A stretch of 64,000 bases of DNA, taken from a bacterium. Its GTDB lineage: Bacteria > Patescibacteriota > Minisyncoccia > Phycocordibacterales > CAIZLB01. This document shows, in pieces, positions 1 through 64,000 of this stretch. Made by a program: the position numbers and the translations under genes. Numbering within the stretch: position 1 is the stretch's first letter; the number at the start of each line of letters is the position of its first letter. The stretch spans positions 152,424 to 216,423 of the forward strand of contig JANOAN010000013.1 in the NCBI GenBank assembly GCA_031411135.1, in the 5' to 3' direction. The notes beneath the pieces were generated by a model. The model saw only the letters and a program-made list of their open reading frames with translations, searched no databases and was not told the DNA's origin.

Positions 1-845
1 CGCGAGTGGTGAATCCAAATAAACCGGCAAAGTAGGCGTATGCTGTCTTTCAAAAAATTCATTAAAATAAAATAGAAGTTCTTGAGTCTTTTCCAAAGAA
101 AAAGCAGGGATCAATAGTGTGCCTTTAGTCCTTTCAATATCAAGCACTACTTGCTTTAGCTTTTCCACACGCTCGTCGCGTGCTTCATGATTCTTGTCCC
201 CGTACACGCTCTCCATTACCATGTAATCCGCATCGTCTATTACTTCAGTATCTCGCAACAACGGACTTGGTGTATTACCCAAATCCCCCGTAAATACAAT
301 TTTGCGCTTTCCATCCACAGCAGGTCCAGTATAAGTCACTTCCCACATAGTCGAACCCAAAACATGCCCTGCATCCTTGCCGTACACAGAAAATCCTGGA
401 AAAACTTCCATATTCTTGTGATACTCCAAAGTCTTCCATATGGAAAGCGCTTTTTTAACATCCTGCTCTTCATACATTGGGTCCTCATGCTTTTTCTCAG
501 CATCATGTAAAGACAACTTCAAAGCATCGGCCAACATATACACCGCCAATTCATAAGTTTCAGGGGTCGAGTAAATCACACCATTAAATCCATCACGAAC
601 TAACTTTGGAATTCGCCCAATGTGGTCCATATGGGCATGGGTGATAAACAGCACTTCAATTGATGCAGGGTCGTAGGTAAACTTACTATGATTAAAATCG
701 TGTGATTCTTGGGTTCCTTGTTCAAGACCACAATCAAAGGCGATTTTTCGCTCTTTTCCGTTAGTGTCTGGTCCGGTTAATATAAAGTTTGCCCCCGTGA
801 CAGATCCTACTCCTCCGCAGAATGATATTGATAGTTTACTCATTG
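1..845 (-). CDS. MBL-fold metallo-hydrolase (partial; C-terminus runs off window edge)
   Basis: Minus-strand translation from ATG at 843-845 gives MSKLSISFCGGVGSVTGANF...ITHAHMDHIG (HxHxDH metallo-beta-lactamase motif). No stop before the window edge. Confidence 0.7.
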
Positions 846-1231
846 ATTTTTTTATTACTAATCTTATCCCATGCTAAGTAAACCACCAAACCCCCTATCA
901 TATCCATCAATATATCCTTCGTAGAGTCCAGCATGTAATCTGGAATGAGCTGTGCCACTTTAAAATAAAATTCAATTATTTCCCAAATAAAGCCAAGTCC
1001 AAAAGAAAAGATCAGGGCGTAAATCCAAGGTATACTGTAATCCTTTCTCCACCAAGAAAAAACGATGTAAGCCACCCAACTAATCAATGCCCCTCCGATA
1101 AAATGCATTGGTAAATCTAGCCATCTATAGATCCAGTAAAGTGAAAGTTCTGCTGCGAAATTATTAAAAATAAACAAAACAATCAGTAAGAAGGTCACAA
1201 TATATAGTTGATCTCTAAGGTTTTTTTGCAT
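836..1231 (-). CDS. small integral membrane protein (hypothetical, 4 predicted TM helices)
   Basis: 131-aa ORF, strongly hydrophobic with aromatic-rich helices. An intrinsic terminator lies about 20 nt upstream of its start. Confidence 0.5.
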   Translation of the reverse strand: MQKNLRDQLYIVTFLLIVLFIFNNFAAELSLYWIYRWLDLPMHFIGGALISWVAYIVFSWWRKDYSIPWIYALIFSFGLGFIWEIIEFYFKVAQLIPDYMLDSTKDILMDMIGGLVVYLAWDKISNKKINE

Positions 1232-1246
1232 AGAGACATTATATCA

Positions 1247-1280
1247 AATTAAAACACCTCGATGGACGTCGAGGGGTTTT
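1247..1280 (-). terminator. intrinsic terminator hairpin immediately upstream of the membrane-protein start (possible attenuator)
   Basis: cctcga-tggacg-tcgagg stem. On the minus strand it is followed by a T-run (tgttttaatttg). Confidence 0.5.
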
Positions 1281-1502
1281 AATTCGGATCACCTAATGTA
1301 ATTGAACCTAGTTTAATCTAGGTGGGTGCTCTGCAGTGAAGGCTCAAAGCCGTCACTGACGTGAGTTCCCTTTTTATAAAATTGTAGATCAATTACAGAT
1401 AAATGATCCTGATATAATTATATTCCTTTCTTTTTTCTTGCAAACTTACCTAAACGTAAATTTTGTTTTATTATCACGCCTGAAGTAAGCCACTTTAAAA
1501 CA

Positions 1503-2081
1503 CTAGTACAAAACACCCTCACGTAGCAACGTATAATCGATGATTTCATTTTCAGAAAACCAGTGTTTGATTTCATCTTCAGCTTCTTTGACTGATCCAG
1601 AGGCGTGAACGAGGTTTCGGATTGGTCGATTGTCGTTATCGGAAAGCTGATATGAATCGTGTACATAATCACCACGAATTGTACCCACTTCTGATTTCAA
1701 AGGTTCAGTTCCTCCTGTAATTTTTCTAACGATTGATACAGCATGTGCGCCTTCCCAGACCATAACGAGGATGGGGCCGGCGGCCATGTAGGATTTTAAT
1801 TTTTTAAGTAGTGCGTTTGTCACCTCTAGTGGATCATTTAATGGAGGAGTAAGTCCTTTATCTAAATAACCTTTGATTGTTTTTTCTCCAGTGATTTTTC
1901 TCCATTCTGGGTCGAGGGTGTAGTGTTTTTCAATCATGTCTTCGGTAGCGACTAGCATTTTGGCTGCGACAATTTTAAGCCCTACCCTTTCGTATCGCTG
2001 GATTATTTCGCCGATTAAGTTTCGTTGAATGCCGTCTGGTTTGATGATGATGAGGGTTCTTTCGTGTTTTGGGTGTTGCAT
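1503..2081 (-). CDS. ndk: nucleoside diphosphate kinase
   Basis: MQHPKHERTLIIIKPDGIQRNLIGEII...NLVHASGS is a typical NDK. Start re-assigned to the internal ATG at 2079-2081 (the track ORF has a 29-aa spurious extension). Confidence 0.9.
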   Translation of the reverse strand: MQHPKHERTLIIIKPDGIQRNLIGEIIQRYERVGLKIVAAKMLVATEDMIEKHYTLDPEWRKITGEKTIKGYLDKGLTPPLNDPLEVTNALLKKLKSYMAAGPILVMVWEGAHAVSIVRKITGGTEPLKSEVGTIRGDYVHDSYQLSDNDNRPIRNLVHASGSVKEAEDEIKHWFSENEIIDYTLLREGVLY

Positions 2082-2155
2082 GGGGGTATTATAACATGAT
2101 TTTATATCTTGACTTTTTAAATCAAGTTTATTAATATTCAAATGTATTTCTACTG

Positions 2156-2199
2156 AAAAGCACTGCATGAGGTTTCGTCCTTATGTGGTGCTTTTCTTA
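2156..2199 (-). terminator. intrinsic terminator downstream of the T4SS-type ATPase gene
   Basis: Imperfect 12-bp stem (gcactgcatgagg / ccttatgtggtgc) followed by a T-run on the minus strand. Confidence 0.45.
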
Positions 2200-2218
2200 T
2201 TTATATTCAAGTTTATCA

Positions 2219-5074
2219 CTACCCAAACGGGTTCACCTTCGGTGCTGGTGCCACCGGATCCTTTCTATACTTCTTCATCACTTCCGTCTCAATCTCCTCT
2301 CTATTTCTTCCAAGCTTCAACCCTGAAAGCTCCTTCAACTTGTCTGCAATATCAGGATCTCCCTTATCAGGCCATGTAAATTCAATATTAAAAGGTCGAA
2401 CAGGCTTACCCCCTGAAAGCATTCTGAGGTAACAATTCATATTGTCGTTGTTCATAATATCGTTCGCCGTAAAAACAGGCTCAAATTGTTTCTGTAAAAA
2501 TTCTGCATCTTCAGAACCTACTCTGAATACCGCCATTGAACCGACGTTTCCAAAGACCGCATCTTTGATTTTTTCATCCAATTGTGCGATGAATTGGTGA
2601 GCGATATTTAAAGAAAGTTTATATTTTCGTGCCTCTGACAAAATGGTTGAAATCGAAGGAGTAGTGATGTTTTGGAACTCGTCGATATATAGGTAGAAAG
2701 GATTCATGTGTTTACCGAATGAATCTACTCGAGAAAGTGCTGCCATTAAAATCTTTCCTACAAGAATAAGACCGATCAAAGACGCGTTGATATCTCCCAA
2801 TCTTCCCTTCGCAAGATTCACAAGGAGAATTTTCTTACTGTCCATAATATCTCTGAAATCAAATGATGATTTTTCTTGCGCGATAATAGGGCGCATAATG
2901 TCGTTTGCTAGGAACACGTCGAATTTGCTGACGATATAAGGCACAATGTTGGCTAGTGATCCTTCCCCACCTGCCTTTTCAGCAATCTCCTTCCAAAATT
3001 GAACAATGATAGGATTTTTACATTTTGAAACCTTCATATCACGGAAGCTTTTCACTGAAAGCACTCGAGAAACTTCCAACAATGTTGATCCACTCTCAGG
3101 ATCTTCAATAACCAACATAGCAGCATTTCTAAAATATTGCTCGAACATTGGACCCATTGATTCTGGATTTGCACCATAGAGCTTTTGGAAAATACTAAAT
3201 AATTCATTTACAACAAAGATTTTTTGATCTGGGAACGAATGGTTGTATTCAAGCATGTTTAATGCCATCGGCCGATCAGTATTTGAAGGGTCAAAATAAA
3301 TCACATCATCATAACGCTCTGGTGGAATATGGGCCAAAATCTCTTGAACATCGGATCCGTGCGGGTCAATAAAGCACACACCATCACCATTTTTAATATC
3401 TTGAATAATCATATTTCGAAGCATTGTCGATTTACCAGTACCTGTCTGTCCAATTGCATAGAAATGTCTGAGGCGATCTTCCGGAGTAATAAAAATATCA
3501 GTCGTCAGATTGCGATGTTTATTTTTACCAAGGAATAGGCCATCCTTTGAAAGCCCGAGTGGAGCAGGCGCTGTCCCTGCCTTTGATTGTTTCAATTGAG
3601 GCGAATTGCTCTGCCCCACTGGGAAATGCACCAATGAAGTTAGTTCTCGAATCGAAGTCGGTAATGCACATTCAGAAACGAAATCACGGTAGGTAAAGTG
3701 ATGTAACGTATCGATCAAATCCGATTTCTTCTGACGCTTGAATTCCAAAGTGTTCCCGAGCGAATTTTGGAACTGATTAAAAGCTGATTCAATATCGGCC
3801 AAGATCGCTTCCGCTCTCATGCCATTTTCAGCACTCGCAACAATGCGAATATTTGATTCAATAACAGGGGTCGCTAATTTTAATTTGATTTGTTCGGATG
3901 TAATTTGATCCACTACCTGTTCCTTTTCCTTATTTTTTTCCTTTTCCTCCTGCTTTTCAGAACTAAATATTTCCTTGGCAAAATCTTCTCCGCTTTCTTT
4001 GACTGCTTTTGTGAATTCACCCCATAATGTATGCCTAATATCTAATGCCTTGTTAACCTTAGTACCCTTTTGAATTTCATCCAAAGCTTCCTTATAGAGC
4101 TTTACATAGTAATCCCCCATTGGATTAATTACGATTTGAACCGCAGCGCCCTCCCCGTCTTTTTTGATCTTTGAAAGTGTATTCAAGAGCACGTTCAATG
4201 GGTCGTAATCAAACTGATCATAAGTTTTTATAGGATAAATCGGGTTTTTAGATTGCTTGGCAATACTGGCAACTGACACTCCATCAGTATTAAAAACATT
4301 GTAGTCATCTTTTTTCTCGGCAATTTTGGCATTCGGAAAAATCGAAAGAATCTGTTTTTCAAAAAGCGCGGTTTTATCATCTGGAATTGAAACATAAAAA
4401 ATAAATTCTTCACTACCCTCAGAAACCGCCAGCTCAATCGTAAAGTGATTATTACTGTGCCCCGCTTCATTTGAAAGATCTGCGGTTGAAAGCATACCTG
4501 CATAAAATTGCTCCATCGATGAAAGCATTTCTTTCAGTTGTTTTTCTTTGTCTTCTTTTTTAGTTTCAGGAAGAGCCACTTCGTACAAAGTATGTCGCAA
4601 AGTCCTGTCAAGCGGCGTTTTTTCCTTTAAACCCTTTACGTCAAAACCTTTTTTGATGTACTCAACAATGAAACGGTGGAAGTCGTCATCAATATGAGGA
4701 TTCCCGAGGTGACGGATAATATCAATCGTGTTTTTGATACCTTTTTCATTAAGCAGAGAAAGCAGCTCTTCAATTTTTTTATCATGAGTTTCAGGGGTTA
4801 GTTCAAGTACAATTTCTTTTTTCTCAGTATCTGGAGTTTTGAAAGATTCATGAAGGACCCTGCTTGCATCATGTTTGGTGTAGTCTTTAATTTCTTCTTC
4901 AATGATTTTCTCACGCTCAAACTTCTCCCCTCTTTCGGTTGCAGTATTTTCACGCTCCGCGACCACTTTGCGTAAATAATTTAACTCCTCCTCGGCAGAA
5001 GTAAATTGTTTATTGTCATATGAAAAATGTTCTTGTTCTTTCATTTTTAGGCCTTTTAAACTATTATACTCCAT
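2219..5074 (-). CDS. large P-loop ATPase of the type IV secretion / conjugation family (VirD4/TraD- or VirB4-like), with long charged N-terminal region
   Basis: Walker A GQTGTGKST; CFIDPHGSD...YFDPSN; YLYIDEFQN; ARKYKLSLNIAHQ. These are characteristic of TraG/VirD4/VirB4-type DNA/protein translocation ATPases. 951 aa. Confidence 0.55.
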   Translation of the reverse strand: MEYNSLKGLKMKEQEHFSYDNKQFTSAEEELNYLRKVVAERENTATERGEKFEREKIIEEEIKDYTKHDASRVLHESFKTPDTEKKEIVLELTPETHDKKIEELLSLLNEKGIKNTIDIIRHLGNPHIDDDFHRFIVEYIKKGFDVKGLKEKTPLDRTLRHTLYEVALPETKKEDKEKQLKEMLSSMEQFYAGMLSTADLSNEAGHSNNHFTIELAVSEGSEEFIFYVSIPDDKTALFEKQILSIFPNAKIAEKKDDYNVFNTDGVSVASIAKQSKNPIYPIKTYDQFDYDPLNVLLNTLSKIKKDGEGAAVQIVINPMGDYYVKLYKEALDEIQKGTKVNKALDIRHTLWGEFTKAVKESGEDFAKEIFSSEKQEEKEKNKEKEQVVDQITSEQIKLKLATPVIESNIRIVASAENGMRAEAILADIESAFNQFQNSLGNTLEFKRQKKSDLIDTLHHFTYRDFVSECALPTSIRELTSLVHFPVGQSNSPQLKQSKAGTAPAPLGLSKDGLFLGKNKHRNLTTDIFITPEDRLRHFYAIGQTGTGKSTMLRNMIIQDIKNGDGVCFIDPHGSDVQEILAHIPPERYDDVIYFDPSNTDRPMALNMLEYNHSFPDQKIFVVNELFSIFQKLYGANPESMGPMFEQYFRNAAMLVIEDPESGSTLLEVSRVLSVKSFRDMKVSKCKNPIIVQFWKEIAEKAGGEGSLANIVPYIVSKFDVFLANDIMRPIIAQEKSSFDFRDIMDSKKILLVNLAKGRLGDINASLIGLILVGKILMAALSRVDSFGKHMNPFYLYIDEFQNITTPSISTILSEARKYKLSLNIAHQFIAQLDEKIKDAVFGNVGSMAVFRVGSEDAEFLQKQFEPVFTANDIMNNDNMNCYLRMLSGGKPVRPFNIEFTWPDKGDPDIADKLKELSGLKLGRNREEIETEVMKKYRKDPVAPAPKVNPFG

Positions 5075-5088
5075 TATTTTACGAAGGG

Positions 5089-5340
5089 CTAAGGAAAAGT
5101 GTAGTAAACGCCCTTTTTAACACCATGTTTGATTATTAGTTTTCTTTTAACTAATAATCCCAGCAATCTGACAATAAATTGACGCGATACATTAAAATGA
5201 TTAGAAATTTCTCGAGTTGTTACTATAAAACCATCTGGTAACTCACAAAAGCTTTTAAAGCTTTTGTCATTTTGAAGATTTCTATGAATTACATACATTT
5301 TCTTAATATGTTCATAAATACTATATTCAGATAAAAGCAT
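5089..5340 (-). CDS. small HTH-type DNA-binding protein (hypothetical regulator)
   Basis: 83-aa ORF. The segment REISNHFNVSRQFIVRLLGLLVKRKLIIKH looks like a winged-helix recognition helix. It sits directly downstream of the TTGWCAA palindrome locus. Confidence 0.4.
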   Translation of the reverse strand: MLLSEYSIYEHIKKMYVIHRNLQNDKSFKSFCELPDGFIVTTREISNHFNVSRQFIVRLLGLLVKRKLIIKHGVKKGVYYTFP

Positions 5341-5456
5341 AGATTTGGTGGATTATTTATTAAATTATCAAAATTATAGACAACATTGATTAAGCATAAA
5401 TAAAAATTTATATAAATTTATTTTAATTAAAAAACCAAGGAACATAGCAAGATTTC

Positions 5457-5551
5457 ACCCATTGTCAAAAAGTTGTCAAAGAAATACGGGTGCATTTACA
5501 TTTTTTGACAACTGTTTGACAACTTATTGACAACTTATTGACAATGGGCGA
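5457..5551. promoter_or_regulatory. palindromic motif locus 1: tcaCCCATTGTCAA ... TTGACAATGGGCGAC with internal TTGACAA repeats
   Basis: Inverted repeat with -35-like TTGACA cores facing outward. A near-identical arm pair recurs at 25534-25613. Confidence 0.45.
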
Positions 5552-5552
5552 C

Positions 5553-5693
5553 TCAGGACACATCACTTTCAACCATCAATTCATCCATAAAAACTGCAGG
5601 TAGATTTGTTTTCTCTGCCAGTTTTCTTGTAAAAGTAGATTTACCCGAAGCACTCACCCCAACTACCACAATTTTATTTCCTAAATTTTTCAT
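5553..5693 (-). pseudogene. truncated N-terminal fragment of a P-loop NMP/adenylate-kinase-like gene
   Basis: Minus-strand ATG at 5691-5693 gives MKNLGNKIVVVGVSASGKSTFTRKLAEKTNLPAVFMDELMVESDVS followed by TGA. That is a Walker-A kinase N-terminus of only 46 aa, and no continuation exists in any frame. Confidence 0.4.
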
Positions 5694-5695
5694 CT

Positions 5696-6478
5696 CTATA
5701 AAGTAAGTATCTCCACCCCATCCTCCGTAATCGCCACGGTATGTTCAAAATGACAACTCCTTTTTCCATCAACTGTTTTATAAGTAAATCCATCATTAGA
5801 AACCATAATCGCACCCTTACCTTCATTCAAAATCGGCTCAATGGCAATAACCATTCCTGCCTTCAAAGCGACCCCTTGCCCCTTTCTACCATAATTTGGA
5901 ATAAATGGATCTTCGTGAACATGCTTACCCACCCCGTGTCCTCCTAAATGTTCTGCAAATTCAAAAACTTTCCCTTGGCTCGCCTTTTTCATAGCTTGTT
6001 CAATAGCAAAACCAATATCCCCCGTTTTGACCCCCGGCTTGCAAACACTAATCCCTGCATCTAATGCAATTTTACAAGCTGATAACATTACCTTTGCTGT
6101 TGAATCGGCCTTGTCGATTCCACCAACAATCACAGTCACCGCTGAATCTAAAACCATCTTTTTATAAATAATTCCCATATCGATCGAAACCATATCTCCA
6201 TCTCGCAAAATTCTTCCTCCTGGAATTCCATGTACAATTTCCTCATTTACCGAAACACAAAGACATGCCGGAAAAGGAAACGGTGCCCCTGCTGGTTGAT
6301 AATTCAAAAACGCTGGGATCACGTCATTCTTTTTACACAATTCTGCGGCTTTGTCATTTAAATCTGCCGCAGTTACACCTGCAACTGTTGCTTTTTCAAG
6401 ATCACGAAGAATATCAGCCAGGATTTTCCCGCCTTTTCGCATAAGTTCTATTTCTTTTTCGGTCTTGATGTAAATCAT
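5696..6478 (-). CDS. map: type I methionine aminopeptidase
   Basis: 260 aa with MAP fold motifs (HGIPG, metal-ligand D/H/E pattern). Conserved position after adk. Confidence 0.9.
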   Translation of the reverse strand: MIYIKTEKEIELMRKGGKILADILRDLEKATVAGVTAADLNDKAAELCKKNDVIPAFLNYQPAGAPFPFPACLCVSVNEEIVHGIPGGRILRDGDMVSIDMGIIYKKMVLDSAVTVIVGGIDKADSTAKVMLSACKIALDAGISVCKPGVKTGDIGFAIEQAMKKASQGKVFEFAEHLGGHGVGKHVHEDPFIPNYGRKGQGVALKAGMVIAIEPILNEGKGAIMVSNDGFTYKTVDGKRSCHFEHTVAITEDGVEILTL

Positions 6479-6491
6479 TACCTATACCCTA

Positions 6492-7103
6492 CTATAAATA
6501 CTTCACGAGTCCAACCGCCTTCATAATGTCCTTCTTTACATCTTCAATTGGCTGTTCTCCGTTGATTCTACAGTAAGCAACTCTGTCGCTCTTACGATAG
6601 TGCTCCAAAACTGGTTCTACGTCTGTTTCATACCATTTCAAGCGTCTTCCTATGGCCTCTATAGCCTTATCATCGGCTCTATGACGCGCTTTAAGGCGTT
6701 CTTCCGCCCATTCCCGACTTACGTCCATGTGTACAATTAAGGGCTTGGTAAAGCTGTAAAAACCGAAGGAGGTGTCGATTACCCCCGCCTCAATAATCGA
6801 ACGAGGTGTTCCGTCCAATACCACATGCTGGCCTTTTTTTAACTGAGTTACAAACAAGTGAGTCCACATCCAAACTGCCAAGAAATCTGGCTGGCGACGT
6901 CCGTCCGTAGCATATTCTTTTGCAAGCTCATTCGTATAGCCAGACTGCTTTGTAAATTCTCGAAAAGCATCCCCTGTTTGCAAGTAAAACACTCCCGCTT
7001 CTTTAAAATCTGGGTGCTCTAGAAACAGTTTGTGAATCGCTTCTGATTGGGTACTTTTTCCGCAGCCGGATCGTCCGATGAAGATGATGGTTTGTTGGGG
7101 CAT
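6492..7103 (-). CDS. adk: adenylate kinase family protein
   Basis: P-loop IGRSGCGKST and NMP-binding YLQTGDAFREF (compare ISTGDMLR). Sits at the secY-adk-map position. Confidence 0.7.
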   Translation of the reverse strand: MPQQTIIFIGRSGCGKSTQSEAIHKLFLEHPDFKEAGVFYLQTGDAFREFTKQSGYTNELAKEYATDGRRQPDFLAVWMWTHLFVTQLKKGQHVVLDGTPRSIIEAGVIDTSFGFYSFTKPLIVHMDVSREWAEERLKARHRADDKAIEAIGRRLKWYETDVEPVLEHYRKSDRVAYCRINGEQPIEDVKKDIMKAVGLVKYL

Positions 7104-7108
7104 TTGGG

Positions 7109-7996
7109 TTAGTTGTTTTCAGTTTCTTTACTATCCAGTTTAGGTTTAGAATCTTCTTTTATTGTACCCAAGCCCGATACAAATTTGGTAAATTTTTCCC
7201 AGAAAGAAGGTAACTTCTCGCTTCCCTTTTGGATGTTTATACTTTCTGGTTTTTTCATTTGACTTGCAATCTTTTGCTTAATTTCTTCTGCCCTCTTCTC
7301 AGCCACTTTTTTTTCATTCTCAACCTTTGCCAAATCTTTAAACCACTTGTCTATTTCCCGCCTGCTTGAATCGTCTGTTTGTATATCTCGCATCTCATGC
7401 TTGTTCGCGTCTTGTGCCTCTTGAATGTATGTCTTTTTCTTATTTTCAAATTTAGCGCGCTGTTCCTGACGCAGATGTTTTTCAGGACGATGAATATTTA
7501 CCTGTTCCTTCTTGGGAATCTTCTCCTTTTTTTCTAAGACTACCTTTGGTGCTTCAGGTACTTTCTCTACTGGTGCTGAGCGAGGAACAACAACTTCCGG
7601 TTCTTTAATTTCTGCAACTACAGGTTCTGGTACTTCTTCTGCAGGCTGATGCTGAGCCATAATTTCAGGAAGATCTTTTAAAGTTGCTCCCGCGTTAATA
7701 TAACCTTCTCCTTTTTCGTTTTCTCCCATTCCTAAAGCCTCTACTGCTGCCTTCATCTCTTCTGCTGTTACAGGAGTTTCCTTTACAGTCTCAACTGCCC
7801 CTGCAGACTCTTCTTTATCTATGGATTCTTCTGCTACTGCCTCAGCGACACTCATTGGCTCTGCATCCGAAGCTCGAAATTGCTTCTTAGATTTCTTCTT
7901 TTTACTTTCGTTAAATGGTTTTTCTAATTCTGGGACTTCAAATTTCATTTTCATATACACCAATTCTAAACAACCACCTCCACTTTGTCCATCCAC
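7109..7996 (-). CDS. Lys/Glu-rich low-complexity hypothetical protein
   Basis: 295-aa ORF between secY and adk, highly charged (KE repeats). The true start may be MKMKFEV at about 7954. Confidence 0.45.
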   Translation of the reverse strand: MDGQSGGGCLELVYMKMKFEVPELEKPFNESKKKKSKKQFRASDAEPMSVAEAVAEESIDKEESAGAVETVKETPVTAEEMKAAVEALGMGENEKGEGYINAGATLKDLPEIMAQHQPAEEVPEPVVAEIKEPEVVVPRSAPVEKVPEAPKVVLEKKEKIPKKEQVNIHRPEKHLRQEQRAKFENKKKTYIQEAQDANKHEMRDIQTDDSSRREIDKWFKDLAKVENEKKVAEKRAEEIKQKIASQMKKPESINIQKGSEKLPSFWEKFTKFVSGLGTIKEDSKPKLDSKETENN

Positions 7997-8000
7997 ACAA

Positions 8001-8036
8001 AAGAAAAAGCTCTCCGTAGAGAGCTTTTTCTTTAAT
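8001..8036 (-). terminator. intrinsic terminator downstream of secY
   Basis: aaaagctctc-cgta-gagagctttt stem with a T-run on the minus strand. Confidence 0.5.
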
Positions 8037-8049
8037 AACTTTATATATC

Positions 8050-9321
8050 TTAATACTCCTCCATCGACAACTGCGCGTTCACTTTCTTGATTGTATCCAT
8101 CACAACCGATACTACGATTAGAAGGGCTGTACCTCCAACAGTTAGAGCCTGAATACCTGTAAGGGCGTGGACGATTACCGGAAGAACCGCGATCAAACCT
8201 AGAAATAGTGCTCCTACAAGAGTGATTCTTGTAACCACATGTGACAAGTACTGCATAGTTGACTCACCTGGGCGAATACCTGAAATAAAAGCGCCATTCT
8301 TTTGTAAGTTTTCAGAAATACTCTTTGGATCGAAAGTTACTGATGTGTAGAAGAACGTGAACAGAACTACAAGTACGAAGTACGCTCCTGCGTAGAACCA
8401 TGTGTTCTGCATCAAAGCAGAGAGATTAGCTGACCAAGTGTTTATAAAGGCATACTTAGTATTAGTTAGGAGAGAAAGAATCATCTGAGGGAACAACAAG
8501 ATTGAAATAGCAAAGATGATTGGAATAACTCCAGCTTGGTTAAGTCGAAGTGGTAGATATGTTGGAACCCCTGCCCCACCGCCATGCATTTGTTTTGTAT
8601 AAGTAACCGGAATTGGACGTTCTGCTTCTGTAACAAGAACCACGAAGTAGATAACCAGTAATCCTAATACGGCTGCCACTATGATTGTTGGGATCTGTGA
8701 AGCATCCAAAATAGAGCTTTGAACCTGCGTGATCATCTTAGGTAACGAGGCTACGATACCGGCAAAAATAATTGTTGAGATACCGTTTCCGATACCGAAT
8801 TCTGTTGCTAACTCTCCAAGCCACATAACCAAAACTGAACCTGCTACTATAATAGCCACGTTAGTTAGCATCTGGAACGGAGGAATATTCGCAGGGATTA
8901 CATCACTTCTTTGGAGAAGGATGATGTAACTAAAGGCCTGAATAATAGCCAAAGGAATAGTAAGCATTCGAGAATACTGCGTGAATTTCTTTCGTCCTTC
9001 TGCTCCACCTTCCTGTTGCATTTCCTTTAGTTTTGGGAAAATCATAGTCATCAACTGGATGATGATCGTTGATGTTATGTAAGGCCCAACTCCGAGCATA
9101 ATAATAGAAAGACTAGAAAGTCCACTTCCCGAGAAGAGACTAATAAGACTTAGGAATTGGTTACTATTGAAAAAGGCTGCCAATTTATCAGTTGGAATAC
9201 CTGGAACTGGGACATGAGAAAGGAATCGGTATACAACTAGAACACCGATAACAAATAGAATTCTATTCCTTAGGTTTTTGTTTAGAAATACCCTTTTAAG
9301 TTTATCTATGAATGTTGACAT
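8050..9321 (-). CDS. secY: preprotein translocase subunit SecY
   Basis: 423 aa, 10-TM SecY pattern, and conserved position after rplO. Confidence 0.95.
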   Translation of the reverse strand: MSTFIDKLKRVFLNKNLRNRILFVIGVLVVYRFLSHVPVPGIPTDKLAAFFNSNQFLSLISLFSGSGLSSLSIIMLGVGPYITSTIIIQLMTMIFPKLKEMQQEGGAEGRKKFTQYSRMLTIPLAIIQAFSYIILLQRSDVIPANIPPFQMLTNVAIIVAGSVLVMWLGELATEFGIGNGISTIIFAGIVASLPKMITQVQSSILDASQIPTIIVAAVLGLLVIYFVVLVTEAERPIPVTYTKQMHGGGAGVPTYLPLRLNQAGVIPIIFAISILLFPQMILSLLTNTKYAFINTWSANLSALMQNTWFYAGAYFVLVVLFTFFYTSVTFDPKSISENLQKNGAFISGIRPGESTMQYLSHVVTRITLVGALFLGLIAVLPVIVHALTGIQALTVGGTALLIVVSVVMDTIKKVNAQLSMEEY

Positions 9322-9330
9322 ATAGTTAGA

Positions 9331-9825
9331 CTATTTTTTTGCTACCTTCGATAGCTTTACCTTTGCTACGACTGTTGATTTCATTGCTTCTACTGTACCG
9401 CCCGCTTTTTCAATAAGAGCTTTTGCACCTTCTGAAACTGTGCAGTTTTTGAAATTTAATTTAATGCTAATTTCACCGTTTGAAAGAATCTTTACGCTAG
9501 GATTTCGTCCTTTTGAAGTCGATAGCAAACCCTTTGAAATTAATGTTGTTGGAGAAACAGTATCGCCTGCTTTATAAACAGAACCAAGATCACCTAAGTT
9601 GATTATAACAGGCTTAGTTTGGATAGAGAAGTTAGTGTTTTTACCATGACCTCTTAGTTTAGGAAGCTTTTTGATGTAATCTCTTAATTCTGGTCGGATC
9701 TTGTGACCAGCTCGAGCCTTCTGACCCTTTGTACCTCGGCCTGAAGTCTTTCCACGCTTTCCACCACGTCCAATCTGATTGGATGTTTTTCTTTTTGTCT
9801 TTGCTTTTAGATTATGTAATTGCAT
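9331..9825 (-). CDS. rplO: 50S ribosomal protein L15
   Basis: Gly/Arg/Lys-rich N-terminus GRGGKRGKTSGRG. Position in spc operon. Confidence 0.9.
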   Translation of the reverse strand: MQLHNLKAKTKRKTSNQIGRGGKRGKTSGRGTKGQKARAGHKIRPELRDYIKKLPKLRGHGKNTNFSIQTKPVIINLGDLGSVYKAGDTVSPTTLISKGLLSTSKGRNPSVKILSNGEISIKLNFKNCTVSEGAKALIEKAGGTVEAMKSTVVAKVKLSKVAKK

Positions 9826-9832
9826 GGCAGGT

Positions 9833-10465
9833 TTATTTAGTTAAAGTCTTAGGTAAATGAGATGCCTTTGGCTTTTTAACACTTGAAAGTGCCATAATAG
9901 CAGCCTGAGCATTGTTAAGCTTGTTCTTTGTTCCAGATCGTAATTTTGCAACTACGTCTTTCACGCCTCCAAGGATCAATACGTCTCGAACAGATGAACC
10001 AGCTGCCATTCCCTTTCCAGGAGCTGGTTGGATTTCTACGCGAGAAGATGAGTATTTAGCAGACACTTCGTGAGCGATACTGCCAGTCTTTGTCATATTG
10101 ATAGTAATCAAGTGCTTCTTGGCGTTTCGAAAAGCTTTTTCTACAGCAAGAGCCGTATCAGTTCCCTTTCCTGTTCCCACACCTACGCGACCCTTCTTGT
10201 CTCCTGCAACCATTGTCACAGCGAAGCTAAATCGTCGTCCTCCTGATGAAACTCGAGTTACTCGTCTAATGTCGATAATTTTCTGATCAAATTCTGATCG
10301 TGCGCGAGGCTCTCGTCGTGGCTTTCGGTCTCCACCTCTCTGGTTTCTCTCTCGGCGAGGTGCTTCAGCATTAACAACAGATGCGTGGGGTGCAATCTGT
10401 GCAGAGTGAGTAGCTGCTACTGTTTTTACTTCTGTATTTGTTTGTGGGTTGTTGTTTTCGTTCAT
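9833..10465 (-). CDS. rpsE: 30S ribosomal protein S5 (with N-terminal extension)
   Basis: Core RVTRVSSGGRRFSFAVTMVAGDKKGRVGVGTGKG is typical of S5. Confidence 0.9.
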   Translation of the reverse strand: MNENNNPQTNTEVKTVAATHSAQIAPHASVVNAEAPRRERNQRGGDRKPRREPRARSEFDQKIIDIRRVTRVSSGGRRFSFAVTMVAGDKKGRVGVGTGKGTDTALAVEKAFRNAKKHLITINMTKTGSIAHEVSAKYSSSRVEIQPAPGKGMAAGSSVRDVLILGGVKDVVAKLRSGTKNKLNNAQAAIMALSSVKKPKASHLPKTLTK

Positions 10466-10469
10466 ATAT

Positions 10470-10817
10470 TTAAAATTCTAGACCTCCTTCTCGAGCGCCT
10501 TCTGCTACTGCTTGTACTCGACCTGTGTAAATAAATCCACCTCGATCAAAGGTAACTTTTGTAATACCTTTTGACTTTGCAAGTTTTGCAATTTCAACAC
10601 CAATTGCCTTTGCAGATTCAGTCTTGTTCTTTCCTTTTGTATTCAAAGTAGAAGCAGCAACCAAAGTCGCACCCTTATCATCGTCAATTAATTGAGCGTA
10701 CATAGCAACGTTTGATTTGTAGATAGACAATCGTGGGCGTTCTGCACTACCTGAAACCTTAGCGCGGATTCGCTTTCTTCGTCTGTCTCTTGATGATGAT
10801 AGGATGATTTTTTTCAT
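10470..10817 (-). CDS. rplR: 50S ribosomal protein L18
   Basis: RLSIYKSNVAMYAQLIDD motif. Position in spc operon. Confidence 0.9.
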   Translation of the reverse strand: MKKIILSSSRDRRRKRIRAKVSGSAERPRLSIYKSNVAMYAQLIDDDKGATLVAASTLNTKGKNKTESAKAIGVEIAKLAKSKGITKVTFDRGGFIYTGRVQAVAEGAREGGLEF

Positions 10818-10826
10818 AAATTTTTA

Positions 10827-11360
10827 TTATGCAGTTTTCTTACCCTGCTTTCGGCGGATAACTTCTTTTTCGTATCTAAAACCCTTTCCCTTATATGGTT
10901 CAGGTTTCTTCATCGCGCGAAGTGTCGCAGCAAACTGTGTTACAGATTCCTTGTTGATACCAGTAATTGTAAGAAGTCCCTTTTCAGAAGTCATTGTGAT
11001 TCCAGCTGGAATTTCAACATTAACAGGATGTGAGAATCCAAGAGCCATTTTTAAGTTTGTACCTGATACTTCGGCCTTAAATCCAATTCCTTCTAGGATA
11101 AGTTTTTCTACGTAAGGTTCAACAACACCCTTGATCATGTTTTTAACATGAGAAGCGTAAGTTCCCCAAAGAGAACTTGTCTCGATATCGTTTCGGTTAG
11201 GAGTAAGAGTAACTTCAGAGCCGTTTACATTTACAGTAACAACTGGTTTGAACTCTCTCTTTAATTCACCCTTTGGACCCTTTACAGTCAAAAGGCCATC
11301 ATTGATTTCAACTGTGACTCCTGTAGGTATTGCGATGATTTGACGGCCAATTCTTGACAT
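10827..11360 (-). CDS. rplF: 50S ribosomal protein L6
   Basis: MSRIGRQIIAIPTGVTVEI is a typical L6 start. Confidence 0.9.
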   Translation of the reverse strand: MSRIGRQIIAIPTGVTVEINDGLLTVKGPKGELKREFKPVVTVNVNGSEVTLTPNRNDIETSSLWGTYASHVKNMIKGVVEPYVEKLILEGIGFKAEVSGTNLKMALGFSHPVNVEIPAGITMTSEKGLLTITGINKESVTQFAATLRAMKKPEPYKGKGFRYEKEVIRRKQGKKTA

Positions 11361-11370
11361 ATATTTATAA

Positions 11371-11766
11371 TTACCAAATTTTGAATAAAGTTTCTCCTCC
11401 GACCTTTTCTTTTCGAGCCTGACTTCCTGTCATAATTCCCTTTGGAGTTGTTAGGATCATTACTCCAAATCCGTTCTTTACCGGTCGCAATTCCTTTGCC
11501 TTACTGTAAAGTCGGCGTGAATTCTTTGAAATCTGCTGAACATCCTGGATTTTTCCTTCTCCGTTTTCGTCATATGCCAATTCAACGTCTAATTCGATAT
11601 TAGGAATAGTTTTACCCTTTTTTGCAACAGATTTAATAAAACCCTCTTTTTGTAAAACATTTAAAATGTTTTCACGGAATTTTGTGTATGAAAAAACTAC
11701 TGTGGCCTTCTTTGCGCGGTTAGCCATTTTCAATGAGTTCAAAAGTTGTGCGGTTGTGTCTACCAT
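11371..11766 (-). CDS. rpsH: 30S ribosomal protein S8
   Basis: 131 aa, [15 protein letters not shown]... is S8-like. Operon position. Confidence 0.9.
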
Positions 11767-11945
11767 GATGATTTCTTAATACCAGGAATTCTTCCTTCGT
11801 TTGCTAATTCTCTAAAACATATACGGCACATATCAAAGTCTCGCATATAGCCTCTTCCTCGACCACATCTAAAACATCGGCGAGTCAATCGGCTCTTGAA
11901 TTTTGGTGTCTTTTTTGACCTTGCTACTGTTGATGTTTTTGCCAT
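11760..11945 (-). CDS. rpsZ: 30S ribosomal protein S14 type Z (zinc-binding)
   Basis: 61 aa with CxxC...CxxC ([20 protein letters not shown]). Confidence 0.9.
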
Positions 11946-11998
11946 TTTGTGGGTTTTTTGAGCTTAGAGATACTAACAATTTAGTAGCTCAAAGTCAA

Positions 11999-12565
11999 TT
12001 ATTTTTTACCTTTGCCTTCGTCCTTTTTAAATAAGAATCCAAGGTGGCTCATGAAAGCCTTTGTTTCCTCTGCTTTCTTGGCCGTAGACACTATAGTGAC
12101 TGCGAATCCAAACACGTCCTTTAATTCTTCATCTGAAGTTTCAGGGAAAACTGTGTGCTCTTTAACACCTAATGTGTAGTTTCCCATAGCATCGACCGAT
12201 TTGTTGCTGATTCCTCGAAAGTCTCGAGTTCGAGGAAGCGCAATATTCACCAATTTTTCAAGGAAACTCCACATTCTTTCTCCTCGAAGAGTAACCTGCC
12301 ATCCTACTGAATCTCCCTGTCGAACCTTAAATGAGGCTACCGATTTCTTAGCAGACTTTACAGTTGCCTTCTGACCTGCAATTTTAGTTAGTCGGTTTCC
12401 GATCAAATCCTTTTTCTTGTTATCCTTTATAGAACCTGTTGCTGAAGACAAAACAACCTTCACCATCTTAGGTGATTGTAATTCGTTCTTGTAGCCGAAA
12501 ACTTCCTTCATTGTATTGTAGGTAGTTGCCGCTTTTTCTTTTAGTGTGATGTGTTTTGTTGCCAT
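11999..12565 (-). CDS. rplE: 50S ribosomal protein L5
   Basis: 188 aa, conserved L5 core (VTLRGERMWSFLEKL). Operon position. Confidence 0.9.
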   Translation of the reverse strand: MATKHITLKEKAATTYNTMKEVFGYKNELQSPKMVKVVLSSATGSIKDNKKKDLIGNRLTKIAGQKATVKSAKKSVASFKVRQGDSVGWQVTLRGERMWSFLEKLVNIALPRTRDFRGISNKSVDAMGNYTLGVKEHTVFPETSDEELKDVFGFAVTIVSTAKKAEETKAFMSHLGFLFKKDEGKGKK

Positions 12566-12569
12566 AAAA

Positions 12570-12794
12570 TTATTTTACAGTTGCTAGCTTTACATTAGAA
12601 ACATGGACTGGATGTGCCACTTCGACAATCGCACCCTTTCCTGCACCTTTAGTTGACTTTTGGTGTTTCTTTTTAAGATTTACGCCTTCAATCAAAACCA
12701 TATCCAATTTAGGGAAAGCCTTAATTACCTTAGCCTTTTTGCCCTTGTCCTTTCCTGTGATTACTATGATGTTGTCGTTTTTCTTGATCTTCAT
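12570..12794 (-). CDS. rplX: 50S ribosomal protein L24
   Basis: 74 aa KOW-type MKIKKNDNIIVITGKDKGK. Confidence 0.9.
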   Translation of the reverse strand: MKIKKNDNIIVITGKDKGKKAKVIKAFPKLDMVLIEGVNLKKKHQKSTKGAGKGAIVEVAHPVHVSNVKLATVK

Positions 12795-12804
12795 AAATTT
12801 AAAA

Positions 12805-13176
12805 TTACACTATTTCTGGTGCTAACGAGCCGATTTTCTGGAAACCTCTTTCTACGATTTCTCGTGGAATTGGACCGAAGATACGACCTCCCATTGGTTC
12901 TACTTTTGATTTGTCTAGTATAACAACTGCGTTTTCATCAAATCGAACATATGAACCATCCTTTCGGCGGAAAGCTTTTCTCTGGCGAACCACTACGGCT
13001 GTTAAAACATCTTTCTTTTTAACGGCTTTTCGAGGCTGAGCTTTTTGGATAGACAAAACAACCAAGTCGCCAATTTCAGCGTATCGCTTTGCAGCAGATC
13101 CTAACACTTTGAAAATACGGCCAATCTGACCTCCTGTGTTATCCGCTATAGCTACTATTGATCGTTCTAATATCAT
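12805..13176 (-). CDS. rplN: 50S ribosomal protein L14
   Basis: MILERSIVAIADNTGGQ is a typical L14 start. Confidence 0.9.
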   Translation of the reverse strand: MILERSIVAIADNTGGQIGRIFKVLGSAAKRYAEIGDLVVLSIQKAQPRKAVKKKDVLTAVVVRQRKAFRRKDGSYVRFDENAVVILDKSKVEPMGGRIFGPIPREIVERGFQKIGSLAPEIV

Positions 13177-13186
13177 ATATTTATAA

Positions 13187-13459
13187 TTATTTTATTACGG
13201 TGAAATGCTTATCCTTTGAAATTGGTCGACATTCTCGAATTGAAACCTTATCACCAACTTTGCAAGTATTTCCTGCGTCATGTGCCTTATACTTCTTTGT
13301 GATAGTTACGTATTTTCGGTATTTTGGAACTCGAACATATCTTCCGACAGACACAACGATTGTATCTTTCATCTTTGTAGAAGTGACAATACCATCCAAA
13401 ACCTTACCCTGCAATGGTTTTGTTTCTGCTTTTTCTGTTGTAGTAGTTTTCTTTACCAT
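13187..13459 (-). CDS. rpsQ: 30S ribosomal protein S17
   Basis: 90 aa, GKVLDGIVTSTKMKDTIVVSV is S17-like. Confidence 0.9.
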   Translation of the reverse strand: MVKKTTTTEKAETKPLQGKVLDGIVTSTKMKDTIVVSVGRYVRVPKYRKYVTITKKYKAHDAGNTCKVGDKVSIRECRPISKDKHFTVIK

Positions 13460-13466
13460 ATATTTA

Positions 13467-13664
13467 TTATTTAGTTTTCGCTGCTATTGTCAATTCTGTC
13501 ATGATTCGTGCGATATCCTTTCGAAGATTTCGACCTTTTTTCAAGTCCTTAGACTTTCCCCCAGCCAATTCATACTTGAAAGCCTGAAAAACATCTCTTT
13601 TTTCCTTAAGAGTTTTTAGAAGTTCGATTTTTGACTTTCCTTTGATTTCGCTTTTCTTTTTCAT
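13467..13664 (-). CDS. rpmC: 50S ribosomal protein L29
   Basis: 65-aa helical protein at the L29 position between rplP and rpsQ. Confidence 0.85.
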   Translation of the reverse strand: MKKKSEIKGKSKIELLKTLKEKRDVFQAFKYELAGGKSKDLKKGRNLRKDIARIMTELTIAAKTK

Positions 13665-13669
13665 ATATT

Positions 13670-14089
13670 TTATGTTCGAGCTACGACCTTACCTTTAATA
13701 GGAAGCTTTGTGCTTGCCTTTCGAAGAGCCTCCTTTGCAACGTCTTCTGCAATACCGTCAATTTCGAAGATTACACGACCTGGCTTAACTTCCATACAGT
13801 AGCCCTGTACATCTCCCTTTCCAGAACCCATGGGAACTTCTGGCGGTTTAGCTGTAATAGGACGATCTGGGAAAATTCGAATCCAGATTCGACCCGTCTT
13901 TCCAACGCTTCGAGAAATTACCTTTCGAGCAGATTCGATTTGGTTTGAAGTAATTCGAGCATAAGAAGCAGTTTTCAATCCAAACTGTCCGAAGCTAAGA
14001 GTTGTACCACGTGTGTCAACACCGATCGTCTTCATGTTTCGACGATTCTTGTGCCACTTTCGGTGTTTTACTTTTTTAGGGAGTAACAT
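13670..14089 (-). CDS. rplP: 50S ribosomal protein L16
   Basis: MLLPKKVKHRKWHKNRRNMK is a typical L16 start. Confidence 0.9.
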   Translation of the reverse strand: MLLPKKVKHRKWHKNRRNMKTIGVDTRGTTLSFGQFGLKTASYARITSNQIESARKVISRSVGKTGRIWIRIFPDRPITAKPPEVPMGSGKGDVQGYCMEVKPGRVIFEIDGIAEDVAKEALRKASTKLPIKGKVVART

Positions 14090-14099
14090 GGTAGTTTAA

Positions 14100-14759
14100 T
14101 TATTTTTTATTGAAAATGTCACCCTTGTAAATCCAAACCTTAATACCGATCTGTCCGTATGGGAGAATAGCTTCGTAACGCTTGAAATCAACATCGGCTC
14201 GAAGTGTCTGTAGAGGAATTCGACCTTTCTTTAAATCTTCTCTTCGGGCCATTTCCGCTCCTCCTAATCGTCCTGATAGGAAGATTCTCACTCCCTTTAC
14301 CTCTCGAGCAGCCATAACTTTTTCAATCATTTGCTTCATTACTCGGCGGAATGGCATTCTTTTCTCAAGACCTTCTGCCACCATTTGTGCTACGATTGCA
14401 GAGCTCGCTTCTGGAACTTTAACTTCTTCGATATCCATTTTGAATTCAATTCCCTTATCACCCTTATGTTTTTGAAGGAACTTAGTAATATCATTTTTAA
14501 GTTTTACTGCACCTTCTCCGTTTCGTCCGATGATAATTCCAGGTCGAGAGGTTTGAATAATGAGTCGAAGAGTTTTTTCATTTCGCTCGATCTGAATATC
14601 AGAGACATACTGCCCGCGCATTTTCTTTTCTAGCCATTCACGAAGAAGCACGTCCACCTTAAGGTTGGTTCGATATTTTGCATGTACTGAAAACCATCGA
14701 GATTTCCAATCTCTGACGATTCCTAGTCTATGTGCATATGGGTGGACTTTGTGTGTCAT
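14100..14759 (-). CDS. rpsC: 30S ribosomal protein S3
   Basis: MTHKVHPYAHRLGIVRDWKS is a typical S3 start. Start moved to the ATG at 14757-14759 to remove the 53-nt overlap with rplV. Confidence 0.9.
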   Translation of the reverse strand: MTHKVHPYAHRLGIVRDWKSRWFSVHAKYRTNLKVDVLLREWLEKKMRGQYVSDIQIERNEKTLRLIIQTSRPGIIIGRNGEGAVKLKNDITKFLQKHKGDKGIEFKMDIEEVKVPEASSAIVAQMVAEGLEKRMPFRRVMKQMIEKVMAAREVKGVRIFLSGRLGGAEMARREDLKKGRIPLQTLRADVDFKRYEAILPYGQIGIKVWIYKGDIFNKK

Positions 14760-14763
14760 GGGT

Positions 14764-15132
14764 TTATTTTGTAGTTTTTGTTTTTGTTGCCTTAACTTTC
14801 TTTGATGGAGCCTCACTTAGAACCAATGTTACGTGACTTGAACGCTTATTCAATTTTGAAGCACTTCCACGTGCTCTCGGAAGAGAGCGCTTCATAGTAA
14901 CACCTGCGTTTACTTGAACCATAGATATTTTCAAGCCTTCAGGAGCTGTATTACCAGAGTTTTTAGCATTAGACATAGCACTGTTGATCAACTTGATCAT
15001 AGTGATAGAGGCTCGTTTTGGAGTGATCGCCAAAGCCTTTAATGCGTCCCCCGCAGTCTTTCCTCTTACAAGGTCAGCCAAAAGGCGAACTTTACGAGGT
15101 GATTGTCTGTAGTTGTGTAAGTAGGCTTTCAT
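14764..15132 (-). CDS. rplV: 50S ribosomal protein L22
   Basis: MKAYLHNYRQSPRKVRLLADLVRGK is typical of L22. Confidence 0.9.
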   Translation of the reverse strand: MKAYLHNYRQSPRKVRLLADLVRGKTAGDALKALAITPKRASITMIKLINSAMSNAKNSGNTAPEGLKISMVQVNAGVTMKRSLPRARGSASKLNKRSSHVTLVLSEAPSKKVKATKTKTTK

Positions 15133-15137
15133 ACGAT

Positions 15138-15494
15138 TTATTTCTTAGCGGCGGCAGCGGCGTCCGGTGTAGCTGCTTTAGCAGCCTTAGCAGAAGCGAT
15201 TTCAGCCTCCTTTTTAGCCTGATCCAATTCTTTTTGCATTTTACCTCCGTGTCGAACGAATTTTCGTGTTGGAGAAAACTCACCCAATCGGTGACCTACC
15301 ATTTCTTCGGCGACCAAGACCTCATTGTGGATTTTTCCGTTGTGCACTCCAAAAATGAATCCCACCATTTCTGGTGAAATTTGGCTTCGGCGTGCCCAAG
15401 TCTTAATAACCCCAGTTTCTCGTGGGTTTTTGCCCGCGATCTTTTTGAGGAGATTTTCATCTACGTATGGTCCTTTTTTGAGTGATCGTGTCAT
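15138..15494 (-). CDS. rpsS: 30S ribosomal protein S19 (Ala/Lys-rich C-terminal tail)
   Basis: [18 protein letters not shown] is a canonical S19 start. Start re-assigned to the ATG at 15492-15494 (the track used an upstream TTG). Confidence 0.9.
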
Positions 15495-15576
15495 TGGTTT
15501 TTTGTAAAATGCACTGAAAAGTGCGTCTCGACATACTATCAAAATTGACAGCTAAGTCAATTTTTGTGGGTTTTTT

Positions 15577-15627
15577 GAGCACCACACTTTTGCAAAAATT
15601 CTAGATTCTTACAAAAGTGTGGTGCTC
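15577..15627. repeat. perfect 16-bp inverted repeat (hairpin) in the 143-nt rplB-rpsS spacer
   Basis: gagcaccacacttttg ... caaaagtgtggtgctc with a 19-nt loop. TTGACT-N17-TAGTAT promoter-like elements lie just downstream on the minus strand. Confidence 0.6.
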
Positions 15628-15637
15628 AAGGCGCCAA

Positions 15638-16480
15638 CTACTTGTTTTTTCCTACCTTTCGGCGAGAAATAATGAACGGGTTTGAGTACTTCTTTGATCG
15701 ACGTGACTTCTGTCCCTTTCCTGTTGGCTTTCCGTAGATAGAAATTGCGCGTCGTCGTCCTCGTCCCTGTCGTCCTTCTCCTCCTCCGTGTGGATGATCC
15801 ACTGGGTTCATCGCAGTACCTCGAACAGTTGGTCGAATACCCATCCATCTGCTTCGTCCAGCCTTTCCGTAATTCTGAAGTCTACTTTCTTCGTTTGAAA
15901 CAGATCCAATAGATGCCCATGCAGAGTCGATAATCTTTCGCACTTCAGTAGAAGGCATTTTAACTTGAGCGTAACCACCGTCGTGTGCGATTACTTCGGC
16001 AAAAGTACCAGCAGATCGAGCAAGCTTTGATCCACCTCCGGCTTTTACTTCGAGGTTGTAAATAAATGTTCCTACTGGGATGTTGATTAGAGGAAGTCGG
16101 TTACCAGCTTTGATTTCAACTTTTTCACCTACTTCGAATTTATCACCAACTTTCATAGACTTTGGAAGAACTACATATCGTTTTTCTCCATCAGCATAAT
16201 TAACAAGTGCAACGAAAGCTGTTCGGTTTGGATCGTATTCAATAGTTGCAACTGTTGCAGGAATGTTTTTCTTGTCGTAAACGAAATCGATTTCTCGGAA
16301 GTTTCGCTTGTGACCAGATCCTTTGTGTCGAGTTGTGATTCGTCCAGTGTTATTTCGTCCTACTGCTCGCTTGAAACCATGTGTAAGAGCCTTGTGAGGT
16401 TCAGTTGCAGTAATCACGTCTCGGTAAGAGATGGTGACCATGTTTCGTCTTGAGGGGCTTGTTGGATTATATCGCTTCAT
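15638..16480 (-). CDS. rplB: 50S ribosomal protein L2
   Basis: 280 aa, NPVDHPHGGGEGR motif. Confidence 0.95.
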   Translation of the reverse strand: MKRYNPTSPSRRNMVTISYRDVITATEPHKALTHGFKRAVGRNNTGRITTRHKGSGHKRNFREIDFVYDKKNIPATVATIEYDPNRTAFVALVNYADGEKRYVVLPKSMKVGDKFEVGEKVEIKAGNRLPLINIPVGTFIYNLEVKAGGGSKLARSAGTFAEVIAHDGGYAQVKMPSTEVRKIIDSAWASIGSVSNEESRLQNYGKAGRSRWMGIRPTVRGTAMNPVDHPHGGGEGRQGRGRRRAISIYGKPTGKGQKSRRSKKYSNPFIISRRKVGKNK

Positions 16481-16493
16481 ATATTTATAATTA

Positions 16494-16790
16494 TTATGCT
16501 AAGTCAATCTTGTCGCCTTTTTTAAGGTAGACGTATGCTTTTTTAATAGAAGCCTTAAGACCTGCGCGACCTCGGACAAAAGTTTTCTTCTGTGGACGGT
16601 TAACAATGTTAACAGCAATCGGAGTAACTTTGTACATTTCCTTGATAGCGGCCTTGATAGAAGACTTGTTCGCAGATTTCTGAACTTCAAAAATGTAAAT
16701 ACCTTTTTCAGCACCTAAAACTGCCTTCTCGCTAACGCGATTTTTCTTGATAACTTCTGATGTATGCTTTTTTATTGATAGATTAGTCAT
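16494..16790 (-). CDS. rplW: 50S ribosomal protein L23
   Basis: 98 aa at the operon position between rplD and rplB. Confidence 0.85.
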   Translation of the reverse strand: MTNLSIKKHTSEVIKKNRVSEKAVLGAEKGIYIFEVQKSANKSSIKAAIKEMYKVTPIAVNIVNRPQKKTFVRGRAGLKASIKKAYVYLKKGDKIDLA

Positions 16791-16799
16791 GGTATTGGT

Positions 16800-17558
16800 T
16801 TATTTCATTTTAGCTTCAAGCATTTCAACAGATTCTGCAGGATTTGAAAGTACAAGATATTTGTATTTCAAAAGTGAAACTGGATTAATGTTTCTTGTTT
16901 CAGATACTTCCATGTTGCTAAAGTTTTTGAAGCTTCGTTTTACATTTTCGCTGATTGTAGGAATCGCGATCAATGCAGAGTTAGCATTTTTAGTAAGAAG
17001 TCTCTCGAAACCAGAAACCTTTGAAAGGTTCATTGCGACCTTTACAGCAGAAGCTGTCTTTGGTTCCTTAACTTCTAAATTATTTACAAATAAAATTTCT
17101 CCGTCTCGGAATTTCTTTGAAAGAATAACGTAAAGTGCCTTTGCCTTCATTTTCTTGTTAACCTTTCGGTCAAAATTTTTGTCATTTCGTGGACCTCCAG
17201 AAACACCTCCACCAACCCAGATTGGTGAACGAGATGAACCGTGTCGAGCGCGACCAGTTCCCTTTTGCTGCCAAGGCTTTTTACCTCCTCCTCTTACCTC
17301 TCCTCTAGTTTTAGTGTGAGCGTAAGGCTTTCGAGCATCAGTCATCATTGAAGTAACAACCTGGTGAACCAAGTCTGCATTCCAATTCTGTCCGAAAACA
17401 ATTTCTGAAAGATTGATGTCGCCTGCAGATTTTCCAGCAGAGTCATATGAAGTCACCTTCAAAGAATCGGAAGAGGTAGACTTAACAGAAGCCTTCATTT
17501 TAGTCACAGCGCGAACTGCCTTAACTGGATTTTTCTTTTTTGTAGTTTCTTTTTTCAT
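16800..17558 (-). CDS. rplD: 50S ribosomal protein L4 (extended N-terminus)
   Basis: Core KPWQQKGTGRARHGSSRSPIWVGGGV is typical of L4. Confidence 0.9.
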   Translation of the reverse strand: MKKETTKKKNPVKAVRAVTKMKASVKSTSSDSLKVTSYDSAGKSAGDINLSEIVFGQNWNADLVHQVVTSMMTDARKPYAHTKTRGEVRGGGKKPWQQKGTGRARHGSSRSPIWVGGGVSGGPRNDKNFDRKVNKKMKAKALYVILSKKFRDGEILFVNNLEVKEPKTASAVKVAMNLSKVSGFERLLTKNANSALIAIPTISENVKRSFKNFSNMEVSETRNINPVSLLKYKYLVLSNPAESVEMLEAKMK

Positions 17559-17562
17559 ATAA

Positions 17563-18165
17563 TTATTTAGATCGTACTTCTACTACTGTTCCTCTTCGAC
17601 CTGGGATTGCTCCGCGGATGAACAACTCACCTGAAGTTGCGTCATATGACACAACAGTGAGATTTTTTACAGTAACCTTGTCACCTCCCATGCGTCCGGC
17701 CATTCTTCGGCCCTTGAACACACGCTGGTAACCACCGGCTCCGATAGAACCTGGTTCTCGTTCAGAGTGTTTCTGTCCGTGAGATCGTGGACCTCCACCG
17801 AAACCATGACGCTTTACTACACCTTGGAAACCCTTTGCTTTAGAGATTGCAGAAACTTCTACAACATCGCCTGAAGCGAATTCATCAGCGATTTTGTCGC
17901 CAACAGTTGTTGCGGATGTTCCCTTTAATTCTTGCAACTTTGCAAAGCTACCCAAACCTTTCATTTGTCCTGTCAAAGGTTTATTGATTCTTGATGCACG
18001 CTTTGTTCCAAAACCAATTTGAACTGCAGCATAGCCGTCTTTTTCGATAGTTTTAACCTGAGTCACAATCGCAGGAGCAGTTTTAACAACTGTCACTGGG
18101 TGAACTTTTCCGGTTTCATCGAAAAGCTGAGTCATATTCTGTTTCGTTCCTAGGATAAATTTCAT
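17563..18165 (-). CDS. rplC: 50S ribosomal protein L3
   Basis: 200 aa, [22 protein letters not shown] motif. Confidence 0.9.
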   Translation of the reverse strand: [200 protein letters not shown]

Positions 18166-18197
18166 TGGATTGTCAGTTAGTCAGTAAGAGCGACAGC

Positions 18198-18554
18198 TTA
18201 CATCATTTTTACATCGATATTAACACCGGTCGGAAGCGACAAGTTCGTTAATGATTCGATCACCTTTGCGTTTGGGTTAATAATATCGAGAAGTCTCTTG
18301 TGTACTCTCATCTCAAATTGTTCTCGCGCATTTTTGTAGACGAAAGAAGAGCGATTGACGGTGTACTTTCTAATTTCAGTCGGAAGTGGCACAGGACCAA
18401 CTACTGTTGCATCGAATCTAACTGCAGTATCAATGATTTGCTTTACAGAAGCATCCAGAATTTTTGCATCGTAAGCACGCACACGGATTCGAAGTTTCGA
18501 AACTGCGTCTGCTGATTTATCTGCGCTTTTCTTTTTTGTAGATGTTGTTGCCAT
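18198..18554 (-). CDS. rpsJ: 30S ribosomal protein S10
   Basis: RIRVRAYDAKILD...PLPTEIRKYTVNRSSFV... is an S10 core with a short N-terminal extension. Confidence 0.9.
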   Translation of the reverse strand: MATTSTKKKSADKSADAVSKLRIRVRAYDAKILDASVKQIIDTAVRFDATVVGPVPLPTEIRKYTVNRSSFVYKNAREQFEMRVHKRLLDIINPNAKVIESLTNLSLPTGVNIDVKMM

Positions 18555-18580
18555 TTTGACTTTAATTAGTGGTTGCGGTA

Positions 18581-19777
18581 TTACGCGTTGATTTTAGTTA
18601 CAACACCAGCTCCTACAGTCTTTCCTCCTTCTCGGATGGCAAATTTCTGCTGTACTTCTAGGGCGATTGGGGCTACCAATTTAACCTTGAAAGTAACTGT
18701 ATCTCCTGGCATAACCATTTCTACACCTTCATTCAAAGATACTTCTCCAGTTACGTCTGTTGTTCGTACGTAGAACTGTGGTTTGTATCCAGTAAAGAAT
18801 GGAGTGTGTCGTCCACCTTCTTCTTTCTTTAGAATGTAAACTTCAGCTTCGAAATCAGTGTGCGGAGTAACTGATCCGGGCTTAGCCAAAACCTGACCTC
18901 GAGTCAAATCCTCCTTTTTAACACCTCGAAGAAGTAGACCAGCGTTGTCTCCAGCCATACCTTCGTTAAGCTGCTTGTTGAACATTTCAATACCTGTAAC
19001 CGCTGATTTTGCAGTGTCCTTAAGACCTACAATTTCGATTTCTTCAGCTAGTTTTACGATACCTCGTTCGATTTTACCTGTAACTACTGTTCCTCGTCCT
19101 TCAATAGAGAAGATGTCTTCAATTGGCATAAGGAAAGGCTTTTCAGTTTCTCGAACTGGAGTTGGGATGTAAGTATCAAGTGCGTTTGCAAGCTCGATAA
19201 TCTTTGATGACCATTCATCTGTATTATCCTTTGCTTCCAAAGCCTTTAGAGCTGAACCACGGATAACTGGAGCGTTAGCACCGTCAAATCCGTTCTTGTC
19301 CAACAATTCGCGAACTTCTGTCTCAACCAAGTCCAACATATCAGCATCGTCAACCATGTCACACTTGTTCATGAAAACGATGATCTTTGGCACACCTACC
19401 TGTCGTGCAAGAAGAACGTGTTCTCGTGTTTGTGGCATAGGTCCGTCAGTCGCTGCAACCACTAGGATCGCACCGTCCATTTGAGCTGCACCAGTAATCA
19501 TGTTCTTGATGTAGTCAGCGTGACCAGGGGCGTCAATGTGAGCATAGTGTCTTGCTGGTGTTTCGTATTCAGAGTGAGAAAGTGAAATAGTAATTCCTCG
19601 AGCCTTTTCTTCAGGAGCCTTATCAATCTGGTCTACACCCTTAACTGTTGCCGAGAATCCAGCACCCTGTCGAGACAAAGTGTTTAGAATAGCTGCAGTT
19701 AGAGTTGTCTTGCCATGGTCAACGTGTCCAATGGTACCTACGTTAACGTGTGGCTTTGTACGGTCAAATGTTGCCAT
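18581..19777 (-). CDS. tuf: elongation factor Tu
   Basis: [22 protein letters not shown] GTPase motifs. 398 aa. Confidence 0.97.
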
Positions 19778-20239
19778 ATGTTTGTTAGTTAAGTTCGTTT
19801 TGAGATATTAGAGCGCGAGATTGCCTAATATCCAAAAACGAACCGAAATTTTATTAATTTATTAATTTTAAATCTTGTCAGTAGTGCTTTGAACGCCTTT
19901 TTTATGGCTTAAAATAAGGGTGAACCCTGATTTTTGTACCCAAATGGCGTTTCGAAGTTACCAGACAAAAAAACCGCTGTAAAAGCGTTATGTGCATACT
20001 AGCAGTACGCTTAGAGGTTGTCAAACGTAAAATGGTGATAAATAGAGGTGTTTTGAGGGATTAATCCACAGTTTGTGCACAGGGTGTCTATTATATACAG
20101 GCATATGCACGCTCCATGTGTGCCTTTTATAAATAAATTCATTTTTTATTCATGTCTACCTATTAAGAAACAAGAACATTGAAATATTTTTTCTTAATGA
20201 TGAATACCATAAGTTTTCTAGAAAAAACGCTACAACATA

Positions 20240-20282
20240 AAAAAGCCCCCGATGCAGACGTATCTGCATAAGGGTCTTTTTC
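20240..20282. terminator. bidirectional intrinsic terminator bounding the GC-rich island on the tuf side
   Basis: cccgatgcaga-cgta-tctgcataaggg stem flanked by A-run and T-run. Confidence 0.5.
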
Positions 20283-20422
20283 ATAGTGATAATGAAATTA
20301 TATACCTTTAGTATAACCAGTCAAGGTTGCCCTTTAAACCAAAAAATGGTTTGATTGCAAACGGAACAAGTTTCCAGTCACCCAACAAAATCAAAACCCA
20401 AACAAGAAAGGACAGGACAAAT

Positions 20423-20971
20423 ATGGAAAAATCAGCCAAAAAAAAACTACATGAGGCATTGAGAAAGGCTCTCGCAGCAGCAATTGAACACAAAGCCACC
20501 CTCCTGCGTGCGCTTTTCAGGACCAAGACTAAAGGATTGGTGGTCGTCGTTTTGACGAAAAACTCTCTTCGACCCGGCCGTGGAGTCGAGGCCTGCAAAA
20601 AAGGCCTTGGGGTGCACCAGCCTGTCACTGAAATCAGGGAAGCAGAGGCAAAAAAGCACCCGAGGACCCTTCCCGCTTCCATGGTAACGAAGGCTCATGC
20701 TACGGCTGAAAGTGCTCTGGTTACAAAACTCGGCCTGAACAGGATCAAAAATGAGCCTTATCGTGCATTCACCACTGAAGGTCTCAATGTTCTCCACGGC
20801 GGATGCTGCTCACCTTGCGGAGAATATTCGGTAGGCGTTTGGGGTGGCGAAGGTTGGCAGAATGCCCAGATTGCTCAACACTTCGTGAGTGAGATGAATG
20901 AATGGTTTCGATCCCGACTCGACATCTTCGAGATGAGAGACATCCTGCCAAGTGAGGATGCGCTCAAATAG
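20423..20971 (+). CDS. hypothetical protein encoded in GC-rich island (antisense to str operon)
   Basis: 182-aa ORF from ATG preceded by aaggacagg RBS-like sequence. GC clearly above the genome background. Own terminator at 20984-21027. Confidence 0.4.
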   Translation: MEKSAKKKLHEALRKALAAAIEHKATLLRALFRTKTKGLVVVVLTKNSLRPGRGVEACKKGLGVHQPVTEIREAEAKKHPRTLPASMVTKAHATAESALVTKLGLNRIKNEPYRAFTTEGLNVLHGGCCSPCGEYSVGVWGGEGWQNAQIAQHFVSEMNEWFRSRLDIFEMRDILPSEDALK

Positions 20972-20983
20972 AAGTCAAACTTC

Positions 20984-21027
20984 AGCCCCGGACGCGTTTG
21001 CACGCGCCGGGGCTTCATTATTTCTGT
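20984..21027 (+). terminator. GC hairpin plus T-rich tail after island ORF
   Basis: agccccgg-acgcgtttgcacgcg-ccggggct followed by tcattatttctgtc. Confidence 0.45.
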
Positions 21028-21242
21028 CACCAATTTTTTCGGTGACGTCGGGCAAACCTCCTTTCTCCATTTTTGATTCTTTGACGAGGAGGCTTTTGGA
21101 TTCTGAAATCCAAACTAGACTTACCTTCACGCTTTGGTTTTTCCGGAGGGACCCAACCAAAATAATCAGGGTGGCGTGGGTCGTAAACCCACAATTCTTC
21201 TTCGTCTTTCGGGACAAACAGGTTTCCGTTTGCCATTGTCAT
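21027..21242 (-). CDS. small hypothetical protein in GC-rich island
   Basis: 71-aa ORF MTMANGNLFVPKDEEELWVYDPRHPDYFGWVPP... Protein-like composition, but overlapped by other frames in the GC-rich DNA. Confidence 0.25.
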   Translation of the reverse strand: MTMANGNLFVPKDEEELWVYDPRHPDYFGWVPPEKPKREGKSSLDFRIQKPPRQRIKNGERRFARRHRKNW

Positions 21243-21371
21243 ACGATTCCCTCCTACAAACGGTGCGAAGGAAATTGCGATAAAAAAGCTGCCAGTGTTT
21301 TCATGATTTACCTTTCTGTATGTGTATTATTGAATTTTGGAACTAGAGCGACTTTAAATATTACATGAAAA

Positions 21372-21405
21372 CAAAAAACCGCCTAGCTGGCGGTTTTTTG
21401 TTTTG
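21372..21405 (-). terminator. intrinsic terminator immediately after fusA
   Basis: aaaaaaccgcc-tagc-tggcggtttttt. Confidence 0.7.
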
Positions 21406-21407
21406 CA

Positions 21408-23558
21408 CTACTTCTTCGCCTCGACAATCGTCTTCTCAACGTTCGGTGGAACAACATCATAGTGATGGAATTCCATCGTCATTGATCCTCGTCCCTGTGT
21501 CATTGATCGAATATCAGTTGTGTAACCAAACATTTCAGAAAGAGGCACCATTGCATCAATCACTTTGTTCAATCCTCTGTCTGACATACCTTCAATCTGA
21601 CCTCGCTTTGATGAAAGTGAACCTGTCACGTCTCCCATGAATTGTTCTGGCATCACACATTCAACTTTCATAATAGGTTCAAGAATAACGGCTTTTGCGC
21701 GTCGTGCACCTTCCTGGAAAGCCATAGAAGCGGCAATCTTGTATGCAATTTCTGAAGAGTCCACATCGTGGTATGAACCGAACAATAATTCACATGAAAT
21801 ATCTGTCATTGGGAAACCGGCGACTACTCCTCTTTGCATTGCTTCGATAATTCCCTTTTCAACTGCAGGAATAAATTCAACTGGAATAACTCCTCCCTTG
21901 ATTGAATCGATGAATTCAAATCCTTCTGATCGATGAATATTCTTAGGAAGTTTTTTATCTGCTGGCCATGGTTCCAACTTTTTCAATTTAATTCTTACGT
22001 GACCGTATTGTCCCTTACCTCCAGACTGCTTAACATATTTGTGATCAGCTTCAGCTTCTCCAATAATAGTTTCTCGGTAAGCTACCTGTGGCTTTCCAAC
22101 GTTAGCTTCAACTCCGAACTCTCTCATCATACGGTCGATCATAATTTCAAGGTGAAGTTCTCCCATACCTGAAATGATAGTTTCTCCTGTTTCAGTGTTT
22201 GAAGAAATTCGGAAAGTTGGATCTTCATCTCCAAGTTTCTTAAGAGCGATACCCATCTTTTCCTGATCAGCCTTTGTTTTTGGTTCGATTCTAAGAGACA
22301 CTACTGGGTCAGCGAATTTAATTGGATTCAAAATAATTGGATGAGCTTCGTCACAGAAAGTATGTGAAGTTTTTGCTTCCTTCAAACCTACCGCTGCAGC
22401 AATTTCTCCGGCGTACACCTTTTTAACTTCTTCTCGCTTGTTAGCCTGCAATCGTACGATTCGTCCAAGTCTTTCTTTGTTTCCAGTTGTTGAGTTATAT
22501 AAGTATGAACCAGCTTCTACTGTTCCAGAGTAAACTCGGAAGAAAGTAAGCTGTCCTACGAATGGGTCGTTCTGTAATTTGAATGCAAGGGCAGAGAAAG
22601 GTTCACTGTCTGATGCATGTCGAATAATTTCTTCATTAGTATGAGGATCAAGACCGATAACAGGTGGTACGTCCAGTGGTGAAGGCAAGTAATCTACTAC
22701 GGCGTCCAAAATCAATTGTGTTCCTTTATTTTTCAATGCAGAACCTGTGAACACAGGGTAAATTTTACCGGCAATTACCCCTTTTCGAAGAGTTTTCTTA
22801 AGATCATCAATAGAAAAATCTGTCTTTCCTTCCAAATATTGATTCATCATCACATCATCAAATTCGACAATTTTTTCCACCAACTGAGCGCGGTATTTAG
22901 TCGCATCGGCTACCATGTTTTCAGGAATTTCTTTTTCAACCACAGTTCCTCCCATTTCTCCTTCAAAGTGGTAAGACTTCATTTTCAAAAGATCCACAAC
23001 TGCTTCGAAATCTCCTTCAGATCCGATAGGAAGCTGCATTCGAACTGCGTTCTTGTTCAATCTTTCTAGAATTGATGCATATGATCGTTCAAAAGAAGCA
23101 CCTGTTCGGTCCAACTTGTTAATAAAACAAATTCGAGGCACATTATATTTGTCAGCCTGTCTCCATACAGTTTCAGATTGAGGCTCTACTCCGGCTACAC
23201 CATCGAAAACCACTACTCCTCCGTCCAAAACCTTAAGAGATCGTTCTACCTCTACTGTAAAGTCCACGTGACCTGGCGTATCGATGATATTGAATCGGTG
23301 CATTCCAGATTTATCAGTTCCGTTGTAAGTCGGATTCCAGAAACATGTAATAGCAGCTGCGGTAATTGTAATACCTCGTTCCTTTTCCTGTTCCATCCAG
23401 TCAGTTGTTGCTTCACCGTCGTGCACTTCACCGATCTTGTGTGACATACCAGTGTAGTAAAGGATTCGTTCTGATGTTGTTGTCTTTCCCGCGTCGATGT
23501 GGGCAATGATACCGAAATTTCTTACTTTCTCTAGTGGATAATCTCTTTTGGTGTCCAT
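21408..23558 (-). CDS. fusA: elongation factor G
   Basis: 716 aa, [22 protein letters not shown] GTPase motifs. Confidence 0.97.
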
Positions 23559-23673
23559 AAAATATTATTGAATAATAAAAGGCGTTTGATAAACGTCGTT
23601 AGGGTAAAATAGCATTATTTTGAGGCTTTTGCAATTAGGACTACGCCTCGAGTGTTATTTGAACCCTTTTCAC

Positions 23674-24027
23674 TTAAATATTCTTTTTTTCAGCACCATC
23701 TTGAATCAAATCTATGCAATTTTCCATAAGTTTACTATATATGGATTTACTCACTCTTAAATTCACATAAGAGCCCAAACCAATAATAACTAGAAAAATA
23801 ACAGTCACTTCTAAAGAAATAGAGCTGGTTGCAAAAGCGACTCCTGAAATTACCAGGGCGAGAATCGTTCCGTAAAAAACGTAATTCTTCATTGATAAAG
23901 CCCATGTTTTTCTAAGTTCAGTCGTGTCTACCGTATCCTGTTTTTTAAGATTTTTTCTCTGCAATGTAAAAATAATTGCAAAAACTGCAATAAAGAAAAT
24001 AGGTAAAATTAACTCGATGATATTCAT
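23674..24027 (-). CDS. small membrane protein (hypothetical)
   Basis: 117 aa with three hydrophobic helices. Inserted between rpsG and fusA. Confidence 0.45.
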   Translation of the reverse strand: MNIIELILPIFFIAVFAIIFTLQRKNLKKQDTVDTTELRKTWALSMKNYVFYGTILALVISGVAFATSSISLEVTVIFLVIIGLGSYVNLRVSKSIYSKLMENCIDLIQDGAEKKNI

Positions 24028-24046
24028 TTGATTTAATTATACCACA

Positions 24047-24334
24047 CTACCTCCAAGACGGATGGTCTTCTGGCTCATTACGATTTTCATCCAACCTCAA
24101 AAACACCTCATCAAATGACTTCTTGATTACCCCTGCAAATTCATCGAATTTTTGATCCATTCTCCAATATATTCTTTCTTCAAGTTTATATAACTTATCA
24201 TCAAATTTTCTTTCAATCCTCTCTTCAAACTCTCTAAATCTCTTATCTATCTTCAATTCAAATACATCAAAACGAGCATCTAGTCTCGAATCAATAAGCG
24301 CACCTATTAGCATTAAATCTTTCTCGGTTAACAT
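24047..24334 (-). CDS. hypothetical coiled-coil protein
   Basis: 95 aa, charged heptad-like repeats (FREFEERIERKFDDKLYKLEERIY). Confidence 0.4.
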   Translation of the reverse strand: MLTEKDLMLIGALIDSRLDARFDVFELKIDKRFREFEERIERKFDDKLYKLEERIYWRMDQKFDEFAGVIKKSFDEVFLRLDENRNEPEDHPSWR

Positions 24335-24403
24335 GCCCGCAATTATAAACCCCCGACATGAAAAAACAATAAAGAAGTTCTGAAGTTTTTATGTCGTAAT
24401 ATT

Positions 24404-24874
24404 TTACCAAGCCAAGTGAGCAAAAGCCTTGTTTGCTTCAGCCATCTTGTGTGTATTATCTCGTTTCTTCATCGCTTCACCTTCTCCTTTCATAGCAAGC
24501 ATAAGTTCATCTGCTAATTTCAAGTGCATTGGCTTTCCTTTCTTTCCGCGAGCAGCATCAATAACCCATCTCATTGATAGGTAACTGCTTCTCTCTGGTC
24601 GAACTTCTCGAGGTACCTGATAGTTAGCACCTCCGACTCTTCGTGAGCGCACTTCTACTGTAGGCGCAATATTTTTAAGAGCAGTTGTCAAAAAAGCAAT
24701 AGGATCCTCAACTGCGGCAACCTTCTTGATTTCATCCAACGCATTATAAACAACAGCAGTAGCGGTAACTTTTTTACCACTTACCATGATGTAGTTGATA
24801 AGTTTACCAACAACAAGTGAATTAAACTTGTCGTCTGGTTTTGCAATATTTCGATTTTTTACTTTTCTACGCAT
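24404..24874 (-). CDS. rpsG: 30S ribosomal protein S7
   Basis: 156 aa, S7 fold motifs. Sits at the rpsL-rpsG position. Confidence 0.9.
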   Translation of the reverse strand: MRRKVKNRNIAKPDDKFNSLVVGKLINYIMVSGKKVTATAVVYNALDEIKKVAAVEDPIAFLTTALKNIAPTVEVRSRRVGGANYQVPREVRPERSSYLSMRWVIDAARGKKGKPMHLKLADELMLAMKGEGEAMKKRDNTHKMAEANKAFAHLAW

Positions 24875-24975
24875 GAGGGTAATTTTTAATTTAATGATTA
24901 ATTTTGTATAGATTTTTTTCAGAAATACAAACCTTTATGTATTCCTTACTCTATACGCCCGATTGTGAGTGGAAA

Positions 24976-25398
24976 TTATTTCTTTCCTCCAGCCTTTGGA
25001 CGCTTCGTTCCGTAATTTGATCGTTCTTTTCGACGAGCTTCAACACCTGAACAGTCCAATCGTCCTCGTACAATAGTGTATCGAAGTCCGACATCTCGAA
25101 CCTTTCCTCCTCGAACGATTACCACTGAGTGCTCTTGCAAGTTGTGGCCTTCTCCTGGAATGTAGGCAGTGATTTCAGATCCGTTAGTAAGTCGCACTCG
25201 AGCAATCTTTCGAATCGCTGAGTTCGGCTTTCTAGGAGTCTTTGTCGTTACCTTTGTGCAAACACCTCTCTTGAATGGAGAGTTGAAGTACACAGGACGG
25301 TTTTTGATTGTGTTAAAGCCACGAGTAAGAGCAATCGCCTTAGATTTGCGAATCGTCTTTGTTCTTTTTCTTTTGACTAATTGACTTAATGTTGGCAT
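24976..25398 (-). CDS. rpsL: 30S ribosomal protein S12
   Basis: [12 protein letters not shown]...[10 protein letters not shown] is canonical S12. Confidence 0.95.
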
Positions 25399-25533
25399 TT
25401 GTGTTTGTAAAAATAAAATGCTTCGAAAAGCACTTAGAGGTAAGATACTATATTAGTGGGGGAAGTGCAAGGATTTTAGGAAGTTTTTTAAAGTGGAGTC
25501 GGAATAGAAGAATTTTGTCACCCATTGACAATT

Positions 25534-25613
25534 AATTCTTTAAATTAAGGATTAATTGATGTTTAAAGCGCTATAAAATTAAGCAGAGCGGGTAATTGTC
25601 AATGGGCGACAAA
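25534..25613. promoter_or_regulatory. palindromic motif locus 2: tcaCCCATTGACAAT ... ATTGTCAATGGGCGAC, upstream of rpsL and divergent ORF
   Basis: 12-nt arms with about a 66-nt spacer. Same arm sequence as locus 1. Arms contain outward-facing TTGACA -35-like hexamers. Confidence 0.5.
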
Positions 25614-25748
25614 ACTAGATCAACTTAACTTTTTATGACAAATCCCCTATGAAAAAGATTGACACAACCCCATTTTATGCTACAGTATAGGAGTCAGAAA
25701 AGACGCCGGTAAAGCCGGTACAACCTAAAAAGAAAAGGAGTACTTTAT

Positions 25749-26057
25749 ATGAATCAACTTGCCAGGCGATCAGACGTAAAAGCCTTGGTAGTATTGCGAA
25801 AGCTGAGAATGATCAGGGGGGTAGATCACCCACTCGGTCAGCTCATCGGTTTCGGTATCAGAAAAGTAGATGCTGATGCGACCCTTCCCCTTGAAGTCAT
25901 AGGAACGGTCAAGAGCTGTCCCTGTACAACATGGGGTCAACTGGAAAACGCCATTTACTACCTGCTGAAGATGGCCGGAGTACGTGACGCAAGTAGCGAC
26001 TACTTCGTGGAAACCGAAGCAGCAAAACTAAATCGTGATCTTCCGATTATGATCTAA
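25749..26057 (+). CDS. hypothetical protein (GC-elevated)
   Basis: 102-aa ORF divergent from rpsL, about 50 percent GC. No recognisable motif. Confidence 0.35.
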   Translation: MNQLARRSDVKALVVLRKLRMIRGVDHPLGQLIGFGIRKVDADATLPLEVIGTVKSCPCTTWGQLENAIYYLLKMAGVRDASSDYFVETEAAKLNRDLPIMI

Positions 26058-26113
26058 GCCCCCCCCTCAAGAGAAAAGTCCCTAGGACGCACTCTCGCGG
26101 CGGGCTTTTTCTT

Positions 26114-26716
26114 TTACATCCTCACAATCAAATTCAACACCCACTGAATCACCGGCGTAAAATACTGCCACAACACCACCGCAAAAATAATCGCAAACAA
26201 AAATCCCTGCCCTTCCATCGCCCTTTTAATCCCTTGAAAGCTTTCAGGTAAAAATGCGAATAATATATGCGAACCATCGAGCGGACTTACAGGAATCAAA
26301 TTATAAATTGCAAGAACAATATTTGTAATACAAATCATCAAAAGAAAACCACCGGTATTTTCTGGAATTTGCTCTGCAAAAAATCGCAGACTTAAACCAG
26401 ACGCTAGTGCAATTATTATATTAGAAAGTGGCCCCGCAGCTGACACTATCACATCCCCCCACTTTCCGTATTTCAAATTATAAGGATTAACCGGCACAGG
26501 TTTTGCCCATCCAAACATAAGACTTCCCGGGAGAAGAGCACAAAGTAGCGGAACAATGATAGATCCTAGAATATCTATATGTTTCAAAGGATTTAAGGTA
26601 AGTCTTCCTGCATATTTTGCCGTCGGATCACCTAATGCAAGAGCTGCAAGCCCATGAGAGACTTCATGAACAACAACCGAAAAGATGAGGACCAACAGAA
26701 AGAAGATAGTAGACAT
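26114..26716 (-). CDS. site-2 protease family (peptidase M50) zinc metalloprotease
   Basis: HEVSHG HExxH motif inside a TM helix. Multi-TM, 200 aa. Confidence 0.75.
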   Translation of the reverse strand: MSTIFFLLVLIFSVVVHEVSHGLAALALGDPTAKYAGRLTLNPLKHIDILGSIIVPLLCALLPGSLMFGWAKPVPVNPYNLKYGKWGDVIVSAAGPLSNIIIALASGLSLRFFAEQIPENTGGFLLMICITNIVLAIYNLIPVSPLDGSHILFAFLPESFQGIKRAMEGQGFLFAIIFAVVLWQYFTPVIQWVLNLIVRM

Positions 26717-26755
26717 ATTGATTAATATCGAAGATATGATAGCATGTGAACCTAT

Positions 26756-26998
26756 ATGACAAAAGTCTGCGCCATCACCAAAAAAGGATCTATCCGAGCC
26801 GGCGGATATTCAAACCGTACTCGAGCGACACAGTTTAACCCGACTGGTATTGTTCGAAAGTACCCTAACTTACAGAAAAAGAAAGTTTACGTTCCTGAAT
26901 TAAAGAAATTTGTTTCTATTACAGTTTCTGCAAGAGGACTTAAGACTATTACTAAGAATGGTGCGTTTGCTACTTTGAAGAAAGCTGGGTTGATTTAA
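26756..26998 (+). CDS. rpmB: 50S ribosomal protein L28
   Basis: MTKVCAITKKGSIRAGGYSNRTRATQ...VSARGLKTI matches the L28 pattern. Confidence 0.85.
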   Translation: MTKVCAITKKGSIRAGGYSNRTRATQFNPTGIVRKYPNLQKKKVYVPELKKFVSITVSARGLKTITKNGAFATLKKAGLI

Positions 26999-27068
26999 TT
27001 TAAGTAAAATAAACGACAAAAAAACGGCACTGAGGGATTGAACCCCAGCGCCGTTTTGAATTCCCTGA

Positions 27069-28292
27069 TTAGCTACCCCAGGGATTGTTTCGATGCCACA
27101 GAAGCACCAGGTTCCATATTTCCTTACGGAGTTTTTGGATTCTGGGCTCCTTCGACTTACCAAGAATAGCGTTCGTAAGTAGCACCATAGAGGTCATCAT
27201 AGTGGGGCATACCAGGAATCCGCACCCGGTGTATCCTCCAAACCCGAAGGTTCCCATAATCAGCGAAGCATCTTCTTGGTCGAAATCATCAGGATCTAGA
27301 AGATCCATTCCCAAGGAAAACCTTGGTTTAGATTTTGACTGATCTGCCTCGTTGTCACCTTTTGCAAGGATCCGTGGCACATCCCTCACGACGTTTGAAA
27401 CAAGAGTATGTCCGATGTCTGAACGAAACATTCTTGTTCCATTTACCCTGTCTTCACCACCATGAAGAATTATCCTGAGGATCCACGATACGAACTTGGC
27501 ATTCGCAAGCAGACCAGACACACCGCATGCAATTGGTGCAATCTGCCGAGTGAGACCATCGTGAGGAAGTATACTGGACTGGTCAGATCTCGTCGGTGCA
27601 ACCTGACGAGCAAGACTAATATCAGCCTCAGTGAACCACCTCGCCTCTGCACCATCTGGGCGACCTTTAGTCATCTCTCTGAATACTTCTGGGAGTGACA
27701 CCCCCGAGACTCGCTCGATGATTTGGCCCAAAACGACAGGAAGATAGTTTCCATAGCGATATCCTCGCCTAATCGGAGACTTCAATATTGCATCGATCGT
27801 TTCCGCACCCCTCGTTTCTGAGAAGTGCAGCGACAAGTCCACAACCGCTTGATGACTCGAGAGTTGTCCCACTGTTAGGTTACGCCAAGTCTCGTGACAC
27901 TCATTTGTCTGGAAAAAATCTCCGACTGGAGCATCCATTCTGAACTTTCCCTTATAGTCGAGGTAATGTGCGACGAGCGTCGTCGTGGGTTTAGTAATTG
28001 ATGCCACATCATAGCTAGTGTCCCACATAATTAGCGGACTATCCTTTTCGTAGGTGTAGGTTCCAATACAAATCGAGACATTGTTCACCAAAGAGTATCT
28101 ACGATTCGGGAGTTGAAGTTCAAACTGGGCACCTGGAAAAATTCCATCCTTAATTGCTCCCTTCAATTTCCTCCAAATCTCTCCTTCTAAATCCCCTGTG
28201 CTAAATCTTTTTTTCGAAGAACTCATGTGCCCTTCTCCTTTCTGGTCCAGTGGACCGGTTTGTTGTTGAATTACTGCACTATTTGAAATCAC
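27069..28292 (-). CDS. serine hydrolase / beta-lactamase-family protein
   Basis: SITKPTT (SxxK) active-site motif. 407 aa, GC-elevated. Confidence 0.6.
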   Translation of the reverse strand: MISNSAVIQQQTGPLDQKGEGHMSSSKKRFSTGDLEGEIWRKLKGAIKDGIFPGAQFELQLPNRRYSLVNNVSICIGTYTYEKDSPLIMWDTSYDVASITKPTTTLVAHYLDYKGKFRMDAPVGDFFQTNECHETWRNLTVGQLSSHQAVVDLSLHFSETRGAETIDAILKSPIRRGYRYGNYLPVVLGQIIERVSGVSLPEVFREMTKGRPDGAEARWFTEADISLARQVAPTRSDQSSILPHDGLTRQIAPIACGVSGLLANAKFVSWILRIILHGGEDRVNGTRMFRSDIGHTLVSNVVRDVPRILAKGDNEADQSKSKPRFSLGMDLLDPDDFDQEDASLIMGTFGFGGYTGCGFLVCPTMMTSMVLLTNAILGKSKEPRIQKLRKEIWNLVLLWHRNNPWGS

Positions 28293-28315
28293 TCTAACAG
28301 AGAACCCTTATCGTT

Positions 28316-29179
28316 TCAATCATTCAAAAATTTAATCATACCCATCTCACTTGTCCTCAAAATTTTTACATTTTCCTTTTCCAAAGTTTCAATCGTCTCT
28401 TTATGTGGATGCCCGTATCGATTATTTAATCCTGCAGAAATAATTGCGTAAGTTGGTTTTACTTCCTCAATAAATATCGAATCAGTAGAAGTTTTTGATC
28501 CGTGATGTCCTACTTTTAAAACATCTGCGTGAAGATTATCTTTTACGTTCACCAATTTTAGCTCCACTGATTTTGGTGCATCTCCTGTTAACATAAATGT
28601 TGTTGTGCCAACATGTGCAACTGCAACAATTGAAAACAAATTTGTATCTTTGTCCGAAGTCATTTTCATCTGACGGTTTGGATATAAAATATTTATATAA
28701 TCATTTCCAAAAGAAATCTTTGCTCCGCGATTAATTGTTGATGTCGAAACATTCGCACGTTGAAGCGAATCGAATAAATTTTTCTCAACAGTTTTTGAAG
28801 TGTGAAGATGCGAAAACAAAAACTTACCAACAGAAAAGTTTTGCACAATTTTTGTAAACCCTCCAACATGATCCTGGTCTGCATGCGTTCCGATCGTAAG
28901 ATCAATTCTTCGATCAAACCACGGGAATATTTTGTTGATTTCCTTAACAGACTTTCCGTCAACATTTCCCGCATCAATTAATATTCGATTTCCTGAACTT
29001 GAAATTATCAAAGTTGAATCACCTTGACCGACATCTAGAAAGTAGACTCCAGGTTTTATTGGGTGATTTACAACCATTACAAACAACAAAGAGGCAACTG
29101 AATATGCCACCACAAAAGCTACTACCTTGGCGTGATATAATGTGTCTATTAAAAATCTTAATTTATTAAAAAATGACAT
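28316..29179 (-). CDS. comEC: ComEC/Rec2 C-terminal MBL-fold (metallo-beta-lactamase) domain protein
   Basis: N-terminal TM segment then DVGQGD...HADQDH...GHHGS, which is a typical ComEC MBL domain. Confidence 0.7.
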   Translation of the reverse strand: MSFFNKLRFLIDTLYHAKVVAFVVAYSVASLLFVMVVNHPIKPGVYFLDVGQGDSTLIISSSGNRILIDAGNVDGKSVKEINKIFPWFDRRIDLTIGTHADQDHVGGFTKIVQNFSVGKFLFSHLHTSKTVEKNLFDSLQRANVSTSTINRGAKISFGNDYINILYPNRQMKMTSDKDTNLFSIVAVAHVGTTTFMLTGDAPKSVELKLVNVKDNLHADVLKVGHHGSKTSTDSIFIEEVKPTYAIISAGLNNRYGHPHKETIETLEKENVKILRTSEMGMIKFLND

Positions 29180-29736
29180 ATACAGAAAAGAAATTTAGCA
29201 TTGGTAACTTAAACGGAATTTCGACTAAAACAATTGAAGAACATCTGAAGCTTTATTCAGGTTACGTGAAGAATACAAATGCAATTTTAGAAAGTATTGG
29301 GAAGCAAGATTTTGAACTTGGAGTTTCAGAGGCTCAGCGTCGATTTGGATTTGAGTTTGATGGCATGAGAAACCACGAATACTACTTCGAGCAATTCGAA
29401 GGAAGTGCAAAGCCGTTATCTGCAGATTCGGAATTGGGCAAAGCGATCGCGACTGAGTGGGGGTCATTCGATGTGTGGATGGCACGATTCAAAACTTTAG
29501 CCATGACTCGTGGAGTAGGTTGGGCAATTCTTTACAAAGATGAAACTAACGGACGACTGTTAAATACTTGGGTTGAGGAACAGCATTTAGGACACCTTGT
29601 TGGACTAAAGGTCATACTAGCATTGGACATGTGGGAACATTCTTATATGCTCGATTATGTTCCATCTGAAAAGAAGAAATATATCGAAAGCTTCTTCGCA
29701 AACTTGAATGGAGAAGTGGTTGAAAAGCGATTCTAA
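29173..29736 (+). CDS. Fe/Mn superoxide dismutase family protein
   Basis: ALDMWEHSYMLDY (compare DxWEHAYY) and NHEYYF metal-ligand motifs. 187 aa. Confidence 0.7.
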   Translation: MTYTEKKFSIGNLNGISTKTIEEHLKLYSGYVKNTNAILESIGKQDFELGVSEAQRRFGFEFDGMRNHEYYFEQFEGSAKPLSADSELGKAIATEWGSFDVWMARFKTLAMTRGVGWAILYKDETNGRLLNTWVEEQHLGHLVGLKVILALDMWEHSYMLDYVPSEKKKYIESFFANLNGEVVEKRF

Positions 29737-29739
29737 GCT

Positions 29740-31071
29740 TTAAACAATAGGTTTCACAGCGGAAACATCCTTTTTATCGGGGGATGTTTTTGTTTTGGTT
29801 ACACAGAAATAAATTACAATCATTATAAAGTAGCAAATCAAAGTTTGCTTCCAAGTCCACTTGGGAAATTCAATCGCCGCAAATGGAAGGTTTGCGCATA
29901 TGTGAACAATCCACAATTCATAAGAAAGCAATGCAAAAGAAATAAAGGAAAATATTTCTGCGATAAAACTTGAAACAAAACTGATTAACATTGATGCCAC
30001 CACAAAAAACATAGTATAGGGTATGAAAGGAAGGACCACTATATTAGTGAAGAGAGAGATGAGCGAGACTATTCCAGAGAAGTGCATAATAAGCGGGGTA
30101 ATAGCAATCTGAGTTCCGAGTGTCGCGGAAATCGTTTCTTTTACCCCAAATTTTTCTGGTAAAAAAGACAGACGTTTTGAAATTTTATCGGACAAAACTA
30201 TGAGACCAAGAGTGGCCGTAAAACTCATCTGAAAAGAAGGATCGTAAAACAAAAGCATCGGATTAAAGGCCATCATGATAAGCCCTGCAATAAAAAGACC
30301 TTTAAACGGATCATACACCAGGTTCATGGTCCTTCCATAAATCGCAATCGCGTTCATAAATAGCGACCGCATGACTGATGCTCCACCACCCACCATCAAA
30401 CAAAAACAGGTCATGAAAAACATTCCGATGACGAAGCGGACGGTGGGAGGTAAAAATCCAAGAAGCGCCATCACTACAACCGCAATTATACTGACATTGA
30501 AACCAGACAATACAACAATGTGAATCAGACCGACTCTCTTAAACTCGTTTTGAAGTTCTGCATCGAGTGACCCCTTCCCGGTCAGAATTAGTCCGGCACC
30601 TAAAAAAGATTGAGGTTGGGGTAGAAGTGAATTTATTCTTTGGATGCAAATATTTTTTATACTGATTAAGGCGAGTTTAAATTTTGAAGGGGTGGAGTTA
30701 TCTATAAATTCAATCTTTGGATTTTTTATTTGATAAAAGATCTTACGAACTCGCATATAATCTCCGTAGGATGATTTTGGATCCCCATCGGAAATATTTG
30801 TAAGTTTTCCTTCAATTTTTAAGTTGTCGCCGTATTTAAGCGGAGTAAAAAAATACTTGGTGCTAACTTGAATTAAATTACCCTCGTGTGTTTTTGCAAT
30901 AAATCTTTGTGAGTCTTTTGATGAATCTGGTTCTTCGATAATCTGTACCGATAATGTAACTTTTTGATTAGAAAGTTTTCTTAAAACTCCATCATCCTTT
31001 GGCCACATAAAGAATCGAATTGTAATAATTACAAACAATATAAAAACGACAATCCATTTGGATTTATTCAC
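29740..31071 (-). CDS. comEC: ComEC/Rec2 N-terminal part (DUF4131-like + competence channel domain)
   Basis: Multi-TM competence domain (GLIHIVVLSGFNVSII... pattern). Separated from the MBL part by the antisense SOD gene. Confidence 0.7.
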   Translation of the reverse strand: MNKSKWIVVFILFVIITIRFFMWPKDDGVLRKLSNQKVTLSVQIIEEPDSSKDSQRFIAKTHEGNLIQVSTKYFFTPLKYGDNLKIEGKLTNISDGDPKSSYGDYMRVRKIFYQIKNPKIEFIDNSTPSKFKLALISIKNICIQRINSLLPQPQSFLGAGLILTGKGSLDAELQNEFKRVGLIHIVVLSGFNVSIIAVVVMALLGFLPPTVRFVIGMFFMTCFCLMVGGGASVMRSLFMNAIAIYGRTMNLVYDPFKGLFIAGLIMMAFNPMLLFYDPSFQMSFTATLGLIVLSDKISKRLSFLPEKFGVKETISATLGTQIAITPLIMHFSGIVSLISLFTNIVVLPFIPYTMFFVVASMLISFVSSFIAEIFSFISFALLSYELWIVHICANLPFAAIEFPKWTWKQTLICYFIMIVIYFCVTKTKTSPDKKDVSAVKPIV

Positions 31072-31125
31072 TAAATAATATTAGAGAAACAAGATGAAGA
31101 AAAAATGAATTTATTATGAAGATAC

Positions 31126-32058
31126 TTACTTCAAATTCTGATACCCCACAACTATTGCCTCGGCAATAAATAGTTCCAAGTGAGAGTAATTATCATGCTC
31201 TTGGGCTTGTTCAAGGTAAGTGTAGTATAGAATCTTTTTTTCTTTTTCAATAATAGAAGGAGAGATTTTGTGCGACAAAAGCATTGTATTAAGTAGTAGT
31301 CTCCTCACTCTACCGTTCCCATCGGAAAAAGGATGAATCTTTTCAAACCTCGCGTGTATTTCAGAGGATTTTTTTATGAAATCCCTGTTATTTAATTTTT
31401 TCGCTTCATTAATTTCATTAACTAAGATCTCCATTAATTCTGGTACTCTAATATAATTAGCTGTAACAACATTTGTTCCAGCAATTCTCACACCGTGATT
31501 TCTGTAATTTCCGGCATTATCCATAATGCCATTCATGAGTATTTCGTGAAGCCTTTTGATATACCTCCCATCTAGATCTTTTTTTGAAGCGAGAAAGTCA
31601 AACATGTACTGAATAGCCACTTTGTGGTTCTTGGCTTCTATTTGCTCAACAAGGGTTTTATTTTTAAGATTCGTATTCTCAAAAATTACCATAGCAGTTT
31701 CTCTTTCAGTTAAAGTACTACCCTCTATAGCATCAGAATGGTAAGTTGACCTGACGCAAAAATGTTCATATAAATCTTTTCTTTGTAAAACGAGATTCAA
31801 TGGATCACTTATTAGTTGTGAAAAGTTTAATATTTGATCGTAAACTTTTTCAAGTTCGAGACTGGAAACTTCACCTTTTCCTGTATATTTATCATAAAGA
31901 TCATTGATTTTATTCAAAGCTTTTGGTCGAGGTGAGGATTTACCGAGAAACCATGCATTAAACGCAGGAAAACTCACACCAAACATGCTAGCAAGCTCGG
32001 TCTGCGTAAAATTCAATTTTTCCTGAATTTTTCTTAATTTTTCCTGAGTTTCGGTCAT
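31126..32058 (-). CDS. Fic family protein with N-terminal HTH
   Basis: HPFSDGNGRVRR (HPFx[DE]GNGR Fic motif). N-terminal XRE-like HTH. Confidence 0.85.
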   Translation of the reverse strand: MTETQEKLRKIQEKLNFTQTELASMFGVSFPAFNAWFLGKSSPRPKALNKINDLYDKYTGKGEVSSLELEKVYDQILNFSQLISDPLNLVLQRKDLYEHFCVRSTYHSDAIEGSTLTERETAMVIFENTNLKNKTLVEQIEAKNHKVAIQYMFDFLASKKDLDGRYIKRLHEILMNGIMDNAGNYRNHGVRIAGTNVVTANYIRVPELMEILVNEINEAKKLNNRDFIKKSSEIHARFEKIHPFSDGNGRVRRLLLNTMLLSHKISPSIIEKEKKILYYTYLEQAQEHDNYSHLELFIAEAIVVGYQNLK

Positions 32059-32115
32059 GGCAACATACTATCAAACTTTATAAAGTTATACAAATATAGC
32101 CAAACTTTATAAAGT

Positions 32116-32838
32116 TTATTTACTAAATTCCCTTACAATCTCTTCCTCATCAACTTTTGAAATTGATTTTTTAAACAAAGCTTTCTTTCCGTGTACTCTT
32201 TTTTTACATTCATCCCAAGTTTGATCAATATTAATTTTTCCTTGAACCATGCTGACATATGAGAATGCTGGTGATTTATTCTTTGATGATTTTTTAGTTG
32301 GAACTCCAACTTTAATATTTAAAACCACATCCTTGTTTGGATACTCGGCTAAAAACCCACTGTACAAATCTGGCTTCTTTCCATCCGCATAAGCAGTCGC
32401 AATTTCATCGCACCTCTCGTTTCCAAAAATTTCGCTGTGCCCTTTCAAAAGAGTCCATTTGATTTCTTTTCCTTTTAATACAGAATCCATTTCTTGCCAC
32501 AAATCTATGTTTTTAACTTCTTCTTTTGTTGAACTGATCCAGTTTTTAGCTTTCCATCCGTGAAGCCATTTTGTAGCACCGTTTAACACATATGCGGAAT
32601 CTAATCTAACTTCATATTTTGTAACAGTACCTTTAGCATAGTAGTCATCAAAGAATTTTAAACCTTCAATTACAGCCTTTAATTCCATTCGGTTGTTGGT
32701 TGTTAAGTCCTCTCGGCCCCCTCTTTCGTCAATTCGCATTTCGTCAGCGTCGTTTGGGTATATACAGATAAAGCCGTAGCCACCAGGGCCAGGGTTTCCG
32801 CGAGATGATCCGTCGGTGTAGATGGTGATGGGTTTCAT
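32116..32838 (-). CDS. rnhA: ribonuclease HI with C-terminal RNA/DNA hybrid-binding domain (HBD)
   Basis: TDGSSRGNPGPGGYG...TNNRMELKA RNase H core. C-terminal FSYVSMVQGK...TWDECKKRVHG...KKF resembles the hybrid-binding (caulimovirus viroplasmin-like) domain. Starts 8 nt after the RT stop. Confidence 0.8.
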   Translation of the reverse strand: MKPITIYTDGSSRGNPGPGGYGFICIYPNDADEMRIDERGGREDLTTNNRMELKAVIEGLKFFDDYYAKGTVTKYEVRLDSAYVLNGATKWLHGWKAKNWISSTKEEVKNIDLWQEMDSVLKGKEIKWTLLKGHSEIFGNERCDEIATAYADGKKPDLYSGFLAEYPNKDVVLNIKVGVPTKKSSKNKSPAFSYVSMVQGKINIDQTWDECKKRVHGKKALFKKSISKVDEEEIVREFSK

Positions 32839-32846
32839 GAGGGGTA

Positions 32847-33830
32847 TTATAACACCTGGTCTATTTGCTCTACTAATTTTCTAGAATTTCCATGAGACAA
32901 AAGCCCTAAATATGACTGTGCCACCTCATCAATCTTGTTATCTTTTAAATTCCTAAACATCCTACGTTTTGCCGCGGATCTTAAAACCCGACAATCTGTA
33001 AAATGTACCCATCCCAAAAAATCTACACCTGGTGCAAGAGTCCGTATAAAAATTTTGTCCGGGTGAAGAGAAAGTTTTAGTCTTGATAGCAAAAAATCGT
33101 GAATTTTTGACAGCACATTTTCTAGCCACGACTTGTCCTTGTTCATAATTACAAAATCATCAGCATACCGGATATAATATTTCGCTTTTATCTTGTGTTT
33201 AACAAACTGGTCAAACTCATTCATGTAAATATTAACTAACAATTGAGACGTAAGATTACCTAAAGGCAACCCTTTACCTACAGCAGTGCTGTGAAAACTT
33301 GAAAGTATGCGATTGAGCAACCAAATAATATCCTGATCCTGTATGTGCACTTTTAATATTTCTACTAACACACTTTGATCAATTGAGGCAAAGAATTTCC
33401 TGATATCGCATTTTAAAACCCAAAGCGTTTTTGAATAATTATTACTCGCTTTATAGGAATATTTTCTAAACTGATTTAATGCTTTGTGTGTTCCTTTACC
33501 TAACCTGCACGAATAGGAGCTTGAACTAAATTTTCGATCAAAATACGGGTACAAGATTCGGTATATTGCATGGTGAAGCAACCTGTCTCTCACTTTTGCT
33601 TTATGAATATTTCTTGGCTTTGGGTCAGAAATATTGAAAGCTTCATACTCTCCATGCATATATGTCTTATGAACAAGGTCGTTATGTAGAGAAATAATAT
33701 TATGCATTAAATTACGCTCAAATTCCTGCGTATCCTTTCTTCCTCTTTTGCCACGGATAAATTCCTGCCAAGCTTCGAGCAAATTTTCCAAAGAGATGAT
33801 ATCTTTATACTTAAAAATAAAAAAAGACAC
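32847..33830 (-). CDS. DGR-type reverse transcriptase
   Basis: RT motifs DIRKFFASID, LPLGNLTSQ (DGR-specific [I/L]GxxxSQ) and YADDFVIM. GTG start. Adjacent to Avd and TR. Confidence 0.9.
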   Translation of the reverse strand: MSFFIFKYKDIISLENLLEAWQEFIRGKRGRKDTQEFERNLMHNIISLHNDLVHKTYMHGEYEAFNISDPKPRNIHKAKVRDRLLHHAIYRILYPYFDRKFSSSSYSCRLGKGTHKALNQFRKYSYKASNNYSKTLWVLKCDIRKFFASIDQSVLVEILKVHIQDQDIIWLLNRILSSFHSTAVGKGLPLGNLTSQLLVNIYMNEFDQFVKHKIKAKYYIRYADDFVIMNKDKSWLENVLSKIHDFLLSRLKLSLHPDKIFIRTLAPGVDFLGWVHFTDCRVLRSAAKRRMFRNLKDNKIDEVAQSYLGLLSHGNSRKLVEQIDQVL

Positions 33831-33833
33831 ACC

Positions 33834-34223
33834 ATGAATACTACACCCCCCCCGAGAATGCTACCAGTGCTTCAGCGTCTAAAAAGCCTCTATATCTTGT
33901 GGCATGACTACTACCAAACCATACCAAAAATCCACAGACACTCTCTTGGTCAGAGAATCGATACTTTATTTGTGGAAACCATCGAGGCAATATCGGTTGC
34001 AAGCTTTTTATCTAAAGATGAAAAGCAACCTTGGGTTCGGTTAGCTATACGAAAAGTTGATACTACTAAGATACTTTTGATGGTGTTATGGGAAACCAAA
34101 TCTCTAGATAATAAAAAATATATAGCCCTTTCTGGACCCATAGATGAAATAGGAAAAATGCTTGGCGGATGGCAAGGACAGATAGCAGCGCAACTTTCTA
34201 AACAAAACTCCTCCGCCATATAG
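33834..34223 (+). CDS. avd: DGR accessory variability determinant (Avd)
   Basis: 129-aa four-helix-bundle-like protein that aligns with Bordetella-phage Avd (YILWHDYYQTIPK..., ...IDEIGKMLGGW). Encoded divergently from the RT. Confidence 0.75.
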   Translation: MNTTPPPRMLPVLQRLKSLYILWHDYYQTIPKIHRHSLGQRIDTLFVETIEAISVASFLSKDEKQPWVRLAIRKVDTTKILLMVLWETKSLDNKKYIALSGPIDEIGKMLGGWQGQIAAQLSKQNSSAI

Positions 34224-34243
34224 ACAGAGGAGAAATGAAAAGA

Positions 34244-34371
34244 TTTGCGAAACCCAAAGCAGTATTGTTGGCGTTACGGTTGTTGTCGAGCCAGTTGGCA
34301 TTCCAGTTCCAGGAGCCATCATCGTTCCGATAGAGATACAGGGCGTTCCGGTTGCCGTTCGGGTTGCGAAG
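34244..34371 (-). repeat. DGR template repeat (TR), 128 nt, adenine-rich on minus strand (AAY codons)
   Basis: Identical to 34772-34899 except at 21 positions that are all T on the plus strand (A on the minus strand). Encodes NRNALYLYRNDDGSWNWNANWLDNNRNANNTALGFAN. Confidence 0.9.
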
Positions 34372-34641
34372 AATTGTATAAAGCACCGCCTATTTCACCA
34401 CCCCTTGAAGTCCCGTGACGATCTCAGGATTGAATCGTATTCGGCATCGTAATGCCATAGTGCCTTACACCAAGTATCTTCATTTTTGTTGAAGTGTCTG
34501 CATGCACCACTCTACCTGAAGCCTTGACCGCAGATACTCTCGATGCACGGATACTGGATTCGGTAGGAAGAAACCTTAATCTCTTCCATATTCACCTACT
34601 ACCGCTTTTTATCTTATCCTAAAAAATTAAATTTTGATATA

Positions 34642-34670
34642 GAAAAACCCCGCGCAAATGCAACGGGGCT
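34642..34670 (-). terminator. intrinsic terminator downstream of the DGR target gene
   Basis: ccccg-cgcaaatgcaa-cgggg with a T-run on the minus strand. Confidence 0.6.
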
Positions 34671-34767
34671 GGAAGATTTGGAGTTGTATCTTGCCATAAC
34701 TTACTTTTTGAGCCGAAGAGCAAAGTTCAAAGGGTCAGAGGAGACCACAGTGTCCAAAGCCCGAGAG

Positions 34768-35397
34768 CTACTCTGCGAAACCCAAAGCAGTATCGCTGGC
34801 GCTACGGCTGCGGTCGAGCCAGCCGGCACTCCAGTCCCAGGAGCCACCATCGCGCCGATAGAGACACAGGGCGCCCCGGCGGCCGTACGGGCTGCGAAGG
34901 GTGGTTCCGAGGAATTCGATCCAGCTGACGTTGAGGGTCTTGTGGAGCCACTTCAAGGTCGTCTGGTTCTCTTCCTTGTAAAGCGCTTCGCCGATCTTGG
35001 CATCCGCTTGGATCGCTTTCAGCAGGAGCCGTGCGCGTTTCTCTTCGCCGGTGACTGTGGTTTCGTCATCGATGAGGCCCGTCTGTGCGATGAGCTTCGT
35101 CGGGTCGAGTTCGGTGATGGCGAGCGAGCTCTTGTCCTGCTCTTCGTCGCCTTTGAGTCCATCGCCGTCCTTCGGTCCGCGCCAGATGCTCCAGCCTTCG
35201 CCGGTGAACGTGGCGGGGTCGAACGGAGTGGTGCGGTCGATCTTCAGGACTTGTGGTTTAAGGACGTGTTCGAGGGGAACGACGACGGTTTCGCCACGAA
35301 GGAATTTCAACGCTCCTGGCGTTCCTCCGAGCTTTTTTACGATTGCATTCAATTGCCCACCTGTAAGGTCGGCCATTGCGAATTTATCTTCTGACAT
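34768..35397 (-). CDS. DGR target protein (hypothetical, C-terminal C-type-lectin/FGE-like variable region)
   Basis: 209 aa, about 58 percent GC. C-terminus LYRRDGGSWDWSAGWLDRSRSASDTALGFAE is the VR-encoded counterpart of the TR peptide. Confidence 0.85.
   Translation of the reverse strand: MSEDKFAMADLTGGQLNAIVKKLGGTPGALKFLRGETVVVPLEHVLKPQVLKIDRTTPFDPATFTGEGWSIWRGPKDGDGLKGDEEQDKSSLAITELDPTKLIAQTGLIDDETTVTGEEKRARLLLKAIQADAKIGEALYKEENQTTLKWLHKTLNVSWIEFLGTTLRSPYGRRGALCLYRRDGGSWDWSAGWLDRSRSASDTALGFAE
34772..34899 (-). repeat. DGR variable repeat (VR) at 3-prime end of target gene
   Basis: 128-nt ungapped match to the TR with substitutions only at TR adenines (17 A>G, 3 A>C, 1 A>T). Confidence 0.9.
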
Positions 35398-35606
35398 GTT
35401 TCCTCCTTGTGCTTAGTTGCACGTTGGATTTTTCCCCTAATCCGGGGCAGAACCATGACCGTGGTAGTCATAGCCAGAAAACGTTGATAAATCAAGGTCT
35501 TTTGGCTATGACTACTGAAAAAATTGTAAGGTTCTGAACTGTTTAATATTATATCACATCATATATCTTCTTGTCAAGCTCAGCGTAATGGTTCAATACC
35601 TTTGCA

Positions 35607-37262
35607 TCACCTCCCTTTCAAAATCTCCACCGCCCTTAACCTCAACTCCGGTCGCCCTTTAAAACTCGACTTCTCAACCGTCGCAACCATATCAATCACA
35701 TCATTCACCGCCACCACAATATCACTGAAAAAACTAATCGCCGGAAGTATCGCACCATTCTCGTCACCTACCCTAACCTCAACATGCTCCTGCGCCTTTC
35801 CAAATTTTTTATACCCAACCACCGTCACCTTCTGAAGCATAAAAAGTGGTTTTGAATTATTCACCCCAAACGGCACCATCTTCTCAAGAGCATCCCAAAA
35901 CTTCCAATTAATGTCGGATACATTTAGTAAACTATCAACTTCAACTGTCGCATCAACATCACTTAATGAAACCTTACTCATCGCATTAACGAGGTGTTCT
36001 GAAATTAAATGAATATGATCATCGTTTACTGCAAAGCCTCCAGACATCGCGTGTCCACCCGCTTCTTTAAATACCCCCTCTTGAACTGCATTCATTAAAT
36101 CTACCAAATGATACGATCCATTTGATCGGCAAGAACCTTTAATAACCCCCTCTTCATCCCTTCCCCACACAAACGCCGGTTTGTTATAATCTCTCATCAA
36201 ACTATTTGCCACAAGTCCCAATAGTGCCGGCTTCCAATTTGGATTTCCAACCACAATTAGTGGTGCATTATTAAAATCCTCATCTTTGTGATTTTTCTTT
36301 ATATCCTTTGAAATCAACGCAACTTGGACTTTTCTCTCGGTATTTATATCTGTTAAAACTTTGCAAAGACTTTTTGCTTTAACGACATCATCTGTTGAAA
36401 GTAATTCAAAAGCAATCACAGGATCTGCCATTCGAGACGCTGCGTTAATGCGAGGGGTAACCAGAAATTGAATATCATCCTCAGTTGCTGTTTTCGGATC
36501 CAGTTTTAAAGAAAGAAAAAGTTGCTGCAAACCTACACGCATATTTTTCTTCATCACCTTTAATCCATACGAAGCTAAAATTCTATTCTCTCCAATCAAA
36601 GGGACCATGTCAGACAAAGTCGCAAGCCCCACCATATCCAAGGACCACTTCTCCATTCCATCTTTTATCTCAAATTTTTTGTACAGTGCTTGAATTAATT
36701 TGTAAACTACACCCGAACCACACAAAATCTTTTCAGGATATGTGCACCCCGGTTGTTGCGGATCCAAAATCGCATAAGCTTCTGGAAGTTTCTCATGAGG
36801 TAAGTGGTGATCGGTAATTATGACCTGTATTCCCAATGAATTTGCATGTGCAACCTCATCAACGTCAGCAATTCCGCAATCTGCTGTAATTAACAATTTC
36901 GCACCCTGAGATGCAATCTTTTCAACCGCATCACTATTCAATCCAAAACCTTCCTTGTGTCGATGTGGGATATAGAACATAACATTGTCATATGAAATCT
37001 TTTTAAAGAAATCATGAAAAACCACTCCGGCAGGAATTCCATCTGCATCGTAATCTGTGTAGATACAAATTTTTTCTTTATTTTTTACAGCCTCAAATAC
37101 CCTTAGAACCACCTTCTCCATGTCTTTCATTAGATACGAATCATAAGTTCCCTTGTCATAATCAGGGTTTAAAAAGGCCTCCTTATCCTTAACTCCTCTG
37201 TGAAAAAGTAGATGATCAATCAAACTTCCCTCTGCCATGTCTCGAATGCGGTATTTTGCCAT
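35607..37262 (-). CDS. recJ: single-stranded-DNA-specific exonuclease RecJ
   Basis: DHH (ITDHH) and DHHA1 (GGHAMSGG) motifs. 551 aa. Confidence 0.85.
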   Translation of the reverse strand: MAKYRIRDMAEGSLIDHLLFHRGVKDKEAFLNPDYDKGTYDSYLMKDMEKVVLRVFEAVKNKEKICIYTDYDADGIPAGVVFHDFFKKISYDNVMFYIPHRHKEGFGLNSDAVEKIASQGAKLLITADCGIADVDEVAHANSLGIQVIITDHHLPHEKLPEAYAILDPQQPGCTYPEKILCGSGVVYKLIQALYKKFEIKDGMEKWSLDMVGLATLSDMVPLIGENRILASYGLKVMKKNMRVGLQQLFLSLKLDPKTATEDDIQFLVTPRINAASRMADPVIAFELLSTDDVVKAKSLCKVLTDINTERKVQVALISKDIKKNHKDEDFNNAPLIVVGNPNWKPALLGLVANSLMRDYNKPAFVWGRDEEGVIKGSCRSNGSYHLVDLMNAVQEGVFKEAGGHAMSGGFAVNDDHIHLISEHLVNAMSKVSLSDVDATVEVDSLLNVSDINWKFWDALEKMVPFGVNNSKPLFMLQKVTVVGYKKFGKAQEHVEVRVGDENGAILPAISFFSDIVVAVNDVIDMVATVEKSSFKGRPELRLRAVEILKGR

Positions 37263-37289
37263 TCATCGATTTTAGCATAGAATAGTCGC

Positions 37290-37703
37290 ATGAACTCAGA
37301 TTGTATATTTTGCAAAATCGTGACGGGAGAAGTACCTGCTACAAAGATTTATGAAGACGCAGAAGTGTTGGCTTTTATGAACTTACACCCTACTCACAAG
37401 GGGCAGGTTTTGGTTATTCCTAAGGATCACGTTGAGAATATCTATGGATTCTCAGAGGAAATGGCTGCGAGGATTATGCTTGCGACTAAGAAACTAGCGA
37501 TTGCGGTTAAAAATGGAGTGGATGCTGATGGGGTGAACCTAATTATGAACAATGAGGAAGTGGCTGGGCAACAGATTTTCCATGCACATATGCATATAAT
37601 TCCGAGATTTAATGATGATGGGTTAAAGCACTGGCCGGCGAGTGATTATAATGAGGGAGAGATTGAGGAGTGGGGTGAGAAGGTGAGGAAAGAGATTATT
37701 TAA
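37290..37703 (+). CDS. HIT family (histidine triad) protein
   Basis: HAHMHIIPR histidine-triad motif. 137 aa. Confidence 0.85.
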   Translation: MNSDCIFCKIVTGEVPATKIYEDAEVLAFMNLHPTHKGQVLVIPKDHVENIYGFSEEMAARIMLATKKLAIAVKNGVDADGVNLIMNNEEVAGQQIFHAHMHIIPRFNDDGLKHWPASDYNEGEIEEWGEKVRKEII

Positions 37704-38545
37704 GAAAGTTTCACCTTTTCTATTAGCTCACCGATATATTTATTCTGATCGATATGTTTTCCATACCCCTTGGCTAGTGAGAATAATTCTCTAAGGAAAT
37801 TGATAATGGTTTTATTCTTAATGCATATAGAAACCTCTTCTTTCCAGTTTGTGATATAGGCAGAATCAGGAAGTATAAACATTTCAGTTGCCAGGTTTAG
37901 GAAATCCTTCTTGATAAATGTCATGTCTGTTGCTCGTCCTAAAAAACTCTCTAGAGTTTTCAAAAGTAAACTTTTATCATTTTTGTAAAAATCAACAAGG
38001 AAAGGATAGTAGTCTTCAGATAAAAGACCTTCGATAATAATTGGCTTACTACGAATATTTTCTTGCAAATGTTGAATTTTTTCTGACCACTCAAGCTTCT
38101 GTAAACTTTCTCTAATTGACGCAGTTGGTTGAAATCCTTGAACTCGAGTGTTTGCAGGAAGTTCTAGTAGTGCTTCCCAGACTTTGTAAAGGCTATCGAC
38201 ACCGTTGTATATAGTAAATTCCGAATCTGAAACACCAATTGTAACTTGAGAATGCTTATCTATCTCTTGAGAAATATTTGCAAACTTTTTTATTAAGTTT
38301 TCAGGAGTGATTCTGTACCATAGTTTTCTTTTACCCACTCTTTTGTAATCAATAAGTCCTCTTTCTTTAAGACTTTTCAGGGCTATATGAGTACTCATAC
38401 GGGGAATGTTTAATTGTTTAGATAAGTCAGCCGTTGATTTAAACAAGTCAGTATTTTCATAGGAAAGCCCCTCAAACACTTTCCAGTCATTTTTACTGAG
38501 TTTTAATGTCTTAACGAAGTTGTTATGAATGCTTTTCATGCTCAA
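37700..38545 (-). CDS. winged-helix transcriptional regulator (TrmB/MarR-like N-terminus) with uncharacterised C-terminal domain
   Basis: N-terminal LSKQLNIPRMSTHIALKSLKERGLIDYKR HTH. Divergent from the radical-SAM gene. Confidence 0.5.
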   Translation of the reverse strand: MSMKSIHNNFVKTLKLSKNDWKVFEGLSYENTDLFKSTADLSKQLNIPRMSTHIALKSLKERGLIDYKRVGKRKLWYRITPENLIKKFANISQEIDKHSQVTIGVSDSEFTIYNGVDSLYKVWEALLELPANTRVQGFQPTASIRESLQKLEWSEKIQHLQENIRSKPIIIEGLLSEDYYPFLVDFYKNDKSLLLKTLESFLGRATDMTFIKKDFLNLATEMFILPDSAYITNWKEEVSICIKNKTIINFLRELFSLAKGYGKHIDQNKYIGELIEKVKLS

Positions 38546-38717
38546 ATCCTATCAAATGACATAAAATATGTCAATTATTTATACTAAATAGCCTTTAATG
38601 GTAAGGATAATATGGAAATATTGGAAAGATTTACGAAAAAGTTACTAGTTATTTAATATAAGACCATACTATGGGCGGAAAGTAAATAAAGAAAAGAACA
38701 TTAAAAGAAAGGAATTA

Positions 38718-39743
38718 ATGACAACCAAACATCTTCAACTATGGCTTCAGGGAAGACTCTCCGAGGCTAGAACAATTACACCAGTAAGAATCGTTGCAAC
38801 AGCCGATGCCAGCTGCAACCTTCAATGCGAACACTGTTATTGGGAACACGATATCCCGAACAGTCCGCACCAAGTCGACTGGCTTCCTGCAATCGAGAGA
38901 ATCAACCAGTTTCATGCAGAAGCAAAGGCACACGAAGCAACACTTCAAGTCCCCTACGCCGGCCGGATTCTTTCAAAAAGGGGAATTAGGTTTTTGAAAG
39001 CTCTCGTAGAGCATGGACAGATCAAAAGAGCAGATGAAAATGATGGAATCATCCTCGCAATAATTGACAATGGGTACACGGTCTTCAATTGCCCAGAGTT
39101 TCTTACTCTGTGCCAATACATCAACATCTCTGTTGACGGTTGGCGAGCAGGACACGATAGGCAGAGAAGGAAGCAGGGATCGTTTGATGTGGCTTGGGGG
39201 GCAATCCTCAGGCTCAAGGAAATGGGTCACGACCCAATCTCTGCCTCAGCAGTCGGTCCACTTACTTGGCCTGACTGGGATAAGTTCGAAAATCTCCTAG
39301 TGGAACATGATGTTCGTTCAAGCGTGACGTTCGTGTGGGACATGGCTGCAACAAAAAAGCGCGACGTGTCGAGTATTCACGGAGATGCGGAACTCATCAA
39401 AATCTTTGAGACATTGACGAGGGGTGTTCCCAAGTTGATTAATCTCTACGATCTAGATCACGTGAGGGTGCTCATGCCATTTCTCAAAGAACTGAAGTGG
39501 GAAGCCGACAACTATTCGGGCGATGGTTTGGTCGCAGAATGTAACGGCTCGAAAATAATGTATCGACCTTGTGCCCCAGCATTTTTTCGAGAAATCGAAG
39601 TGTTGTGGGATGGCTCTTTCAAAACCATCGAATCATGCGGGAGAGCTCAAATTGATTCGGTTACTGACGAGCACTTTCAAAAAGTGTATTCGATTGCTCG
39701 CGAAGAACGCGATGTATGGAAAGACGTTTCCATACAAAACTGA
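38718..39743 (+). CDS. radical SAM protein (possible peptide-modifying enzyme with C-terminal Cys-containing auxiliary region)
   Basis: CNLQCEHC = CxxxCxxC radical-SAM cluster motif near the N-terminus. Additional Cys in the C-terminal region (CAPAFF...ESCGRAQ). GC-elevated. Confidence 0.7.
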   Translation: MTTKHLQLWLQGRLSEARTITPVRIVATADASCNLQCEHCYWEHDIPNSPHQVDWLPAIERINQFHAEAKAHEATLQVPYAGRILSKRGIRFLKALVEHGQIKRADENDGIILAIIDNGYTVFNCPEFLTLCQYINISVDGWRAGHDRQRRKQGSFDVAWGAILRLKEMGHDPISASAVGPLTWPDWDKFENLLVEHDVRSSVTFVWDMAATKKRDVSSIHGDAELIKIFETLTRGVPKLINLYDLDHVRVLMPFLKELKWEADNYSGDGLVAECNGSKIMYRPCAPAFFREIEVLWDGSFKTIESCGRAQIDSVTDEHFQKVYSIAREERDVWKDVSIQN

Positions 39744-39785
39744 AAACGTACTTTAACGTGAAGTACGAAAATATGGAGGTTCCAT

Positions 39786-39914
39786 ATGGCCACTGTATCT
39801 GGCAGTAAGGGGATCAGCCCTCCGCGTCCAGTAATCCAAGGAGCACTTGGAGCGGGAAGCAAGGGGATTGATCCACCTCGCCCGATTCACCCTGTGGTGA
39901 AGACGGGTAAATAA
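39786..39914 (+). CDS. 42-aa repeat peptide, candidate RiPP precursor
   Basis: GGAGG RBS 6 nt before the ATG. MATVSGSKGISPPRPVIQGALGAGSKGIDPPRPIHPVVKTGK contains a duplicated GSKGIxPPRP motif. It lies 42 nt after the radical-SAM stop and is followed by a terminator. Confidence 0.45.
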   Translation: MATVSGSKGISPPRPVIQGALGAGSKGIDPPRPIHPVVKTGK

Positions 39915-39928
39915 CAGGTTCGTCCTGG

Positions 39929-39964
39929 GGTAGGTCACGAAAGTGGCCTACCTTTTTATTTTGT
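39929..39964 (+). terminator. intrinsic terminator ending the rSAM-peptide transcript
   Basis: ggtaggtcac-gaaa-gtggcctacc then ttttta tttt. Confidence 0.65.
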
Positions 39965-40078
39965 ATTACATTATTCCTTCAGTAAAAACTTGACACCTAC
40001 CACCCTTTTGCTAAAATCACACCACTACGGCCCTTAGGCCAATTGAGATTCCCCCTCCAAAAGAGGGGGTTTCGTTTT

Positions 40079-40471
40079 TTATGGTTTAACTAATTTGATA
40101 ATTTTGTCTTGGATTAAAGAAAACTGATACTGGGATATCTTTCTTATTAACCTTCTAAATCTTTTTACACTTACCAGCCTTAATTGGGACAAAATAACCG
40201 ATGACGTAACTCCTTCATGTTCTAATTGGTGATGGAAGTCACTATCTACATTCTTTGTTGTCATAGGTAATACCCAAGCCATTCTATTGTTGAATTTTCT
40301 GAGTACCAAAACTGGTCTTTCATATAATTTATTTTTACCGTCCTGTTCAGATCCAATATTTACCCCAATAGAACACCATCATATTTCACCTTTGTGGAAT
40401 ATAAAATCATTTGGACCATTAAGTTCCAAATTTTGCTTTTCTATATTCCAATTATCGAAATCTTTCGACAT
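40079..40471 (-). pseudogene. MazF/PemK-family toxin gene interrupted by an in-frame TGA (codon 31)
   Basis: MSKDFDNWNIEKQNLELNGPNDFIFHKGEI-TGA-WCSIGVNIGSEQDGK...RPVLVLRK... The intact paralog 56816..57208 has W at that position (GEVWWCSVGANIG), so this is a TGG>TGA mutation at 40379-40381. Confidence 0.7.
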
Positions 40472-40611
40472 CAAGTAACTGTATAGCTGTCTTGTTAAAT
40501 TTTTATTAAGAAAAATCTAAATTATGCACACCCATGGACAAAACTACCTGATCATCTTACTATCAATCCAGAAGCCTGTAGCAATCCCGCTCCAGGAAAC
40601 CACAAAAGGAG

Positions 40612-40863
40612 GTGGTAACAATTAAACCGTTCTTAATGCTCATAGGCTTTGCCTACTTTGCGCTCTTCATGATCTTCGGCGTCGAACCTCAGATCACCTG
40701 GTGGAAATCAGGAAAGACAAGGAACTTCAACCTCACCGAGTACATGCAGGCCAGCGCAAAAGTTAACGGCAACGGCCTGCCGGCTCGGACCGTCACCCTG
40801 CTCGCCTATCCTGGCGCAAAGGTCGGTCGCCTAATCTACAACGCAATGGCGAAGGAAGGCTGA
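40612..40863 (+). CDS. small GC-rich membrane-anchored hypothetical protein
   Basis: One N-terminal TM helix. The C-terminal half is about 58 percent GC. Followed by a compound GC hairpin plus T-run. Confidence 0.35.
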   Translation: MVTIKPFLMLIGFAYFALFMIFGVEPQITWWKSGKTRNFNLTEYMQASAKVNGNGLPARTVTLLAYPGAKVGRLIYNAMAKEG

Positions 40864-40886
40864 AAAACTCTTCCGATCAGTACAAT

Positions 40887-40928
40887 GCCCGCCTCTGCAA
40901 ATGCAGGGTGCGGGCGTTCTGTTTTTTA
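40887..40928 (+). terminator. intrinsic terminator
   Basis: cccgc-ctctgcaaatgcaggg-tgcggg followed by cgttctgtttttt. Confidence 0.55.
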
Positions 40929-42011
40929 TTCGAGTGCTTTAATCCCCACCAAACTCTCCTCCTCCAAAAACTCCAACATCGCTCCACCACCACTCGAAAT
41001 AAACACATTCGGATTCTCCACCTTCAAACTCTCAATCGCCGCAACCGTATCCCCTCCTCCAACCGCACACTTCGCCCCAGACTCCATAATCAACTTTGCC
41101 AATTTCAAAGTCTGATCCTTAAATCCCTTTTCATACAAACCCAAAGGTCCATTCCATAAAATAAACTTCGCAGTTTTTATCTTGTCAGCAAAAGCATCAA
41201 TCGAAGCAGGACCAACATCCATAATAATTTCATCTTTCTGAACTTCTTTAACACCACACACTCTATTACTATCAACCACCACATCTGTAGGAATTATAAT
41301 CCTCTGATCAGCCACAATGTTTTTTATATCAACTTCCTCTTTTGAAACAAGTGACTTCCCAACCTCATACCCTTTCGCCTTAAAAACATCATTCATCAGT
41401 GCCCCACCAACAAAAATATAATCTGCGGTATTTGAAAACTTTTCAATCAAAGGAAGTTTTGTTTCAAACTTTGCACCACCTAAAATAAAAATAAATGGAT
41501 GAGCTGGATTAAAAAATGCGCTGAGGTTTTCAATTTCCTTTAACAATTGAAATCCTGCATAGTGTGGCAACAATTTTGGAACCCCAACAACTGATGCATG
41601 CTCTCGATGACAAACAGGAAAAGCATCGTTTACATAAATATCAGCGTAACTGGCTAAAACCTTTGCAAATTCAGGGTCATTTGCCTTTTCACCAGGGTTT
41701 GAACGTAGGTTTTCAAAGAGCATCACCTCTCCCTCTTCAATCTTTTGATCCCAATTCATAAAATCCTTAACCAATTTTATTCCCATTTTTTCTGCAACTG
41801 GTTGTAATGTCGGATTCTCCTTTGTCTCAATATGTGAAATCAAAATCACTTTTGCTCCTTCTGATTTTAAATATTCAATCGTTGGCATCGCCACTCGAAT
41901 TCGTAGATCATCAATAATCTTTCCGTCCTGAACCGGAACATTGAAGTCCACTCTGACAATCACTTTCTTTCCCTTCAAACTTCCTGCCTCTTTGATTGAT
42001 TTTATTTTCAT
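40926..42011 (-). CDS. pgk: phosphoglycerate kinase
   Basis: N-terminal KVIVRVDFNVP motif. 361 aa. Confidence 0.9.
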   Translation of the reverse strand: MKIKSIKEAGSLKGKKVIVRVDFNVPVQDGKIIDDLRIRVAMPTIEYLKSEGAKVILISHIETKENPTLQPVAEKMGIKLVKDFMNWDQKIEEGEVMLFENLRSNPGEKANDPEFAKVLASYADIYVNDAFPVCHREHASVVGVPKLLPHYAGFQLLKEIENLSAFFNPAHPFIFILGGAKFETKLPLIEKFSNTADYIFVGGALMNDVFKAKGYEVGKSLVSKEEVDIKNIVADQRIIIPTDVVVDSNRVCGVKEVQKDEIIMDVGPASIDAFADKIKTAKFILWNGPLGLYEKGFKDQTLKLAKLIMESGAKCAVGGGDTVAAIESLKVENPNVFISSGGGAMLEFLEEESLVGIKALE

Positions 42012-42013
42012 CT

Positions 42014-42835
42014 TTATTTTCTTCGTGGTGGTTTAACTTTTGTAACCTGTCTTGCTCTCTTTTTTAATTCTTTCACTGCTTCTGCTGTTCCTGAAAACAC
42101 CCCTTTAAAAGTCTCCGCCTCCCAACTTGATCGTCCTGGTAAAAATCCGCTCACTCCTCCGTTTAAATATAGGTCATATGCGTTTTCTGGTGTCACTGAA
42201 CCTCCGTAAATAATTCGGATCAAGTCCCCTGCAATTCCGAGCACCTCCTTCAAATACTTTCTGATGAAAATCGCCATCTGATGCAAATCATGTGAAGTAA
42301 TCGCCACATTATCTGTTCTTCCAATCGCCCAAACTGGTTCATACGCCACAATTACCTTGTGAACTTCCTGCTTTGAAACTCTTCCTAAACTCTTTTTAAT
42401 CTGAGACTTAATAACCTCTAAATAGTTTCCCTCTTCATCGCGTTCTGTTTCACCAACACAAACAACTGCGATCATTCCGCATTTCACTACCTCTGCCACC
42501 TTTTCAGCAACCACCTCATCTGTCTCTCCCATCGCTCGTCTTTCAGAGTGTCCAACGATAGAATATGTCGCTCCGCATGAACGCACCATTGAAGCCGAAA
42601 TTTCGCCTGTTTTTGACCCAGTTGTCCAAAAAGAAACATTCTGAGCACCTAAACTGATATCTTTATTCTTCAAACTACTAATAAAGCTTGCTGGTGGGCA
42701 CACAACAGCATCAATCACCGATTTATACTTCTTATAAACCTTCACAATGTCCAAATATCGTTCTTTTGCTTCGTTTAATGTGTTCGGGGTTAACTTCCAA
42801 TTACCAACAATCAGGGGTTTTGGTGACTTTTTCAT
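42014..42835 (-). CDS. tpiA: triose-phosphate isomerase
   Basis: IVGNWKL...YSIVGHSERR TIM motifs. C-terminal extension. Confidence 0.85.
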   Translation of the reverse strand: MKKSPKPLIVGNWKLTPNTLNEAKERYLDIVKVYKKYKSVIDAVVCPPASFISSLKNKDISLGAQNVSFWTTGSKTGEISASMVRSCGATYSIVGHSERRAMGETDEVVAEKVAEVVKCGMIAVVCVGETERDEEGNYLEVIKSQIKKSLGRVSKQEVHKVIVAYEPVWAIGRTDNVAITSHDLHQMAIFIRKYLKEVLGIAGDLIRIIYGGSVTPENAYDLYLNGGVSGFLPGRSSWEAETFKGVFSGTAEAVKELKKRARQVTKVKPPRRK

Positions 42836-42849
42836 TCACCTATTGTACT

Positions 42850-44643
42850 TTACTCAGATACTTCCTGCCAACTATCTATTGACCATAAAGATGATGTAGC
42901 ACCAGTTGAGCCTAGTGAGAAATATTGAAGCTTTGAATTATAGTTAACGTTGGCGTTATTAGACAAAGTTGCACCAAGCGCTGAGATTGAATCAGCTGAT
43001 GCATTATTATCCAGTTTTACAAGACCATTCGGAGCCATTAAAGCCTCAGCGTTAGCGTTATTAGACAATATAATACTTCCAGTTGGGCATGCAGCAGTGG
43101 TGCAACGAGAGGTTAGTAATAAGAAACTATCTACATTTCCAGAACCTTGAGCATTAGCATTATTATCAAGACTAATAGAGCCATCTACCAGAACAACAAG
43201 GTCCTTTGCTCCCATACTTGGATCAATCTGAATTAAAGCATTGTTCGACAAAACTAAATTTCCCGTGATCCACAAATTTCCAGTCAAATATAGCTGGGCA
43301 TTATTACTAACATTAACGTTACCTATCACCTTAGTATTAAACATGGTTTTTGAACCACTAACAGTAACGCTCCCTGTTGTTGTTCCTGAAACTGCAGACG
43401 ACTCCCAAGACGTGTAGTCATTAACTGCAACTACACTTCCAGATATTGTTGGGTCAGGACGAGATTCATCACACACTGATGGAGTCGAGCTTACCGAGTT
43501 TTGGCAATAAATTTTTCCTGTACCAGCATTTGAACTGTAAATTTCACGAGCCCATTGAAAATATGGACTGCCAGAAGTAGTCACGTTTGTAATTGTACTA
43601 ATATTTCCGTTATAAAAAAGACTAAAGAAAATATCCGCTGCAGTACTTGAAGGTGTTGACCAAGTGCCTCCTCCTGAAGAGCTCCATGTGCCCGTTTGGA
43701 CTTTTCCATTTGCATACGTAGCAGTTGTTGAAGAAACAGCTTCTGCTAAAAGATATGCTGATGAACTTGTCTGAGATGGCAGATCAACAACAATCCAATA
43801 AGTCACACCCGGAGTTAGATTAATCGTTGTATTTAAAGGAAGATAAGGACTTCCAAAGGCAGAGGTAGAAACAGATCCACTGGATAAGGTGGCGCTACCA
43901 TAAACAGTCACACCTGGGTGACCACTTGTGTCATTTACAATCTTTACAGTCACACCACTCCAACTTGTTGAGGTCTTTTTCAAAGATAAACTAACAGCAT
44001 TGATTGGCGTAGCGGACGATATTTTAAAGCTCTGTGCAATATCCTCTACGACTGGAGTTTTATTCCAAAATTTTATAGAAGTTAAACCTGCTGAAGTACT
44101 AGCAACTTGAAAAGATTCAACCGTCACCGGGTCGATCAAGTTTGCAGCAATTACTGAACCACCTGTTACGTTTAGCCCGGAAATACTTCCGTTAACATAA
44201 ACATCCCCTGTAATATTCGCATTATTTGCCGCTGTTACAGAACTTGTGCCGATCTGCATGGCGTACAACATCGCCACTGATCGAGGGCGCGTGAAAACTG
44301 TTTTTGTTAATCGCTGATATGTTCCAGCCAAACCAGTTGAAGTTACAATCTCACTATCTCCATTATCTACGACAACCACACTCGCTGTGGCACCAGTAAT
44401 ACCAAGTGAGATTGTTGAAGGAATTGTTTTTCCCTTATTCAAGCGATAGTAAATTTCCTCGTTACCAATTTCTGCGGTGGCATACGAACGTCGAGAAACT
44501 TCTAGGTCACTTGATACTTTAATTTGATTAGCAATTGGCATAGACATACCAAGAATTACAGACAGGGAAAGTGTGAGGAACAAAATAACTGTTGCCATTA
44601 AAACTTGTCCACTTTGTTTATTTTTATTTGAAATTTTTTTCAT
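42850..44643 (-). CDS. large Ser/Thr/Asn-rich secreted protein, pilus-associated (hypothetical)
   Basis: 597 aa, N-terminal TM/signal anchor, low-complexity S/T/N-rich repeats. Last gene of the pilin operon. Confidence 0.4.
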   Translation of the reverse strand: MKKISNKNKQSGQVLMATVILFLTLSLSVILGMSMPIANQIKVSSDLEVSRRSYATAEIGNEEIYYRLNKGKTIPSTISLGITGATASVVVVDNGDSEIVTSTGLAGTYQRLTKTVFTRPRSVAMLYAMQIGTSSVTAANNANITGDVYVNGSISGLNVTGGSVIAANLIDPVTVESFQVASTSAGLTSIKFWNKTPVVEDIAQSFKISSATPINAVSLSLKKTSTSWSGVTVKIVNDTSGHPGVTVYGSATLSSGSVSTSAFGSPYLPLNTTINLTPGVTYWIVVDLPSQTSSSAYLLAEAVSSTTATYANGKVQTGTWSSSGGGTWSTPSSTAADIFFSLFYNGNISTITNVTTSGSPYFQWAREIYSSNAGTGKIYCQNSVSSTPSVCDESRPDPTISGSVVAVNDYTSWESSAVSGTTTGSVTVSGSKTMFNTKVIGNVNVSNNAQLYLTGNLWITGNLVLSNNALIQIDPSMGAKDLVVLVDGSISLDNNANAQGSGNVDSFLLLTSRCTTAACPTGSIILSNNANAEALMAPNGLVKLDNNASADSISALGATLSNNANVNYNSKLQYFSLGSTGATSSLWSIDSWQEVSE

Positions 44644-44644
44644 A

Positions 44645-45175
44645 TTAATATGTACCTCTCATTATCGCTGTTGCATAAAAAGTTTTCGACCAATTTGCCT
44701 GACTTTCGTCTGATGACTCTAGAACTAATTCTAGTCTGATCCCGGTCGCAGTGTTATTTGTAGAACTAATCATGCTGTAGTTTATAAGAGTCACTTTTAC
44801 GTCATCTGGAGATAAAGGCCCCAATTCAACACCATCTCGGCTTATATAAAGCCTAGAACTTGAAGCGTAGATGCGTGTATTGTAGCTTCCGGTACTAGAG
44901 GCCACGTTCAGTGACAACTTTCCAGAATCAGAATCCATAATCGAATTCGATAAGTCTACACTAGTAGAGTTTTTAATTTCTCGAGTTAATCGATCTAATG
45001 TTGAAATAGCCCCACTTTCTATCTGACGCAATGAATCGATGTTTCTATAAGTTGTGTACAAAGAATTAGTTGCTTGAGACATTGCAACCATTAAAAGAGT
45101 ACTGATAAAAATTACAATGAGGAGTTCGACCATAGTGTAGCCTTGCTGATGATTATTCTTCATATTAATTTGCAA
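44645..45175 (-). CDS. prepilin-type N-terminal cleavage/methylation domain protein (minor pseudopilin)
   Basis: GYTMVELLIVIFI prepilin motif. Confidence 0.7.
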   Translation of the reverse strand: MQINMKNNHQQGYTMVELLIVIFISTLLMVAMSQATNSLYTTYRNIDSLRQIESGAISTLDRLTREIKNSTSVDLSNSIMDSDSGKLSLNVASSTGSYNTRIYASSSRLYISRDGVELGPLSPDDVKVTLINYSMISSTNNTATGIRLELVLESSDESQANWSKTFYATAIMRGTY

Positions 45176-45659
45176 ATAAATTATATAAATACGTCTCGAT
45201 ACTCTTAGAAGAAGTCCCGGCCTCGTCTACCCATTCAACATACATAGTTATAGAGCGCATGTCTGTATCAATAGTTGCTCCAGCTGTAGTTGATTCAACG
45301 ATATTAAAACTTGCATCTCTGTACACATTAGAAAGTTTAAAATATCTTAAAAATTGACCGTCAATCAATGTAGATGAAGCATTAACATTCCATGAATGAT
45401 TATTCCAATACAAATAATATTTTGAACCTATAGTCAAATTTTTTACATATGTATTCCAAGATGCATTTCTTAAAGTTTTCACAGCCTCAATTCCTTCGTC
45501 AGCTAAAAACGAAGCTTGTATGCGTGCAGTATTTCTGTACTGTAAACGCGCCATCGTCCCAAAAACTCCAAGGGATGCGAGAACAGAAGTAGAAATGATC
45601 GCAGCTGCAATTAGAACTTCTATCAATAAAGATCCTTTATTTTTTTTATAAAAACTCAT
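45165..45659 (-). CDS. prepilin-type N-terminal cleavage/methylation domain protein (minor pseudopilin)
   Basis: KGSLLIEVLIAAAII prepilin-like N-terminus. Confidence 0.6.
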   Translation of the reverse strand: MSFYKKNKGSLLIEVLIAAAIISTSVLASLGVFGTMARLQYRNTARIQASFLADEGIEAVKTLRNASWNTYVKNLTIGSKYYLYWNNHSWNVNASSTLIDGQFLRYFKLSNVYRDASFNIVESTTAGATIDTDMRSITMYVEWVDEAGTSSKSIETYLYNLFAN

Positions 45660-45689
45660 TGGAATTATTCCTTAATTGTAGAGTGCATT

Positions 45690-46142
45690 CTACTGTATGT
45701 CCACTATTCCAGTCTTATATATAACAACTGTTCTTCGATCATCCGTATTACTTTTGGAACTAATCATAATTGTACCCGTGGCATTAGGTTCCCCGGTAAT
45801 TTTGTTAAAGTAAATTGTACTTCCTCCTCCTGCGAAATTGATGTTAATAATACTTTGGTTTGGATCGATTGTATAAATCTGATCACTTGAACTTGCTGTA
45901 ACAAAAATTGTACCTTGAAAAACTATTGCTGATGTAGAGGAAAAGTATACTCCAAATGACGAATTGTTTTTTGAAGCAAGAGTAAAGATTCTTGCTCTTT
46001 CGATATGAGAGCGAACGGATTGAGCTTGAGCCTCGATAGATGTGTAGTTAATAATTTTTCCAAAAGACACAAAAGCCACTGAGCCTAGAATAGCAGTGAT
46101 GGATATTACTATAAGCATTTCAATGAGAGTAAAACCTTTCAT
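45690..46142 (-). CDS. type IV pilin
   Basis: MKGFTLIEMLIVISI is a canonical class III signal peptide and N-terminal helix. Confidence 0.8.
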   Translation of the reverse strand: MKGFTLIEMLIVISITAILGSVAFVSFGKIINYTSIEAQAQSVRSHIERARIFTLASKNNSSFGVYFSSTSAIVFQGTIFVTASSSDQIYTIDPNQSIININFAGGGSTIYFNKITGEPNATGTIMISSKSNTDDRRTVVIYKTGIVDIQ

Positions 46143-46145
46143 TTT

Positions 46146-47357
46146 TTAAATATTATTCATCACCGAATACATTGGAGTGATCATAGATACTGCGAAAAAT
46201 CCAACAGATAGTCCGATAATAACCATAAGAAACGGTTCGACGATTGTAGACATGTCTTTGGTTTTTTGCTCTACTTCGTTTTCATAAAAATTCGCTACCC
46301 CGACAAGCATGGTCGCCAGCTTTCCCGTCTCTTCTCCCACATTCATCATTTCGCTCACGAAAATTGGAAATAATTTTTCTTCTTTTTCAAAAACAGTAGA
46401 AAGTGGTTGACCCCTCTCAACAATTCCTTCAGTTTTTTCTAGTACTTCTTTAAAGTACGAGTTTTGAAGAACTTCTCCTGTTATTTTGACGGCGACCAAA
46501 AGGTCTACTCCGGCTGTTAGCAATGATGACAATGTTCTTGCTGTCTGGGCTGAATTACTCTCTTTAACAATCGTGTTAACAACCGGAATCTTTAGAACAC
46601 AAAAATCAATCACCCTTTTCCCTTTTTTGGTTTTTGAAGCATATATAAGGCCAAATATCGCCCCAACAACTATAGCGATTCCGGTTATATAATGGTTACT
46701 TAAAAAGTCACTTAACCAAATGACAAGCTTCGTAGAACCCGGCAACTCTGTCTTCATGTCCTTAAAAGTTTTTGTTAAACGTGGAACCACAAAAATCATC
46801 ATGAGCACTCCAATAAGGACCATAATTGAAAGAATGATTCCTGGATAAATCATCGCACCTTTTACTTTTTTCTTGATCTGGTAACTTTTCTCCATCTGAT
46901 TTGAAACTTGTCTTAAACTCTCCGCTAAGTTTCCAGATTCTTCTCCGGCTCTTGCCATTGAAATAAAGATCGGTGGAAATATATCGGTATGGAGCGCCAT
47001 GGATTCGTGAAAAGTTTTTCCTGCTGAAATATTTGCATTCAAATCCACAAAAATTGCTTTCAATTTTGGATTCTTTGTCTGACGTTCAGAAACAGTTATG
47101 GCGCGAGATAACGAGAGTCCTGCCTCGAGCATTCCTGCCAAGTTTCTCGCAAAAACTATTTTGTCGATAATTTTAATACGACTAAAACTTATATTAAAGT
47201 TTAACTTTTTAAATTTACTTTGCGATTCTTCTTTTATTGTTACAAGCTGCTCATTCAGTTTTTTAAACTCTCCAAAAAAACCAGTGCGATCAGCGGCTTC
47301 TATTGTGCCAGAATGTTCTGTGCCATCAGTTTTTTTTGCTGTATAAAAATATTTCAT
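46146..47357 (-). CDS. pilC: type II secretion system F family / type IV pilus assembly platform protein PilC
   Basis: 403 aa, duplicated GspF domain with 3 TM segments. Confidence 0.85.
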   Translation of the reverse strand: MKYFYTAKKTDGTEHSGTIEAADRTGFFGEFKKLNEQLVTIKEESQSKFKKLNFNISFSRIKIIDKIVFARNLAGMLEAGLSLSRAITVSERQTKNPKLKAIFVDLNANISAGKTFHESMALHTDIFPPIFISMARAGEESGNLAESLRQVSNQMEKSYQIKKKVKGAMIYPGIILSIMVLIGVLMMIFVVPRLTKTFKDMKTELPGSTKLVIWLSDFLSNHYITGIAIVVGAIFGLIYASKTKKGKRVIDFCVLKIPVVNTIVKESNSAQTARTLSSLLTAGVDLLVAVKITGEVLQNSYFKEVLEKTEGIVERGQPLSTVFEKEEKLFPIFVSEMMNVGEETGKLATMLVGVANFYENEVEQKTKDMSTIVEPFLMVIIGLSVGFFAVSMITPMYSVMNNI

Positions 47358-47362
47358 AATTA

Positions 47363-49108
47363 TTATTCTGAAGCTACTCGCAAAATTTCTTCAATTGTAG
47401 TCTGCCCCATCACGCACTTAAAAATACCGTCTTCAAACATAGTAATCATGTTTTCCTTTCGAGCCTGCGCCTGAATTGCATCAGAGGTTCCACCCTTAAT
47501 CACAATATCCTTAATTGTGGGCGTCATTTTAAGCACCTCGTGAATTCCGATTCGACTCTTGAAACCATCATCTGAATCAGAGACTGGCTTTGCTCTATAG
47601 AACGGAACCTCTTTCCAAGTAGCCTCTTTCGGTACAATATTTTCTGTTTTTAATTCGGCAAGCACGCGGTCGATATCAATTTTTTTTGCTAATGCTGCCA
47701 GTTCCGCTTCATTCAAGAAATATTTTTCCTTTGTATCAGACAGCTTTCTAACAAGTCTTTGCGCCACAACAACTGATAAAGTAGAGACCAAAAGGAACGG
47801 CTCGCAGTGCATATCGATAAGTCTTGGAATCGATCCCGCCGCACTGTTAGTGTGCAATGTTGAAAGGACCAAGTGTCCGGTAAGTGCAGCATTAATACCG
47901 AGGGATGCCGTTTCATTGTCTCGAATTTCTCCTACCATAATCACATCTGGATCCTGTCGCATCAATGATCGAAGACCGTTCGCAAAAGTAAACCCGATTT
48001 CAGGCTTTACCTGAGTCTGATTAATTCGCTTCATTTGATATTCAATCGGGTCTTCAACAGTGGAAATATTAACATCAGGAGTATTCAAAAGATCTAGAAT
48101 TGTATAGAGGGTTGTAGATTTTCCAGAACCTGTTGGTCCTGTAACCAGAATCATACCGTGCGATAAATTTGTTGCTTGATGTAAAAGTTCTAATCCCCGA
48201 CCGTGAAAGCCTAATTTCTCGAGAGTAAACCCAGAAACATTCTCTCGAAGAAGTCGCATTACGGTTTTCTCTCCATAGTTAGTTGGCAAAACAGAAACTC
48301 GAAACGAAACTTTTTCGCCATTTAATTCGATTTTAAATCTTCCATCCTGTGGTAAACGTTTTTCGTCCAATTTCAGACTTGAAAGCACTTTGATACGAGC
48401 GGTGATAGAGGGTCCAACATTTTTTGGAAGGATCATCGCATCGTGAAGCATACCGTCGATTCGATAACGCACAATAACTTCTGTTTCCATTTGTTCAATG
48501 TGAATATCAGATGCATCTTGTAAAATCGCGTGTTTCAACAATGTGTCCACAATTCGGATAACAGGAAGGTCGTCTGCCATCTTTCGTAAGTCATCTCCGG
48601 AGATGTCTCCTTCTGGAATAATAGTTTTTAAATTTGCTGATTCTTGCTGAATGATGTCACCAAAATCTGCTTTCAAAGTTTTTTGGTACTGAACAAGTGC
48701 GCTCTTTATAGAATCAGTTGTTGTCAGTCGAGAAAATATTTTTAGGTTTGTTTTCTTTTTTACAAAGTCAATTGCAGCGAGGTCGCTTGGGTCAAGCATC
48801 GCTACCTCAAGTGAGTCTGTGGTTTTTTTATATGCGACTATATTGTGATTTCTCGCGATCGGTTCGGGGATAAGTGAGAGGACAGAAAATTCTAGTTTTT
48901 CTTTTTTTAGGTCAATAAAGGGAATAGCGAGGACTTTGGCCTGAACACGACGAAAATCATCTTCACTGATTTTAGCATTAGAAATTAAAATATCACCGAG
49001 AGGTTTATTTTTTTCTGCTGCCTCTTTTATAGCAGCATCAACATCAGCACGAGAAACTAGAGATGAATCAACCAAGCCTTTTTTTAGCTGTTCGGGTTCA
49101 ATATACAT
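47363..49108 (-). CDS. pilB: type IV pilus assembly ATPase PilB (GspE family)
   Basis: N-terminal GSPII_E_N-like domain, Walker A GPTGSGKST, and typical Asp and His boxes. Confidence 0.9.
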   Translation of the reverse strand: MYIEPEQLKKGLVDSSLVSRADVDAAIKEAAEKNKPLGDILISNAKISEDDFRRVQAKVLAIPFIDLKKEKLEFSVLSLIPEPIARNHNIVAYKKTTDSLEVAMLDPSDLAAIDFVKKKTNLKIFSRLTTTDSIKSALVQYQKTLKADFGDIIQQESANLKTIIPEGDISGDDLRKMADDLPVIRIVDTLLKHAILQDASDIHIEQMETEVIVRYRIDGMLHDAMILPKNVGPSITARIKVLSSLKLDEKRLPQDGRFKIELNGEKVSFRVSVLPTNYGEKTVMRLLRENVSGFTLEKLGFHGRGLELLHQATNLSHGMILVTGPTGSGKSTTLYTILDLLNTPDVNISTVEDPIEYQMKRINQTQVKPEIGFTFANGLRSLMRQDPDVIMVGEIRDNETASLGINAALTGHLVLSTLHTNSAAGSIPRLIDMHCEPFLLVSTLSVVVAQRLVRKLSDTKEKYFLNEAELAALAKKIDIDRVLAELKTENIVPKEATWKEVPFYRAKPVSDSDDGFKSRIGIHEVLKMTPTIKDIVIKGGTSDAIQAQARKENMITMFEDGIFKCVMGQTTIEEILRVASE

Positions 49109-49222
49109 TTCAATAGATATTATAGCAGAAAAAAATTAAGAAAAGTTAAGATCTTTTTGATTATTCTTAGCCTATCATTTATTAGAATTTTCCTAGTTAC
49201 AGAAAGGCCAAAGCTGTAACGC

Positions 49223-49292
49223 GGGGGTGCTTGCTGGAGCAGTGTCCATGCCTTGCCATCATGGACGGCGGGTTCGATCCCCGTCACCTCCA
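49223..49292 (+). ncRNA. tRNA-like minihelix (non-canonical; tmRNA-like T-arm and acceptor end with G3:U70)
   Basis: 5-prime GGGGGTG pairs with 3-prime CACCTCC (G3:U70 wobble). T-arm GCGGG-TTCGATC-CCCGT. The 3-prime end GGACGGCGGGTTCGATCCCCGTCACCTCCAC resembles tmRNA 3-prime ends. The D-arm is only 3 bp, and the anticodon-arm analog has a 7-bp stem with a 9-nt loop, so this is not a canonical tRNA. Confidence 0.3.
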
Positions 49293-49355
49293 CAACAATT
49301 GACAGGGTTTTAAGATTAAATATAATGTAAACTTGGTGGCAAGGCATGGATAAAA

Positions 49356-49385
49356 GAAAAACCGCTCGAGAGGGCGGTTTTTCAT
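49356..49385. terminator. bidirectional intrinsic terminator
   Basis: aaaaaccgc-tcgagagg-gcggttttt. Confidence 0.6.
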
Positions 49386-49763
49386 TCTACTGAGTTCAAC
49401 AAGTAAGTGCACCACTCTGTTAACCTAGAGTGATATGAATTACAAGCATTTGAGCATCGAAGAACGCGAAAAGATTCAAACAATGATATATACCGTCGCG
49501 CTAACCCTTCACTTGGTCACTCAACCAAAAACGAGCATCTCAATGACGTTCGAAACAAAAGAAAGGGTAAACTAAACAATCATCCACCAGACACTACCAA
49601 ATCAAGCCGGTGGACACGTGGCTACACCACGATAACCTTCAAGGACGCATCTCCTTTTGGTGCACTGAACAAGGTCGCAGCAACTTGCATTGAGGCCACA
49701 CTTATGCCAGTCATTCCAGCAGGAGTGATCATTTGTGGAGACGTCGAGTAACTCCACCACCAC

Positions 49764-49812
49764 AGCCCGCTCATCAGGATCGCCCCCTGCTTGCAGCGGG
49801 CTTTCCTTTTAT
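49764..49812 (+). terminator. intrinsic terminator in nusA leader
   Basis: agcccgct ... agcgggct 8-bp stem followed by ttcctttt. Confidence 0.5.
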
Positions 49813-49850
49813 TTGACACCACCCCTAAAATCCTTTATATTACTGTCACG

Positions 49851-49881
49851 AAAGATGTCCAGTTCGCCCCCAAAGGCGGAC
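49851..49881 (+). terminator. second intrinsic terminator 40 nt upstream of nusA start
   Basis: agttcgcc-cccaaa-ggcggact followed by ca ttttttt. Confidence 0.5.
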
Positions 49882-49920
49882 TCATTTTTTTAAAAAAACA
49901 ATTAAATAACAACTAAATAT

Positions 49921-51081
49921 ATGTTTGACTTAAAAGTAATCAATTCGGTATTAGATCAGCTAGAAGAAGAAAGAGGAATTCCTCGAGCAAAAGTAATGGA
50001 GGCAATCGAAATGTCTCTTGCTACTGCTTATAAAAAGGAATACGGACGACGTGGGCAGTTTATCCGCGCGGTTTTTGACTTGTCGACAGGTCAGACTGAA
50101 TTTACTCAGATAAAGATCGTAGTTGAGCCTTCTCAGGTTATAACTGACGAGCAATTAGAGGAAAATCCTGAATTAGCTTCAAAATTAGAGGGTGAAACAC
50201 CTGAAATGATCCGCTTTAGTGATGAACAGCACATATATTTGGAAAATGCCCAGAAGATCAAGAAAGACGTCAAAGTTGGCGACGAAATGATTTTCCCATT
50301 GGAATACAGAGATGATTTCAGCCGTATTTCTGCTCAGACTGCAAAGCAAGTAATCATCCAGAAGATCCGAGAAGCAGAGAAAACATCCGTTTTGGCTGAA
50401 TTTGGTAAAAAAGAAAATGAAATTGTTTCAGGTTCTGTTCAGCGAATGGAACGTGGAAACGTTTTTGTTGATATGGGACGAGCAGTTGGAATGTTGCCAT
50501 ACGAAGAACAAATTCCTAACGAACACTACAATCAGGGTGAAAGACTTCGAATGTTATTGGTTCGCGTAGAAGAAACTCCTAAGGGGATTTTCCTACGATT
50601 GTCTCGTTCTCATCCAAAATTCCTAGGTGAACTTTTCAGACTTGAAGTACCTGAAATCGCAAACGGTTCAGTTGAAATCAAATCGATTGCTCGTGAAGCA
50701 GGTGCAAGATCAAAAATTGCGGTTGCATCAGTAGATGCTCATATTGATCCAGTTGGTTCAATGGTAGGTCAGCGAGGAGTTCGAGTAAACACTGTTATGA
50801 GTGAGCTTGGTGGAGAAAAAATCGACATAATCGAATGGAATGCCGACCCAGCAGAATTCATCAAAGAATCCCTTTCTCCTGCAAAAATCCTAAATATCAC
50901 TATCAATGAAGCTGAAAAATCAGCGAAGGTAGAAGTTGCACCTGATCAGCAATCTCTTGCGATTGGAAAAGGTGGACAGAACGTACGCCTTGCAGCAAAA
51001 CTTACTGGATGGAGAATCGATATTCAGTCTACTGCAGCACCCATTGTTACAGAAGAACCAGCTCCCGAAGTTACAAATTAA
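49921..51081 (+). CDS. nusA: transcription termination/antitermination factor NusA
   Basis: 386 aa with N-terminal domain, S1 and two KH regions (LAIGKGGQNVRLA). Confidence 0.9.
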   Translation: MFDLKVINSVLDQLEEERGIPRAKVMEAIEMSLATAYKKEYGRRGQFIRAVFDLSTGQTEFTQIKIVVEPSQVITDEQLEENPELASKLEGETPEMIRFSDEQHIYLENAQKIKKDVKVGDEMIFPLEYRDDFSRISAQTAKQVIIQKIREAEKTSVLAEFGKKENEIVSGSVQRMERGNVFVDMGRAVGMLPYEEQIPNEHYNQGERLRMLLVRVEETPKGIFLRLSRSHPKFLGELFRLEVPEIANGSVEIKSIAREAGARSKIAVASVDAHIDPVGSMVGQRGVRVNTVMSELGGEKIDIIEWNADPAEFIKESLSPAKILNITINEAEKSAKVEVAPDQQSLAIGKGGQNVRLAAKLTGWRIDIQSTAAPIVTEEPAPEVTN

Positions 51082-51100
51082 TTAATTTCTAAAAAAATAT

Positions 51101-51631
51101 ATGTCAATGAACTTATGGCACGATCTTGAACCAGGATCAAAGGATTCAATTACAACTATTATCGAAATTAATAAGGGATCTAAAAACAAATACGAAATTG
51201 ATAAAAAAACAGGATTGATTGCACTTGATCGTGTACTTCACACTGCTCAGGATTACCCTTTCGATTATGGATTTGTTCCACAGACTTTGTGGGATGATGG
51301 AGACGCATTAGATGTGGTACTTCTTACAACATACCCTCTATTCCCAGGTTGTATGGTGAAGGTTCGACCTGTTGGAGTGATGTGGATGATTGATGGAGGA
51401 GACAGTGATGCAAAAATTATAGCTGTTCCTGAGGAAGATCCACGATTTGATAAAGTTAAAGATTTGAAAGATGTTAATCCACACTTTTTGAAAGAAATGG
51501 AACACTTCTTCTTAACTTACAAACAATTGCAGAAAAAGAGTGTCACAGTTGAAGGTTTCGATGGAGCAGAGAAAGCCATGGAAGCATTCGAGAAATCAGT
51601 CAAAGCTTACAAAGATAAATACGCAAAATAA
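51101..51631 (+). CDS. ppa: inorganic pyrophosphatase (family I)
   Basis: DYGFVPQTLWDDGDALDVVLL signature. Confidence 0.9.
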   Translation: MSMNLWHDLEPGSKDSITTIIEINKGSKNKYEIDKKTGLIALDRVLHTAQDYPFDYGFVPQTLWDDGDALDVVLLTTYPLFPGCMVKVRPVGVMWMIDGGDSDAKIIAVPEEDPRFDKVKDLKDVNPHFLKEMEHFFLTYKQLQKKSVTVEGFDGAEKAMEAFEKSVKAYKDKYAK

Positions 51632-51633
51632 AA

Positions 51634-52695
51634 ATGTCATCATTCAAAATCATAAGCAACAAACCAGTAGAAAACGAAGACTGCCGACAAGAAATTGTCA
51701 TCTCAATCGATAAAAAAACTGTTAATGAATACCGAGAAGAAGCAATTTCCAATGTTGGAGAAGGAATGAAAATTGACGGCTTTAGACCAGGACATGTGCC
51801 TGAGAAAGTTATCGTTGAGAGATTTGGTGAAGTTTTAATTACCGAAGAGGCAGGGAGACTAGCACTTGAGAAAATCTACCCAGATGTAATTGCAGAATCA
51901 AAGGTTGAAGCTATTGGAAATCCAGAAGTTGCGATTAACAAAATCGTTCCAAATGAAACTTTCGAAGTTAAAATTACTACTGCTACTCACCCGGAAATTA
52001 AAATCGCTGATTACAAAAAATTAGCGAAGGAAGTTAATGGCAAGAAGTCTGACGATACTGAAGCGACTGAAAAGGAAATTGAGGATGCAATCAAGGAATT
52101 ACAGAACCAGGTTGCTCACGATGATCACCACAAGAAAAACCCCGAGATCCAGGGCCACGATCACGGTGATTTAGCACTTCCAGAAGTGAATGAAGAATTT
52201 ATTAAGAAGTTTGGTGACTTTAAAACTGTTGATGAATTTAAGACAAAGATAAAAGACAGCATCAAGATTCAAAAAGTTCGAAAGGAACAGCAGAAAAAAC
52301 GAGTTGAACTTCTAGATGCAGTTATCACAAAGAGCACAATCAAAATGCCAAAAATTTTGGTTGAAAATGAACTTCATAGAATTGAATCAGAGATGACTCA
52401 TCAGATTGGGCAGATGGGATTGAAAGTTGATGATTATTTGAAGCATATTGGAAAGACAATTGAGGATTTGCGAAAGGATTGGGAGCCTGAGGGGTTGAAA
52501 CGTGCGCAGACTCAGGTTGTATTGAATGAGATTGCGAATAAGGAGACGATTAAACCTGAAGAAGAAGCTGTTAATAAAGAGGTGGCGATAATCATGAATC
52601 AGTATAAGGATACGGACAAGTTGCGCGCGATGATTTTCGTCGAGACGATGCTGACGAATGAGAAGGTGTGGCAATGGTTGGAGGGGGTTAAGTAA
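51634..52695 (+). CDS. tig: trigger factor (short form)
   Basis: N-terminal ribosome-binding GFRPGHVP signature. 353 aa. Confidence 0.75.
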   Translation: MSSFKIISNKPVENEDCRQEIVISIDKKTVNEYREEAISNVGEGMKIDGFRPGHVPEKVIVERFGEVLITEEAGRLALEKIYPDVIAESKVEAIGNPEVAINKIVPNETFEVKITTATHPEIKIADYKKLAKEVNGKKSDDTEATEKEIEDAIKELQNQVAHDDHHKKNPEIQGHDHGDLALPEVNEEFIKKFGDFKTVDEFKTKIKDSIKIQKVRKEQQKKRVELLDAVITKSTIKMPKILVENELHRIESEMTHQIGQMGLKVDDYLKHIGKTIEDLRKDWEPEGLKRAQTQVVLNEIANKETIKPEEEAVNKEVAIIMNQYKDTDKLRAMIFVETMLTNEKVWQWLEGVK

Positions 52696-52718
52696 TAATT
52701 CAAATTAAGTTATATTAC

Positions 52719-52746
52719 AAAAGCCCCGAGAGGGGCTTTTGTTTTT
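52719..52746. terminator. bidirectional intrinsic terminator after tig
   Basis: aaaagcccc-gaga-ggggcttttgttttt. Confidence 0.75.
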
Positions 52747-52759
52747 ATTAAGTAAAATA

Positions 52760-53005
52760 CTAATACTTATTATAAGTATTATCATCTCGATAGCCTATAA
52801 AGATAATTTCAGTATATTTTTCTATAGAAATATATATCACCCTTATCTTGCCAAGTTTCACTCGGAATAGGTTCTCGTGCCCTTTAATCTTCTTAACATT
52901 CAGTACTGAGGTTGACCTAGACTTAATTAAGAGAAGAACTTGCTCTACTCTTGATCTTTCCCTTGGATTTAGTTTTTTTAGAAACTTGTCGTTTTTGTCT
53001 GTCAT
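52760..53005 (-). CDS. RelE/ParE-family type II toxin
   Basis: 81 aa. ...KKIKGHENLFRVKLGKIRVIYISIEKYTEIIFIGYRDDNTY matches the RelE/ParE C-terminal pattern. Confidence 0.6.
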   Translation of the reverse strand: MTDKNDKFLKKLNPRERSRVEQVLLLIKSRSTSVLNVKKIKGHENLFRVKLGKIRVIYISIEKYTEIIFIGYRDDNTYNKY

Positions 53006-53276
53006 TCTCTATATATTTTTGGACCATTGCAATCGCATCATCTATTGGCATACCACGCCCTTTCTTATCTCTAAGGTCTAAGTTGTTCCAATGTCCCTCA
53101 TCTCCCCATTGATCCACGGGTTTGATTTTAAATACAGGTTTTGATTTGCGAAGTACCAAGAAACTTTCGCCCTTGCTAATGCGTTCTACATATTTGTCCA
53201 TGTTTTCTCTAAGTTCACGCAAGCCAACAACTTTTGGTTCCATATTTGATTGCTTTTTTTGTCTAGTATTTTTCAT
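52923..53276 (-). CDS. type II antitoxin (Phd/YefM- or RelB-like)
   Basis: VVGLRELRENMDKYVERISKGESFLVLRKSKPVFKI is an antitoxin-like N-terminal domain. Lys-rich tail overlaps the toxin start by 83 nt. Confidence 0.45.
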   Translation of the reverse strand: MKNTRQKKQSNMEPKVVGLRELRENMDKYVERISKGESFLVLRKSKPVFKIKPVDQWGDEGHWNNLDLRDKKGRGMPIDDAIAMVQKYIENDRQKRQVSKKTKSKGKIKSRASSSLN

Positions 53277-53384
53277 GTAACAAGTTTAACATAAGATTAA
53301 CATGCTACAAGTTCCCTTCGACCCACTATTATGTTGGGATTTTGGAATTTTATATAAAGGAGATGAATTTTTGATAAAGAAAAA

Positions 53385-54128
53385 CTAAAAAATAAATGAG
53401 GCAACCCCCACAATCGCCGCAGTTTCCGCCCTCAACACATTCTCTCCAATACTAGCAACTATCACACCCTTATTTTTAAACATACTTCTCTCATCATCAG
53501 ACCACCCTCCCTCTGGACCAATAAATAGCAAAACTTTTTCACCAGAAATATTTTGCAATTTCTCACCATCCATATCTAAAATGACTTTTTTATCATATTC
53601 ATTTGAATCTAGTAGTGATTCCAAACTGTCTTCAGTTTTTATCTCCGGTACATCAACCCTTCCACACTGCTCGCTCGCTTCAATGGCAATCTTCTGCAAT
53701 CTCTCCAAATTCACTCCTTTCTTAACCACTCGATCAGTCAAAACCAAAATAATCCCTGAAACTCCTAACTCCGTAGCCTTTTCAACCACCATATCAGTGT
53801 GTTCCCCCTTCAAAATAGATAAAGCCAAGTAAACTTTAGACTTAGAATTAACAATGGGCGACTTCACCTCATCTAAAACTAACTTCGCTTTCTCATCTTT
53901 CTTTGAAAGTTCCACAATCTTTGCCTCAACCTCTATCTTTCCATCAAACAGAACCACCTCACTCCCTACTTCATACCTAAATACCCTCTTCCATTGCCTT
54001 ATAATCTCCTTTTGGTGATTTATAACTGCATTACCCTCCCCAACCTCTGGGTCAAAGTCAAAAACCGCAGGATTCCTTCCTAAAACTTCGCTTAAATCTT
54101 GACCTACAAAAAATCTATGGTGTCTCAT
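53385..54128 (-). CDS. rsmE: 16S rRNA (uracil1498-N3)-methyltransferase RsmE
   Basis: 247 aa, C-terminal [13 protein letters not shown]...[13 protein letters not shown] motif. Confidence 0.8.
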
Positions 54129-54187
54129 GCGTTTTTTATAAAAAATTTGACAGGGGTGTTATACTGTCTAAAACTAACACAAAAACA

Positions 54188-54760
54188 ATGCTTATACCAA
54201 CAGTAATCGAAAAATCACAGTTTGGGGAACGGGCTTATGACATTTATTCACGACTTCTAAGGGAAAATATAATTTTCTTGGGAGGACCAATTGATAGCAA
54301 CGTCGCCAGTATCGTTATCGCACAAATGCTATTTCTGCAATCAGAAAACCCAAAGAAAGACATCCAGCTTTATATAAACTCTCCTGGAGGTAGCGTGACA
54401 GATGGATTAGCCATTATTGATACTATGAACCATATTAAAAATGATGTTTCGACTATTTGCGTAGGAATGGCTGCCTCTATGGGAGCACACATTCTTTCAG
54501 CTGGAGCAAAAGGCAAGCGTCTTTCTCTTCCAAATTCAGAAATAATGATTCACCAACCACTAGGCGGAATCGAGGGACAGGCATCAGATATTGAAATTAC
54601 TGCAAAAAATATTATCATGATTCGCGAAAGACTTAATAAGATGATGGCAAAGAACACAGGGCAATCTGTTGATAAAATTGCAAAAGACATGGATAGAAAC
54701 TTCTGGATGACTGCAGACGAAGCTAAAAAATATGGAATTGTCGACAAGGTACTCTCTTAA
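54188..54760 (+). CDS. clpP: ATP-dependent Clp protease proteolytic subunit
   Basis: [19 protein letters not shown] ... [13 protein letters not shown] catalytic Ser/His context. Confidence 0.95.
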
Positions 54761-54775
54761 CTAAAACAAAATCAA

Positions 54776-56308
54776 ATGATAAGCCTAAAAGCAGCACTCC
54801 TCGTAGCAACCCTCGCAGGAGGCTTAGGCTTTTCACTTGGATATATCATTAGAATATTAATTGCTATTGGTAAAAAAGGCTCTCTTGAAATTGATATTAG
54901 AAAAATGATGGTAAGTGCAAAGGAAGAAGCAAATCATGCTGTACTTAAGGCTGAAGAACAAGCAGCAGACACGTTAAAAAATGCTCGCGAAGAAGTAAAA
55001 GAACGAGAAGAAAATATTAAAAAAACTGAAGAACGTCTAGTCAAAAAAGAAGAGTTCTTGGACACACGCCAAGTAGAGACTGACAAGCAAATCGATGACG
55101 TAAATAAGGCTAAATTGGAAATTGAGGAAAATAAAGAGGAGGCAGAGAAAGCCTTAGAGAAGGCAGAGAAGGAGTTAAAGCGCATTGCAAAACTCGACAA
55201 GAAAGAAGCCCAATTCGAACTTTTCAAAAAAATTGAAGAAGAGGAAGAAGAAGCAATCAATTCTCGCCTTCGCAAATTAGAAATTGCGGGTGAAGATACG
55301 GTAAAAAGAGCTTCACAAGAAATTCTAGCTACAACTATTCAACGCCTCGCAACATCTGTATCATCAGATTTCTTTACATCATCAGTTCACATTGATTCAG
55401 AAGAAACAAAAGGAAAGATAATCGGTAAAGAAGGTAGAAATATTAAAACTTTTGAAAAAGAAACTGGAGTTGAAGTGGTTATCGATGACACGCCAAACAC
55501 TATTACCCTATCATCGTTCGACCCGGTTAGACGAGCTATTGCTAAACTCGCACTTGATGCCCTAATCAAAGACGGGCGCATACAACCTGCACGAATCGAA
55601 AAGGAGGTTGAAAATGCAAAAAAAGAAATCGGAAAAATTGTTAAAGAAAAGGGCGAGGAAGCAACTTACGCATGTGGAATTTTGAATCTTGATCCGCGTC
55701 TTGTTTCAATTTTGGGACGATTACACTTCCGAACTAGCTACGGACACAATGTTTTACAACATTCGATCGAATGTTCACATATTGCGGGTATTATTGCAGA
55801 AGAAATTGGTGCAAACGTTCGCGTCGCAAAGACAGCAGCACTACTTCACGATATTGGAAAGGCACTGGACCATGAGGTAGAAGGCACTCACGTTGAAATT
55901 GGAATAAAACTCCTCAAAAAGTTTGATGTTCACGACGATATTATTCGCGCAATGCGTTCTCACCACGAAGAATATCCTTATGACACAGTAGAATCACGCA
56001 TAGTTCAAACAGCGGACGCTATCTCTGGAGGACGACCTGGTGCAAGAAAGGATAACATCGAAAGCTACATGAAACGCCTAGCGGAATTGGAGCAAATTGC
56101 AACATCGTTTACAGGAGTAGAAAAGGCTTATGCTCTCCAAGCAGGCCGAGAAATAAGGGTTTTTATCAATCCAGCTGATATTGGAGACGTAGAGGCACGA
56201 AACCTTGCAAGAGATATCGCCCTTAAAATCGAATCCGAACTTCGCTACCCTGGTGAAATAAAGGTAACAGTCATACGAGAGACTCGAGTAATTGAAGTTG
56301 CAAGATAG
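54776..56308 (+). CDS. rny: ribonuclease Y
   Basis: N-terminal TM, coiled coil, KH domain (IIGKEGRNIKTFEKETG), and HD domain (LLHDIGKA). Confidence 0.9.
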   Translation: MISLKAALLVATLAGGLGFSLGYIIRILIAIGKKGSLEIDIRKMMVSAKEEANHAVLKAEEQAADTLKNAREEVKEREENIKKTEERLVKKEEFLDTRQVETDKQIDDVNKAKLEIEENKEEAEKALEKAEKELKRIAKLDKKEAQFELFKKIEEEEEEAINSRLRKLEIAGEDTVKRASQEILATTIQRLATSVSSDFFTSSVHIDSEETKGKIIGKEGRNIKTFEKETGVEVVIDDTPNTITLSSFDPVRRAIAKLALDALIKDGRIQPARIEKEVENAKKEIGKIVKEKGEEATYACGILNLDPRLVSILGRLHFRTSYGHNVLQHSIECSHIAGIIAEEIGANVRVAKTAALLHDIGKALDHEVEGTHVEIGIKLLKKFDVHDDIIRAMRSHHEEYPYDTVESRIVQTADAISGGRPGARKDNIESYMKRLAELEQIATSFTGVEKAYALQAGREIRVFINPADIGDVEARNLARDIALKIESELRYPGEIKVTVIRETRVIEVAR

Positions 56309-56422
56309 TCAAAACTACACCATATTTTAAATATTTTGCATGGTTTGCATTCAAAAAACCTTGATATATAATGGAATTACGCTAGGTGGTCGAAATTAGT
56401 CAAAAAGAAATTTAAAAAAATC

Positions 56423-56695
56423 ATGAACAAAGCAGGTCTTGCAGATGTAGTACACGGTATCATTAACTCAACTAAAGTTCAGGCTGAACAAGTAGTTGAT
56501 TCTGTTATCGATGCTATCATCAAGTCAGTTAAGAAAGGAGATGAAGTCTCTATTGCTGGTCTTGGTATTTTCTCTGCTAAGCAGAGAGCAGCTCGAACAG
56601 CGAGAAACCCTAGAACTGGAGAAGCAGTTAAGGTTCCAGCTATGCGAGTTCCAAAGTTCCGAGCAGCAAAGGCGTTTAAAGACGCAGTTAAATAA
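56423..56695 (+). CDS. hup: HU family DNA-binding protein
   Basis: 90 aa, GLGIFSAKQRAARTARNPRTGEAVKVPAMRVPKFRAAKAFKDAV HU arm. Confidence 0.9.
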   Translation: MNKAGLADVVHGIINSTKVQAEQVVDSVIDAIIKSVKKGDEVSIAGLGIFSAKQRAARTARNPRTGEAVKVPAMRVPKFRAAKAFKDAVK

Positions 56696-56725
56696 TCTTT
56701 TGGTTATTTAAACCCACTTAACAAA

Positions 56726-56757
56726 ATCGCTCACCGAAAGGTGGGCGATTTTGTTTT
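56726..56757 (+). terminator. strong intrinsic terminator after hup
   Basis: atcgctcacc-gaaa-ggtgggcgat (10-bp stem, GNRA loop) followed by tttgtttt. Confidence 0.8.
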
Positions 56758-56815
56758 GAGGAGAAGTTTAAGTTTTCTTTACAATTTCTTAATCTCTAAG
56801 TGATATACAGAGACC

Positions 56816-57208
56816 ATGAAGAAGGATTTTCCTATGTGGTTCGAATTAAAACAAAAACTTGATTCTAAAGATCCACATCCACCGTATTTTAATGAGGGAG
56901 AAGTGTGGTGGTGTAGTGTAGGGGCTAATATTGGAACAGAAGTAAATGGAAAAAGTGAACTTTTTACTCGGCCTGTTATTATTCTAAGAAAGTTATCAAT
57001 TGATTCATTTATTGGAATACCCATGACTAGTAAAATTAAAGTTGGAAGTTGGTATGTATCAATTACATTAAATGGAAGTTCGAGTACAGCTAATCTGGCT
57101 CAAATAAAAACCTTCAGCTATAGAAGACTTTCTACTAAGTACGGGCAACTAGATATGGACTCTTTCTTGTATATTAAAGCTGGATTAAAAGAATTATTGA
57201 ATCTTTAG
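56816..57208 (+). CDS. MazF/PemK-family type II toxin (endoribonuclease), intact paralog
   Basis: 130 aa. GEVWWCSVGANIGTEVNGK...RPVIILRKL is a PemK/MazF signature. No cognate antitoxin ORF was recognised upstream. Confidence 0.65.
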   Translation: MKKDFPMWFELKQKLDSKDPHPPYFNEGEVWWCSVGANIGTEVNGKSELFTRPVIILRKLSIDSFIGIPMTSKIKVGSWYVSITLNGSSSTANLAQIKTFSYRRLSTKYGQLDMDSFLYIKAGLKELLNL

Positions 57209-57519
57209 GTAAAAATATTCCCCGCCCCTTGTGGGGGCGGGGCCGTGGGAAGTCCCAAAAATGCTATAGGCTAATCAATGATTAAGCTATAGCTTGGTAC
57301 AAGTATAGAAAATCGATATGAAATGTCAATAAAGAAAAGATGAATGAAAATTCATATATTTGCACAAACTTTAAAATTAAGTTAACCTTAATCCCGTGAT
57401 ACAACTTACTAACTCATTCTTTAGTTTCTGGAATCAATCGGCAAACCGAAGAGCGAATTAGCATTGCAAAAACCTTTTAAAGAAACCGCTAATCCTCTCC
57501 GGACCGGCGGTTTTTTTAT

Positions 57520-58398
57520 TTGAGGTATCACAAAACAACAACCAACCACATGAAAAAACACAAAATCACATTCCTCGGCCCCATCGGGGCAACCTTCTCG
57601 CATGATGCATATACTGCATTAGCGGAAATCTACGGCGCTCCTGCGGTAAGTGAAGAAAACTACGTTGAAGCAAAAAATAACGGAGAAGTTTTACGACTGA
57701 TCGCACAACACGGCGGTTACGGAGCAATTGCCATGGAAACACTGAAGGAAGGTAGGGTGCCAGAACCAGTGGAGGCATTCATCGAGCTATTAAAGTCTGA
57801 TGAGTGCACGTTTCACATCGTCGGCGCGATACAGATGAAACTTCACTTCTGCCTCATGGCAAGGGAAGGTGCTGAGATCACAGCGGTGATTGCTCATCGG
57901 AGGGCTCTGGGAGCTTGCAGGGTAAAAATTACGCTTCCTACAATAGTTGCTGAGAGTAATGGCGAAGCGGCGCGACTTGTAGCTACAAGCGAAGAAAACA
58001 AAGACTATGCAGCGCTTGGGCCTCGTTCAGCGGCTCTGAAATATGGTTTGAAAATTCTAGATGAAGCTTTCGAAGAAGAAGCGGCTTTCACCACCTTCTT
58101 TTTGATTGCACCGAAGGATCACAAAATTGCGCTAGGAAAGAAAAATCGTGCACTGATTGTGTACAAAGTGCCACATAAACCGGGAGCTCTCGTTGACTCG
58201 CTCATTCCGTTCAAGACGGAAGGTTTGGACTTGATACAGATACATTCGGTGTACATCGCAGATGGTGTGTATCATTTCGCAATTGAGGTGGAGGTAAAGG
58301 AAAATGAAATGGATGCGTGGCAGAGAGCAATGGAGGTTTTCCAAGGTTGTGTTGAAAAACATTTTACTTTCGGTCCTTTTGAAGTTCTTTTGAGGTGA
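57520..58398 (+). CDS. pheA: prephenate dehydratase (PDT + ACT domains)
   Basis: KITFLGPIGATFSHDAY PDT start and C-terminal ACT-like region. Likely true start is ATG at 57550. A terminator-like hairpin lies about 30 nt upstream. Confidence 0.75.
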   Translation: MRYHKTTTNHMKKHKITFLGPIGATFSHDAYTALAEIYGAPAVSEENYVEAKNNGEVLRLIAQHGGYGAIAMETLKEGRVPEPVEAFIELLKSDECTFHIVGAIQMKLHFCLMAREGAEITAVIAHRRALGACRVKITLPTIVAESNGEAARLVATSEENKDYAALGPRSAALKYGLKILDEAFEEEAAFTTFFLIAPKDHKIALGKKNRALIVYKVPHKPGALVDSLIPFKTEGLDLIQIHSVYIADGVYHFAIEVEVKENEMDAWQRAMEVFQGCVEKHFTFGPFEVLLR

Positions 58399-58403
58399 CA
58401 GCA

Positions 58404-58444
58404 GGGGCTCGCGATGCAAGTCGCGGGCCCTTTCTTTATTTTAT
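58404..58444. terminator. bidirectional terminator between convergent pheA and downstream gene
   Basis: gggctcgcga-tgcaag-tcgcgggccc followed by tttctttatttt. Confidence 0.7.
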
Positions 58445-59149
58445 CGTCCCAATTGCAGTATATATTTTATATTTTGATGCGAAAGCATCTTCAAAAACCA
58501 TTGATTCAGTAATATCTAGATACTTATTGAGATAGTCTCGAACCTCAGTTTCACTTAAAAACACTAAGTGGTGTGATGGAATTTTTTCTCCTATAGGTAA
58601 ACTTAAAATCAAACGACTTCCTTTAAGTCTTCCTATTTCATTCCAAAATATTTCTGGATGTTCAAAATGTTCTATTGTCTCAAAAGCAGTGAAAAGTTTA
58701 TTCTTTGTAGATAAATATTTATTTATCTCCCTCCAAGTAGTTGGATTATTTACATCTCCTGTTACAAAATCTGCGCTATTTCCACAATGTTCAAGGATAA
58801 TCTCTGCAACTTGCTTTGAAGTTTCATTAATATCTACATATAAAAGCTTTGGCATCTGACCAATTTTATCTATATTATTCAAATAAATAGGCAGGTACGG
58901 GACACTAAATCCAATATCAATAATTTGATCGAATTTACAATAATCTCTCCATAGATAAAAAAATCTATGGTTCCAAAAATTTTCTCTTAAGAAGTTATCA
59001 AGATGAACCAGTCTTACTTTAATATCCTCATACACCTCATTACCGTAGGCTCCATAATCTCCATTGTAATAATCCGAAAATTTTTTAAAATCTTCCCACG
59101 ATATACCGACCCTTGAAGACACAACCTCAAACAATTTATCTTTTTTCAT
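58436..59149 (-). CDS. hypothetical protein (possible class I SAM-dependent methyltransferase-like)
   Basis: 237 aa. Weak motif-I-like IIDIGFS. No firm assignment. Confidence 0.3.
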   Translation of the reverse strand: MKKDKLFEVVSSRVGISWEDFKKFSDYYNGDYGAYGNEVYEDIKVRLVHLDNFLRENFWNHRFFYLWRDYCKFDQIIDIGFSVPYLPIYLNNIDKIGQMPKLLYVDINETSKQVAEIILEHCGNSADFVTGDVNNPTTWREINKYLSTKNKLFTAFETIEHFEHPEIFWNEIGRLKGSRLILSLPIGEKIPSHHLVFLSETEVRDYLNKYLDITESMVFEDAFASKYKIYTAIGTIK

Positions 59150-59173
59150 AGTAAGTATCCAAGACCTCTCTAC

Positions 59174-59247
59174 GTGGTGCAGGATAAGGGAATCGAACCC
59201 TTGTCTACTGCTTGGAAGGCAGTCATTCTACCACTAAACCAATCCTG
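59174..59247 (-). tRNA. tRNA-Gly (anticodon UCC), CCA encoded
   Basis: GCAGGAT...ACTGC-CTTCCAA-GCAGT...AAGGG-TTCGATT-CCCTT-ATCCTGC-ACCA cloverleaf. Confidence 0.85.
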
Positions 59248-59288
59248 CATGTGAACAATATAGCAGAGAGTTCCCTTTTATACAATTT

Positions 59289-59636
59289 CTACCTTTTAAG
59301 CTTCCAGCTCTCTATTTTCTCTTTAGCAAACTCCTTGGCTACATTTGCCACCGCCTCTATATCATCATCTTTCTGAATCTTATTGTTTTTCTCCGCTGCG
59401 CACTTTACACACTTGTGAACTATCTGCATCTTATCAATCCCAGTCCCCTCTACCCTGACAGGTTTCATAAGAGCACAGCATTCATTTGCACGGTCCCCAG
59501 GTGAAACATCTACATGCTTACTATAAAGACACTGCGGGCAGTGGTTGGTGAAACCTGTCCCTTTAACCTCCTTTCGGCACTTTTCACAAGTAAAATCCTC
59601 CTTGTTTTTGATAAACTTTTTCATTGATATTGCCAA
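59289..59636 (-). CDS. RNHCP domain-containing Cys-rich protein
   Basis: TNHCPQCL plus additional CxxC pairs. 115 aa. Confidence 0.6.
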   Translation of the reverse strand: MAISMKKFIKNKEDFTCEKCRKEVKGTGFTNHCPQCLYSKHVDVSPGDRANECCALMKPVRVEGTGIDKMQIVHKCVKCAAEKNNKIQKDDDIEAVANVAKEFAKEKIESWKLKR

Positions 59637-59651
59637 TATAGCACAAAGTGG

Positions 59652-60206
59652 CTAATCTGCACGAAATCCCATAGGGCCCTTAGGGGCCTCTTTTTCTGTG
59701 ATAAGCAGCCTAATAGACCTGAATATTTCACTAAAATTGACCTCATTGTTCTTTTCCATCTCTTCGACCTTCTCACGAAGTTCCTTATATGCATCGATCA
59801 TCTCACGAAGTTTGGTGAAAATTCGGATGATTTGGATGTTGACTTGGATGGCACGTTTACTGTTTAGAACACTTGAAAGCATTGCGATACCTTGCTCGGT
59901 GAAGGCTAATGGTGGCTTTCTAAGGCTCTGTTTAAGCGTATAATTGGATGTACCAAATTGGTACATCCAATTCTTAACTTCATCCTTAGTAAGTTCAAAC
60001 ATAAAATCTTCAGGAAATCTATCGAGGTTTCTTCGTACTGCTCTATTCAGATGTCGAGTATCAACCTCGTATAATACAGCTAGATCTCTATCTATCATCA
60101 CTTTTTTACCCCTAATAATGTAGATCCTTTCCTTTATAATTTCGGGATTTAGAGAGGTTTCGGTGATTATGTTTTCGTTCATATCAACTATGGTACAGTC
60201 ACGCAT
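59652..60206 (-). CDS. ORF6N-domain DNA-binding protein (phage antirepressor-like)
   Basis: IIRGKKVMIDRDLAVLYEVDTRHLNRAVRRNLDRFPEDFMFELT is a typical ORF6N/KilA-N-like N-terminus. Confidence 0.6.
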   Translation of the reverse strand: MRDCTIVDMNENIITETSLNPEIIKERIYIIRGKKVMIDRDLAVLYEVDTRHLNRAVRRNLDRFPEDFMFELTKDEVKNWMYQFGTSNYTLKQSLRKPPLAFTEQGIAMLSSVLNSKRAIQVNIQIIRIFTKLREMIDAYKELREKVEEMEKNNEVNFSEIFRSIRLLITEKEAPKGPMGFRAD

Positions 60207-60240
60207 GAAGAGAAACTAAAGAAGTATTAAAATCACCGTA

Positions 60241-60331
60241 ACTTGAAGTCGCAAATTGCGACTTCAAGTTGTATATGGGTTCAAGGTCACAAATTGTGAC
60301 CTTGAACTTAGAAGTTGCACTTTGGAACTTC
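60241..60331. repeat. three consecutive palindromic hairpins (two related 13-bp perfect palindromes)
   Basis: acttgaagtcgca-aat-tgcgacttcaagt. gttcaaggtcaca-aat-tgtgaccttgaac. gaagtt-gcactttgg-aacttc. Confidence 0.6.
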
Positions 60332-60359
60332 CAATTCTCCAAAAAATTGTCGGGGTGCA

Positions 60360-60432
60360 GGGATTCGAACCCTGAGTCGCCTGTTCCCAAAACAGGAATG
60401 TTAACCGTTACACTACACCCCGATTCGTTGAA
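60360..60432 (-). tRNA. tRNA-Pro (anticodon UGG)
   Basis: CGGGGTG...CCTGT-TTTGGGA-ACAGG...CAGGG-TTCGAAT-CCCTG-CACCCCG-A. No encoded CCA. Confidence 0.8.
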
Positions 60433-60456
60433 TCCTAACACAGTTATCCTTATATC

Positions 60457-60927
60457 TCAATCTATTAAAGTATTTTGATAGCAGCCAAAGACCTCCCTAT
60501 CTATATTTTCCATATAAGTAGCCAAAATTCTCATCTTTCCCTCAGTGAAACATTGTTTCAAGTCGTCTAACGTCGAAACATCTCTTATGTTGTCAGGAAC
60601 AATTTGTAGGAAATAAGCGTCAAACTGCCTCTTTACGTAAGAATACTGACCAACTTCCTTCCTTGAGAACCATTGGGCACACTTTATAATCTTGGACATC
60701 TTGTGTCGTGTTAAGCCAATGTTTTGAAGATCTGTTTCATCTTTGGCCTTTTTAACCAATCTGGTTTTGACCTCGTTAAAGTACAAAGTACCATCCTTTG
60801 TAGAAACAACGTCTATCTCCCCTTCCCATTTTTTATACCTAGTCCTTAAAATTTTATGACCTTTAGACTCTAGTCTTTTAGCGACCAGTAGTTCACCGAA
60901 GTCTCCCAATATTTTTGTACTTATCAT
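60457..60927 (-). CDS. YraN family (UPF0102) endonuclease-like protein with C-terminal extension
   Basis: GELLVAKRLESKGHKIL...GEIDVV N-terminal YraN signature. Confidence 0.65.
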   Translation of the reverse strand: MISTKILGDFGELLVAKRLESKGHKILRTRYKKWEGEIDVVSTKDGTLYFNEVKTRLVKKAKDETDLQNIGLTRHKMSKIIKCAQWFSRKEVGQYSYVKRQFDAYFLQIVPDNIRDVSTLDDLKQCFTEGKMRILATYMENIDREVFGCYQNTLID

Positions 60928-61190
60928 CTCAAAATTCTACTTTTATCAAGACAAATAAAGCTTAAATTAAAATGAAGGATTCTTAAGCTATTTATGTTTC
61001 ACGTGCCACATAGCAAATCGTATTTTTACTATTATACGTTGACAAATAAGGCTATAATGTCAAAAAGACCATATTTCTTATGTCTTTTAAACCTTGTCTT
61101 TTATACACATATCCCCTTAGTTATCCACAGTTTTGCCCCTTTTGGCAATACCTATTTCCATGAAACCCTTATCATCTAAAGCTAAAAAAT

Positions 61191-61264
61191 TGGTGCAGGT
61201 AGAGAGAATCGAACTCTCGTCTCGTCCTTGGCAAGGACGCATTCTACCACTAAACCATACCTGC
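61191..61264 (-). tRNA. tRNA-Gly (anticodon GCC), CCA encoded
   Basis: GCAGGTA...CGTCC-TTGCCAA-GGACG...GAGAG-TTCGATT-CTCTC-TACCTGC-ACCA. Confidence 0.85.
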
Positions 61265-61282
61265 TTATTGTCCCTTATCCTA

Positions 61283-61358
61283 TTGGTGCGCTCGGCAGGA
61301 TTCGAACCTGCAATCCCTTGGTCCGAAGCCAAGTGCTCTATCCATTGAGCCACGAGCG
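61283..61358 (-). tRNA. tRNA-Arg (anticodon UCG), CCA encoded
   Basis: GCGCTCG...CTTGG-CTTCGGA-CCAAG...GCAGG-TTCGAAT-CCTGC-CGAGCGC-ACCA. Confidence 0.7.
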
Positions 61359-61416
61359 CATAAAAACAATCATACATTAAATTGATAAAAAAACAAAAAG
61401 ATACTAGTATTCATGG

Positions 61417-62877
61417 GTGAAGATAGATACAACTAAAATTCCACAGGAAATCAAAGATGTTTCTGCAAAATTAATTGCGGGAGGTTTTGAAGCGTATATT
61501 GTTGGTGGATGCGTCCGAGATCTTGTCATTGGTAGAATTCCAAAAGACTGGGATCTCACGACCAACGCCACACCCGAGCAAATGATTCCCCTCTTTGAGA
61601 AAACTTTTTATGAAAACGACTTTGGAACAGTCGGTGTGGTAATTTCTGAAGACAGAACAGTTGAAGTAACCCCTTATCGCTTAGAATCGGCCTATAGCGA
61701 CAACAGACATCCTGACAAGGTGACTTTCAGCGATAAACTTGAAGATGACCTTAAACGTCGAGATTTTACGATTAACGCGCTGGCAGCGGATGTGATTAAA
61801 GGTGAAGTTGTAGATAATTTTGATGGACTTAAAGATATTGAATCAAAAACAATCCGCGCTGTAGGAAATCCTGATAAACGTTTTACAGAAGATGCCCTAC
61901 GACTAATCAGAGCGATCCGTTTTTCAGCAGAGCTTGGTTTTACTATCGAACACGAAACGCAGAATTCGATTATTAAACATTCAGACTACATCAGAAATAT
62001 TTCTATTGAACGCATTCGAGATGAGCTTACTAAAATAATTGCATCTGATAACCCGATGATGGGTTTTGTATTTCTTGAGAAGCTTGGATTGCTAAAGCAT
62101 TTTCTCCCGGAAATTTCTACTGCAGTTGGTGTAACTCAAAACCAAGCGCATTCATTCGATGTGTTTGAACATTTATTGCGAAGCCTTCAGTGTGCAGCGG
62201 ATAAAAAATACCCTTTTTACGTTCGTGTTGCTGCCCTTTTCCATGATATTGGAAAGCCTGCAAGTAAACGCAACATTAAAGGCGGAAAGGATTGTACATT
62301 TTACGGACATGAAGTTGTCGGAGCAAAAATGACAGCGGAAATTCTAAAGAGAATGAAGTTTACAAATGAAAATATTAAACTTGTTGTTAGTTTAGTTAGA
62401 TGGCATATGTTTTTCTCCGACACGGAACAGATTTCCCTTTCGGCGGTACGAAGAATTATTCGAAACGTTGGACCGGATCATATTTGGGATTTGGTTAACC
62501 TTAGAATCTGCGATCGTATTGGAACAGGGCGGCCAAAGGAGGATCCTTATAGATTAAGGAAGTACATGTCGATGATTGAAGAAATATTACGAGAACCTGT
62601 GTCTGTTTCAAAATTAAAAATTGGAGGAAATGAACTTATGAAGCTTGCTGATTTGAAACCGGGACCAAAAATCGGTTTTATTTTGAATATTTTGTTGGAG
62701 GAAGTAATTGATGATCAGGGAAAAAATACAGAAGAGAATTTGAAAAATAGAGCTCTTGAATTAAACAAACTTAGTTTGGAGGATTTAAAGTTGATGAATG
62801 CGAGAGCACTACAGGCAAAAGAAAATGCGGAGAGTTTGGAGATACAGGAGTTGCGGGATAAGCATAGGGTGAATTAA
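61417..62877 (+). CDS. cca: CCA-adding tRNA nucleotidyltransferase with HD domain
   Basis: GGCVRDL...D head-domain motif and LFHDIGKP HD motif. 486 aa. Confidence 0.85.
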   Translation: MKIDTTKIPQEIKDVSAKLIAGGFEAYIVGGCVRDLVIGRIPKDWDLTTNATPEQMIPLFEKTFYENDFGTVGVVISEDRTVEVTPYRLESAYSDNRHPDKVTFSDKLEDDLKRRDFTINALAADVIKGEVVDNFDGLKDIESKTIRAVGNPDKRFTEDALRLIRAIRFSAELGFTIEHETQNSIIKHSDYIRNISIERIRDELTKIIASDNPMMGFVFLEKLGLLKHFLPEISTAVGVTQNQAHSFDVFEHLLRSLQCAADKKYPFYVRVAALFHDIGKPASKRNIKGGKDCTFYGHEVVGAKMTAEILKRMKFTNENIKLVVSLVRWHMFFSDTEQISLSAVRRIIRNVGPDHIWDLVNLRICDRIGTGRPKEDPYRLRKYMSMIEEILREPVSVSKLKIGGNELMKLADLKPGPKIGFILNILLEEVIDDQGKNTEENLKNRALELNKLSLEDLKLMNARALQAKENAESLEIQELRDKHRVN

Positions 62878-62881
62878 GTAT

Positions 62882-63343
62882 TTACTTAATTGTTTCAAGA
62901 TATAGATCTAAAACTTTTTTTGTATGTTTCGATAAGTTAGTTGGCAGATTAGAAATATTAAACCATTGCCCTTTTTTAATTTCCACCTGATTAAAATCAA
63001 TTTCTCTAGAATCAGTTTTAATTTCAAAAACTTGGATATTATCGTGGTGATATGAATGGTACACCTCAACACTACCGATATTTTTTAATTCTATTGTATC
63101 AATTTTTAATTCCTCTTCTGTTTCTCTCTTTGCTGCCTCGAAAGAGTTCTCCTTTTCTTTAATACCACCACCGGGTAAATCCCATAGTCCTCTATGCATA
63201 TATGTATGTTGTATCAACAGCAAATCATTATTATTTCTCAATAGAATTTGTACTCCAAAGGTCTTAGGGCGAAAAATAAACCACTTAATGTAGTAACCAG
63301 CATAACCAATCTTATACATAAGCTTTCCGAGCAATATTTTCAT
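62882..63343 (-). CDS. NUDIX hydrolase
   Basis: GGGIKEKENSFEAAKRETEEELKI Nudix box. Confidence 0.85.
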   Translation of the reverse strand: MKILLGKLMYKIGYAGYYIKWFIFRPKTFGVQILLRNNNDLLLIQHTYMHRGLWDLPGGGIKEKENSFEAAKRETEEELKIDTIELKNIGSVEVYHSYHHDNIQVFEIKTDSREIDFNQVEIKKGQWFNISNLPTNLSKHTKKVLDLYLETIK

Positions 63344-63365
63344 TTCTAAATATTACCACCCAAAA

Positions 63366-63400
63366 CAAAAACCGCCAGTGGGAAGATGTGGCGGTTTTTT
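63366..63400. terminator. bidirectional intrinsic terminator
   Basis: aaccgcca-gtgggaagatg-tggcggtt flanked by A- and T-runs. Confidence 0.6.
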
Positions 63401-64000
63401 AGACCACCACGAAAACGTGATGATCCCCATGTTGTACTTCAAGTGTGAAGTAACAATTTTTGATTGTAGAAAGAACATTTTTGGGATTAGACCCTGTTGT
63501 GTACTCACGGAATGGACTCCGTGATCGTTGCGGTTTTGGAGAATCGACGCACGATTTTGGCATAAGAACGAACATTTATAAGCAAATGCAATATTGTGTT
63601 TCGCCTGCCGAAATTGTCGACTGTCTGTTGCTGCTTCGATGACACCAAGTTCGACGCCCTCCATGACACTGATCTGAATCTGTGTCGGTACTGAAAGATC
63701 TCTAACTGCTTAACTAACGAACTAACTAAATGAAACGAATCGAATTGATTGGAAATCAACTCGCAAGGAAACAAAGAACTACTGGTAACTTAATTCTATT
63801 AACGGTCCGCTAGGTGCACCGTTAAATTGAATTTTCGAATTCGAAACTGAAACTGACTACTAACCAAAACAAATGATCTAATTGCGCGAATCTGTTTTGC
63901 CGCCATCTGATAAACATTATAGTCCTATATAAATTATTTGTATAGGACACTATGTGTGGATAAGTGTCTTTTATTTAAATTATGTCCTTTATATAGGACA

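What the first reader, a model, noticed from the sequence alone, without database searches (positions are those of the whole stretch)
32116..35530. Complete diversity-generating retroelement (RT + Avd + TR + VR target) in a CPR-like genome
All canonical DGR parts are present within 3.3 kb. The first is a reverse transcriptase with the DGR-specific LGNLTSQ replacement of QGxxxSP, plus DIRKFF and YADD motifs. The second is an Avd-like 129-aa protein alignable to Bordetella-phage Avd. The third is a 128-nt template repeat rich in AAY codons. The fourth is a cognate variable repeat forming the last 128 nt of a small target gene whose C-terminus (GGSWxWxAxWLDxxRxAxxTALGFA) matches the C-type-lectin/FGE-like VR scaffold used by DGR targets. 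An intrinsic terminator follows the target gene, and a 13-bp inverted repeat lies upstream at about 35466-35520.
Basis: partly seen in the sequence, partly recalled or inferred. Interest (0 to 1): 0.9.

Follow-up and report, generated by a model that had tools for sequence, protein, structure and literature searches.

The report
Complete Patescibacterial (CPR-type) diversity-generating retroelement
This is a real, intact diversity-generating retroelement of the kind already known to be common in Patescibacteria (CPR) bacteria, so it is ordinary as a DGR; its template repeat, however, lies inside a conserved, highly structured small RNA that no RNA catalogue lists.

Summary
A 128-nt template repeat (TR, 34244-34371) and variable repeat (VR, 34772-34899) differ at 21 positions. 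All 21 are TR adenines (P=4e-15), at codon positions 1 and 2. The VR ends a 209-aa target gene. The RT (32847-33830) is 31% identical to Bordetella phage Brt and keeps the LGNLTSQ and YADD motifs. An Avd homologue (33834-34223) is present, but on the opposite strand, head-to-head with the RT. That layout, TR-(avd)-RT, is the published "B3" architecture of CPR DGRs. More than 564 related RTs occur in Patescibacteria genomes. An orthologous locus shows concerted TR/VR evolution, so homing has operated since the two lineages split. The RNase HI gene (32116-32838) is a neighbour, not a part.

Beyond the finding: the TR sits in its own roughly 400-nt transcription unit, with a -10 box, a 233-nt leader, the TR and a terminator. 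Fifty-one of its 65 base pairs covary across 38 loci, and no Rfam family covers it. The leader's elements run in the same order as the Bordetella phage spacer, which lies downstream of that TR. Target genes of this clade are also unusually GC3-rich and carry a conserved 5'-UTR hairpin.

Verdict: new member of a known kind, of moderate interest.

The parts
35548..35577 (-). Promoter of the target gene: TTGACA, 18-nt spacer, TG-n-TATAAT (12 of 12 consensus matches, extended -10)
   Evidence: Both hexamers are conserved in the orthologous locus L001.
35464..35515 (-). Long hairpin (about 22 bp) in the 5' UTR of the target gene. Consensus: GUAGUCAUAGCCAAAAG ... CUUUUCUGGCUAUGACUAC.
   Evidence: the 5' UTR folds with z = -6.4. 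It is conserved in L001, with a compensatory change in a neighbouring small hairpin. It occurs upstream of target genes in at least 14 related loci, including stand-alone target homologues. No Rfam match.
34768..35397 (-). Target gene, 209 aa. RBS AAGGAGGA at 35401-35408. GC 59% and GC3 70% in a 39.5% GC window.
34772..34899 (-). Variable repeat (VR), encoding the C-terminal 42 residues of the target
34733..34746 (-). Small hairpin GGTC-TCCTCT-GACC, 26 nt after the VR. Candidate counterpart of the DGR target-site hairpin. Weak in this window.
   Evidence: Read from the sequence. Relatives have 4-6 bp stems of different sequence at a similar place (GGGTC/GACCC, GGATCC/GGATCC, GGTCTA/TAGACC), seen by eye. 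Not tested statistically.
34643..34669 (-). Intrinsic terminator of the target gene (CCCCG...CGGGG followed by TTTTT)
   Evidence: A GC-rich hairpin plus T run sits at the same place in relatives.
34611..34616 (-). -10 box (TAAGAT) for the template RNA, 6 nt upstream of the conserved leader start
   Evidence: Position-conserved -10 box. 25 of 41 relatives have TGnTAnnnT here. The window copy is weaker because it lacks the TG.
34372..34604 (-). Structured 233-nt leader of the template RNA. P1 34603-34579/34574-34556. P2 34546-34527/34522-34504. LR 5' strand 34485-34477. UACUUG linker 34476-34471. P3 34470-34459/34387-34376, which encloses Pa 34456-34452/34447-34443 and Pb 34430-34423/34407-34400.
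   Evidence: A covariance model of the P3 domain finds exactly one copy per related DGR locus, always on the RT strand upstream of the TR.
34244..34371 (-). Template repeat (TR), 35 adenines
34233..34241 (-). 3' strand (UUUUCAUUU) of the long-range helix LR. It pairs with leader 34485-34477 (AAAUGAAGA).
   Evidence: One search lists many compensatory variants across loci; 9 pairs, 89.7% paired, 6 pairs with changes on both sides.
34200..34232 (-). Terminator hairpin (10 bp, 34232-34208) plus U run (34207-34200) ending the template RNA. It overlaps the last codons and stop of avd on the other strand.
   Evidence: All 7 counted pairs covary.
33834..34223 (+). avd (accessory variability determinant), 129 aa, transcribed opposite to the RT and TR
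   Evidence: Pfam bAvd 41.8 bits (cut-off 40). NCBIfam DivGenRetAVD 55.7 bits, below its cut-off of 80. hhalign against BPP-1 Bbp7: E = 6e-4, probability 29%, shared EIGKMLGGW / EVGRILGSW motif. Foldseek top hits are Avd chains 8ub7_B and 4dwl, TM 0.6-0.69. It lies on the opposite strand in every related locus that has upstream sequence.
32847..33830 (-). DGR reverse transcriptase, 327 aa, GTG start
32116..32838 (-). RNase HI gene with a C-terminal extension of about 90 aa. An adjacent housekeeping gene, probably not part of the element.
   Evidence: RNase H follows the RT only here and in L080, which shares the RecJ synteny. The extension gives a weak Cauli_VI (hybrid-binding domain) hit, E = 0.016.

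Best explanation
The element is a chromosomal, cell-encoded diversity-generating retroelement. It belongs to the Patescibacteria-specific clade (DGR clade 2 of Roux et al. 2021; cassette architecture B3, TR-(avd)-RT, of Wu et al. 2018).

Proposed mechanism:
1. The template RNA is transcribed from its own promoter. It consists of a 233-nt structured leader, the 128-nt TR and a terminator hairpin.
2. The RT, together with Avd, copies the TR into cDNA and misincorporates opposite adenines.
3. The cDNA replaces the VR at the 3' end of the target gene. This rewrites up to 35 adenine positions, mostly in AAC codons, in the last 42 residues of a small lectin-like protein.

What is shown: all parts are present and intact; the TR/VR differences are adenine-specific; information has flowed from TR to VR since divergence from a sister genome; the RNA helices are real.

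What is inferred: present-day activity, the transcript ends, and the priming chemistry.
For: - TR/VR: 21 of 21 mismatches fall on TR adenines, P = 3.8e-15, all at codon positions 1 and 2. The VR reading frame is intact.
- RT: 31% identical to Brt over 308 aa, E = 2e-45, with IGSLTSQ/LGNLTSQ and YMDD/YADD aligned. Group II intron and retron RTs score much lower.
- Avd: family and fold support.
- Family: more than 564 related RTs in Patescibacteria genomes. The same layout recurs throughout: target, spacer of about 350 nt, TR, avd on the opposite strand, RT. TR/VR pairs with adenine-biased differences were found in 59 loci.
- The layout matches the published B3 architecture, which covers 90% of the CPR DGR set (PMC5758913), and CPR clade 2 (PMC8144416).
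- Evidence of homing: against the orthologous locus L001 (same RecJ-target-TR-avd-RT synteny), the two TRs differ at 11 non-adenine positions and each VR carries its own TR's base at all 11. The two VRs differ at 18 of 31 shared-adenine positions and at 0 of 82 shared non-adenine positions.
- Template RNA: 65 pairs, 93.9% paired against 79.2% in shuffles, 51 pairs changed on both sides, covariation 0.548 against 0.261 (0 of 500 shuffles reach it) and 0.11-0.16 for slid controls.
- Chromosomal setting: the flanks are housekeeping genes (RecJ, RNase HI, HIT). Only about 5 close relatives occur in the viral collection.
Against: - There are no population data. A scan of JGI metagenome contigs for VR variants found nothing, so current activity is unproven.
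- Avd scores below the NCBIfam cut-off (55.7 against 80) and has no HMMER hit to solved Avd structures.
- The window's -10 box for the template RNA (TAAGAT) is weaker than in relatives.
- The hairpin after the VR has only a 4-bp stem.
- The substitutions are 81% A>G, which departs from unbiased A-to-N. Selection on the VR could account for this.
- How the RT and avd are transcribed from start codons 3 nt apart is unexplained.
Confidence: 0.9

Rival explanations
1. The DGR is a decayed relic. The parts are recognisable but the element no longer diversifies the target. The TR/VR differences are old.
For: No population-level variation data could be obtained. The sister locus L001 has a 1-nt insertion in its VR that shifts the frame of the last roughly 25 codons, so VR damage does occur in this lineage. 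The window's template-RNA -10 box is weak.
Against: All ORFs are intact. There is no non-adenine TR/VR mismatch in 128 nt, whereas an idle pair would accumulate mismatches at all bases. The 11 of 11 concerted TR/VR changes since the split from L001 show that homing continued after divergence. All RNA helices are intact in the window copy.
Confidence: 0.08
2. The repeat is an ordinary tandem-like duplication of the gene's 3' end that happens to lie next to a non-DGR reverse transcriptase (group II intron, retron or defence RT).
For: NCBIfam's best-scoring model for the RT is group II intron RT/maturase (153.7 bits), but this is far below its cut-off of 300.
Against: Substitutions are restricted to adenines of one copy, P = 3.8e-15. 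The RT is closest to Brt. An Avd gene is adjacent. The same arrangement, with adenine-specific differences, recurs in 59 loci. No intron, retron msr/msd or other RNA family was found by Rfam.
Confidence: 0.01
3. The conserved leader is only a regulatory 5' UTR or a stand-alone small RNA (for example one controlling avd by antisense pairing). It is not a functional part of the reverse-transcription template.
For: No experiment links it to cDNA synthesis. The transcript would converge on and overlap the 3' end of avd, which would allow antisense regulation. The proposed alternative hairpin that would sequester the LR strand is not supported.
Against: Helix LR pairs the leader with the 9 nt immediately 3' of the TR, and P3 ends 4 nt before the TR, so both TR ends are held at one junction. 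The motif occurs once per DGR of this RT clade, only there, and always directly 5' of the TR. In BPP-1, RNA on both sides of the TR is required for cDNA synthesis (bioRxiv 10.1101/2023.10.23.563531).
Confidence: 0.15
4. The element belongs to a prophage or other mobile element rather than to the cell's chromosome.
For: The target gene is compositionally foreign (59% GC against 39.5%). A Fic/HTH gene lies nearby. Five close relatives sit in contigs classified as viral.
Against: The RT and avd have host-like composition. Immediate neighbours are RecJ, RNase HI and HIT-family genes, and this synteny is conserved in L001 and L080. There are no phage structural genes in the ORF list around it. The high GC3 of targets is clade-wide (46 of 49 loci), so it is not a sign of a recent transfer here.
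Confidence: 0.05

Closest known systems
CPR/Patescibacteria DGRs: architecture B3, TR-(avd)-RT (Wu et al. 2018, PMC5758913); DGR clade 2 (Roux et al. 2021, PMC8144416)
   Same: Same gene order with avd on the reverse strand. RT relatives are restricted to Patescibacteria. The element is cell-encoded. The target is small and has no recognisable Pfam or transmembrane domain. Both papers describe these features.
   Different: Nothing at the level of the cassette. In the papers I could read I found no description of the structured leader RNA, its own promoter and terminator, the GC3-rich targets, or the conserved 5'-UTR hairpin. I could not open Paul et al. 2017.
Bordetella phage BPP-1 DGR (mtd-avd-TR-Sp-brt)
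   Same: RT 31% identical and of the same length. Avd has the same fold. Adenine-specific TR/VR differences in AAC codons at the C-terminus of a lectin-fold-like protein. RNA elements flank the TR. A stem-loop capped by UACG and carrying the sequence GCUACGGCUU is found both in the phage spacer Sp and in some relatives' P1/P2 loops.
   Different: [quoted passage not shown]
- There is no spacer between the TR and the next gene.
- The large structured RNA domain lies 5' of the TR instead of 3'.
- The template RNA appears to have its own promoter and terminator.
- The host is a cell, not a phage.
- The target is a 209-aa protein, not a tail fibre.
- The covariance model of the leader does not hit BPP-1.
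Rfam RT-7 (RF03028) and RT-10 motifs (Weinberg et al. 2017, PMC5737381)
   Same: These are structured RNAs found next to RT genes. RT-10 is the BPP-1 TR-brt spacer, and the authors guessed that other RT motifs serve other DGRs. The window's P2 hairpin, with its AGAGU / AGAGUG flanks and GGUCAAGGC loop, aligns with the first hairpin of RT-7.
   Different: The RT-7 match scores only 21.3 bits against a gathering score of 116.8, and skips 145 of the 191 model positions. No Rfam family reaches threshold in the window or in 14 diverse relatives.
DGR variable proteins with a C-type-lectin fold (Mtd, TvpA) and the FGE/sulfatase-modifying-factor fold

Membership tests
Diversity-generating retroelement (DGR) | A reverse transcriptase of the DGR clade, with the (I/L)GxxxSQ motif in place of QGxxxSP, and YxDD | tested here: met
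   LGNLTSQ aligns with Brt IGSLTSQ and YADD with YMDD. 31% identity, E = 2e-45. Best PDB match is bRT at 134 bits, against 67-69 bits for group II RTs. No tree was built.
Diversity-generating retroelement (DGR) | A TR/VR repeat pair whose differences are confined to adenines of the TR | tested here: met
   128 nt, 21 of 21 mismatches at TR adenines, P = 3.8e-15.
Diversity-generating retroelement (DGR) | The VR lies inside a protein-coding target gene, with TR adenines at codon positions 1 and 2 (AAY codons) | tested here: met
   The VR forms the last 42 codons of a 209-aa ORF. Adenines by codon position: 15 / 19 / 1. 13 AAY codons.
Diversity-generating retroelement (DGR) | The accessory protein Avd | tested here: met
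   Pfam bAvd 41.8 bits against a cut-off of 40. Foldseek top hits are BPP-1 Avd chains, probability 1.0, TM 0.6-0.69, from a single-sequence model of pLDDT 72.5. Weak by NCBIfam, hhalign and HMMER against PDB.
Diversity-generating retroelement (DGR) | One-way transfer of information from TR to VR (mutagenic homing) | tested here: met
   Indirect. 11 of 11 lineage-specific non-adenine TR changes are mirrored in the cognate VR. The VRs diverge only at shared-adenine positions (18 of 31 against 0 of 82). Direct activity was not testable.
Diversity-generating retroelement (DGR) | Population-level hypervariability of the VR | not testable with these tools
   No reads were available. The metagenome-contig scan with an adenine-masked VR pattern returned 0 hits.
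Diversity-generating retroelement (DGR) | IMH-type 3' boundary and a hairpin/cruciform downstream of the VR | tested here: inconclusive
   TR and VR diverge sharply after ...GGGTTTCGCA. Only a 4-bp hairpin (34746-34733) follows. Relatives show 4-6 bp stems, by eye only. Wu et al. report such hairpins in only 34% of DGRs.
CPR DGR architecture B3 / DGR clade 2 | Order TR-(avd)-RT with avd on the reverse strand, and a Patescibacteria host | tested here: met
   (the same layout in every related locus with upstream sequence). The 80 loci kept come mostly from records labelled Patescibacteria-group (a few labels differ). Definitions taken.
C-type-lectin-fold DGR variable protein | CLec fold with the VR on the ligand-binding face | tested here: inconclusive
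Rfam RT-7 RNA (RF03028) | Score at or above the family's gathering threshold over the whole model | tested here: not met
   21.3 bits against 116.8. Only the first hairpin aligns.
BPP-1-type DGR RNA (TR plus downstream spacer Sp; Rfam RT-10) | [quoted passage not shown] | tested here: not met
   Only 36 nt of hairpin and U run follow the TR before or within avd. The conserved structure is 5' of the TR. Rfam gives no RT-10 hit.

The most novel reading that the evidence does not exclude
In the CPR-type (B3) DGRs the template RNA is an autonomous small RNA of roughly 400 nt. Its functional elements are rearranged relative to the Bordetella phage paradigm: the spacer (Sp) equivalent has moved from downstream to upstream of the TR.

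Reading 5' to 3', the leader contains:
1. Two stem-loops with YAMG tetraloops (P1, P2). They resemble the phage stem-loop that I take to be the Avd-binding one.
2. A 9-nt strand (AAAUGAAGA) that pairs with the 9 nt just 3' of the TR (helix LR). This is the geometry of the phage template:primer duplex.
3. A near-invariant UACUUG linker.
4. One strand of a 12-bp helix (P3). Its partner ends 4 nt before the TR, which is the position of the phage 'cPRT Stop' duplex.
5. A short hairpin (Pa), a conserved single strand (GAAUACGAUACA) and a further stem (Pb).

This is the same order as in Sp: Avd-binding loop, primer strand, stop strand, short hairpin, adenosines and thumb ring, then the RT-binding stem. 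If the correspondence is right, cDNA synthesis is primed from the leader (the 3'-terminal A of the LR strand, or the linker) instead of from RNA downstream of the TR.
Probability: 0.4. Interest if true: 0.65.

Novelty: new member of a known kind. Interest (0 to 1): 0.4.

Why it matters
As a DGR it adds one more example to a clade with hundreds of members. It confirms that the first-stage reader can recognise such elements from raw sequence.

The surrounding analysis is more useful. Nearly all mechanistic knowledge of DGR reverse transcription comes from one phage element, in which the essential RNA lies downstream of the TR. The most DGR-rich bacterial group uses a cassette where that space is occupied by an inverted avd gene.

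A covariation-supported RNA map for this clade gives a concrete construct to test: promoter, 233-nt leader, TR, terminator. It predicts which nucleotides position the two ends of the template. It could also be turned into a covariance model for annotating TRs and DGR RNAs in Patescibacteria genomes.

Two further clade-wide features point to target-gene biology that is not explained by current DGR models. Target genes are GC3-rich (0.64 against 0.41 for the RTs). A sequence-conserved 5'-UTR hairpin accompanies target genes even where no DGR is adjacent.

Tried and rejected
- VR variants in JGI metagenome contigs, searched with a pattern that masks TR adenines: 0 hits. The source organism is not in that collection.
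- Exact-protein lookup of the window's target protein: not on record.
- RNase HI as a DGR accessory gene: rejected. RNase H follows the RT only in the window and in the syntenic L080.
- HMMER of Avd against PDB sequences, as a single sequence and as a 28-sequence profile: no hit at E of 1 or less. Fold comparison was needed instead.
A single-sequence model was used.
- A local hairpin (CUUCA/UGAAG) that would compete with helix LR, as a possible resting-state switch: not supported. 76% paired against 73% in shuffles.
- An early idea that the Pb loop (AGAG) pairs with CUCU after the TR was dropped in favour of the better-supported LR helix.
- Rfam at gathering and E-value thresholds on the window, the template-RNA region, the 5' UTR and 14 relatives: only tRNAs and rRNAs, a sub-threshold RT-7 fragment and spurious miRNA-like hairpin hits.
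- Additional VRs in the window: none.
- Paul et al. 2017, the primary CPR DGR paper, could not be opened. Whether it mentions the leader is therefore unknown.

Full report
**1. What is at the coordinates**

ORF listing and repeat finding show the following on the - strand, in order:
- a RecJ gene (35607-37262)
- a 209-aa ORF (34768-35397)
- a 126-128-nt direct repeat pair 528 nt apart (34772-34899 and 34244-34371)
- a 327-aa RVT_1 protein (32847-33830)
- an RNase HI gene (32116-32838)
- a Fic/HTH gene (31126-32058)

A 129-aa ORF (33834-34223) lies on the + strand between the downstream repeat and the RT. Pfam calls it bAvd (41.8 bits, cut-off 40).

The two repeat copies differ at 21 of 128 positions. 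All 21 are adenines in the downstream copy, which is therefore the TR. The substitutions are 17 A>G, 3 A>C and 1 A>T, with hypergeometric P = 3.8e-15. In the target's reading frame, TR adenines sit at codon positions 1, 2 and 3 in the ratio 15 / 19 / 1. The TR has 11 AAC and 2 AAT codons. The VR ends 1 nt before the stop codon. No other VR-like sequence exists in the 64-kb window.

**2. Identity of the proteins**

*RT.* Its best match among solved structures is the Bordetella phage DGR RT (8ub7_A, 134 bits, E = 7e-38). Group II intron RTs reach 67-69 bits and retron or defence RTs less. Direct BLASTP against Brt from the BPP-1 genome gives 31% identity over 308 aa, E = 2e-45. LGNLTSQ aligns with IGSLTSQ and YADD with YMDD. 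NCBIfam has no DGR-RT model; its group II model scores 153.7 bits, below its cut-off of 300.

*Avd.* It passes Pfam but not the NCBIfam cut-off (55.7 against 80). It gives no HMMER hit to PDB, even as a 28-sequence profile. It aligns to BPP-1 Bbp7 over 100 columns at hhalign probability 29%, E = 6e-4, sharing the C-terminal EIGKMLGGW / EVGRILGSW motif. A single-sequence AlphaFold model (pLDDT 72.5) has the BPP-1 Avd chains (8ub7_B-E, 4dwl) and related four-helix-bundle proteins as its top Foldseek hits (probability 1.0, TM 0.6-0.69).

**3. Family context**

A scan of one genome per species found more than 564 relatives of the RT. The best 80 are at 60-71% identity, and most of those contigs are labelled as Patescibacteria lineages.

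tblastn of the window's proteins against these loci shows that avd is always on the strand opposite to the RT and immediately upstream of it. About a fifth of the loci also have a detectable homologue of the window's target about 1 kb upstream. Self-comparison recovered TR/VR pairs with adenine-biased mismatches in 59 loci at nearly fixed distances: the TR about 450-550 nt and the VR about 1000 nt upstream of the RT start.

[quoted passage not shown] The clade is Roux et al.'s clade 2, restricted to Patescibacteria, whose targets lack recognisable domains (PMC8144416).

RNase H follows the RT only in the window and in L080, which also shares the RecJ neighbour, so this is synteny and not a functional link. 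In the viral collection only about five contigs carry RTs at 58% identity or more. The element is a chromosomal, cell-encoded member of a known, large family.

**4. Evidence that it has been active**

The closest relative of the target (86% identity, GCA_043718245.1, locus L001) lies in the same RecJ-target-TR-avd-RT synteny. I aligned the two TRs and two VRs and counted differences:
- The TRs differ at 12 positions. At 11 of these neither base is an adenine.
- At all 11, each VR carries the base of its own TR.
- The two VRs differ from each other at 18 of 31 positions where both TRs have adenine.
- They differ at 0 of 82 positions where both TRs share another base.

This is the signature of continued TR-to-VR copying with adenine mutagenesis in both lineages after they split. 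Present-day activity cannot be shown here. A metagenome scan for VR variants returned nothing.

**5.

The roughly 400 nt between the VR and the TR are not a passive spacer. In the window and its relatives the order is:
1. The target stop codon.
2. A strong intrinsic terminator (window 34669-34643).
3. A position-conserved -10 box. It reads TGnTAnnnT in 25 of 41 loci and TAAGAT in the window.
4. About 7 nt later, a highly conserved sequence starting GGUAGUAGGUGAAUA.

Immediately 3' of the TR, nearly all loci have GCAAC-UCUUCAUUU-CUC, then a stem of variable sequence, then GAG-UUUUGUUUU. This is a terminator-like hairpin that overlaps the last codons of avd on the other strand.

RNAalifold on 38 loci spanning leader, TR and flank predicts 56 pairs, 45 of which show compensatory changes. 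I added a 9-bp long-range helix (LR) between the leader's AAAUGAAGA and the UCUUCAUUU that follows the TR. LR was found by a complementarity search, which listed many compensatory variants, for example AACGAAGA/UCUUCGUU, AAAUAAAGU/ACUUUAUUU, AAAUGAAAA/UUUUCAUUU and AAAUAAACA/UGUUUAUUU.

The 65-pair structure then gives:

| Measure | Observed | Shuffled control | Slid controls |
|---|---|---|---|
| Cells paired | 93.9% | 79.2% | 40-51% |
| Pairs changed on both sides | 51 | 36 | 21-28 |
| Covariation score | 0.548 | 0.261 (0 of 500 shuffles reach it) | 0.11-0.16 |

The 12-bp helix P3 alone has 10 covarying pairs.

A covariance model of the LR-P3-Pa-Pb segment, built from 37 loci, finds exactly one hit in each non-seed DGR locus. 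The hits score 60-122 bits, lie on the RT strand, and sit about 540-660 nt upstream of the RT. They include loci where the VR is cut off by the contig end, and the five close relatives in the viral collection. The model finds nothing in stand-alone target loci, in distant phage DGRs or in BPP-1.

Rfam has no family for it. The only signal is 21 bits (gathering score 116.8) to the first hairpin of RT-7. RT-7 is one of the RT-associated motifs that Weinberg et al. guessed might serve DGRs (PMC5737381).

**6. How the RNA probably works (inference)**

In BPP-1, cDNA synthesis needs RNA on both sides of the TR. A segment of the downstream spacer (Sp 50-56) pairs with the TR's 3' end and primes from A56. 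Sp 59-70 pairs with the 11 nt just upstream of the TR, forming the 'cPRT Stop' duplex. After that come a short UUCG hairpin, adenosines, a single-stranded 'thumb ring' and a long RT-binding stem. An Avd-binding stem-loop lies just after the TR (bioRxiv 10.1101/2023.10.23.563531).

In the window's RNA, both TR ends are likewise held at one junction. P3 ends 4 nt before the TR. LR starts 2 nt after the last base shared by the TR and VR. The near-invariant linker UACUUG (35 of 38 loci) joins the LR and P3 strands.

Read 5' to 3', the leader runs as follows:
- P1 and P2: stems of about 9 bp with a mismatch or bulge and YAMG tetraloops, most often UACG
- the LR strand
- the linker
- the P3 strand
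- the short hairpin Pa
- the conserved single strand GAAUACGAUACA
- Pb
- the return strand of P3

This is the same order as the elements of Sp. The BPP-1 spacer also contains GCCAACGC-UACG-GCUUGGC. This shares GCUACGGCUU with P1/P2 loops of several relatives. I take it to be the phage Avd-binding stem-loop, but that identification is my reading of the sequence and is not stated in the text I saw.

The simplest reading is that in B3 cassettes the Sp-equivalent lies upstream of the TR. LR then plays the part of the template:primer duplex and P3 the part of the stop duplex. The helices are shown. Their functional assignment is inferred. I give the full correspondence about 40%.

**7. Other clade-wide features**

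*GC content of targets.* The target gene is 59% GC (GC3 70%) in a 39.5% GC window. This is not a local transfer signal. In 46 of 49 related loci the non-VR part of the target has higher GC3 than the cognate RT. The means are 0.644 against 0.410 (Wilcoxon P = 1.9e-12). C is enriched most at third positions (0.35 against 0.20). I have no tested explanation.

The UTR as a whole folds with z = -6.4. Its stem sequence (GUAGUCAUAGCCAAAAG ... CUUUUCUGGCUAUGACUAC) is conserved upstream of target genes in at least 14 loci, with symmetric changes and variable apical inserts. These include stand-alone target homologues that have no DGR nearby.

**8. Verdict**

The element is a complete and, by comparative evidence, recently active DGR of the well-documented Patescibacteria type, so it is a new member of a known kind. 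The interest lies in the uncatalogued, covariation-supported template RNA and its apparent rearrangement relative to the phage paradigm. That remains a hypothesis needing biochemical tests.

Noticed in passing
window 34900-35397 (-), and the target genes of 49 related loci (L011-L090): DGR target genes of this clade are systematically GC-rich at synonymous sites compared with their own RT genes. Mean GC3 is 0.644 against 0.410, higher in 46 of 49 loci, Wilcoxon P = 1.9e-12. In the window, GC3 is 0.70 against 0.33. C is the most enriched third-position base. No explanation was tested.
   Followed up: partly
window 35464-35515 (-); also L001 5880-5935, L003, L005, L006, L012, L014, L027, L028, L043, L067 and others: The target gene's 5' UTR carries a long hairpin whose stem sequence (GUAGUCAUAGCCAAAAG ... 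CUUUUCUGGCUAUGACUAC) is conserved across many target genes. These include stand-alone homologues with no DGR nearby. The apical inserts vary and base changes are symmetric. No Rfam match. It could be an RNA element or a palindromic protein-binding site.
   Followed up: partly
L003, L005, L007/L008, L009 (homologues of the target protein): Several homologues of the target (37-62% identity) sit alone among housekeeping genes, with no RT, avd or template-RNA motif within 6 kb. Either they are diversified in trans by a distant DGR or the family also exists without diversification.
   Followed up: partly
L001 6493-6625 (orthologous VR in GCA_043718245.1): The sister genome's VR has a 1-nt insertion relative to its TR. 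This shifts the frame of the last roughly 25 codons. It may be a real inactivating indel or an assembly artefact in a hypervariable region.
   Followed up: no
window 32116-32400 (-), C-terminal 94 aa of the RNase HI gene: The RNase HI has a C-terminal extension of about 90 aa with a weak match to the RNase H1 hybrid-binding domain (Cauli_VI, E = 0.016, 15.9 bits, below the cut-off of 21). That domain is normally N-terminal.
   Followed up: partly
window 33828-33836: The RT (GTG at 33830, - strand) and avd (ATG at 33834, + strand) start codons are 3 nt apart and divergent, so each gene's promoter must lie inside the other's coding sequence. In relatives the gaps estimated from the tblastn coordinates are also short, usually a few tens of nt. 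How the two are transcribed is unexplained.
   Followed up: no
window 34200-34232, and all related loci: The template RNA's terminator hairpin and U run overlap the last codons and stop of avd on the opposite strand. The stem sequence varies freely between loci while pairing is kept, so the Avd C-terminal tail appears to be dictated by the RNA hairpin.
   Followed up: partly
VRs of the window and of 59 related loci: Substitutions at TR adenines are biased toward G. In the window, 17 of 21. Across the loci, G 635, T 231 and C 169 of 1035. Whether this reflects the enzyme or selection on the VR is unknown.
   Followed up: no
window 34670-34770 (-), and the same region in relatives: The 3' UTR of the target, between the VR and its terminator, is made of short CTTTGG / CTTAGG-like repeats that form small hairpins. 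In some relatives (for example L038, L056, L063, L074) it also shows a partly conserved stretch resembling ...TTTGCTCTT...CAAAAAGT...CAAATCT.... Not analysed statistically.
   Followed up: no
L088 6348-7798, L087 10783-10975, L039 1-541: In three related loci a 16S rRNA gene lies within a few kb of the DGR cassette.
   Followed up: no
window 31126-32058 (-): A gene encoding a Fic domain fused to an HTH/MqsA-like N-terminus lies two genes downstream of the RT. Fic-like matches appear within 5 kb of the RT in three other loci (L034, L038, L075). This is probably coincidental.
   Followed up: no
L093-L097 (IMG/VR contigs): Five contigs classified as viral carry RTs 58-63% identical to the window's, together with the same template-RNA motif (73-96 bits). 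They may be Patescibacteria fragments misclassified as viral, or phages of these bacteria.
   Followed up: no

What the first reader, a model, noticed from the sequence alone, without database searches (positions are those of the whole stretch)
33780..34380. Unusual DGR architecture: avd is divergent from the RT with only 3 nt between start codons, and lies between TR and RT on the opposite strand
The RT GTG start sits at 33828-33830 on the minus strand and the avd ATG at 33834-33836 on the plus strand. Each gene's promoter must therefore lie inside the other's coding sequence. The adenine-bearing strand of the TR is the minus strand, so TR RNA has to be made by right-to-left transcription that reads antisense through avd before reaching the RT. 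This differs from the canonical target-VR / avd / TR / RT co-linear layout. It raises the possibility of antisense regulation of avd by the TR-RT transcript.
Basis: partly seen in the sequence, partly recalled or inferred. Interest (0 to 1): 0.55.

Follow-up and report, generated by a model that had tools for sequence, protein, structure and literature searches.

The report
CPR-type DGR with divergent avd
The back-to-back avd and reverse-transcriptase genes are real, but this is the published standard layout of diversity-generating retroelements in candidate-phyla-radiation (CPR) bacteria; the less ordinary features are a slippage-prone C/G run between the two genes and a self-contained, structured template RNA.

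Summary
The RT is at 32847-33830(-), avd at 33834-34223(+), TR at 34246-34371(-) and VR at 34774-34899(-). All 20 TR/VR mismatches fall at TR adenines.

The layout is not unusual for this lineage. It is 'Architecture B3, TR-(avd)-RT' of Wu et al. 2018, reported for 90% of their CPR set. I found it in 138 of 138 related loci.

The inferred TR-to-RT transcript reading antisense through avd is not supported:
- The TR sits in its own RNA gene of about 400 nt.
- That gene has a conserved -10 box and a 230-nt 5' domain backed by covariation (39 of 42 pairs).
- It ends in a conserved hairpin plus U-tract inside avd's last codons.
- The body of avd shows no extra synonymous constraint.
- The RT has a -10-like box 7 nt before its start, as many genes in this genome do.

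Inside the flagged interval lies a C8/G8 run (33846-33853):
- It is conserved as G6-G14 in 123 of 138 loci and replaced by other simple repeats in 11.
- Its length differs between otherwise identical contigs.
- In the closest relative, one extra C puts avd out of frame.

A phase-variable avd switch is plausible but unproven.

The parts
34768..35397 (-). DGR target gene (209 aa) with the VR at its 3' end. About 57-62% GC in a genome of about 35% GC.
   Evidence: ORF. The VR is in frame with its C-terminus. GC profile. No Pfam, NCBIfam or PDB sequence match.
34774..34899 (-). Variable repeat (VR)
   Evidence: 84% identical to the TR. All 20 differences are at TR adenines.
34640..34668 (-). Terminator-like GC hairpin (CCCCG...CGGGG) plus a T-run, downstream of the target gene
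   Evidence: Read by eye. The scan did not list it because its loop is 11 nt. The equivalent 'GCGGGG + T-run' appears in the clade consensus.
34611..34616 (-). -10 box (TAAGAT) of the predicted promoter of the TR RNA. The clade consensus is TTTTTTTG-n-TAnAAT (extended -10).
   Evidence: T31, A32 and T36 of the first row of alignment A2 are at least 90% conserved in 83 loci. Consensus.
34372..34603 (-). Structured 5' domain of the TR RNA, about 230 nt, with helices P1, P2 and a long-range P3 that closes just 5' of the TR
   Evidence: RNAalifold: 39 of 42 pairs show compensatory changes. 95% of cells are paired, against 74% in shuffles (0 of 500) and 33-59% with slid partners. Weak partial Rfam RT-7 match at 34488-34543.
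34246..34371 (-). Template repeat (TR), 126 nt with 33 adenines
34198..34232 (-). Hairpin CTCCTCTGTC-TATAT-GGCGGAGGAG plus TTTTGTTTAG: predicted intrinsic terminator of the TR RNA, overlapping the last codons and stop of avd on the other strand
   Evidence: 10 pairs, 6 G-C. (dG -20.1 kcal/mol, z -5.1). Conserved in 79 of 94 loci against 37 of 469 controls. Strong synonymous constraint in avd is confined to these codons.
33834..34223 (+). avd (129 aa from ATG 33834, or 121 aa from ATG 33858)
   Evidence: Pfam bAvd and NCBIfam Avd matches. Found on the opposite strand next to the RT in 138 of 138 relatives.
33846..33853 (.). Simple-sequence repeat: C8 on the avd strand (codons 5-7, Pro-Pro-Pro) and G8 on the RT strand, 15 nt upstream of the RT start
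   Evidence: G6-G14 in 123 of 138 loci; other simple repeats at the same spot in 11. Of 149 G/C runs of 7 nt or more in 1.06 Mb of loci, 118 are at this junction. Tract length varies between otherwise identical contigs.
33838..33843 (-). -10-like hexamer TAGTAT, 7 nt upstream of the RT GTG (leaderless-type geometry)
   Evidence: Read. In relatives the run is followed by TAnnnT (T 86, A 63, T 76 of 120), and the RT ATG lies 13 nt after the run in 39 loci. The closest relatives have TACTAT-N7-ATG and TAGATT-N7-ATG. In this genome 12 of 62 genes have TAnnnT ending 6 nt before the start, against about 1.1 expected.
32847..33830 (-). DGR reverse transcriptase (327 aa, GTG start), with the motif LGNLTSQ
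   Evidence: RVT_1 E 9.2e-24. 60-82% identical to RTs from Patescibacteria metagenome-assembled genomes that carry TR/VR pairs.

Best explanation
This is a complete diversity-generating retroelement (DGR) of the candidate-phyla-radiation (CPR, Patescibacteria) clade. Its layout is the published 'B3' order: target/VR, then TR, then avd on the reverse strand, then RT. It most likely works as four separate transcription units rather than one operon.

1. The target gene, followed by its own terminator-like hairpin.
2. A discrete non-coding RNA of about 400 nt on the RT strand. It has its own -10 promoter (34616->34611), a 230-nt structured 5' domain, the 126-nt TR, and a hairpin plus U-tract terminator (34232->34198) that lies inside the last codons of avd.
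3. avd, transcribed towards that RNA, so only the two 3' ends overlap.
4. The RT, started from a -10-like box 7 nt upstream of its GTG (leaderless-type, as for many genes of this genome).

RT and Avd would then act in trans on the TR RNA to make adenine-mutagenised cDNA that replaces the VR.

Between avd and RT sits a hypermutable C/G homopolymer. In this window it lies inside the 5' end of the avd reading frame. I think it most likely acts as a slipped-strand on/off (phase-variation) switch on Avd, and hence on DGR activity.

Shown: the anatomy, its conservation, the RNA covariation and the tract-length polymorphism.
Inferred: transcript ends, leaderless RT expression and the switching function.

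My confidence by part:
- About 0.95 that this is a B3-type CPR DGR.
- About 0.7 that the TR RNA is a separate terminated transcript.
- About 0.45 that the repeat is a functional switch.
For: Identity as a DGR:
- RVT_1, bAvd and Avd profile matches.
- 20 of 20 TR/VR mismatches at TR adenines, 11 AAC codons.

Known architecture:
- Wu et al. 2018 B3 = TR-(avd)-RT, 90% of their CPR set.
- avd is adjacent and opposite to the RT in 138 of 138 loci.
- The TR lies on the RT strand next to the avd stop in 97 of 107 loci. The most common gap is 6 nt.

Separate TR RNA:
- The whole VR-to-TR interval is conserved and contains TTTTTTTG-n-TAnAAT.
- Covariation: 39 of 42 pairs; 95% paired against 74% in shuffles; covariation score 0.684 against 0.287.
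- The hairpin plus U-tract is present in 79 of 94 loci against 37 of 469 controls, with dG -20.1 and z -5.1 in the window.
- Synonymous entropy of avd is 0.85-1.0 of expectation through most of the gene body. It is about 0.72 at the first two codons after the run and 0.21-0.54 in the last six or so codons.

RT promoter:
- TAnnnT follows the run directly, and the ATG is 13 nt after the run in 39 loci.
- The closest relatives have TACTAT-N7-ATG and TAGATT-N7-ATG.
- This genome has a leaderless signature: 12 of 62 genes against 1.1 expected, and few Shine-Dalgarno motifs.

Repeat:
- Its positional conservation, and its replacement by (GT)n, (GA)n, (CT)n, (CTGG)n and (TGATTGC)n.
- 118 of 149 long G/C runs lie at the junction.
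- Length differences with identical flanks: G13/G11, G11/G8 and (CTGG)10/9.
- G10/G11 variants within three of four populations that share an identical RT protein, with avd gene calls changing accordingly.
- The closest relative has the same upstream ATG but C9, which leaves an intact avd ORF out of frame with no other start.
- 45 of 98 loci have no start codon between the run and the conserved helix. Of these, 15 are in frame and 30 out of frame with an upstream start.
Against: - No transcript data. Promoter, terminator and leaderless starts are consensus-level inferences, and terminator read-through into antisense avd cannot be excluded.
- The window's TR-RNA -10 box (TAAGAT) and the RT's GTG start are weaker than the clade consensus.
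- The 1:2 in-frame to out-of-frame ratio is what chance would give if upstream ATGs were irrelevant.
- About half of the loci have TTG just after the run (47 of 97, against 17% TTG among Leu codons elsewhere in avd). That could be a constitutive start that makes the run part of the 5' UTR.
- Run length is not compensated by linker length (rho -0.10, p 0.42), so a promoter-spacing role has no support.
- A 1-nt difference in a G10 run between assemblies can be an assembly or sequencing error. The differences of 2 nt, 3 nt and one 4-nt unit are harder to dismiss that way.
- In BPP-1 the essential RNA element lies 3' of the TR. A 5' scaffold here is a departure that has not been tested.
Confidence: 0.7

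Rival explanations
1. The TR is transcribed as part of a long minus-strand RNA that runs antisense through avd into the RT. That RNA both supplies the RT message and down-regulates avd by antisense pairing or transcriptional interference.
For: TR and RT are on the same strand with only avd between them. Intrinsic terminators are rarely 100% efficient. The convergent overlap of the avd and TR-RNA 3' ends is real.
Against: A conserved hairpin plus U-tract follows the TR directly (79 of 94 loci). Antisense to the avd body there is no synonymous-site constraint. The RT has its own -10-like box at leaderless spacing in the window and its closest relatives. Wu et al. note that TR and RT need not be co-transcribed.
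Confidence: 0.12
2. The G/C run is a fixed expression signal rather than a switch. It might be a Shine-Dalgarno mimic or 5'-UTR element for the RT, the G at -14 of an extended -10 promoter, or a protein-binding site. Its length changes would then be tolerated noise.
For: The run lies upstream of the RT start in nearly all loci and abuts the -10-like TAnnnT. GGGGG can pair with the anti-Shine-Dalgarno sequence through one G-U pair (established base-pairing rule). Many loci have a TTG start for avd downstream of the run.
Against: In 11 loci the run is replaced by unrelated repeats, including (CT)n, (GT)n and (TGATTGC)n, which share only slippage-proneness. The usual 13-nt spacing to the RT ATG is long for a Shine-Dalgarno element, and this genome hardly uses them. 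15 loci can start avd only by translating through the run.
Confidence: 0.25
3. The tract-length differences are assembly or sequencing artefacts, and the run is merely a conserved Pro-Pro-Pro at the Avd N-terminus.
For: Long G homopolymers are error-prone in short-read data. Most within-population differences are 1 nt. One contig has an N at the run edge (L175).
Against: Differences of 2 nt and 3 nt, and of one CTGG unit, occur with 600 identical flanking bases. In about 30 loci the avd frame has a stop or no start before PPP, so PPP is not always coded. Pro codons would not be held as a pure C homopolymer, and the replacement repeats have unit lengths of 2, 4 and 7 nt, none a multiple of 3.
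Confidence: 0.1

Closest known systems
DGR 'Architecture B3, TR-(avd)-RT' of Wu et al. 2018 (NAR 46:11, PMC5758913), which corresponds to the Patescibacteria-restricted DGR clade 2 of Roux et al. 2021 (PMC8144416)
   Same: Same component order and strands: target/VR, TR, avd reversed, RT. The RT's nearest relatives are all from CPR/Patescibacteria metagenome-assembled genomes. The same layout is found in 138 of 138 relatives.
   Different: Nothing at the level of architecture. The papers I could read do not mention the junction repeat, the TR-RNA promoter and terminator, or the 5' RNA domain.
Bordetella phage BPP-1 DGR (mtd-avd-TR-brt), the prototype
   Same: An RT plus Avd, a TR/VR pair with adenine-specific differences, AAC-rich TR codons, and a VR at the C-terminus of the target.
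   Different: In BPP-1, avd is co-linear and upstream of the TR. The essential RNA comprises 20 nt of avd, the TR and 140 nt of spacer 3' of the TR, with priming from spacer A56 (Handa et al. 2018). Here only about 50 nt (a linker, a hairpin and a U-tract) follow the TR, and the large conserved structure is 5' of the TR.
Simple-sequence-repeat contingency loci, for example poly-G/C tracts in Neisseria, Haemophilus and Campylobacter genes, and the (TA)n repeat between the divergent hifA/hifB promoters of H. influenzae (recalled from my own knowledge)
   Same: A homopolymer or short tandem repeat sits at the 5' end of an ORF, between divergent genes. Repeat number varies between otherwise identical sequences. 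Unit lengths are not multiples of three.
   Different: Not shown to switch expression here. The controlled genes would be the machinery of a second, targeted hypermutation system. The hosts are CPR bacteria, where I found no report of phase variation.
Rfam RT-associated RNA motifs of Weinberg et al. 2017 (RT-10 in the BPP-1 spacer; RT-7, RF03028)
   Same: Structured RNAs next to RT genes. The first hairpin of RT-7 (AGAGU...GUCAAGGC...AGAGUG) resembles window 34505-34543(-).
   Different: The RT-7 match scores only 21.3 bits against a gathering score of 116.8, and the 145-nt middle of the model is absent. Relatives give no Rfam match at E <= 1. The domain here is 5' of the TR, not between TR and RT.

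Membership tests
Diversity-generating retroelement (DGR) | Reverse transcriptase of the DGR type | tested here: met
   RVT_1 E 9.2e-24. The sequence contains LGNLTSQ, the [I/L]GxxxSQ motif I recall as typical of DGR RTs. Its relatives at 60-82% identity sit in cassettes with TR/VR pairs.
Diversity-generating retroelement (DGR) | TR/VR near-repeat whose differences fall at TR adenines | tested here: met
   126 nt; 20 of 20 mismatches at TR adenines.
Diversity-generating retroelement (DGR) | VR inside the 3' end of a protein-coding target, with variable adenines at codon positions 1 and 2 | tested here: met
   The VR ends 3 nt (one codon) before the target's stop codon. 32 of 33 TR adenines are at codon positions 1 or 2, and there are 11 AAC codons.
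Diversity-generating retroelement (DGR) | Avd accessory protein | tested here: met
   Pfam bAvd 41.8 bits (cut-off 40). NCBIfam NF033474 E 4.9e-15, which at 55.7 bits is below its curated cut-off of 80.
Diversity-generating retroelement (DGR) | Ongoing diversification of the VR in the population | not testable with these tools
   Needs read-level variant data. Only one assembled VR is available.
Architecture B3 (Wu et al. 2018), the CPR DGR clade | Core order TR-(avd)-RT with avd on the reverse strand | tested here: met
   for the window. 138 of 138 relatives. Definition.
BPP-1-type DGR RNA | A functional spacer of about 140 nt 3' of the TR on the RT strand | tested here: not met
   The 3' side of the TR is a 13-nt linker, a hairpin and a U-tract, then antisense avd without synonymous constraint.
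Rho-independent terminator (3' end of the TR RNA) | G+C-rich hairpin followed by a U-tract, conserved in position | tested here: met
   Present in 79 of 94 loci against 37 of 469 controls.
Rho-independent terminator (3' end of the TR RNA) | Transcripts actually end there | not testable with these tools
   No transcript data.
Simple-sequence-repeat contingency (phase-variation) locus | A slippage-prone repeat kept at one position across diverged relatives | tested here: met
   G6-G14 in 123 of 138 loci and other simple repeats in 11. 118 of 149 long G/C runs lie at the junction.
Simple-sequence-repeat contingency (phase-variation) locus | Repeat number differs between otherwise identical sequences | tested here: met
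   G13/G11, G11/G8 and (CTGG)10/9 with identical flanks. G10/G11 within three of four same-RT populations.
Simple-sequence-repeat contingency (phase-variation) locus | A repeat-number change alters expression (reading frame or promoter) | tested here: inconclusive
   The frame relation changes: window C8 is in frame and closest relative C9 is out of frame; 15 loci are in frame and 30 out of frame. However, downstream TTG starts exist in 53 of 98 loci, and there is no spacing compensation.
Simple-sequence-repeat contingency (phase-variation) locus | Reversible on/off switching within a clone | not testable with these tools
   Needs cultures, reporters or read-level time series.
Rfam RT-7 (RF03028) | Score at or above the family's gathering threshold | tested here: not met
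   21.3 bits against 116.8.

The most novel reading that the evidence does not exclude
CPR-clade DGRs may carry a built-in contingency switch. A hypermutable homopolymer (or other simple repeat) at the avd/RT junction would turn Avd, and so targeted hypermutation itself, on and off by slipped-strand mispairing. One mutator would then be gated by another. These DGRs may also use a previously undescribed template RNA of about 400 nt, with its own promoter and terminator, whose large conserved scaffold lies 5' of the TR instead of the 3' spacer used by the Bordetella phage element.
Probability: 0.4. Interest if true: 0.7.

Novelty: new member of a known kind. Interest (0 to 1): 0.38.

Why it matters
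The flagged architecture is textbook for CPR DGRs, so on its own it changes nothing. The follow-up matters for two open questions about DGRs.

1. How is mutagenic retrohoming regulated? A conserved, demonstrably length-variable repeat in the avd 5' end gives a concrete hypothesis. It can be tested with existing groundwater time-series reads: does tract phase correlate with VR diversification?

2. What RNA does a non-Bordetella DGR need? The covariation-supported 5' domain, conserved -10 box and conserved terminator define a precise RNA of about 400 nt (window roughly 34603->34198). It could be synthesised with the RT and Avd to reconstitute a CPR DGR in vitro.

The analysis also suggests that many genes of this CPR genome are expressed as leaderless mRNAs.

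Tried and rejected
- Exact-sequence look-ups of the window's RT, Avd, RNase H and the annotated RT (P0001) found no other contig. Within-strain polymorphism of this very locus could therefore not be checked.
- A strain-specific flank pattern in metagenome contigs found nothing.
- Rfam: only a sub-threshold RT-7 fragment in the window, and nothing DGR-related in 14 relatives.
- The frame of the nearest upstream ATG relative to avd looked evenly spread over offsets 0, 1 and 2 (listing, not tallied). This does not separate 'coding through the run' from 'irrelevant ATG'.
- I tested whether run length is compensated by linker length, as a fixed -35/-10 spacing would require. There is no correlation, so I do not claim a promoter-spacer mechanism.
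- The antisense of the avd LPV codons (TGGCAA) matches only 3 of 6 positions of a -35 box, by eye. I rejected it as evidence.
- The sigma-70 scan of the window region gave 4 sites against 2.5 expected, none at the junction, so it is uninformative.
- Strict searching for the RT-7-like hairpin motif found it only in the window and L018.
- The target protein has no Pfam, NCBIfam or PDB sequence match. I ran no further search on it.
- Literature searches combining DGR with phase variation or simple repeats found no paper that links them. Paul et al. 2017 could not be opened.
Full report
OBSERVATION

- On the minus strand, a 327-aa ORF runs from GTG 33830-33828 to 32847. It matches Pfam RVT_1 (E 9.2e-24) and carries LGNLTSQ, the SQ motif I recall as typical of DGR reverse transcriptases.
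- On the plus strand, a 129-aa ORF runs from ATG 33834 to 34223. It matches Pfam bAvd (41.8 bits, cut-off 40). It also matches the NCBIfam Avd model NF033474 (E 4.9e-15), although 55.7 bits is below that model's curated cut-off of 80.
- TR (34246-34371) and VR (34774-34899) are 126 nt long and differ at 20 positions, every one an adenine of the minus-strand TR. Of the 33 TR adenines, 32 are at codon positions 1 or 2, and there are 11 AAC codons.
- The VR ends one codon before the stop codon of a 209-aa minus-strand ORF (34768-35397). No second VR exists in the window.

The '3 nt between start codons' depends on start calls.
- The public annotation of this RT uses TTG at codon 14 (P0001, 314 aa). 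Homologue conservation reaches residues 4-8, which favours the GTG.
- Both Avd profiles begin at residues 10-13, next to the second Met (33858).
- The closest relative keeps the upstream ATG and has Ile at the position of that Met. This favours ATG 33834.

IS IT UNUSUAL?

No. Wu et al. 2018 (PMC5758913) classify DGR cassettes and define Architecture B3 as 'TR-(avd)-RT', with parentheses marking the reverse strand. [quoted passage not shown] They also note that cassettes with components on different strands need at least two transcription units, and that TR and RT need not be transcribed together.

I fetched 160 loci encoding RTs 60-71% identical to this one. The 80 from species-representative genomes carry organism names, nearly all Patescibacteria/CPR or unclassified 'bacterium' metagenome-assembled genomes, with a few labelled otherwise.
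- In all 138 loci with at least 450 nt upstream of the RT, an Avd homologue lies directly upstream on the opposite strand.
- In 97 of 107 loci with a detectable repeat pair, the adenine-bearing TR is on the RT strand and ends next to the avd stop. The most common gap is 6 nt; in the window it is 22 nt. The VR lies about 460-530 nt further upstream on the same strand.

The window is an ordinary member of this clade, which is clade 2 of Roux et al. 2021, restricted to Patescibacteria.

HOW THE TR RNA IS PROBABLY MADE

Four results argue against this.

1. The whole interval between VR and TR is conserved in sequence across 92 non-redundant loci. After the target stop comes a GC hairpin with a T-run. 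In the window this is 34668->34640, called by eye; the scan missed it because the loop is 11 nt. Next comes the consensus TTTTTTTG-n-TAnAAT, an extended -10 promoter. The T, A and T of this hexamer are at least 90% conserved in 83 aligned loci. The window has TAAGAT at 34616->34611.

2. The 230 nt from there to the TR form a structured RNA.
   - RNAalifold predicts 42 pairs, 39 of them with compensatory double changes.
   - On that structure 95% of cells pair, against 74% in column shuffles (0 of 500 reach the observed value) and 33-59% when partners are slid by 1-3 columns.
   - The covariation score is 0.684, against 0.287 shuffled and 0.10-0.21 slid.
   - A long-range helix closes immediately 5' of the TR.
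   - Rfam has no family for this RNA. The only signal is a partial, sub-threshold match of one hairpin to RT-7 (21.3 bits against a gathering score of 116.8). Relatives give no match.

3. Thirteen nucleotides after the TR there is a 10-bp hairpin followed by TTTTGTTT (34232->34198). Its dG is -20.1 kcal/mol with z = -5.1.
   - A hairpin plus U-tract ends 23-49 nt after the TR in 79 of 94 non-redundant loci, against 37 of 469 random 100-nt windows.
   - The consensus is CTCTCC-loop-GGGAGAG-TTTTGTTTT.
   - It overlaps the last codons of avd on the other strand.

4. Synonymous-site entropy along 117 avd sequences is 0.85-1.0 of expectation through most of the gene. It is about 0.72 at the first two codons after the run, and it falls to 0.21-0.54 only in the last six or so codons, which are exactly those opposite the hairpin arm and U-tract. 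Nothing antisense to the body of avd is under extra constraint.

So there is no sign of a counterpart to the 140-nt spacer that BPP-1 needs 3' of its TR (Handa et al. 2018).

The best reading is a discrete RNA of about 400 nt (about 34603->34198) with its own promoter and terminator. It is convergent with avd, and only the two 3' ends overlap. These are inferences from sequence. Read-through of the terminator cannot be excluded.

THE RT START

Directly after the junction run, relatives show TAnnnT (T 86, A 63, T 76 of 120). The commonest distance from the run to the RT ATG is 13 nt, in 39 loci, which is a hexamer plus 7 nt.
- The window has G8-TG-TAGTAT-N7-GTG.
- Its closest relatives have G9-TACTAT-N7-ATG and G11-TAGATT-N7-ATG.

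This is how many genes of this genome look. TAnnnT ends exactly 6 nt before the start codon in 12 of 62 genes and 7 nt before it in 4 more, against about 1.1 expected per position. Shine-Dalgarno-like motifs are rare (6 of 38). The CCA-adding enzyme gene at 61417 even has TAGTAT-N6-GTG.

The RT therefore probably has its own, leaderless-type promoter whose -10 box lies inside the 5' end of the avd ORF. I could not identify a convincing avd promoter. TATACT at 33806-33811 is only a candidate.

THE REPEAT IN THE JUNCTION

The flagged interval contains a C8 run (33846-33853). It reads Pro-Pro-Pro in the avd frame and G8 on the RT strand.
- In an AT-rich 64-kb window it is one of only two G/C runs of 7 nt or more.
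- Relatives have G6-G14 at the same place in 123 of 138 loci, most commonly G10.
- Eleven more have other simple repeats there: (GT)n, (GA)n, (CT)n, (CTGG)n/(GGCT)n and (TGATTGC)n. Their unit lengths are 2, 4 and 7 nt, never a multiple of three.
- Only four loci have no repeat.
- Of 149 G/C runs of 7 nt or more in 1.06 Mb of fetched loci, 118 are at this junction.

The tract is unstable.
- With 600 identical or nearly identical flanking bases, L065 and L133 have G13 and G11, L072 and L143 have G11 and G8, and L060 and L103 differ by one CTGG unit. Four other near-identical pairs are unchanged.
- Among contigs from different samples that encode exactly the same RT protein: the P0014 group has eight G10 and two G11. 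The P0090 group has six G10 (one with an N at the run's edge) and two G11, and avd is called as 129 aa, as 121 aa or not at all. The P0080 group has four G11 and one G10. The P0075 group has three G9.

What the tract does is not settled. In favour of a translational on/off switch on avd:
- 45 of 98 non-redundant loci have no ATG, GTG or TTG between the run and the conserved Leu-Pro-Val helix start.
- Fifteen of these have an in-frame start upstream of the run.
- Thirty have only out-of-frame ones, although the avd ORF is intact.
- The closest relative (RT 80% identical) has the same upstream ATGAAT...ACC but C9 instead of C8. This puts that ATG out of frame with an intact avd that has a stop just before YPPPRILPVLQ and Ile where the window has its second Met.

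Against it:
- The 1:2 ratio is also the chance expectation.
- TTG is enriched at the Leu codon just after the run (47 of 97, against 17% of Leu codons elsewhere). It could be a run-independent start.
- Run length is not compensated by linker length (rho -0.10), so a promoter-spacing role has no support.

I put the probability that the repeat is a functional phase-variation switch at about 0.45. That it is a conserved, hypermutable element is well supported. I found no paper linking DGRs with simple-repeat phase variation, but the library is incomplete and Paul et al. 2017 could not be read.

COMPARISON AND VERDICT

By every testable defining feature this is a DGR and a member of the B3/CPR clade.

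It works like the Bordetella prototype in its parts: RT, Avd, an adenine-rich TR, and a C-terminal VR. It differs in that:
- avd is inverted;
- the TR RNA appears to be an independent gene;
- the large RNA structure is 5' rather than 3' of the TR.

'Unusual' is wrong for this lineage. The antisense read-through mechanism is not supported.

The finding as written is already in the literature, and the locus is a new member of a known kind. The junction repeat and the TR-RNA anatomy are clade-wide features I could not find described. They raise the interest somewhat and are directly testable with existing metagenome and metatranscriptome data.

Noticed in passing
window 34768-35397; loci L001-L160: The target gene body upstream of the VR is far more G+C-rich than its surroundings: 57% against 34% for the RT in the window. 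The same holds clade-wide (median 55% against 39%; 63 of 87 loci differ by more than 10 points). Unexplained.
   Followed up: partly
window, whole 64 kb: Many genes have a TAnnnT box ending 6-7 nt before the start codon (16 of 62 genes, about 1.1 expected per position) and few have Shine-Dalgarno motifs. This suggests widespread leaderless mRNAs in this CPR genome.
   Followed up: partly
window 34670-34770 (minus strand); consensus: The stretch just downstream of the VR and target stop is conserved across the clade as a run of CTT..GG-like units (CTTaGgaCTTgGtccCTTgGgTCTcCTTgGACCCTTTGacCTTtGTCC). It might be a target-site recognition element analogous to the IMH and inverted repeat of BPP-1.
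   Followed up: no
window 26059-26066: The only other G/C homopolymer of 7 nt or more in the window is a C8 run. It starts 2 nt after the stop of a 102-aa ORF with no Pfam match (25749-26057) and lies between convergent genes.
   Followed up: partly
window 32116-32838 (-): An RNase H gene starts 8 nt after the RT stop, with its own TATAAT-N7-ATG. An RNase H homologue follows the RT in only one of the first 80 relatives (L070), so the linkage is probably incidental.
   Followed up: partly
window 34488-34543 (-); L018 about 4350-4385: A hairpin with AGAGU...GGUCAAGGC...AGAGUG resembles the first hairpin of Rfam RT-7. The exact motif occurs only in the window and L018 among 97 loci.
   Followed up: partly
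L175, junction run: One assembly has an ambiguous base (N) at the edge of the G run, which would fit within-sample length heterogeneity.
   Followed up: no
window 31126-32058 (-) and 35607-37262 (-): The cassette is flanked by a Fic/HTH gene and by recJ, with comEC-like and HIT genes nearby. There are no phage-like genes next to the DGR, so it looks chromosomal.
   Followed up: no
L005, L006, L032, L033, L074 and others, 37 nt upstream of the C run on the avd strand: The antisense of the RT's conserved His codon (CAT) gives an ATG on the avd strand. It is preceded by TATCAT-N7, the antisense of the conserved Asp-Ile codons. So a leaderless-type start for an N-terminally extended avd overlaps the first 12 RT codons in many loci. 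The window lacks it because it has Phe instead of His.
   Followed up: partly

What the first reader, a model, noticed from the sequence alone, without database searches (positions are those of the whole stretch)
34244..34899. TR/VR differences are exclusively at template adenines, with a strong A-to-G bias
Ungapped alignment (offset 528 nt) of TR 34244..34371 and VR 34772..34899 gives 21 mismatches over 128 nt. Every mismatch is a T in the plus-strand TR, which is an A on the transcribed minus strand. There are 17 A>G, 3 A>C and 1 A>T changes, and no substitution at C, G or T. TR-encoded Asn (AAC/AAT) codons appear in the VR as G, S, D and R, the products expected from mutating the first two codon positions. 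The bias toward G is stronger than a random A-to-N process would give. It could reflect selection, RT misincorporation preference, or the high-GC context of the target gene.
Basis: seen in the sequence. Interest (0 to 1): 0.8.

Follow-up and report, generated by a model that had tools for sequence, protein, structure and literature searches.

The report
Ordinary DGR with clade-typical A-to-G bias
This is a standard diversity-generating retroelement in a Patescibacteria (CPR) chromosome that rewrites the tail of one small protein at template adenines, and its strong A-to-G bias is what about 100 related elements show and was already reported for such elements in 2012.

Summary
TR 34244-34371 and VR 34772-34899 (minus strand) differ at 21 positions. 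All 21 are TR adenines: 17 A>G, 3 A>C, 1 A>T. All 93 non-A positions are identical (P about 4e-15). One mismatch (34245) lies on the homology boundary, so 20 are secure.

The locus is a complete DGR: target gene with the VR at its 3' end, spacer, TR, Avd gene on the opposite strand, then an RT with the SQ motif. The layout is the same in 77 of 77 relatives from Patescibacteria.

The G bias is not special to this locus. In 56 relatives, substitutions are 61% G, 23% T and 16% C. Given its sequence contexts, the window's 16/20 is within range (P=0.06).

The bias follows the template's 3' neighbour, not the codon position. After C, G or T, errors are about 75% G and only 4% C. After another A, C rises to 30%. 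This favours an RT error signature over protein selection. GC pressure is not supported.

Transitions to G were already reported as the commonest DGR substitution (PMC3521204).

Side observations: target genes are far more GC-rich than their genomes, and a conserved terminator-like hairpin follows the TR.

The parts
34768..35397 (-). DGR target (variable protein) gene, 209 aa. It has no Pfam or NCBIfam family and no signal peptide evident. The VR encodes its last ~42 residues.
34772..34899 (-). Variable region (VR). The secure core is 34774-34899, and it ends 1-2 codons before the stop codon at 34768-34770.
35548..35577 (-). Consensus sigma-70-like promoter (TTGACA-18-TATAAT, with TG) about 150 nt upstream of the target start codon.
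   Evidence: 12 of 12 hexamer matches. This is a consensus match only.
34642..34669 (-). Terminator-like hairpin plus T-run about 100 nt downstream of the target stop codon.
   Evidence: Read in the sequence. RNA fold z=-2.9.
34372..34767 (-). VR-TR spacer, with host-like GC of 0.43. It presumably holds the TR promoter, which was not identified. A weak sub-threshold Rfam RT-7 match lies at 34488-34543.
34244..34371 (-). Template region (TR). The secure core is 34246-34371. It has 35 A on the minus strand, 26 of them in 13 AAY codons when read in the VR frame.
34198..34232 (-). 10-bp hairpin followed by TTTTGTTT, starting 12 nt after the TR. It is probably the intrinsic terminator or 3' structure of the TR RNA. 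It overlaps the 3' end of avd on the other strand.
   Evidence: A stable hairpin is present in 50 of 56 relatives. Covariation: 42 double-change cells against 10.8 in shuffles, 0 of 500 shuffles as high.
33834..34223 (+). Avd (accessory variability determinant) gene, 129 aa. It is on the strand opposite to the TR and RT. Its start codon lies 3 nt from the RT start codon, and the two genes diverge.
   Evidence: Pfam bAvd 41.8 bits (cutoff 40). NCBIfam DivGenRetAVD 55.7 bits, below its cutoff of 80. Opposite orientation in 77 of 77 relatives.
32847..33830 (-). DGR reverse transcriptase, 327 aa, with LGNLTSQ (the SQ motif of domain 4) and YADD.
   Evidence: Translation. RVT_1 at 84.7 bits. More than 560 relatives in each of two collections, mostly named Patescibacteria. 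Motif definition from PMC3521204.

Best explanation
The locus is a functional, cellular diversity-generating retroelement of the Patescibacteria-specific DGR lineage.

Proposed mechanism:
1. The 128-nt TR is transcribed from the minus strand. The transcript probably ends at the conserved hairpin and U-tract just 3' of the TR.
2. The RT, with Avd, copies the TR RNA into cDNA. It copies C, G and U faithfully but misincorporates opposite about 55-60% of adenines.
3. The cDNA replaces the VR at the 3' end of the target gene. This recodes 13 AAY (Asn) codons and a few other A-containing codons in the last ~42 residues of a 209-aa protein.

The A-to-G excess is the normal error spectrum of this RT lineage:
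- Opposite an A that follows a faithfully copied C, G or U, the main error is dCTP (read as A>G, about 75-80% of errors). dATP (A>T) makes up about 20%, and dGTP (A>C) is almost never used.
- Opposite an A that follows another A, the error rate rises to about 77% and dGTP rises to about 30% of errors.

The window's substitutions split into 12 in the first context and 8 in the second. A count of about 12-13 G out of 20 is therefore expected, and 16 is observed.

Shown: the anatomy, the A-specificity, the clade-wide spectrum and its dependence on context, and concerted TR-VR evolution. Inferred: that the spectrum is intrinsic to the RT, the ends of the TR RNA, and that the element is active now.
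For: A-specificity: 21 of 21 mismatches are at TR adenines and 93 of 93 non-A positions are identical, P=3.8e-15.

Codon placement: all internal substitutions are at codon positions 1 or 2.

Components: RT with SQ and YADD motifs, plus Avd.

Layout: the same arrangement is found in relatives, with avd reversed in 77 of 77.

Recent homing: at 12 of 13 TR differences between the window and its syntenic relative L081, each VR copies its own TR. L081 shows the same spectrum (15 G, 3 C, 1 T).

Clade spectrum: 980 substitutions in 56 relatives give G 61%, T 23%, C 16%. The per-locus G fraction has median 0.60 and IQR 0.52-0.70. This was replicated with 102 VRs (1758 substitutions, 60/23/16%) and in 8 VRs from viral contigs of the same RT clade.

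Context: among substitutions, the share of A>C with a 3' neighbour A against a non-A neighbour is as follows.
- Codon position 1: 30% against 7%, p=7e-4.
- Codon position 2: 43% against 4%, p=1e-5.
- Codon position 3: 67% against 0%, p=8e-4.
Position-2 A>C in NAA codons gives the same Thr/Pro/Ala/Ser outcomes that are missing from NAC codons. Selection against those residues therefore cannot explain the gap.

Window against context model: 12.4 G of 20 expected, P(>=16)=0.063.

Literature: G was the commonest and C the rarest substitution across 155 DGRs (PMC3521204). C misincorporation dominated (59%) for the Bordetella phage RT in E. coli (PMC12875486).
Against: All spectra come from fixed natural VRs, which have passed selection. 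In-frame AAY outcomes are not independent: CGC (Arg) is in excess and CAC (His) and TGC (Cys) are in deficit (chi2 p=4e-14). Selection or mismatch-extension coupling therefore contributes.

Out-of-frame and synonymous sites are few (9-14 substitutions per cell after frame filtering). The frame filter used there is partly circular.

The window and L081 together (31 of 39 G) lie at the high end of the clade, so a lineage-specific extra bias or selection is not excluded.

No IMH/IMH* pair or GC-rich inverted repeat was found next to the VR. No read-level VR heterogeneity could be examined, so present-day activity is inferred only.

The target fold could be tied to the C-type lectin fold only weakly.
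Confidence: 0.85

Rival explanations
1. Protein-level selection on the variable protein, not the polymerase, produces the G excess. Under this view, raw cDNA is close to random A>N, and only variants rich in Ser, Gly, Arg and Asp survive.
For: In-frame AAY outcomes deviate from independence: Arg CGC 66 against 44 expected, His 23 against 54, Cys 13 against 35. In the window, position 2 is 12 of 12 G and position 1 is 4 of 8 G (Fisher p=0.014). PMC3521204 warned that genomic VRs are selected snapshots.
Against: The A>C deficit follows the 3' neighbour within every codon position. NAA codons at position 2 do yield Thr/Pro/Ala/Ser-type changes (6 of 14), while NAC codons almost never do (29 of 787). 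At third positions, A>C is 6 of 9 with a 3' A and 0 of 14 otherwise. Ser is abundant as AGC, yet TCC is nearly absent. The same spectrum recurs across target proteins only 30-70% identical.
Confidence: 0.1
2. GC pressure drives the bias. Either the GC-rich target gene or GC-biased repair or conversion favours G/C outcomes at mutated adenines.
For: The target gene has GC 0.59 in a window of GC 0.39. Targets exceed their flanks in 47 of 50 relatives.
Against: The per-locus G fraction does not correlate with flank GC (rho 0.04) or target GC (rho 0.09). A>C also raises GC, yet it is the rarest change, and A>T is commoner.
Confidence: 0.03
3. The two copies are an ordinary duplicated segment diverging by drift or strand-biased deamination, for example C>T decay of the non-coding copy in an AT-rich genome. 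On this view it is not a DGR pair.
For: 17 of 21 differences are T/C transitions on the plus strand. Direction cannot be read from one pair alone.
Against: There are no G/A differences on the same strand, and the 4 transversions are also at TR adenines. All changes fall at codon positions 1 and 2 of the VR frame, with no synonymous drift. An RT and Avd lie adjacent. The pattern is identical in about 100 independent loci. Each VR tracks its own TR between species.
Confidence: 0.01
4. A-to-I editing of the TR RNA by a host adenosine deaminase adds A>G changes on top of RT misincorporation.
For: Only the excess of A>G itself.
Against: No deaminase gene lies in or next to the cassette. About 40% of changes are transversions, so RT misincorporation is needed in any case. 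Purified bRT-Avd alone reproduces adenine mutagenesis (PMC7826257).
Confidence: 0.01

Closest known systems
CPR/Patescibacteria DGRs (the 'CPR set' of Wu et al. 2018, PMC5758913, with 'B3 architecture' in 90% of the set; 'DGR clade 2' of Roux et al. 2021, PMC8144416)
   Same: The host phylum matches. The cassette is cellular, since the window also carries EF-Tu, EF-G and ribosomal protein genes. The target is small and has no recognisable domain. An avd gene is present. The layout is conserved in 77 of 77 relatives.
   Different: Nothing found. The passages I read do not spell out the B3 layout, and I did not build an RT phylogeny. Assignment to B3 and to clade 2 is therefore inferred.
Bordetella phage BPP-1 DGR (mtd-avd-TR-brt)
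   Same: Shared features are adenine-specific mutagenesis of about half the TR adenines, AAY codons, a VR at the 3' end of the target, an Avd partner, and an SQ-motif RT. C misincorporation (A>G) also dominates in vivo, at 59% (PMC12875486).
   Different: Here avd is on the opposite strand, between the TR and the RT. No IMH/IMH* pair or VR-proximal hairpin was seen. A terminator-like hairpin follows the TR directly, where BPP-1 has a 140-nt spacer.

The context rule is reversed. bRT shows high G misincorporation (A>C) at NAC (26.8%) and low at NAA (2.4%). This clade shows A>C at about 1% of NAC sites and about 23% of NAA sites.

Arg is the second commonest AAC outcome here but is described as disfavoured by bRT.
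General DGR substitution statistics (DiGReF survey of 155 DGRs, PMC3521204)
   Same: The order G > T > C among substitutions is the same, with wide scatter between loci.
   Different: The bias is stronger here than in 31 VRs of other DGR clades from viral contigs: 61% against 45% G and 23% against 40% T, chi2 p=5.5e-10. The survey did not report dependence on the 3' neighbour.

Membership tests
Diversity-generating retroelement (DGR) | RT of the DGR clade, with the (I/V/L)GxxxSQ motif in domain 4 and the YxDD catalytic motif (PMC3521204) | tested here: met
   The translation contains LGNLTSQ and YADD. RVT_1 scores 84.7 bits. The nearest NCBIfam model, group II intron RT, scores 154 bits, below its cutoff of 300.
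Diversity-generating retroelement (DGR) | A TR/VR near-repeat whose differences are confined to TR adenines | tested here: met
   21 of 21 mismatches are at A and 93 of 93 non-A positions are identical, P=3.8e-15.
Diversity-generating retroelement (DGR) | VR inside (usually at the 3' end of) a protein-coding target, with TR adenines at codon positions 1 and 2, typically as AAY | tested here: met
   The VR ends at the stop codon. There are 13 AAY codons, and all 20 secure substitutions are at positions 1 or 2.
Diversity-generating retroelement (DGR) | Avd accessory gene | tested here: met
   Pfam bAvd scores 41.8 bits against a cutoff of 40. NCBIfam DivGenRetAVD has E=4.9e-15 but scores 55.7 bits, below its cutoff of 80.
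Diversity-generating retroelement (DGR) | IMH at the VR end, IMH* at the TR end, and a GC-rich inverted repeat downstream of the VR (BPP-1 and Legionella type) | tested here: inconclusive
   The last 18 nt of the repeat are identical in TR and VR, and the flanks are then unrelated. No significant hairpin lies within about 80 nt after the VR. Such repeats occur in only 34% of DGRs (PMC5758913).
Diversity-generating retroelement (DGR) | Variable protein with a C-type lectin (or Ig) fold displaying the VR | tested here: inconclusive
Diversity-generating retroelement (DGR) | Ongoing mutagenic retrohoming (VR renewed from TR) | tested here: met
   Comparative evidence only. At 12 of 13 TR differences between the window and L081, each VR matches its own TR. 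There is no neutral drift at non-A sites. Read-level variation could not be tested.
CPR DGR lineage (Wu 2018 architecture B3; Roux 2021 clade 2) | Patescibacteria host and the CPR-typical order and orientation of avd, TR and RT | tested here: inconclusive
   The closest RTs (60-71% identity) are mostly in records named Patescibacteria or subgroups such as Paceibacterota and Saccharibacteria; a few are labelled otherwise. The target-TR-avd(reverse)-RT layout occurs in 77 of 77. The text I read does not state the B3 layout explicitly, and no RT tree was built.

The most novel reading that the evidence does not exclude
The Patescibacteria DGR reverse transcriptases have their own neighbour-dependent error signature. 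dGTP misincorporation (A>C) occurs almost only at an A that follows another A. Everywhere else dCTP (A>G) dominates. This is the reverse of the context rule mapped experimentally for the Bordetella phage RT, so each DGR lineage would sample a different, hard-wired subset of amino acids. Here that subset is rich in Ser, Gly, Asp and Arg, with almost no Thr, Pro or Ala.

Two unexplained features accompany this. The diversified genes are kept about 13 GC points above their genomes. A conserved hairpin and U-tract ends the template RNA.
Probability: 0.5. Interest if true: 0.45.

Novelty: new member of a known kind. Interest (0 to 1): 0.25.

Why it matters
As stated, the finding is a textbook DGR hallmark in a lineage already known to be rich in DGRs, so it changes little.

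The useful by-product is a comparison of about 100 loci. It shows that the substitution spectrum in natural VRs depends on the template's 3' neighbour. That helps separate polymerase bias from selection. It also predicts which amino acids this lineage can actually sample. This is relevant to people who engineer DGRs for directed evolution and to models of DGR repertoire size.

The GC-rich targets and the conserved element 3' of the TR are cheap leads for anyone studying CPR DGR RNA biology.

Tried and rejected
- Extra VRs in the window. A scan with the TR, ignoring A positions, on both strands found only the known pair.
- Neutral or deamination drift of a duplicate. Rejected on strand asymmetry, codon placement and concerted TR-VR change.
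- GC pressure as the cause of the G bias. There is no correlation with flank or target GC.
- Codon position (selection) as the main determinant. It is replaced by the 3' neighbour after stratifying.
- A dislocation model using the 5' neighbour. There is little effect of the 5' base: p=0.06 within the AA context, p=0.005 within the NAC context but with small shifts (G 76-84%), and no tendency for the mutated base to copy the 5' neighbour.
- Tandem-error coupling (A>C after a misincorporated 3' A). It is strong in frame but not confirmed out of frame (6 sites). It is left open between selection for Arg and mismatch extension.
- Codon bias of a highly expressed gene as the reason for the GC-rich target. 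EF-Tu, EF-G, L2 and L3 in the same window have GC3 of 0.31-0.34, against 0.70 for the target.
- The RNase H gene next to the RT as a DGR accessory. It is adjacent in only 2 of 81 loci, both with the same host synteny.
- RNAalifold on the gappy alignment of the TR 3' flank gave no structure. I replaced it with explicit pair counting.
- Rfam gave only a sub-threshold RT-7 match, 21 bits against a gathering score of 117.
- Foldseek against PDB gave no match.
- The look-up of encoding contigs for the window's own target protein returned nothing on record.

Full report
**1. Observation**

The region was read directly. The repeat finder returns one direct repeat, 34246-34371 / 34774-34899, with spacing 528. 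All have T in the plus-strand TR: 17 T>C, 3 T>G and 1 T>A. On the minus strand these are 17 A>G, 3 A>C and 1 A>T.

A scan of the whole window with the TR, ignoring A positions, finds only these two copies. All 93 non-A positions are identical. With 35 A among 128 positions, the chance that all 21 mismatches fall on A is 3.8e-15. The count of 17/21 G against an even 1/3 has p=1e-5.

The mismatch at 34245 is on the homology boundary. The codon is AAT in the TR and GAG in the VR, and 34243 is a non-A mismatch. This leaves 20 secure substitutions.

In the VR reading frame, all secure substitutions are at codon positions 1 or 2. All 13 internal AAY codons are changed: S x5, R x3, G x2, D x2, Y x1. 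In addition TAT>TGT and GAT>GGT occur.

**2. What it is**

On the minus strand, in order, the locus contains:
- a 209-aa ORF (35397-34768) with the VR at its 3' end;
- a 396-nt spacer;
- the TR;
- a 129-aa Avd-like gene on the plus strand (33834-34223; Pfam bAvd, NCBIfam DivGenRetAVD below its cutoff);
- a 327-aa reverse transcriptase (33830-32847; RVT_1).

The RT carries LGNLTSQ and YADD, the SQ and YxDD motifs that define DGR RTs (PMC3521204). The window also holds EF-Tu, EF-G and ribosomal protein genes. Target homologues, where a source names them, and most RT relatives come from Patescibacteria. This is therefore a chromosomal DGR of a CPR bacterium.

The target gene is preceded by a 12/12 sigma-70 consensus and followed by a terminator-like hairpin.

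**3. Relatives**

Two scans returned 160 loci with RTs 60-71% identical, plus 9 viral contigs at 45-63%. In the first 80 loci, 56 have a detectable TR/VR pair in the same place. avd is on the opposite strand in 77 of 77 loci where it is found.

Wu et al. 2018 describe a CPR set in which one architecture (B3) makes up 90%. Roux et al. 2021 describe a DGR clade restricted to Patescibacteria.

L081 is a syntenic relative at 86% nucleotide identity, with RecJ and HIT genes upstream. Its TR differs from the window's at 13 positions. At 12 of these, each VR matches its own TR. The thirteenth lies at the 5' boundary. This is concerted TR-to-VR transfer after the two lineages split.

**4. The G bias**

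Pooled over 56 relatives there are 980 substitutions: G 61%, T 23%, C 16%. Of all TR adenines, 55% are changed. The per-locus G fraction has median 0.60 and IQR 0.52-0.70, and 6 of 56 loci reach 0.81 or more. The window's 16/20 does not differ significantly from the pooled rate (p=0.057). L081 shows 15 G, 3 C and 1 T.

With 102 distinct VRs (1758 substitutions) the proportions are 60/23/16%. Thirty-one VRs of other DGR clades (RT 26-37% identical, viral contigs) give 45% G, 40% T and 15% C. The order is the same but the bias is weaker (chi2 p=5.5e-10).

The literature already states that transitions to G are the commonest and C the rarest substitution across 155 DGRs (PMC3521204). For the Bordetella phage RT in E. 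coli, C misincorporation predominates at 59% (PMC12875486). In vitro, bRT-Avd gave A > C > G (PMC7826257).

**5. Cause of the bias**

The spectrum differs by codon position:
- position 1: 48% G, 27% C;
- position 2: 73% G, 5% C.

This turns out to be an effect of the 3' neighbour. The breakdown is:
- 3' neighbour A: 44% G, 30% C, 25% T, and 77% of sites mutated;
- 3' neighbour C: 78% G, 2% C, 20% T;
- 3' neighbour G: 81% G, 6% C, 12% T;
- 3' neighbour T: 60% G, 10% C, 30% T.

After removing 11 loci with a doubtful frame, the A>C contrast (3' A against 3' non-A) holds within each codon position: 30% against 7% (p=7e-4), 43% against 4% (p=1e-5), and 67% against 0% (p=8e-4).

Position-2 A>C gives Thr, Pro, Ala or Ser in both NAA and NAC codons, yet it is common only in NAA codons. 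Selection against those residues therefore cannot be the reason. The 5' neighbour has little effect.

The G fraction does not correlate with flank or target GC (rho 0.04 and 0.09). A polymerase error signature that depends on context is the best explanation.

Selection or mismatch-extension coupling may add to it. In-frame AAY outcomes show excess Arg (CGC) and deficits of His and Cys. The few out-of-frame AA pairs do not confirm that coupling.

Using the context-specific rates, the window is expected to show 12.4 G of 20, and P(>=16)=0.063.

The context rule is the reverse of that reported for bRT. bRT shows G misincorporation of 26.8% at NAC and 2.4% at NAA.

**6. Target protein**

**7. Side observations**

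The target gene has GC 0.59 and GC3 0.70, against window medians of 0.395 and 0.33. It is unlike EF-Tu or the ribosomal protein genes. Across the clade, the part of the target upstream of the VR has median GC 0.54, against 0.42 for flanks, 0.39 for the RT and 0.41 for avd. The target exceeds its flanks in 47 of 50 loci. In the outgroup the difference is only +0.02. I have no explanation for this.

A hairpin followed by GTTTTGTTT lies directly after the TR (34232-34198). A stable hairpin (fold z-score below -2) is present there in 50 of 56 relatives. It has compensatory changes: 42 double-change cells against 10.8 in shuffles. It looks like the terminator of a short TR RNA.

**8. Verdict**

The A-to-G bias is real, but it is the normal behaviour of this DGR lineage and of DGRs in general. 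The locus is a new member of a known kind. The neighbour-dependent spectrum, the GC-rich targets and the element 3' of the TR are modest leads.

Noticed in passing
window 34768-35397 (-); also targets in L001-L080: The DGR target gene is a strong compositional outlier. Its GC is 0.59 and GC3 0.70, against window medians of 0.395 and 0.33. EF-Tu and ribosomal protein genes have GC3 of 0.31-0.34. Across the clade, targets exceed their flanks by a median of 0.126 GC in 47 of 50 loci, while the RT and avd are host-like. This is unexplained.
   Followed up: partly
window 34198-34232 (-); same position in 50 of 56 related loci: A conserved hairpin followed by GTTTTGTTT(T) lies immediately 3' of the TR. 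It is preceded by a conserved TTCATTTCTC motif and has compensatory stem changes. It is probably the terminator or 3' structure of a short TR RNA. It overlaps the avd stop region on the other strand.
   Followed up: partly
window 33830-33834: The avd and RT genes diverge with start codons 3 nt apart. Their promoters must therefore lie inside each other's coding regions. avd is antisense to any TR read-through transcript. This orientation is conserved in 77 of 77 relatives.
   Followed up: partly
window 35548-35577 (-): A perfect sigma-70 consensus (TTGACA, 18 nt, TATAAT, with an extended -10 TG) lies upstream of the target gene.
   Followed up: no
window 34678-35394 (+): A 238-aa ORF runs antisense across almost the whole target gene. 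It is most likely a by-product of the high GC content (few stop codons), not a gene.
   Followed up: no
window 32116-32838 (-): An RNase H gene (240 aa, with a C-terminal extension) starts 8 nt after the RT stop codon. Only 1 of 80 relatives (L070, same host synteny) has it there, so it is not a conserved DGR accessory.
   Followed up: yes
L081 5493-5625 against 6047-6178: The VR of the closest syntenic relative carries a 1-nt insertion relative to its own TR. This shifts the frame of the last ~20 codons (protein P0002 has an aberrant C-terminus). It is either an RT indel or an assembly error.
   Followed up: no
pooled AAY codons of L001-L080: AAC outcomes are not independent between the two adenines. 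CGC (Arg) and CTC (Leu) are in excess, and CAC (His) and TGC (Cys) are depleted. Thr, Pro and Ala are almost absent (1, 0 and 0 of 368).
   Followed up: partly
window 34488-34543 (-): A weak Rfam match to RT-7 RNA (RF03028) lies in the VR-TR spacer. It scores 21.3 bits against a gathering score of 116.8 (E=0.037) and is probably chance.
   Followed up: no
L025; L052; L083, L090, L098, L105, L148: L025 appears to hold two DGR cassettes. In L052 one TR matches two adjacent stretches of the same target ORF. Five viral-contig loci have one TR with two VRs.
   Followed up: no
window 31126-32058 (-): A Fic-domain protein with an N-terminal HTH lies two genes downstream of the RT. Only a weak, partial match to it appears in one related locus, 2.7 kb from that locus's RT (L024, 29% identity).
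   Followed up: partly
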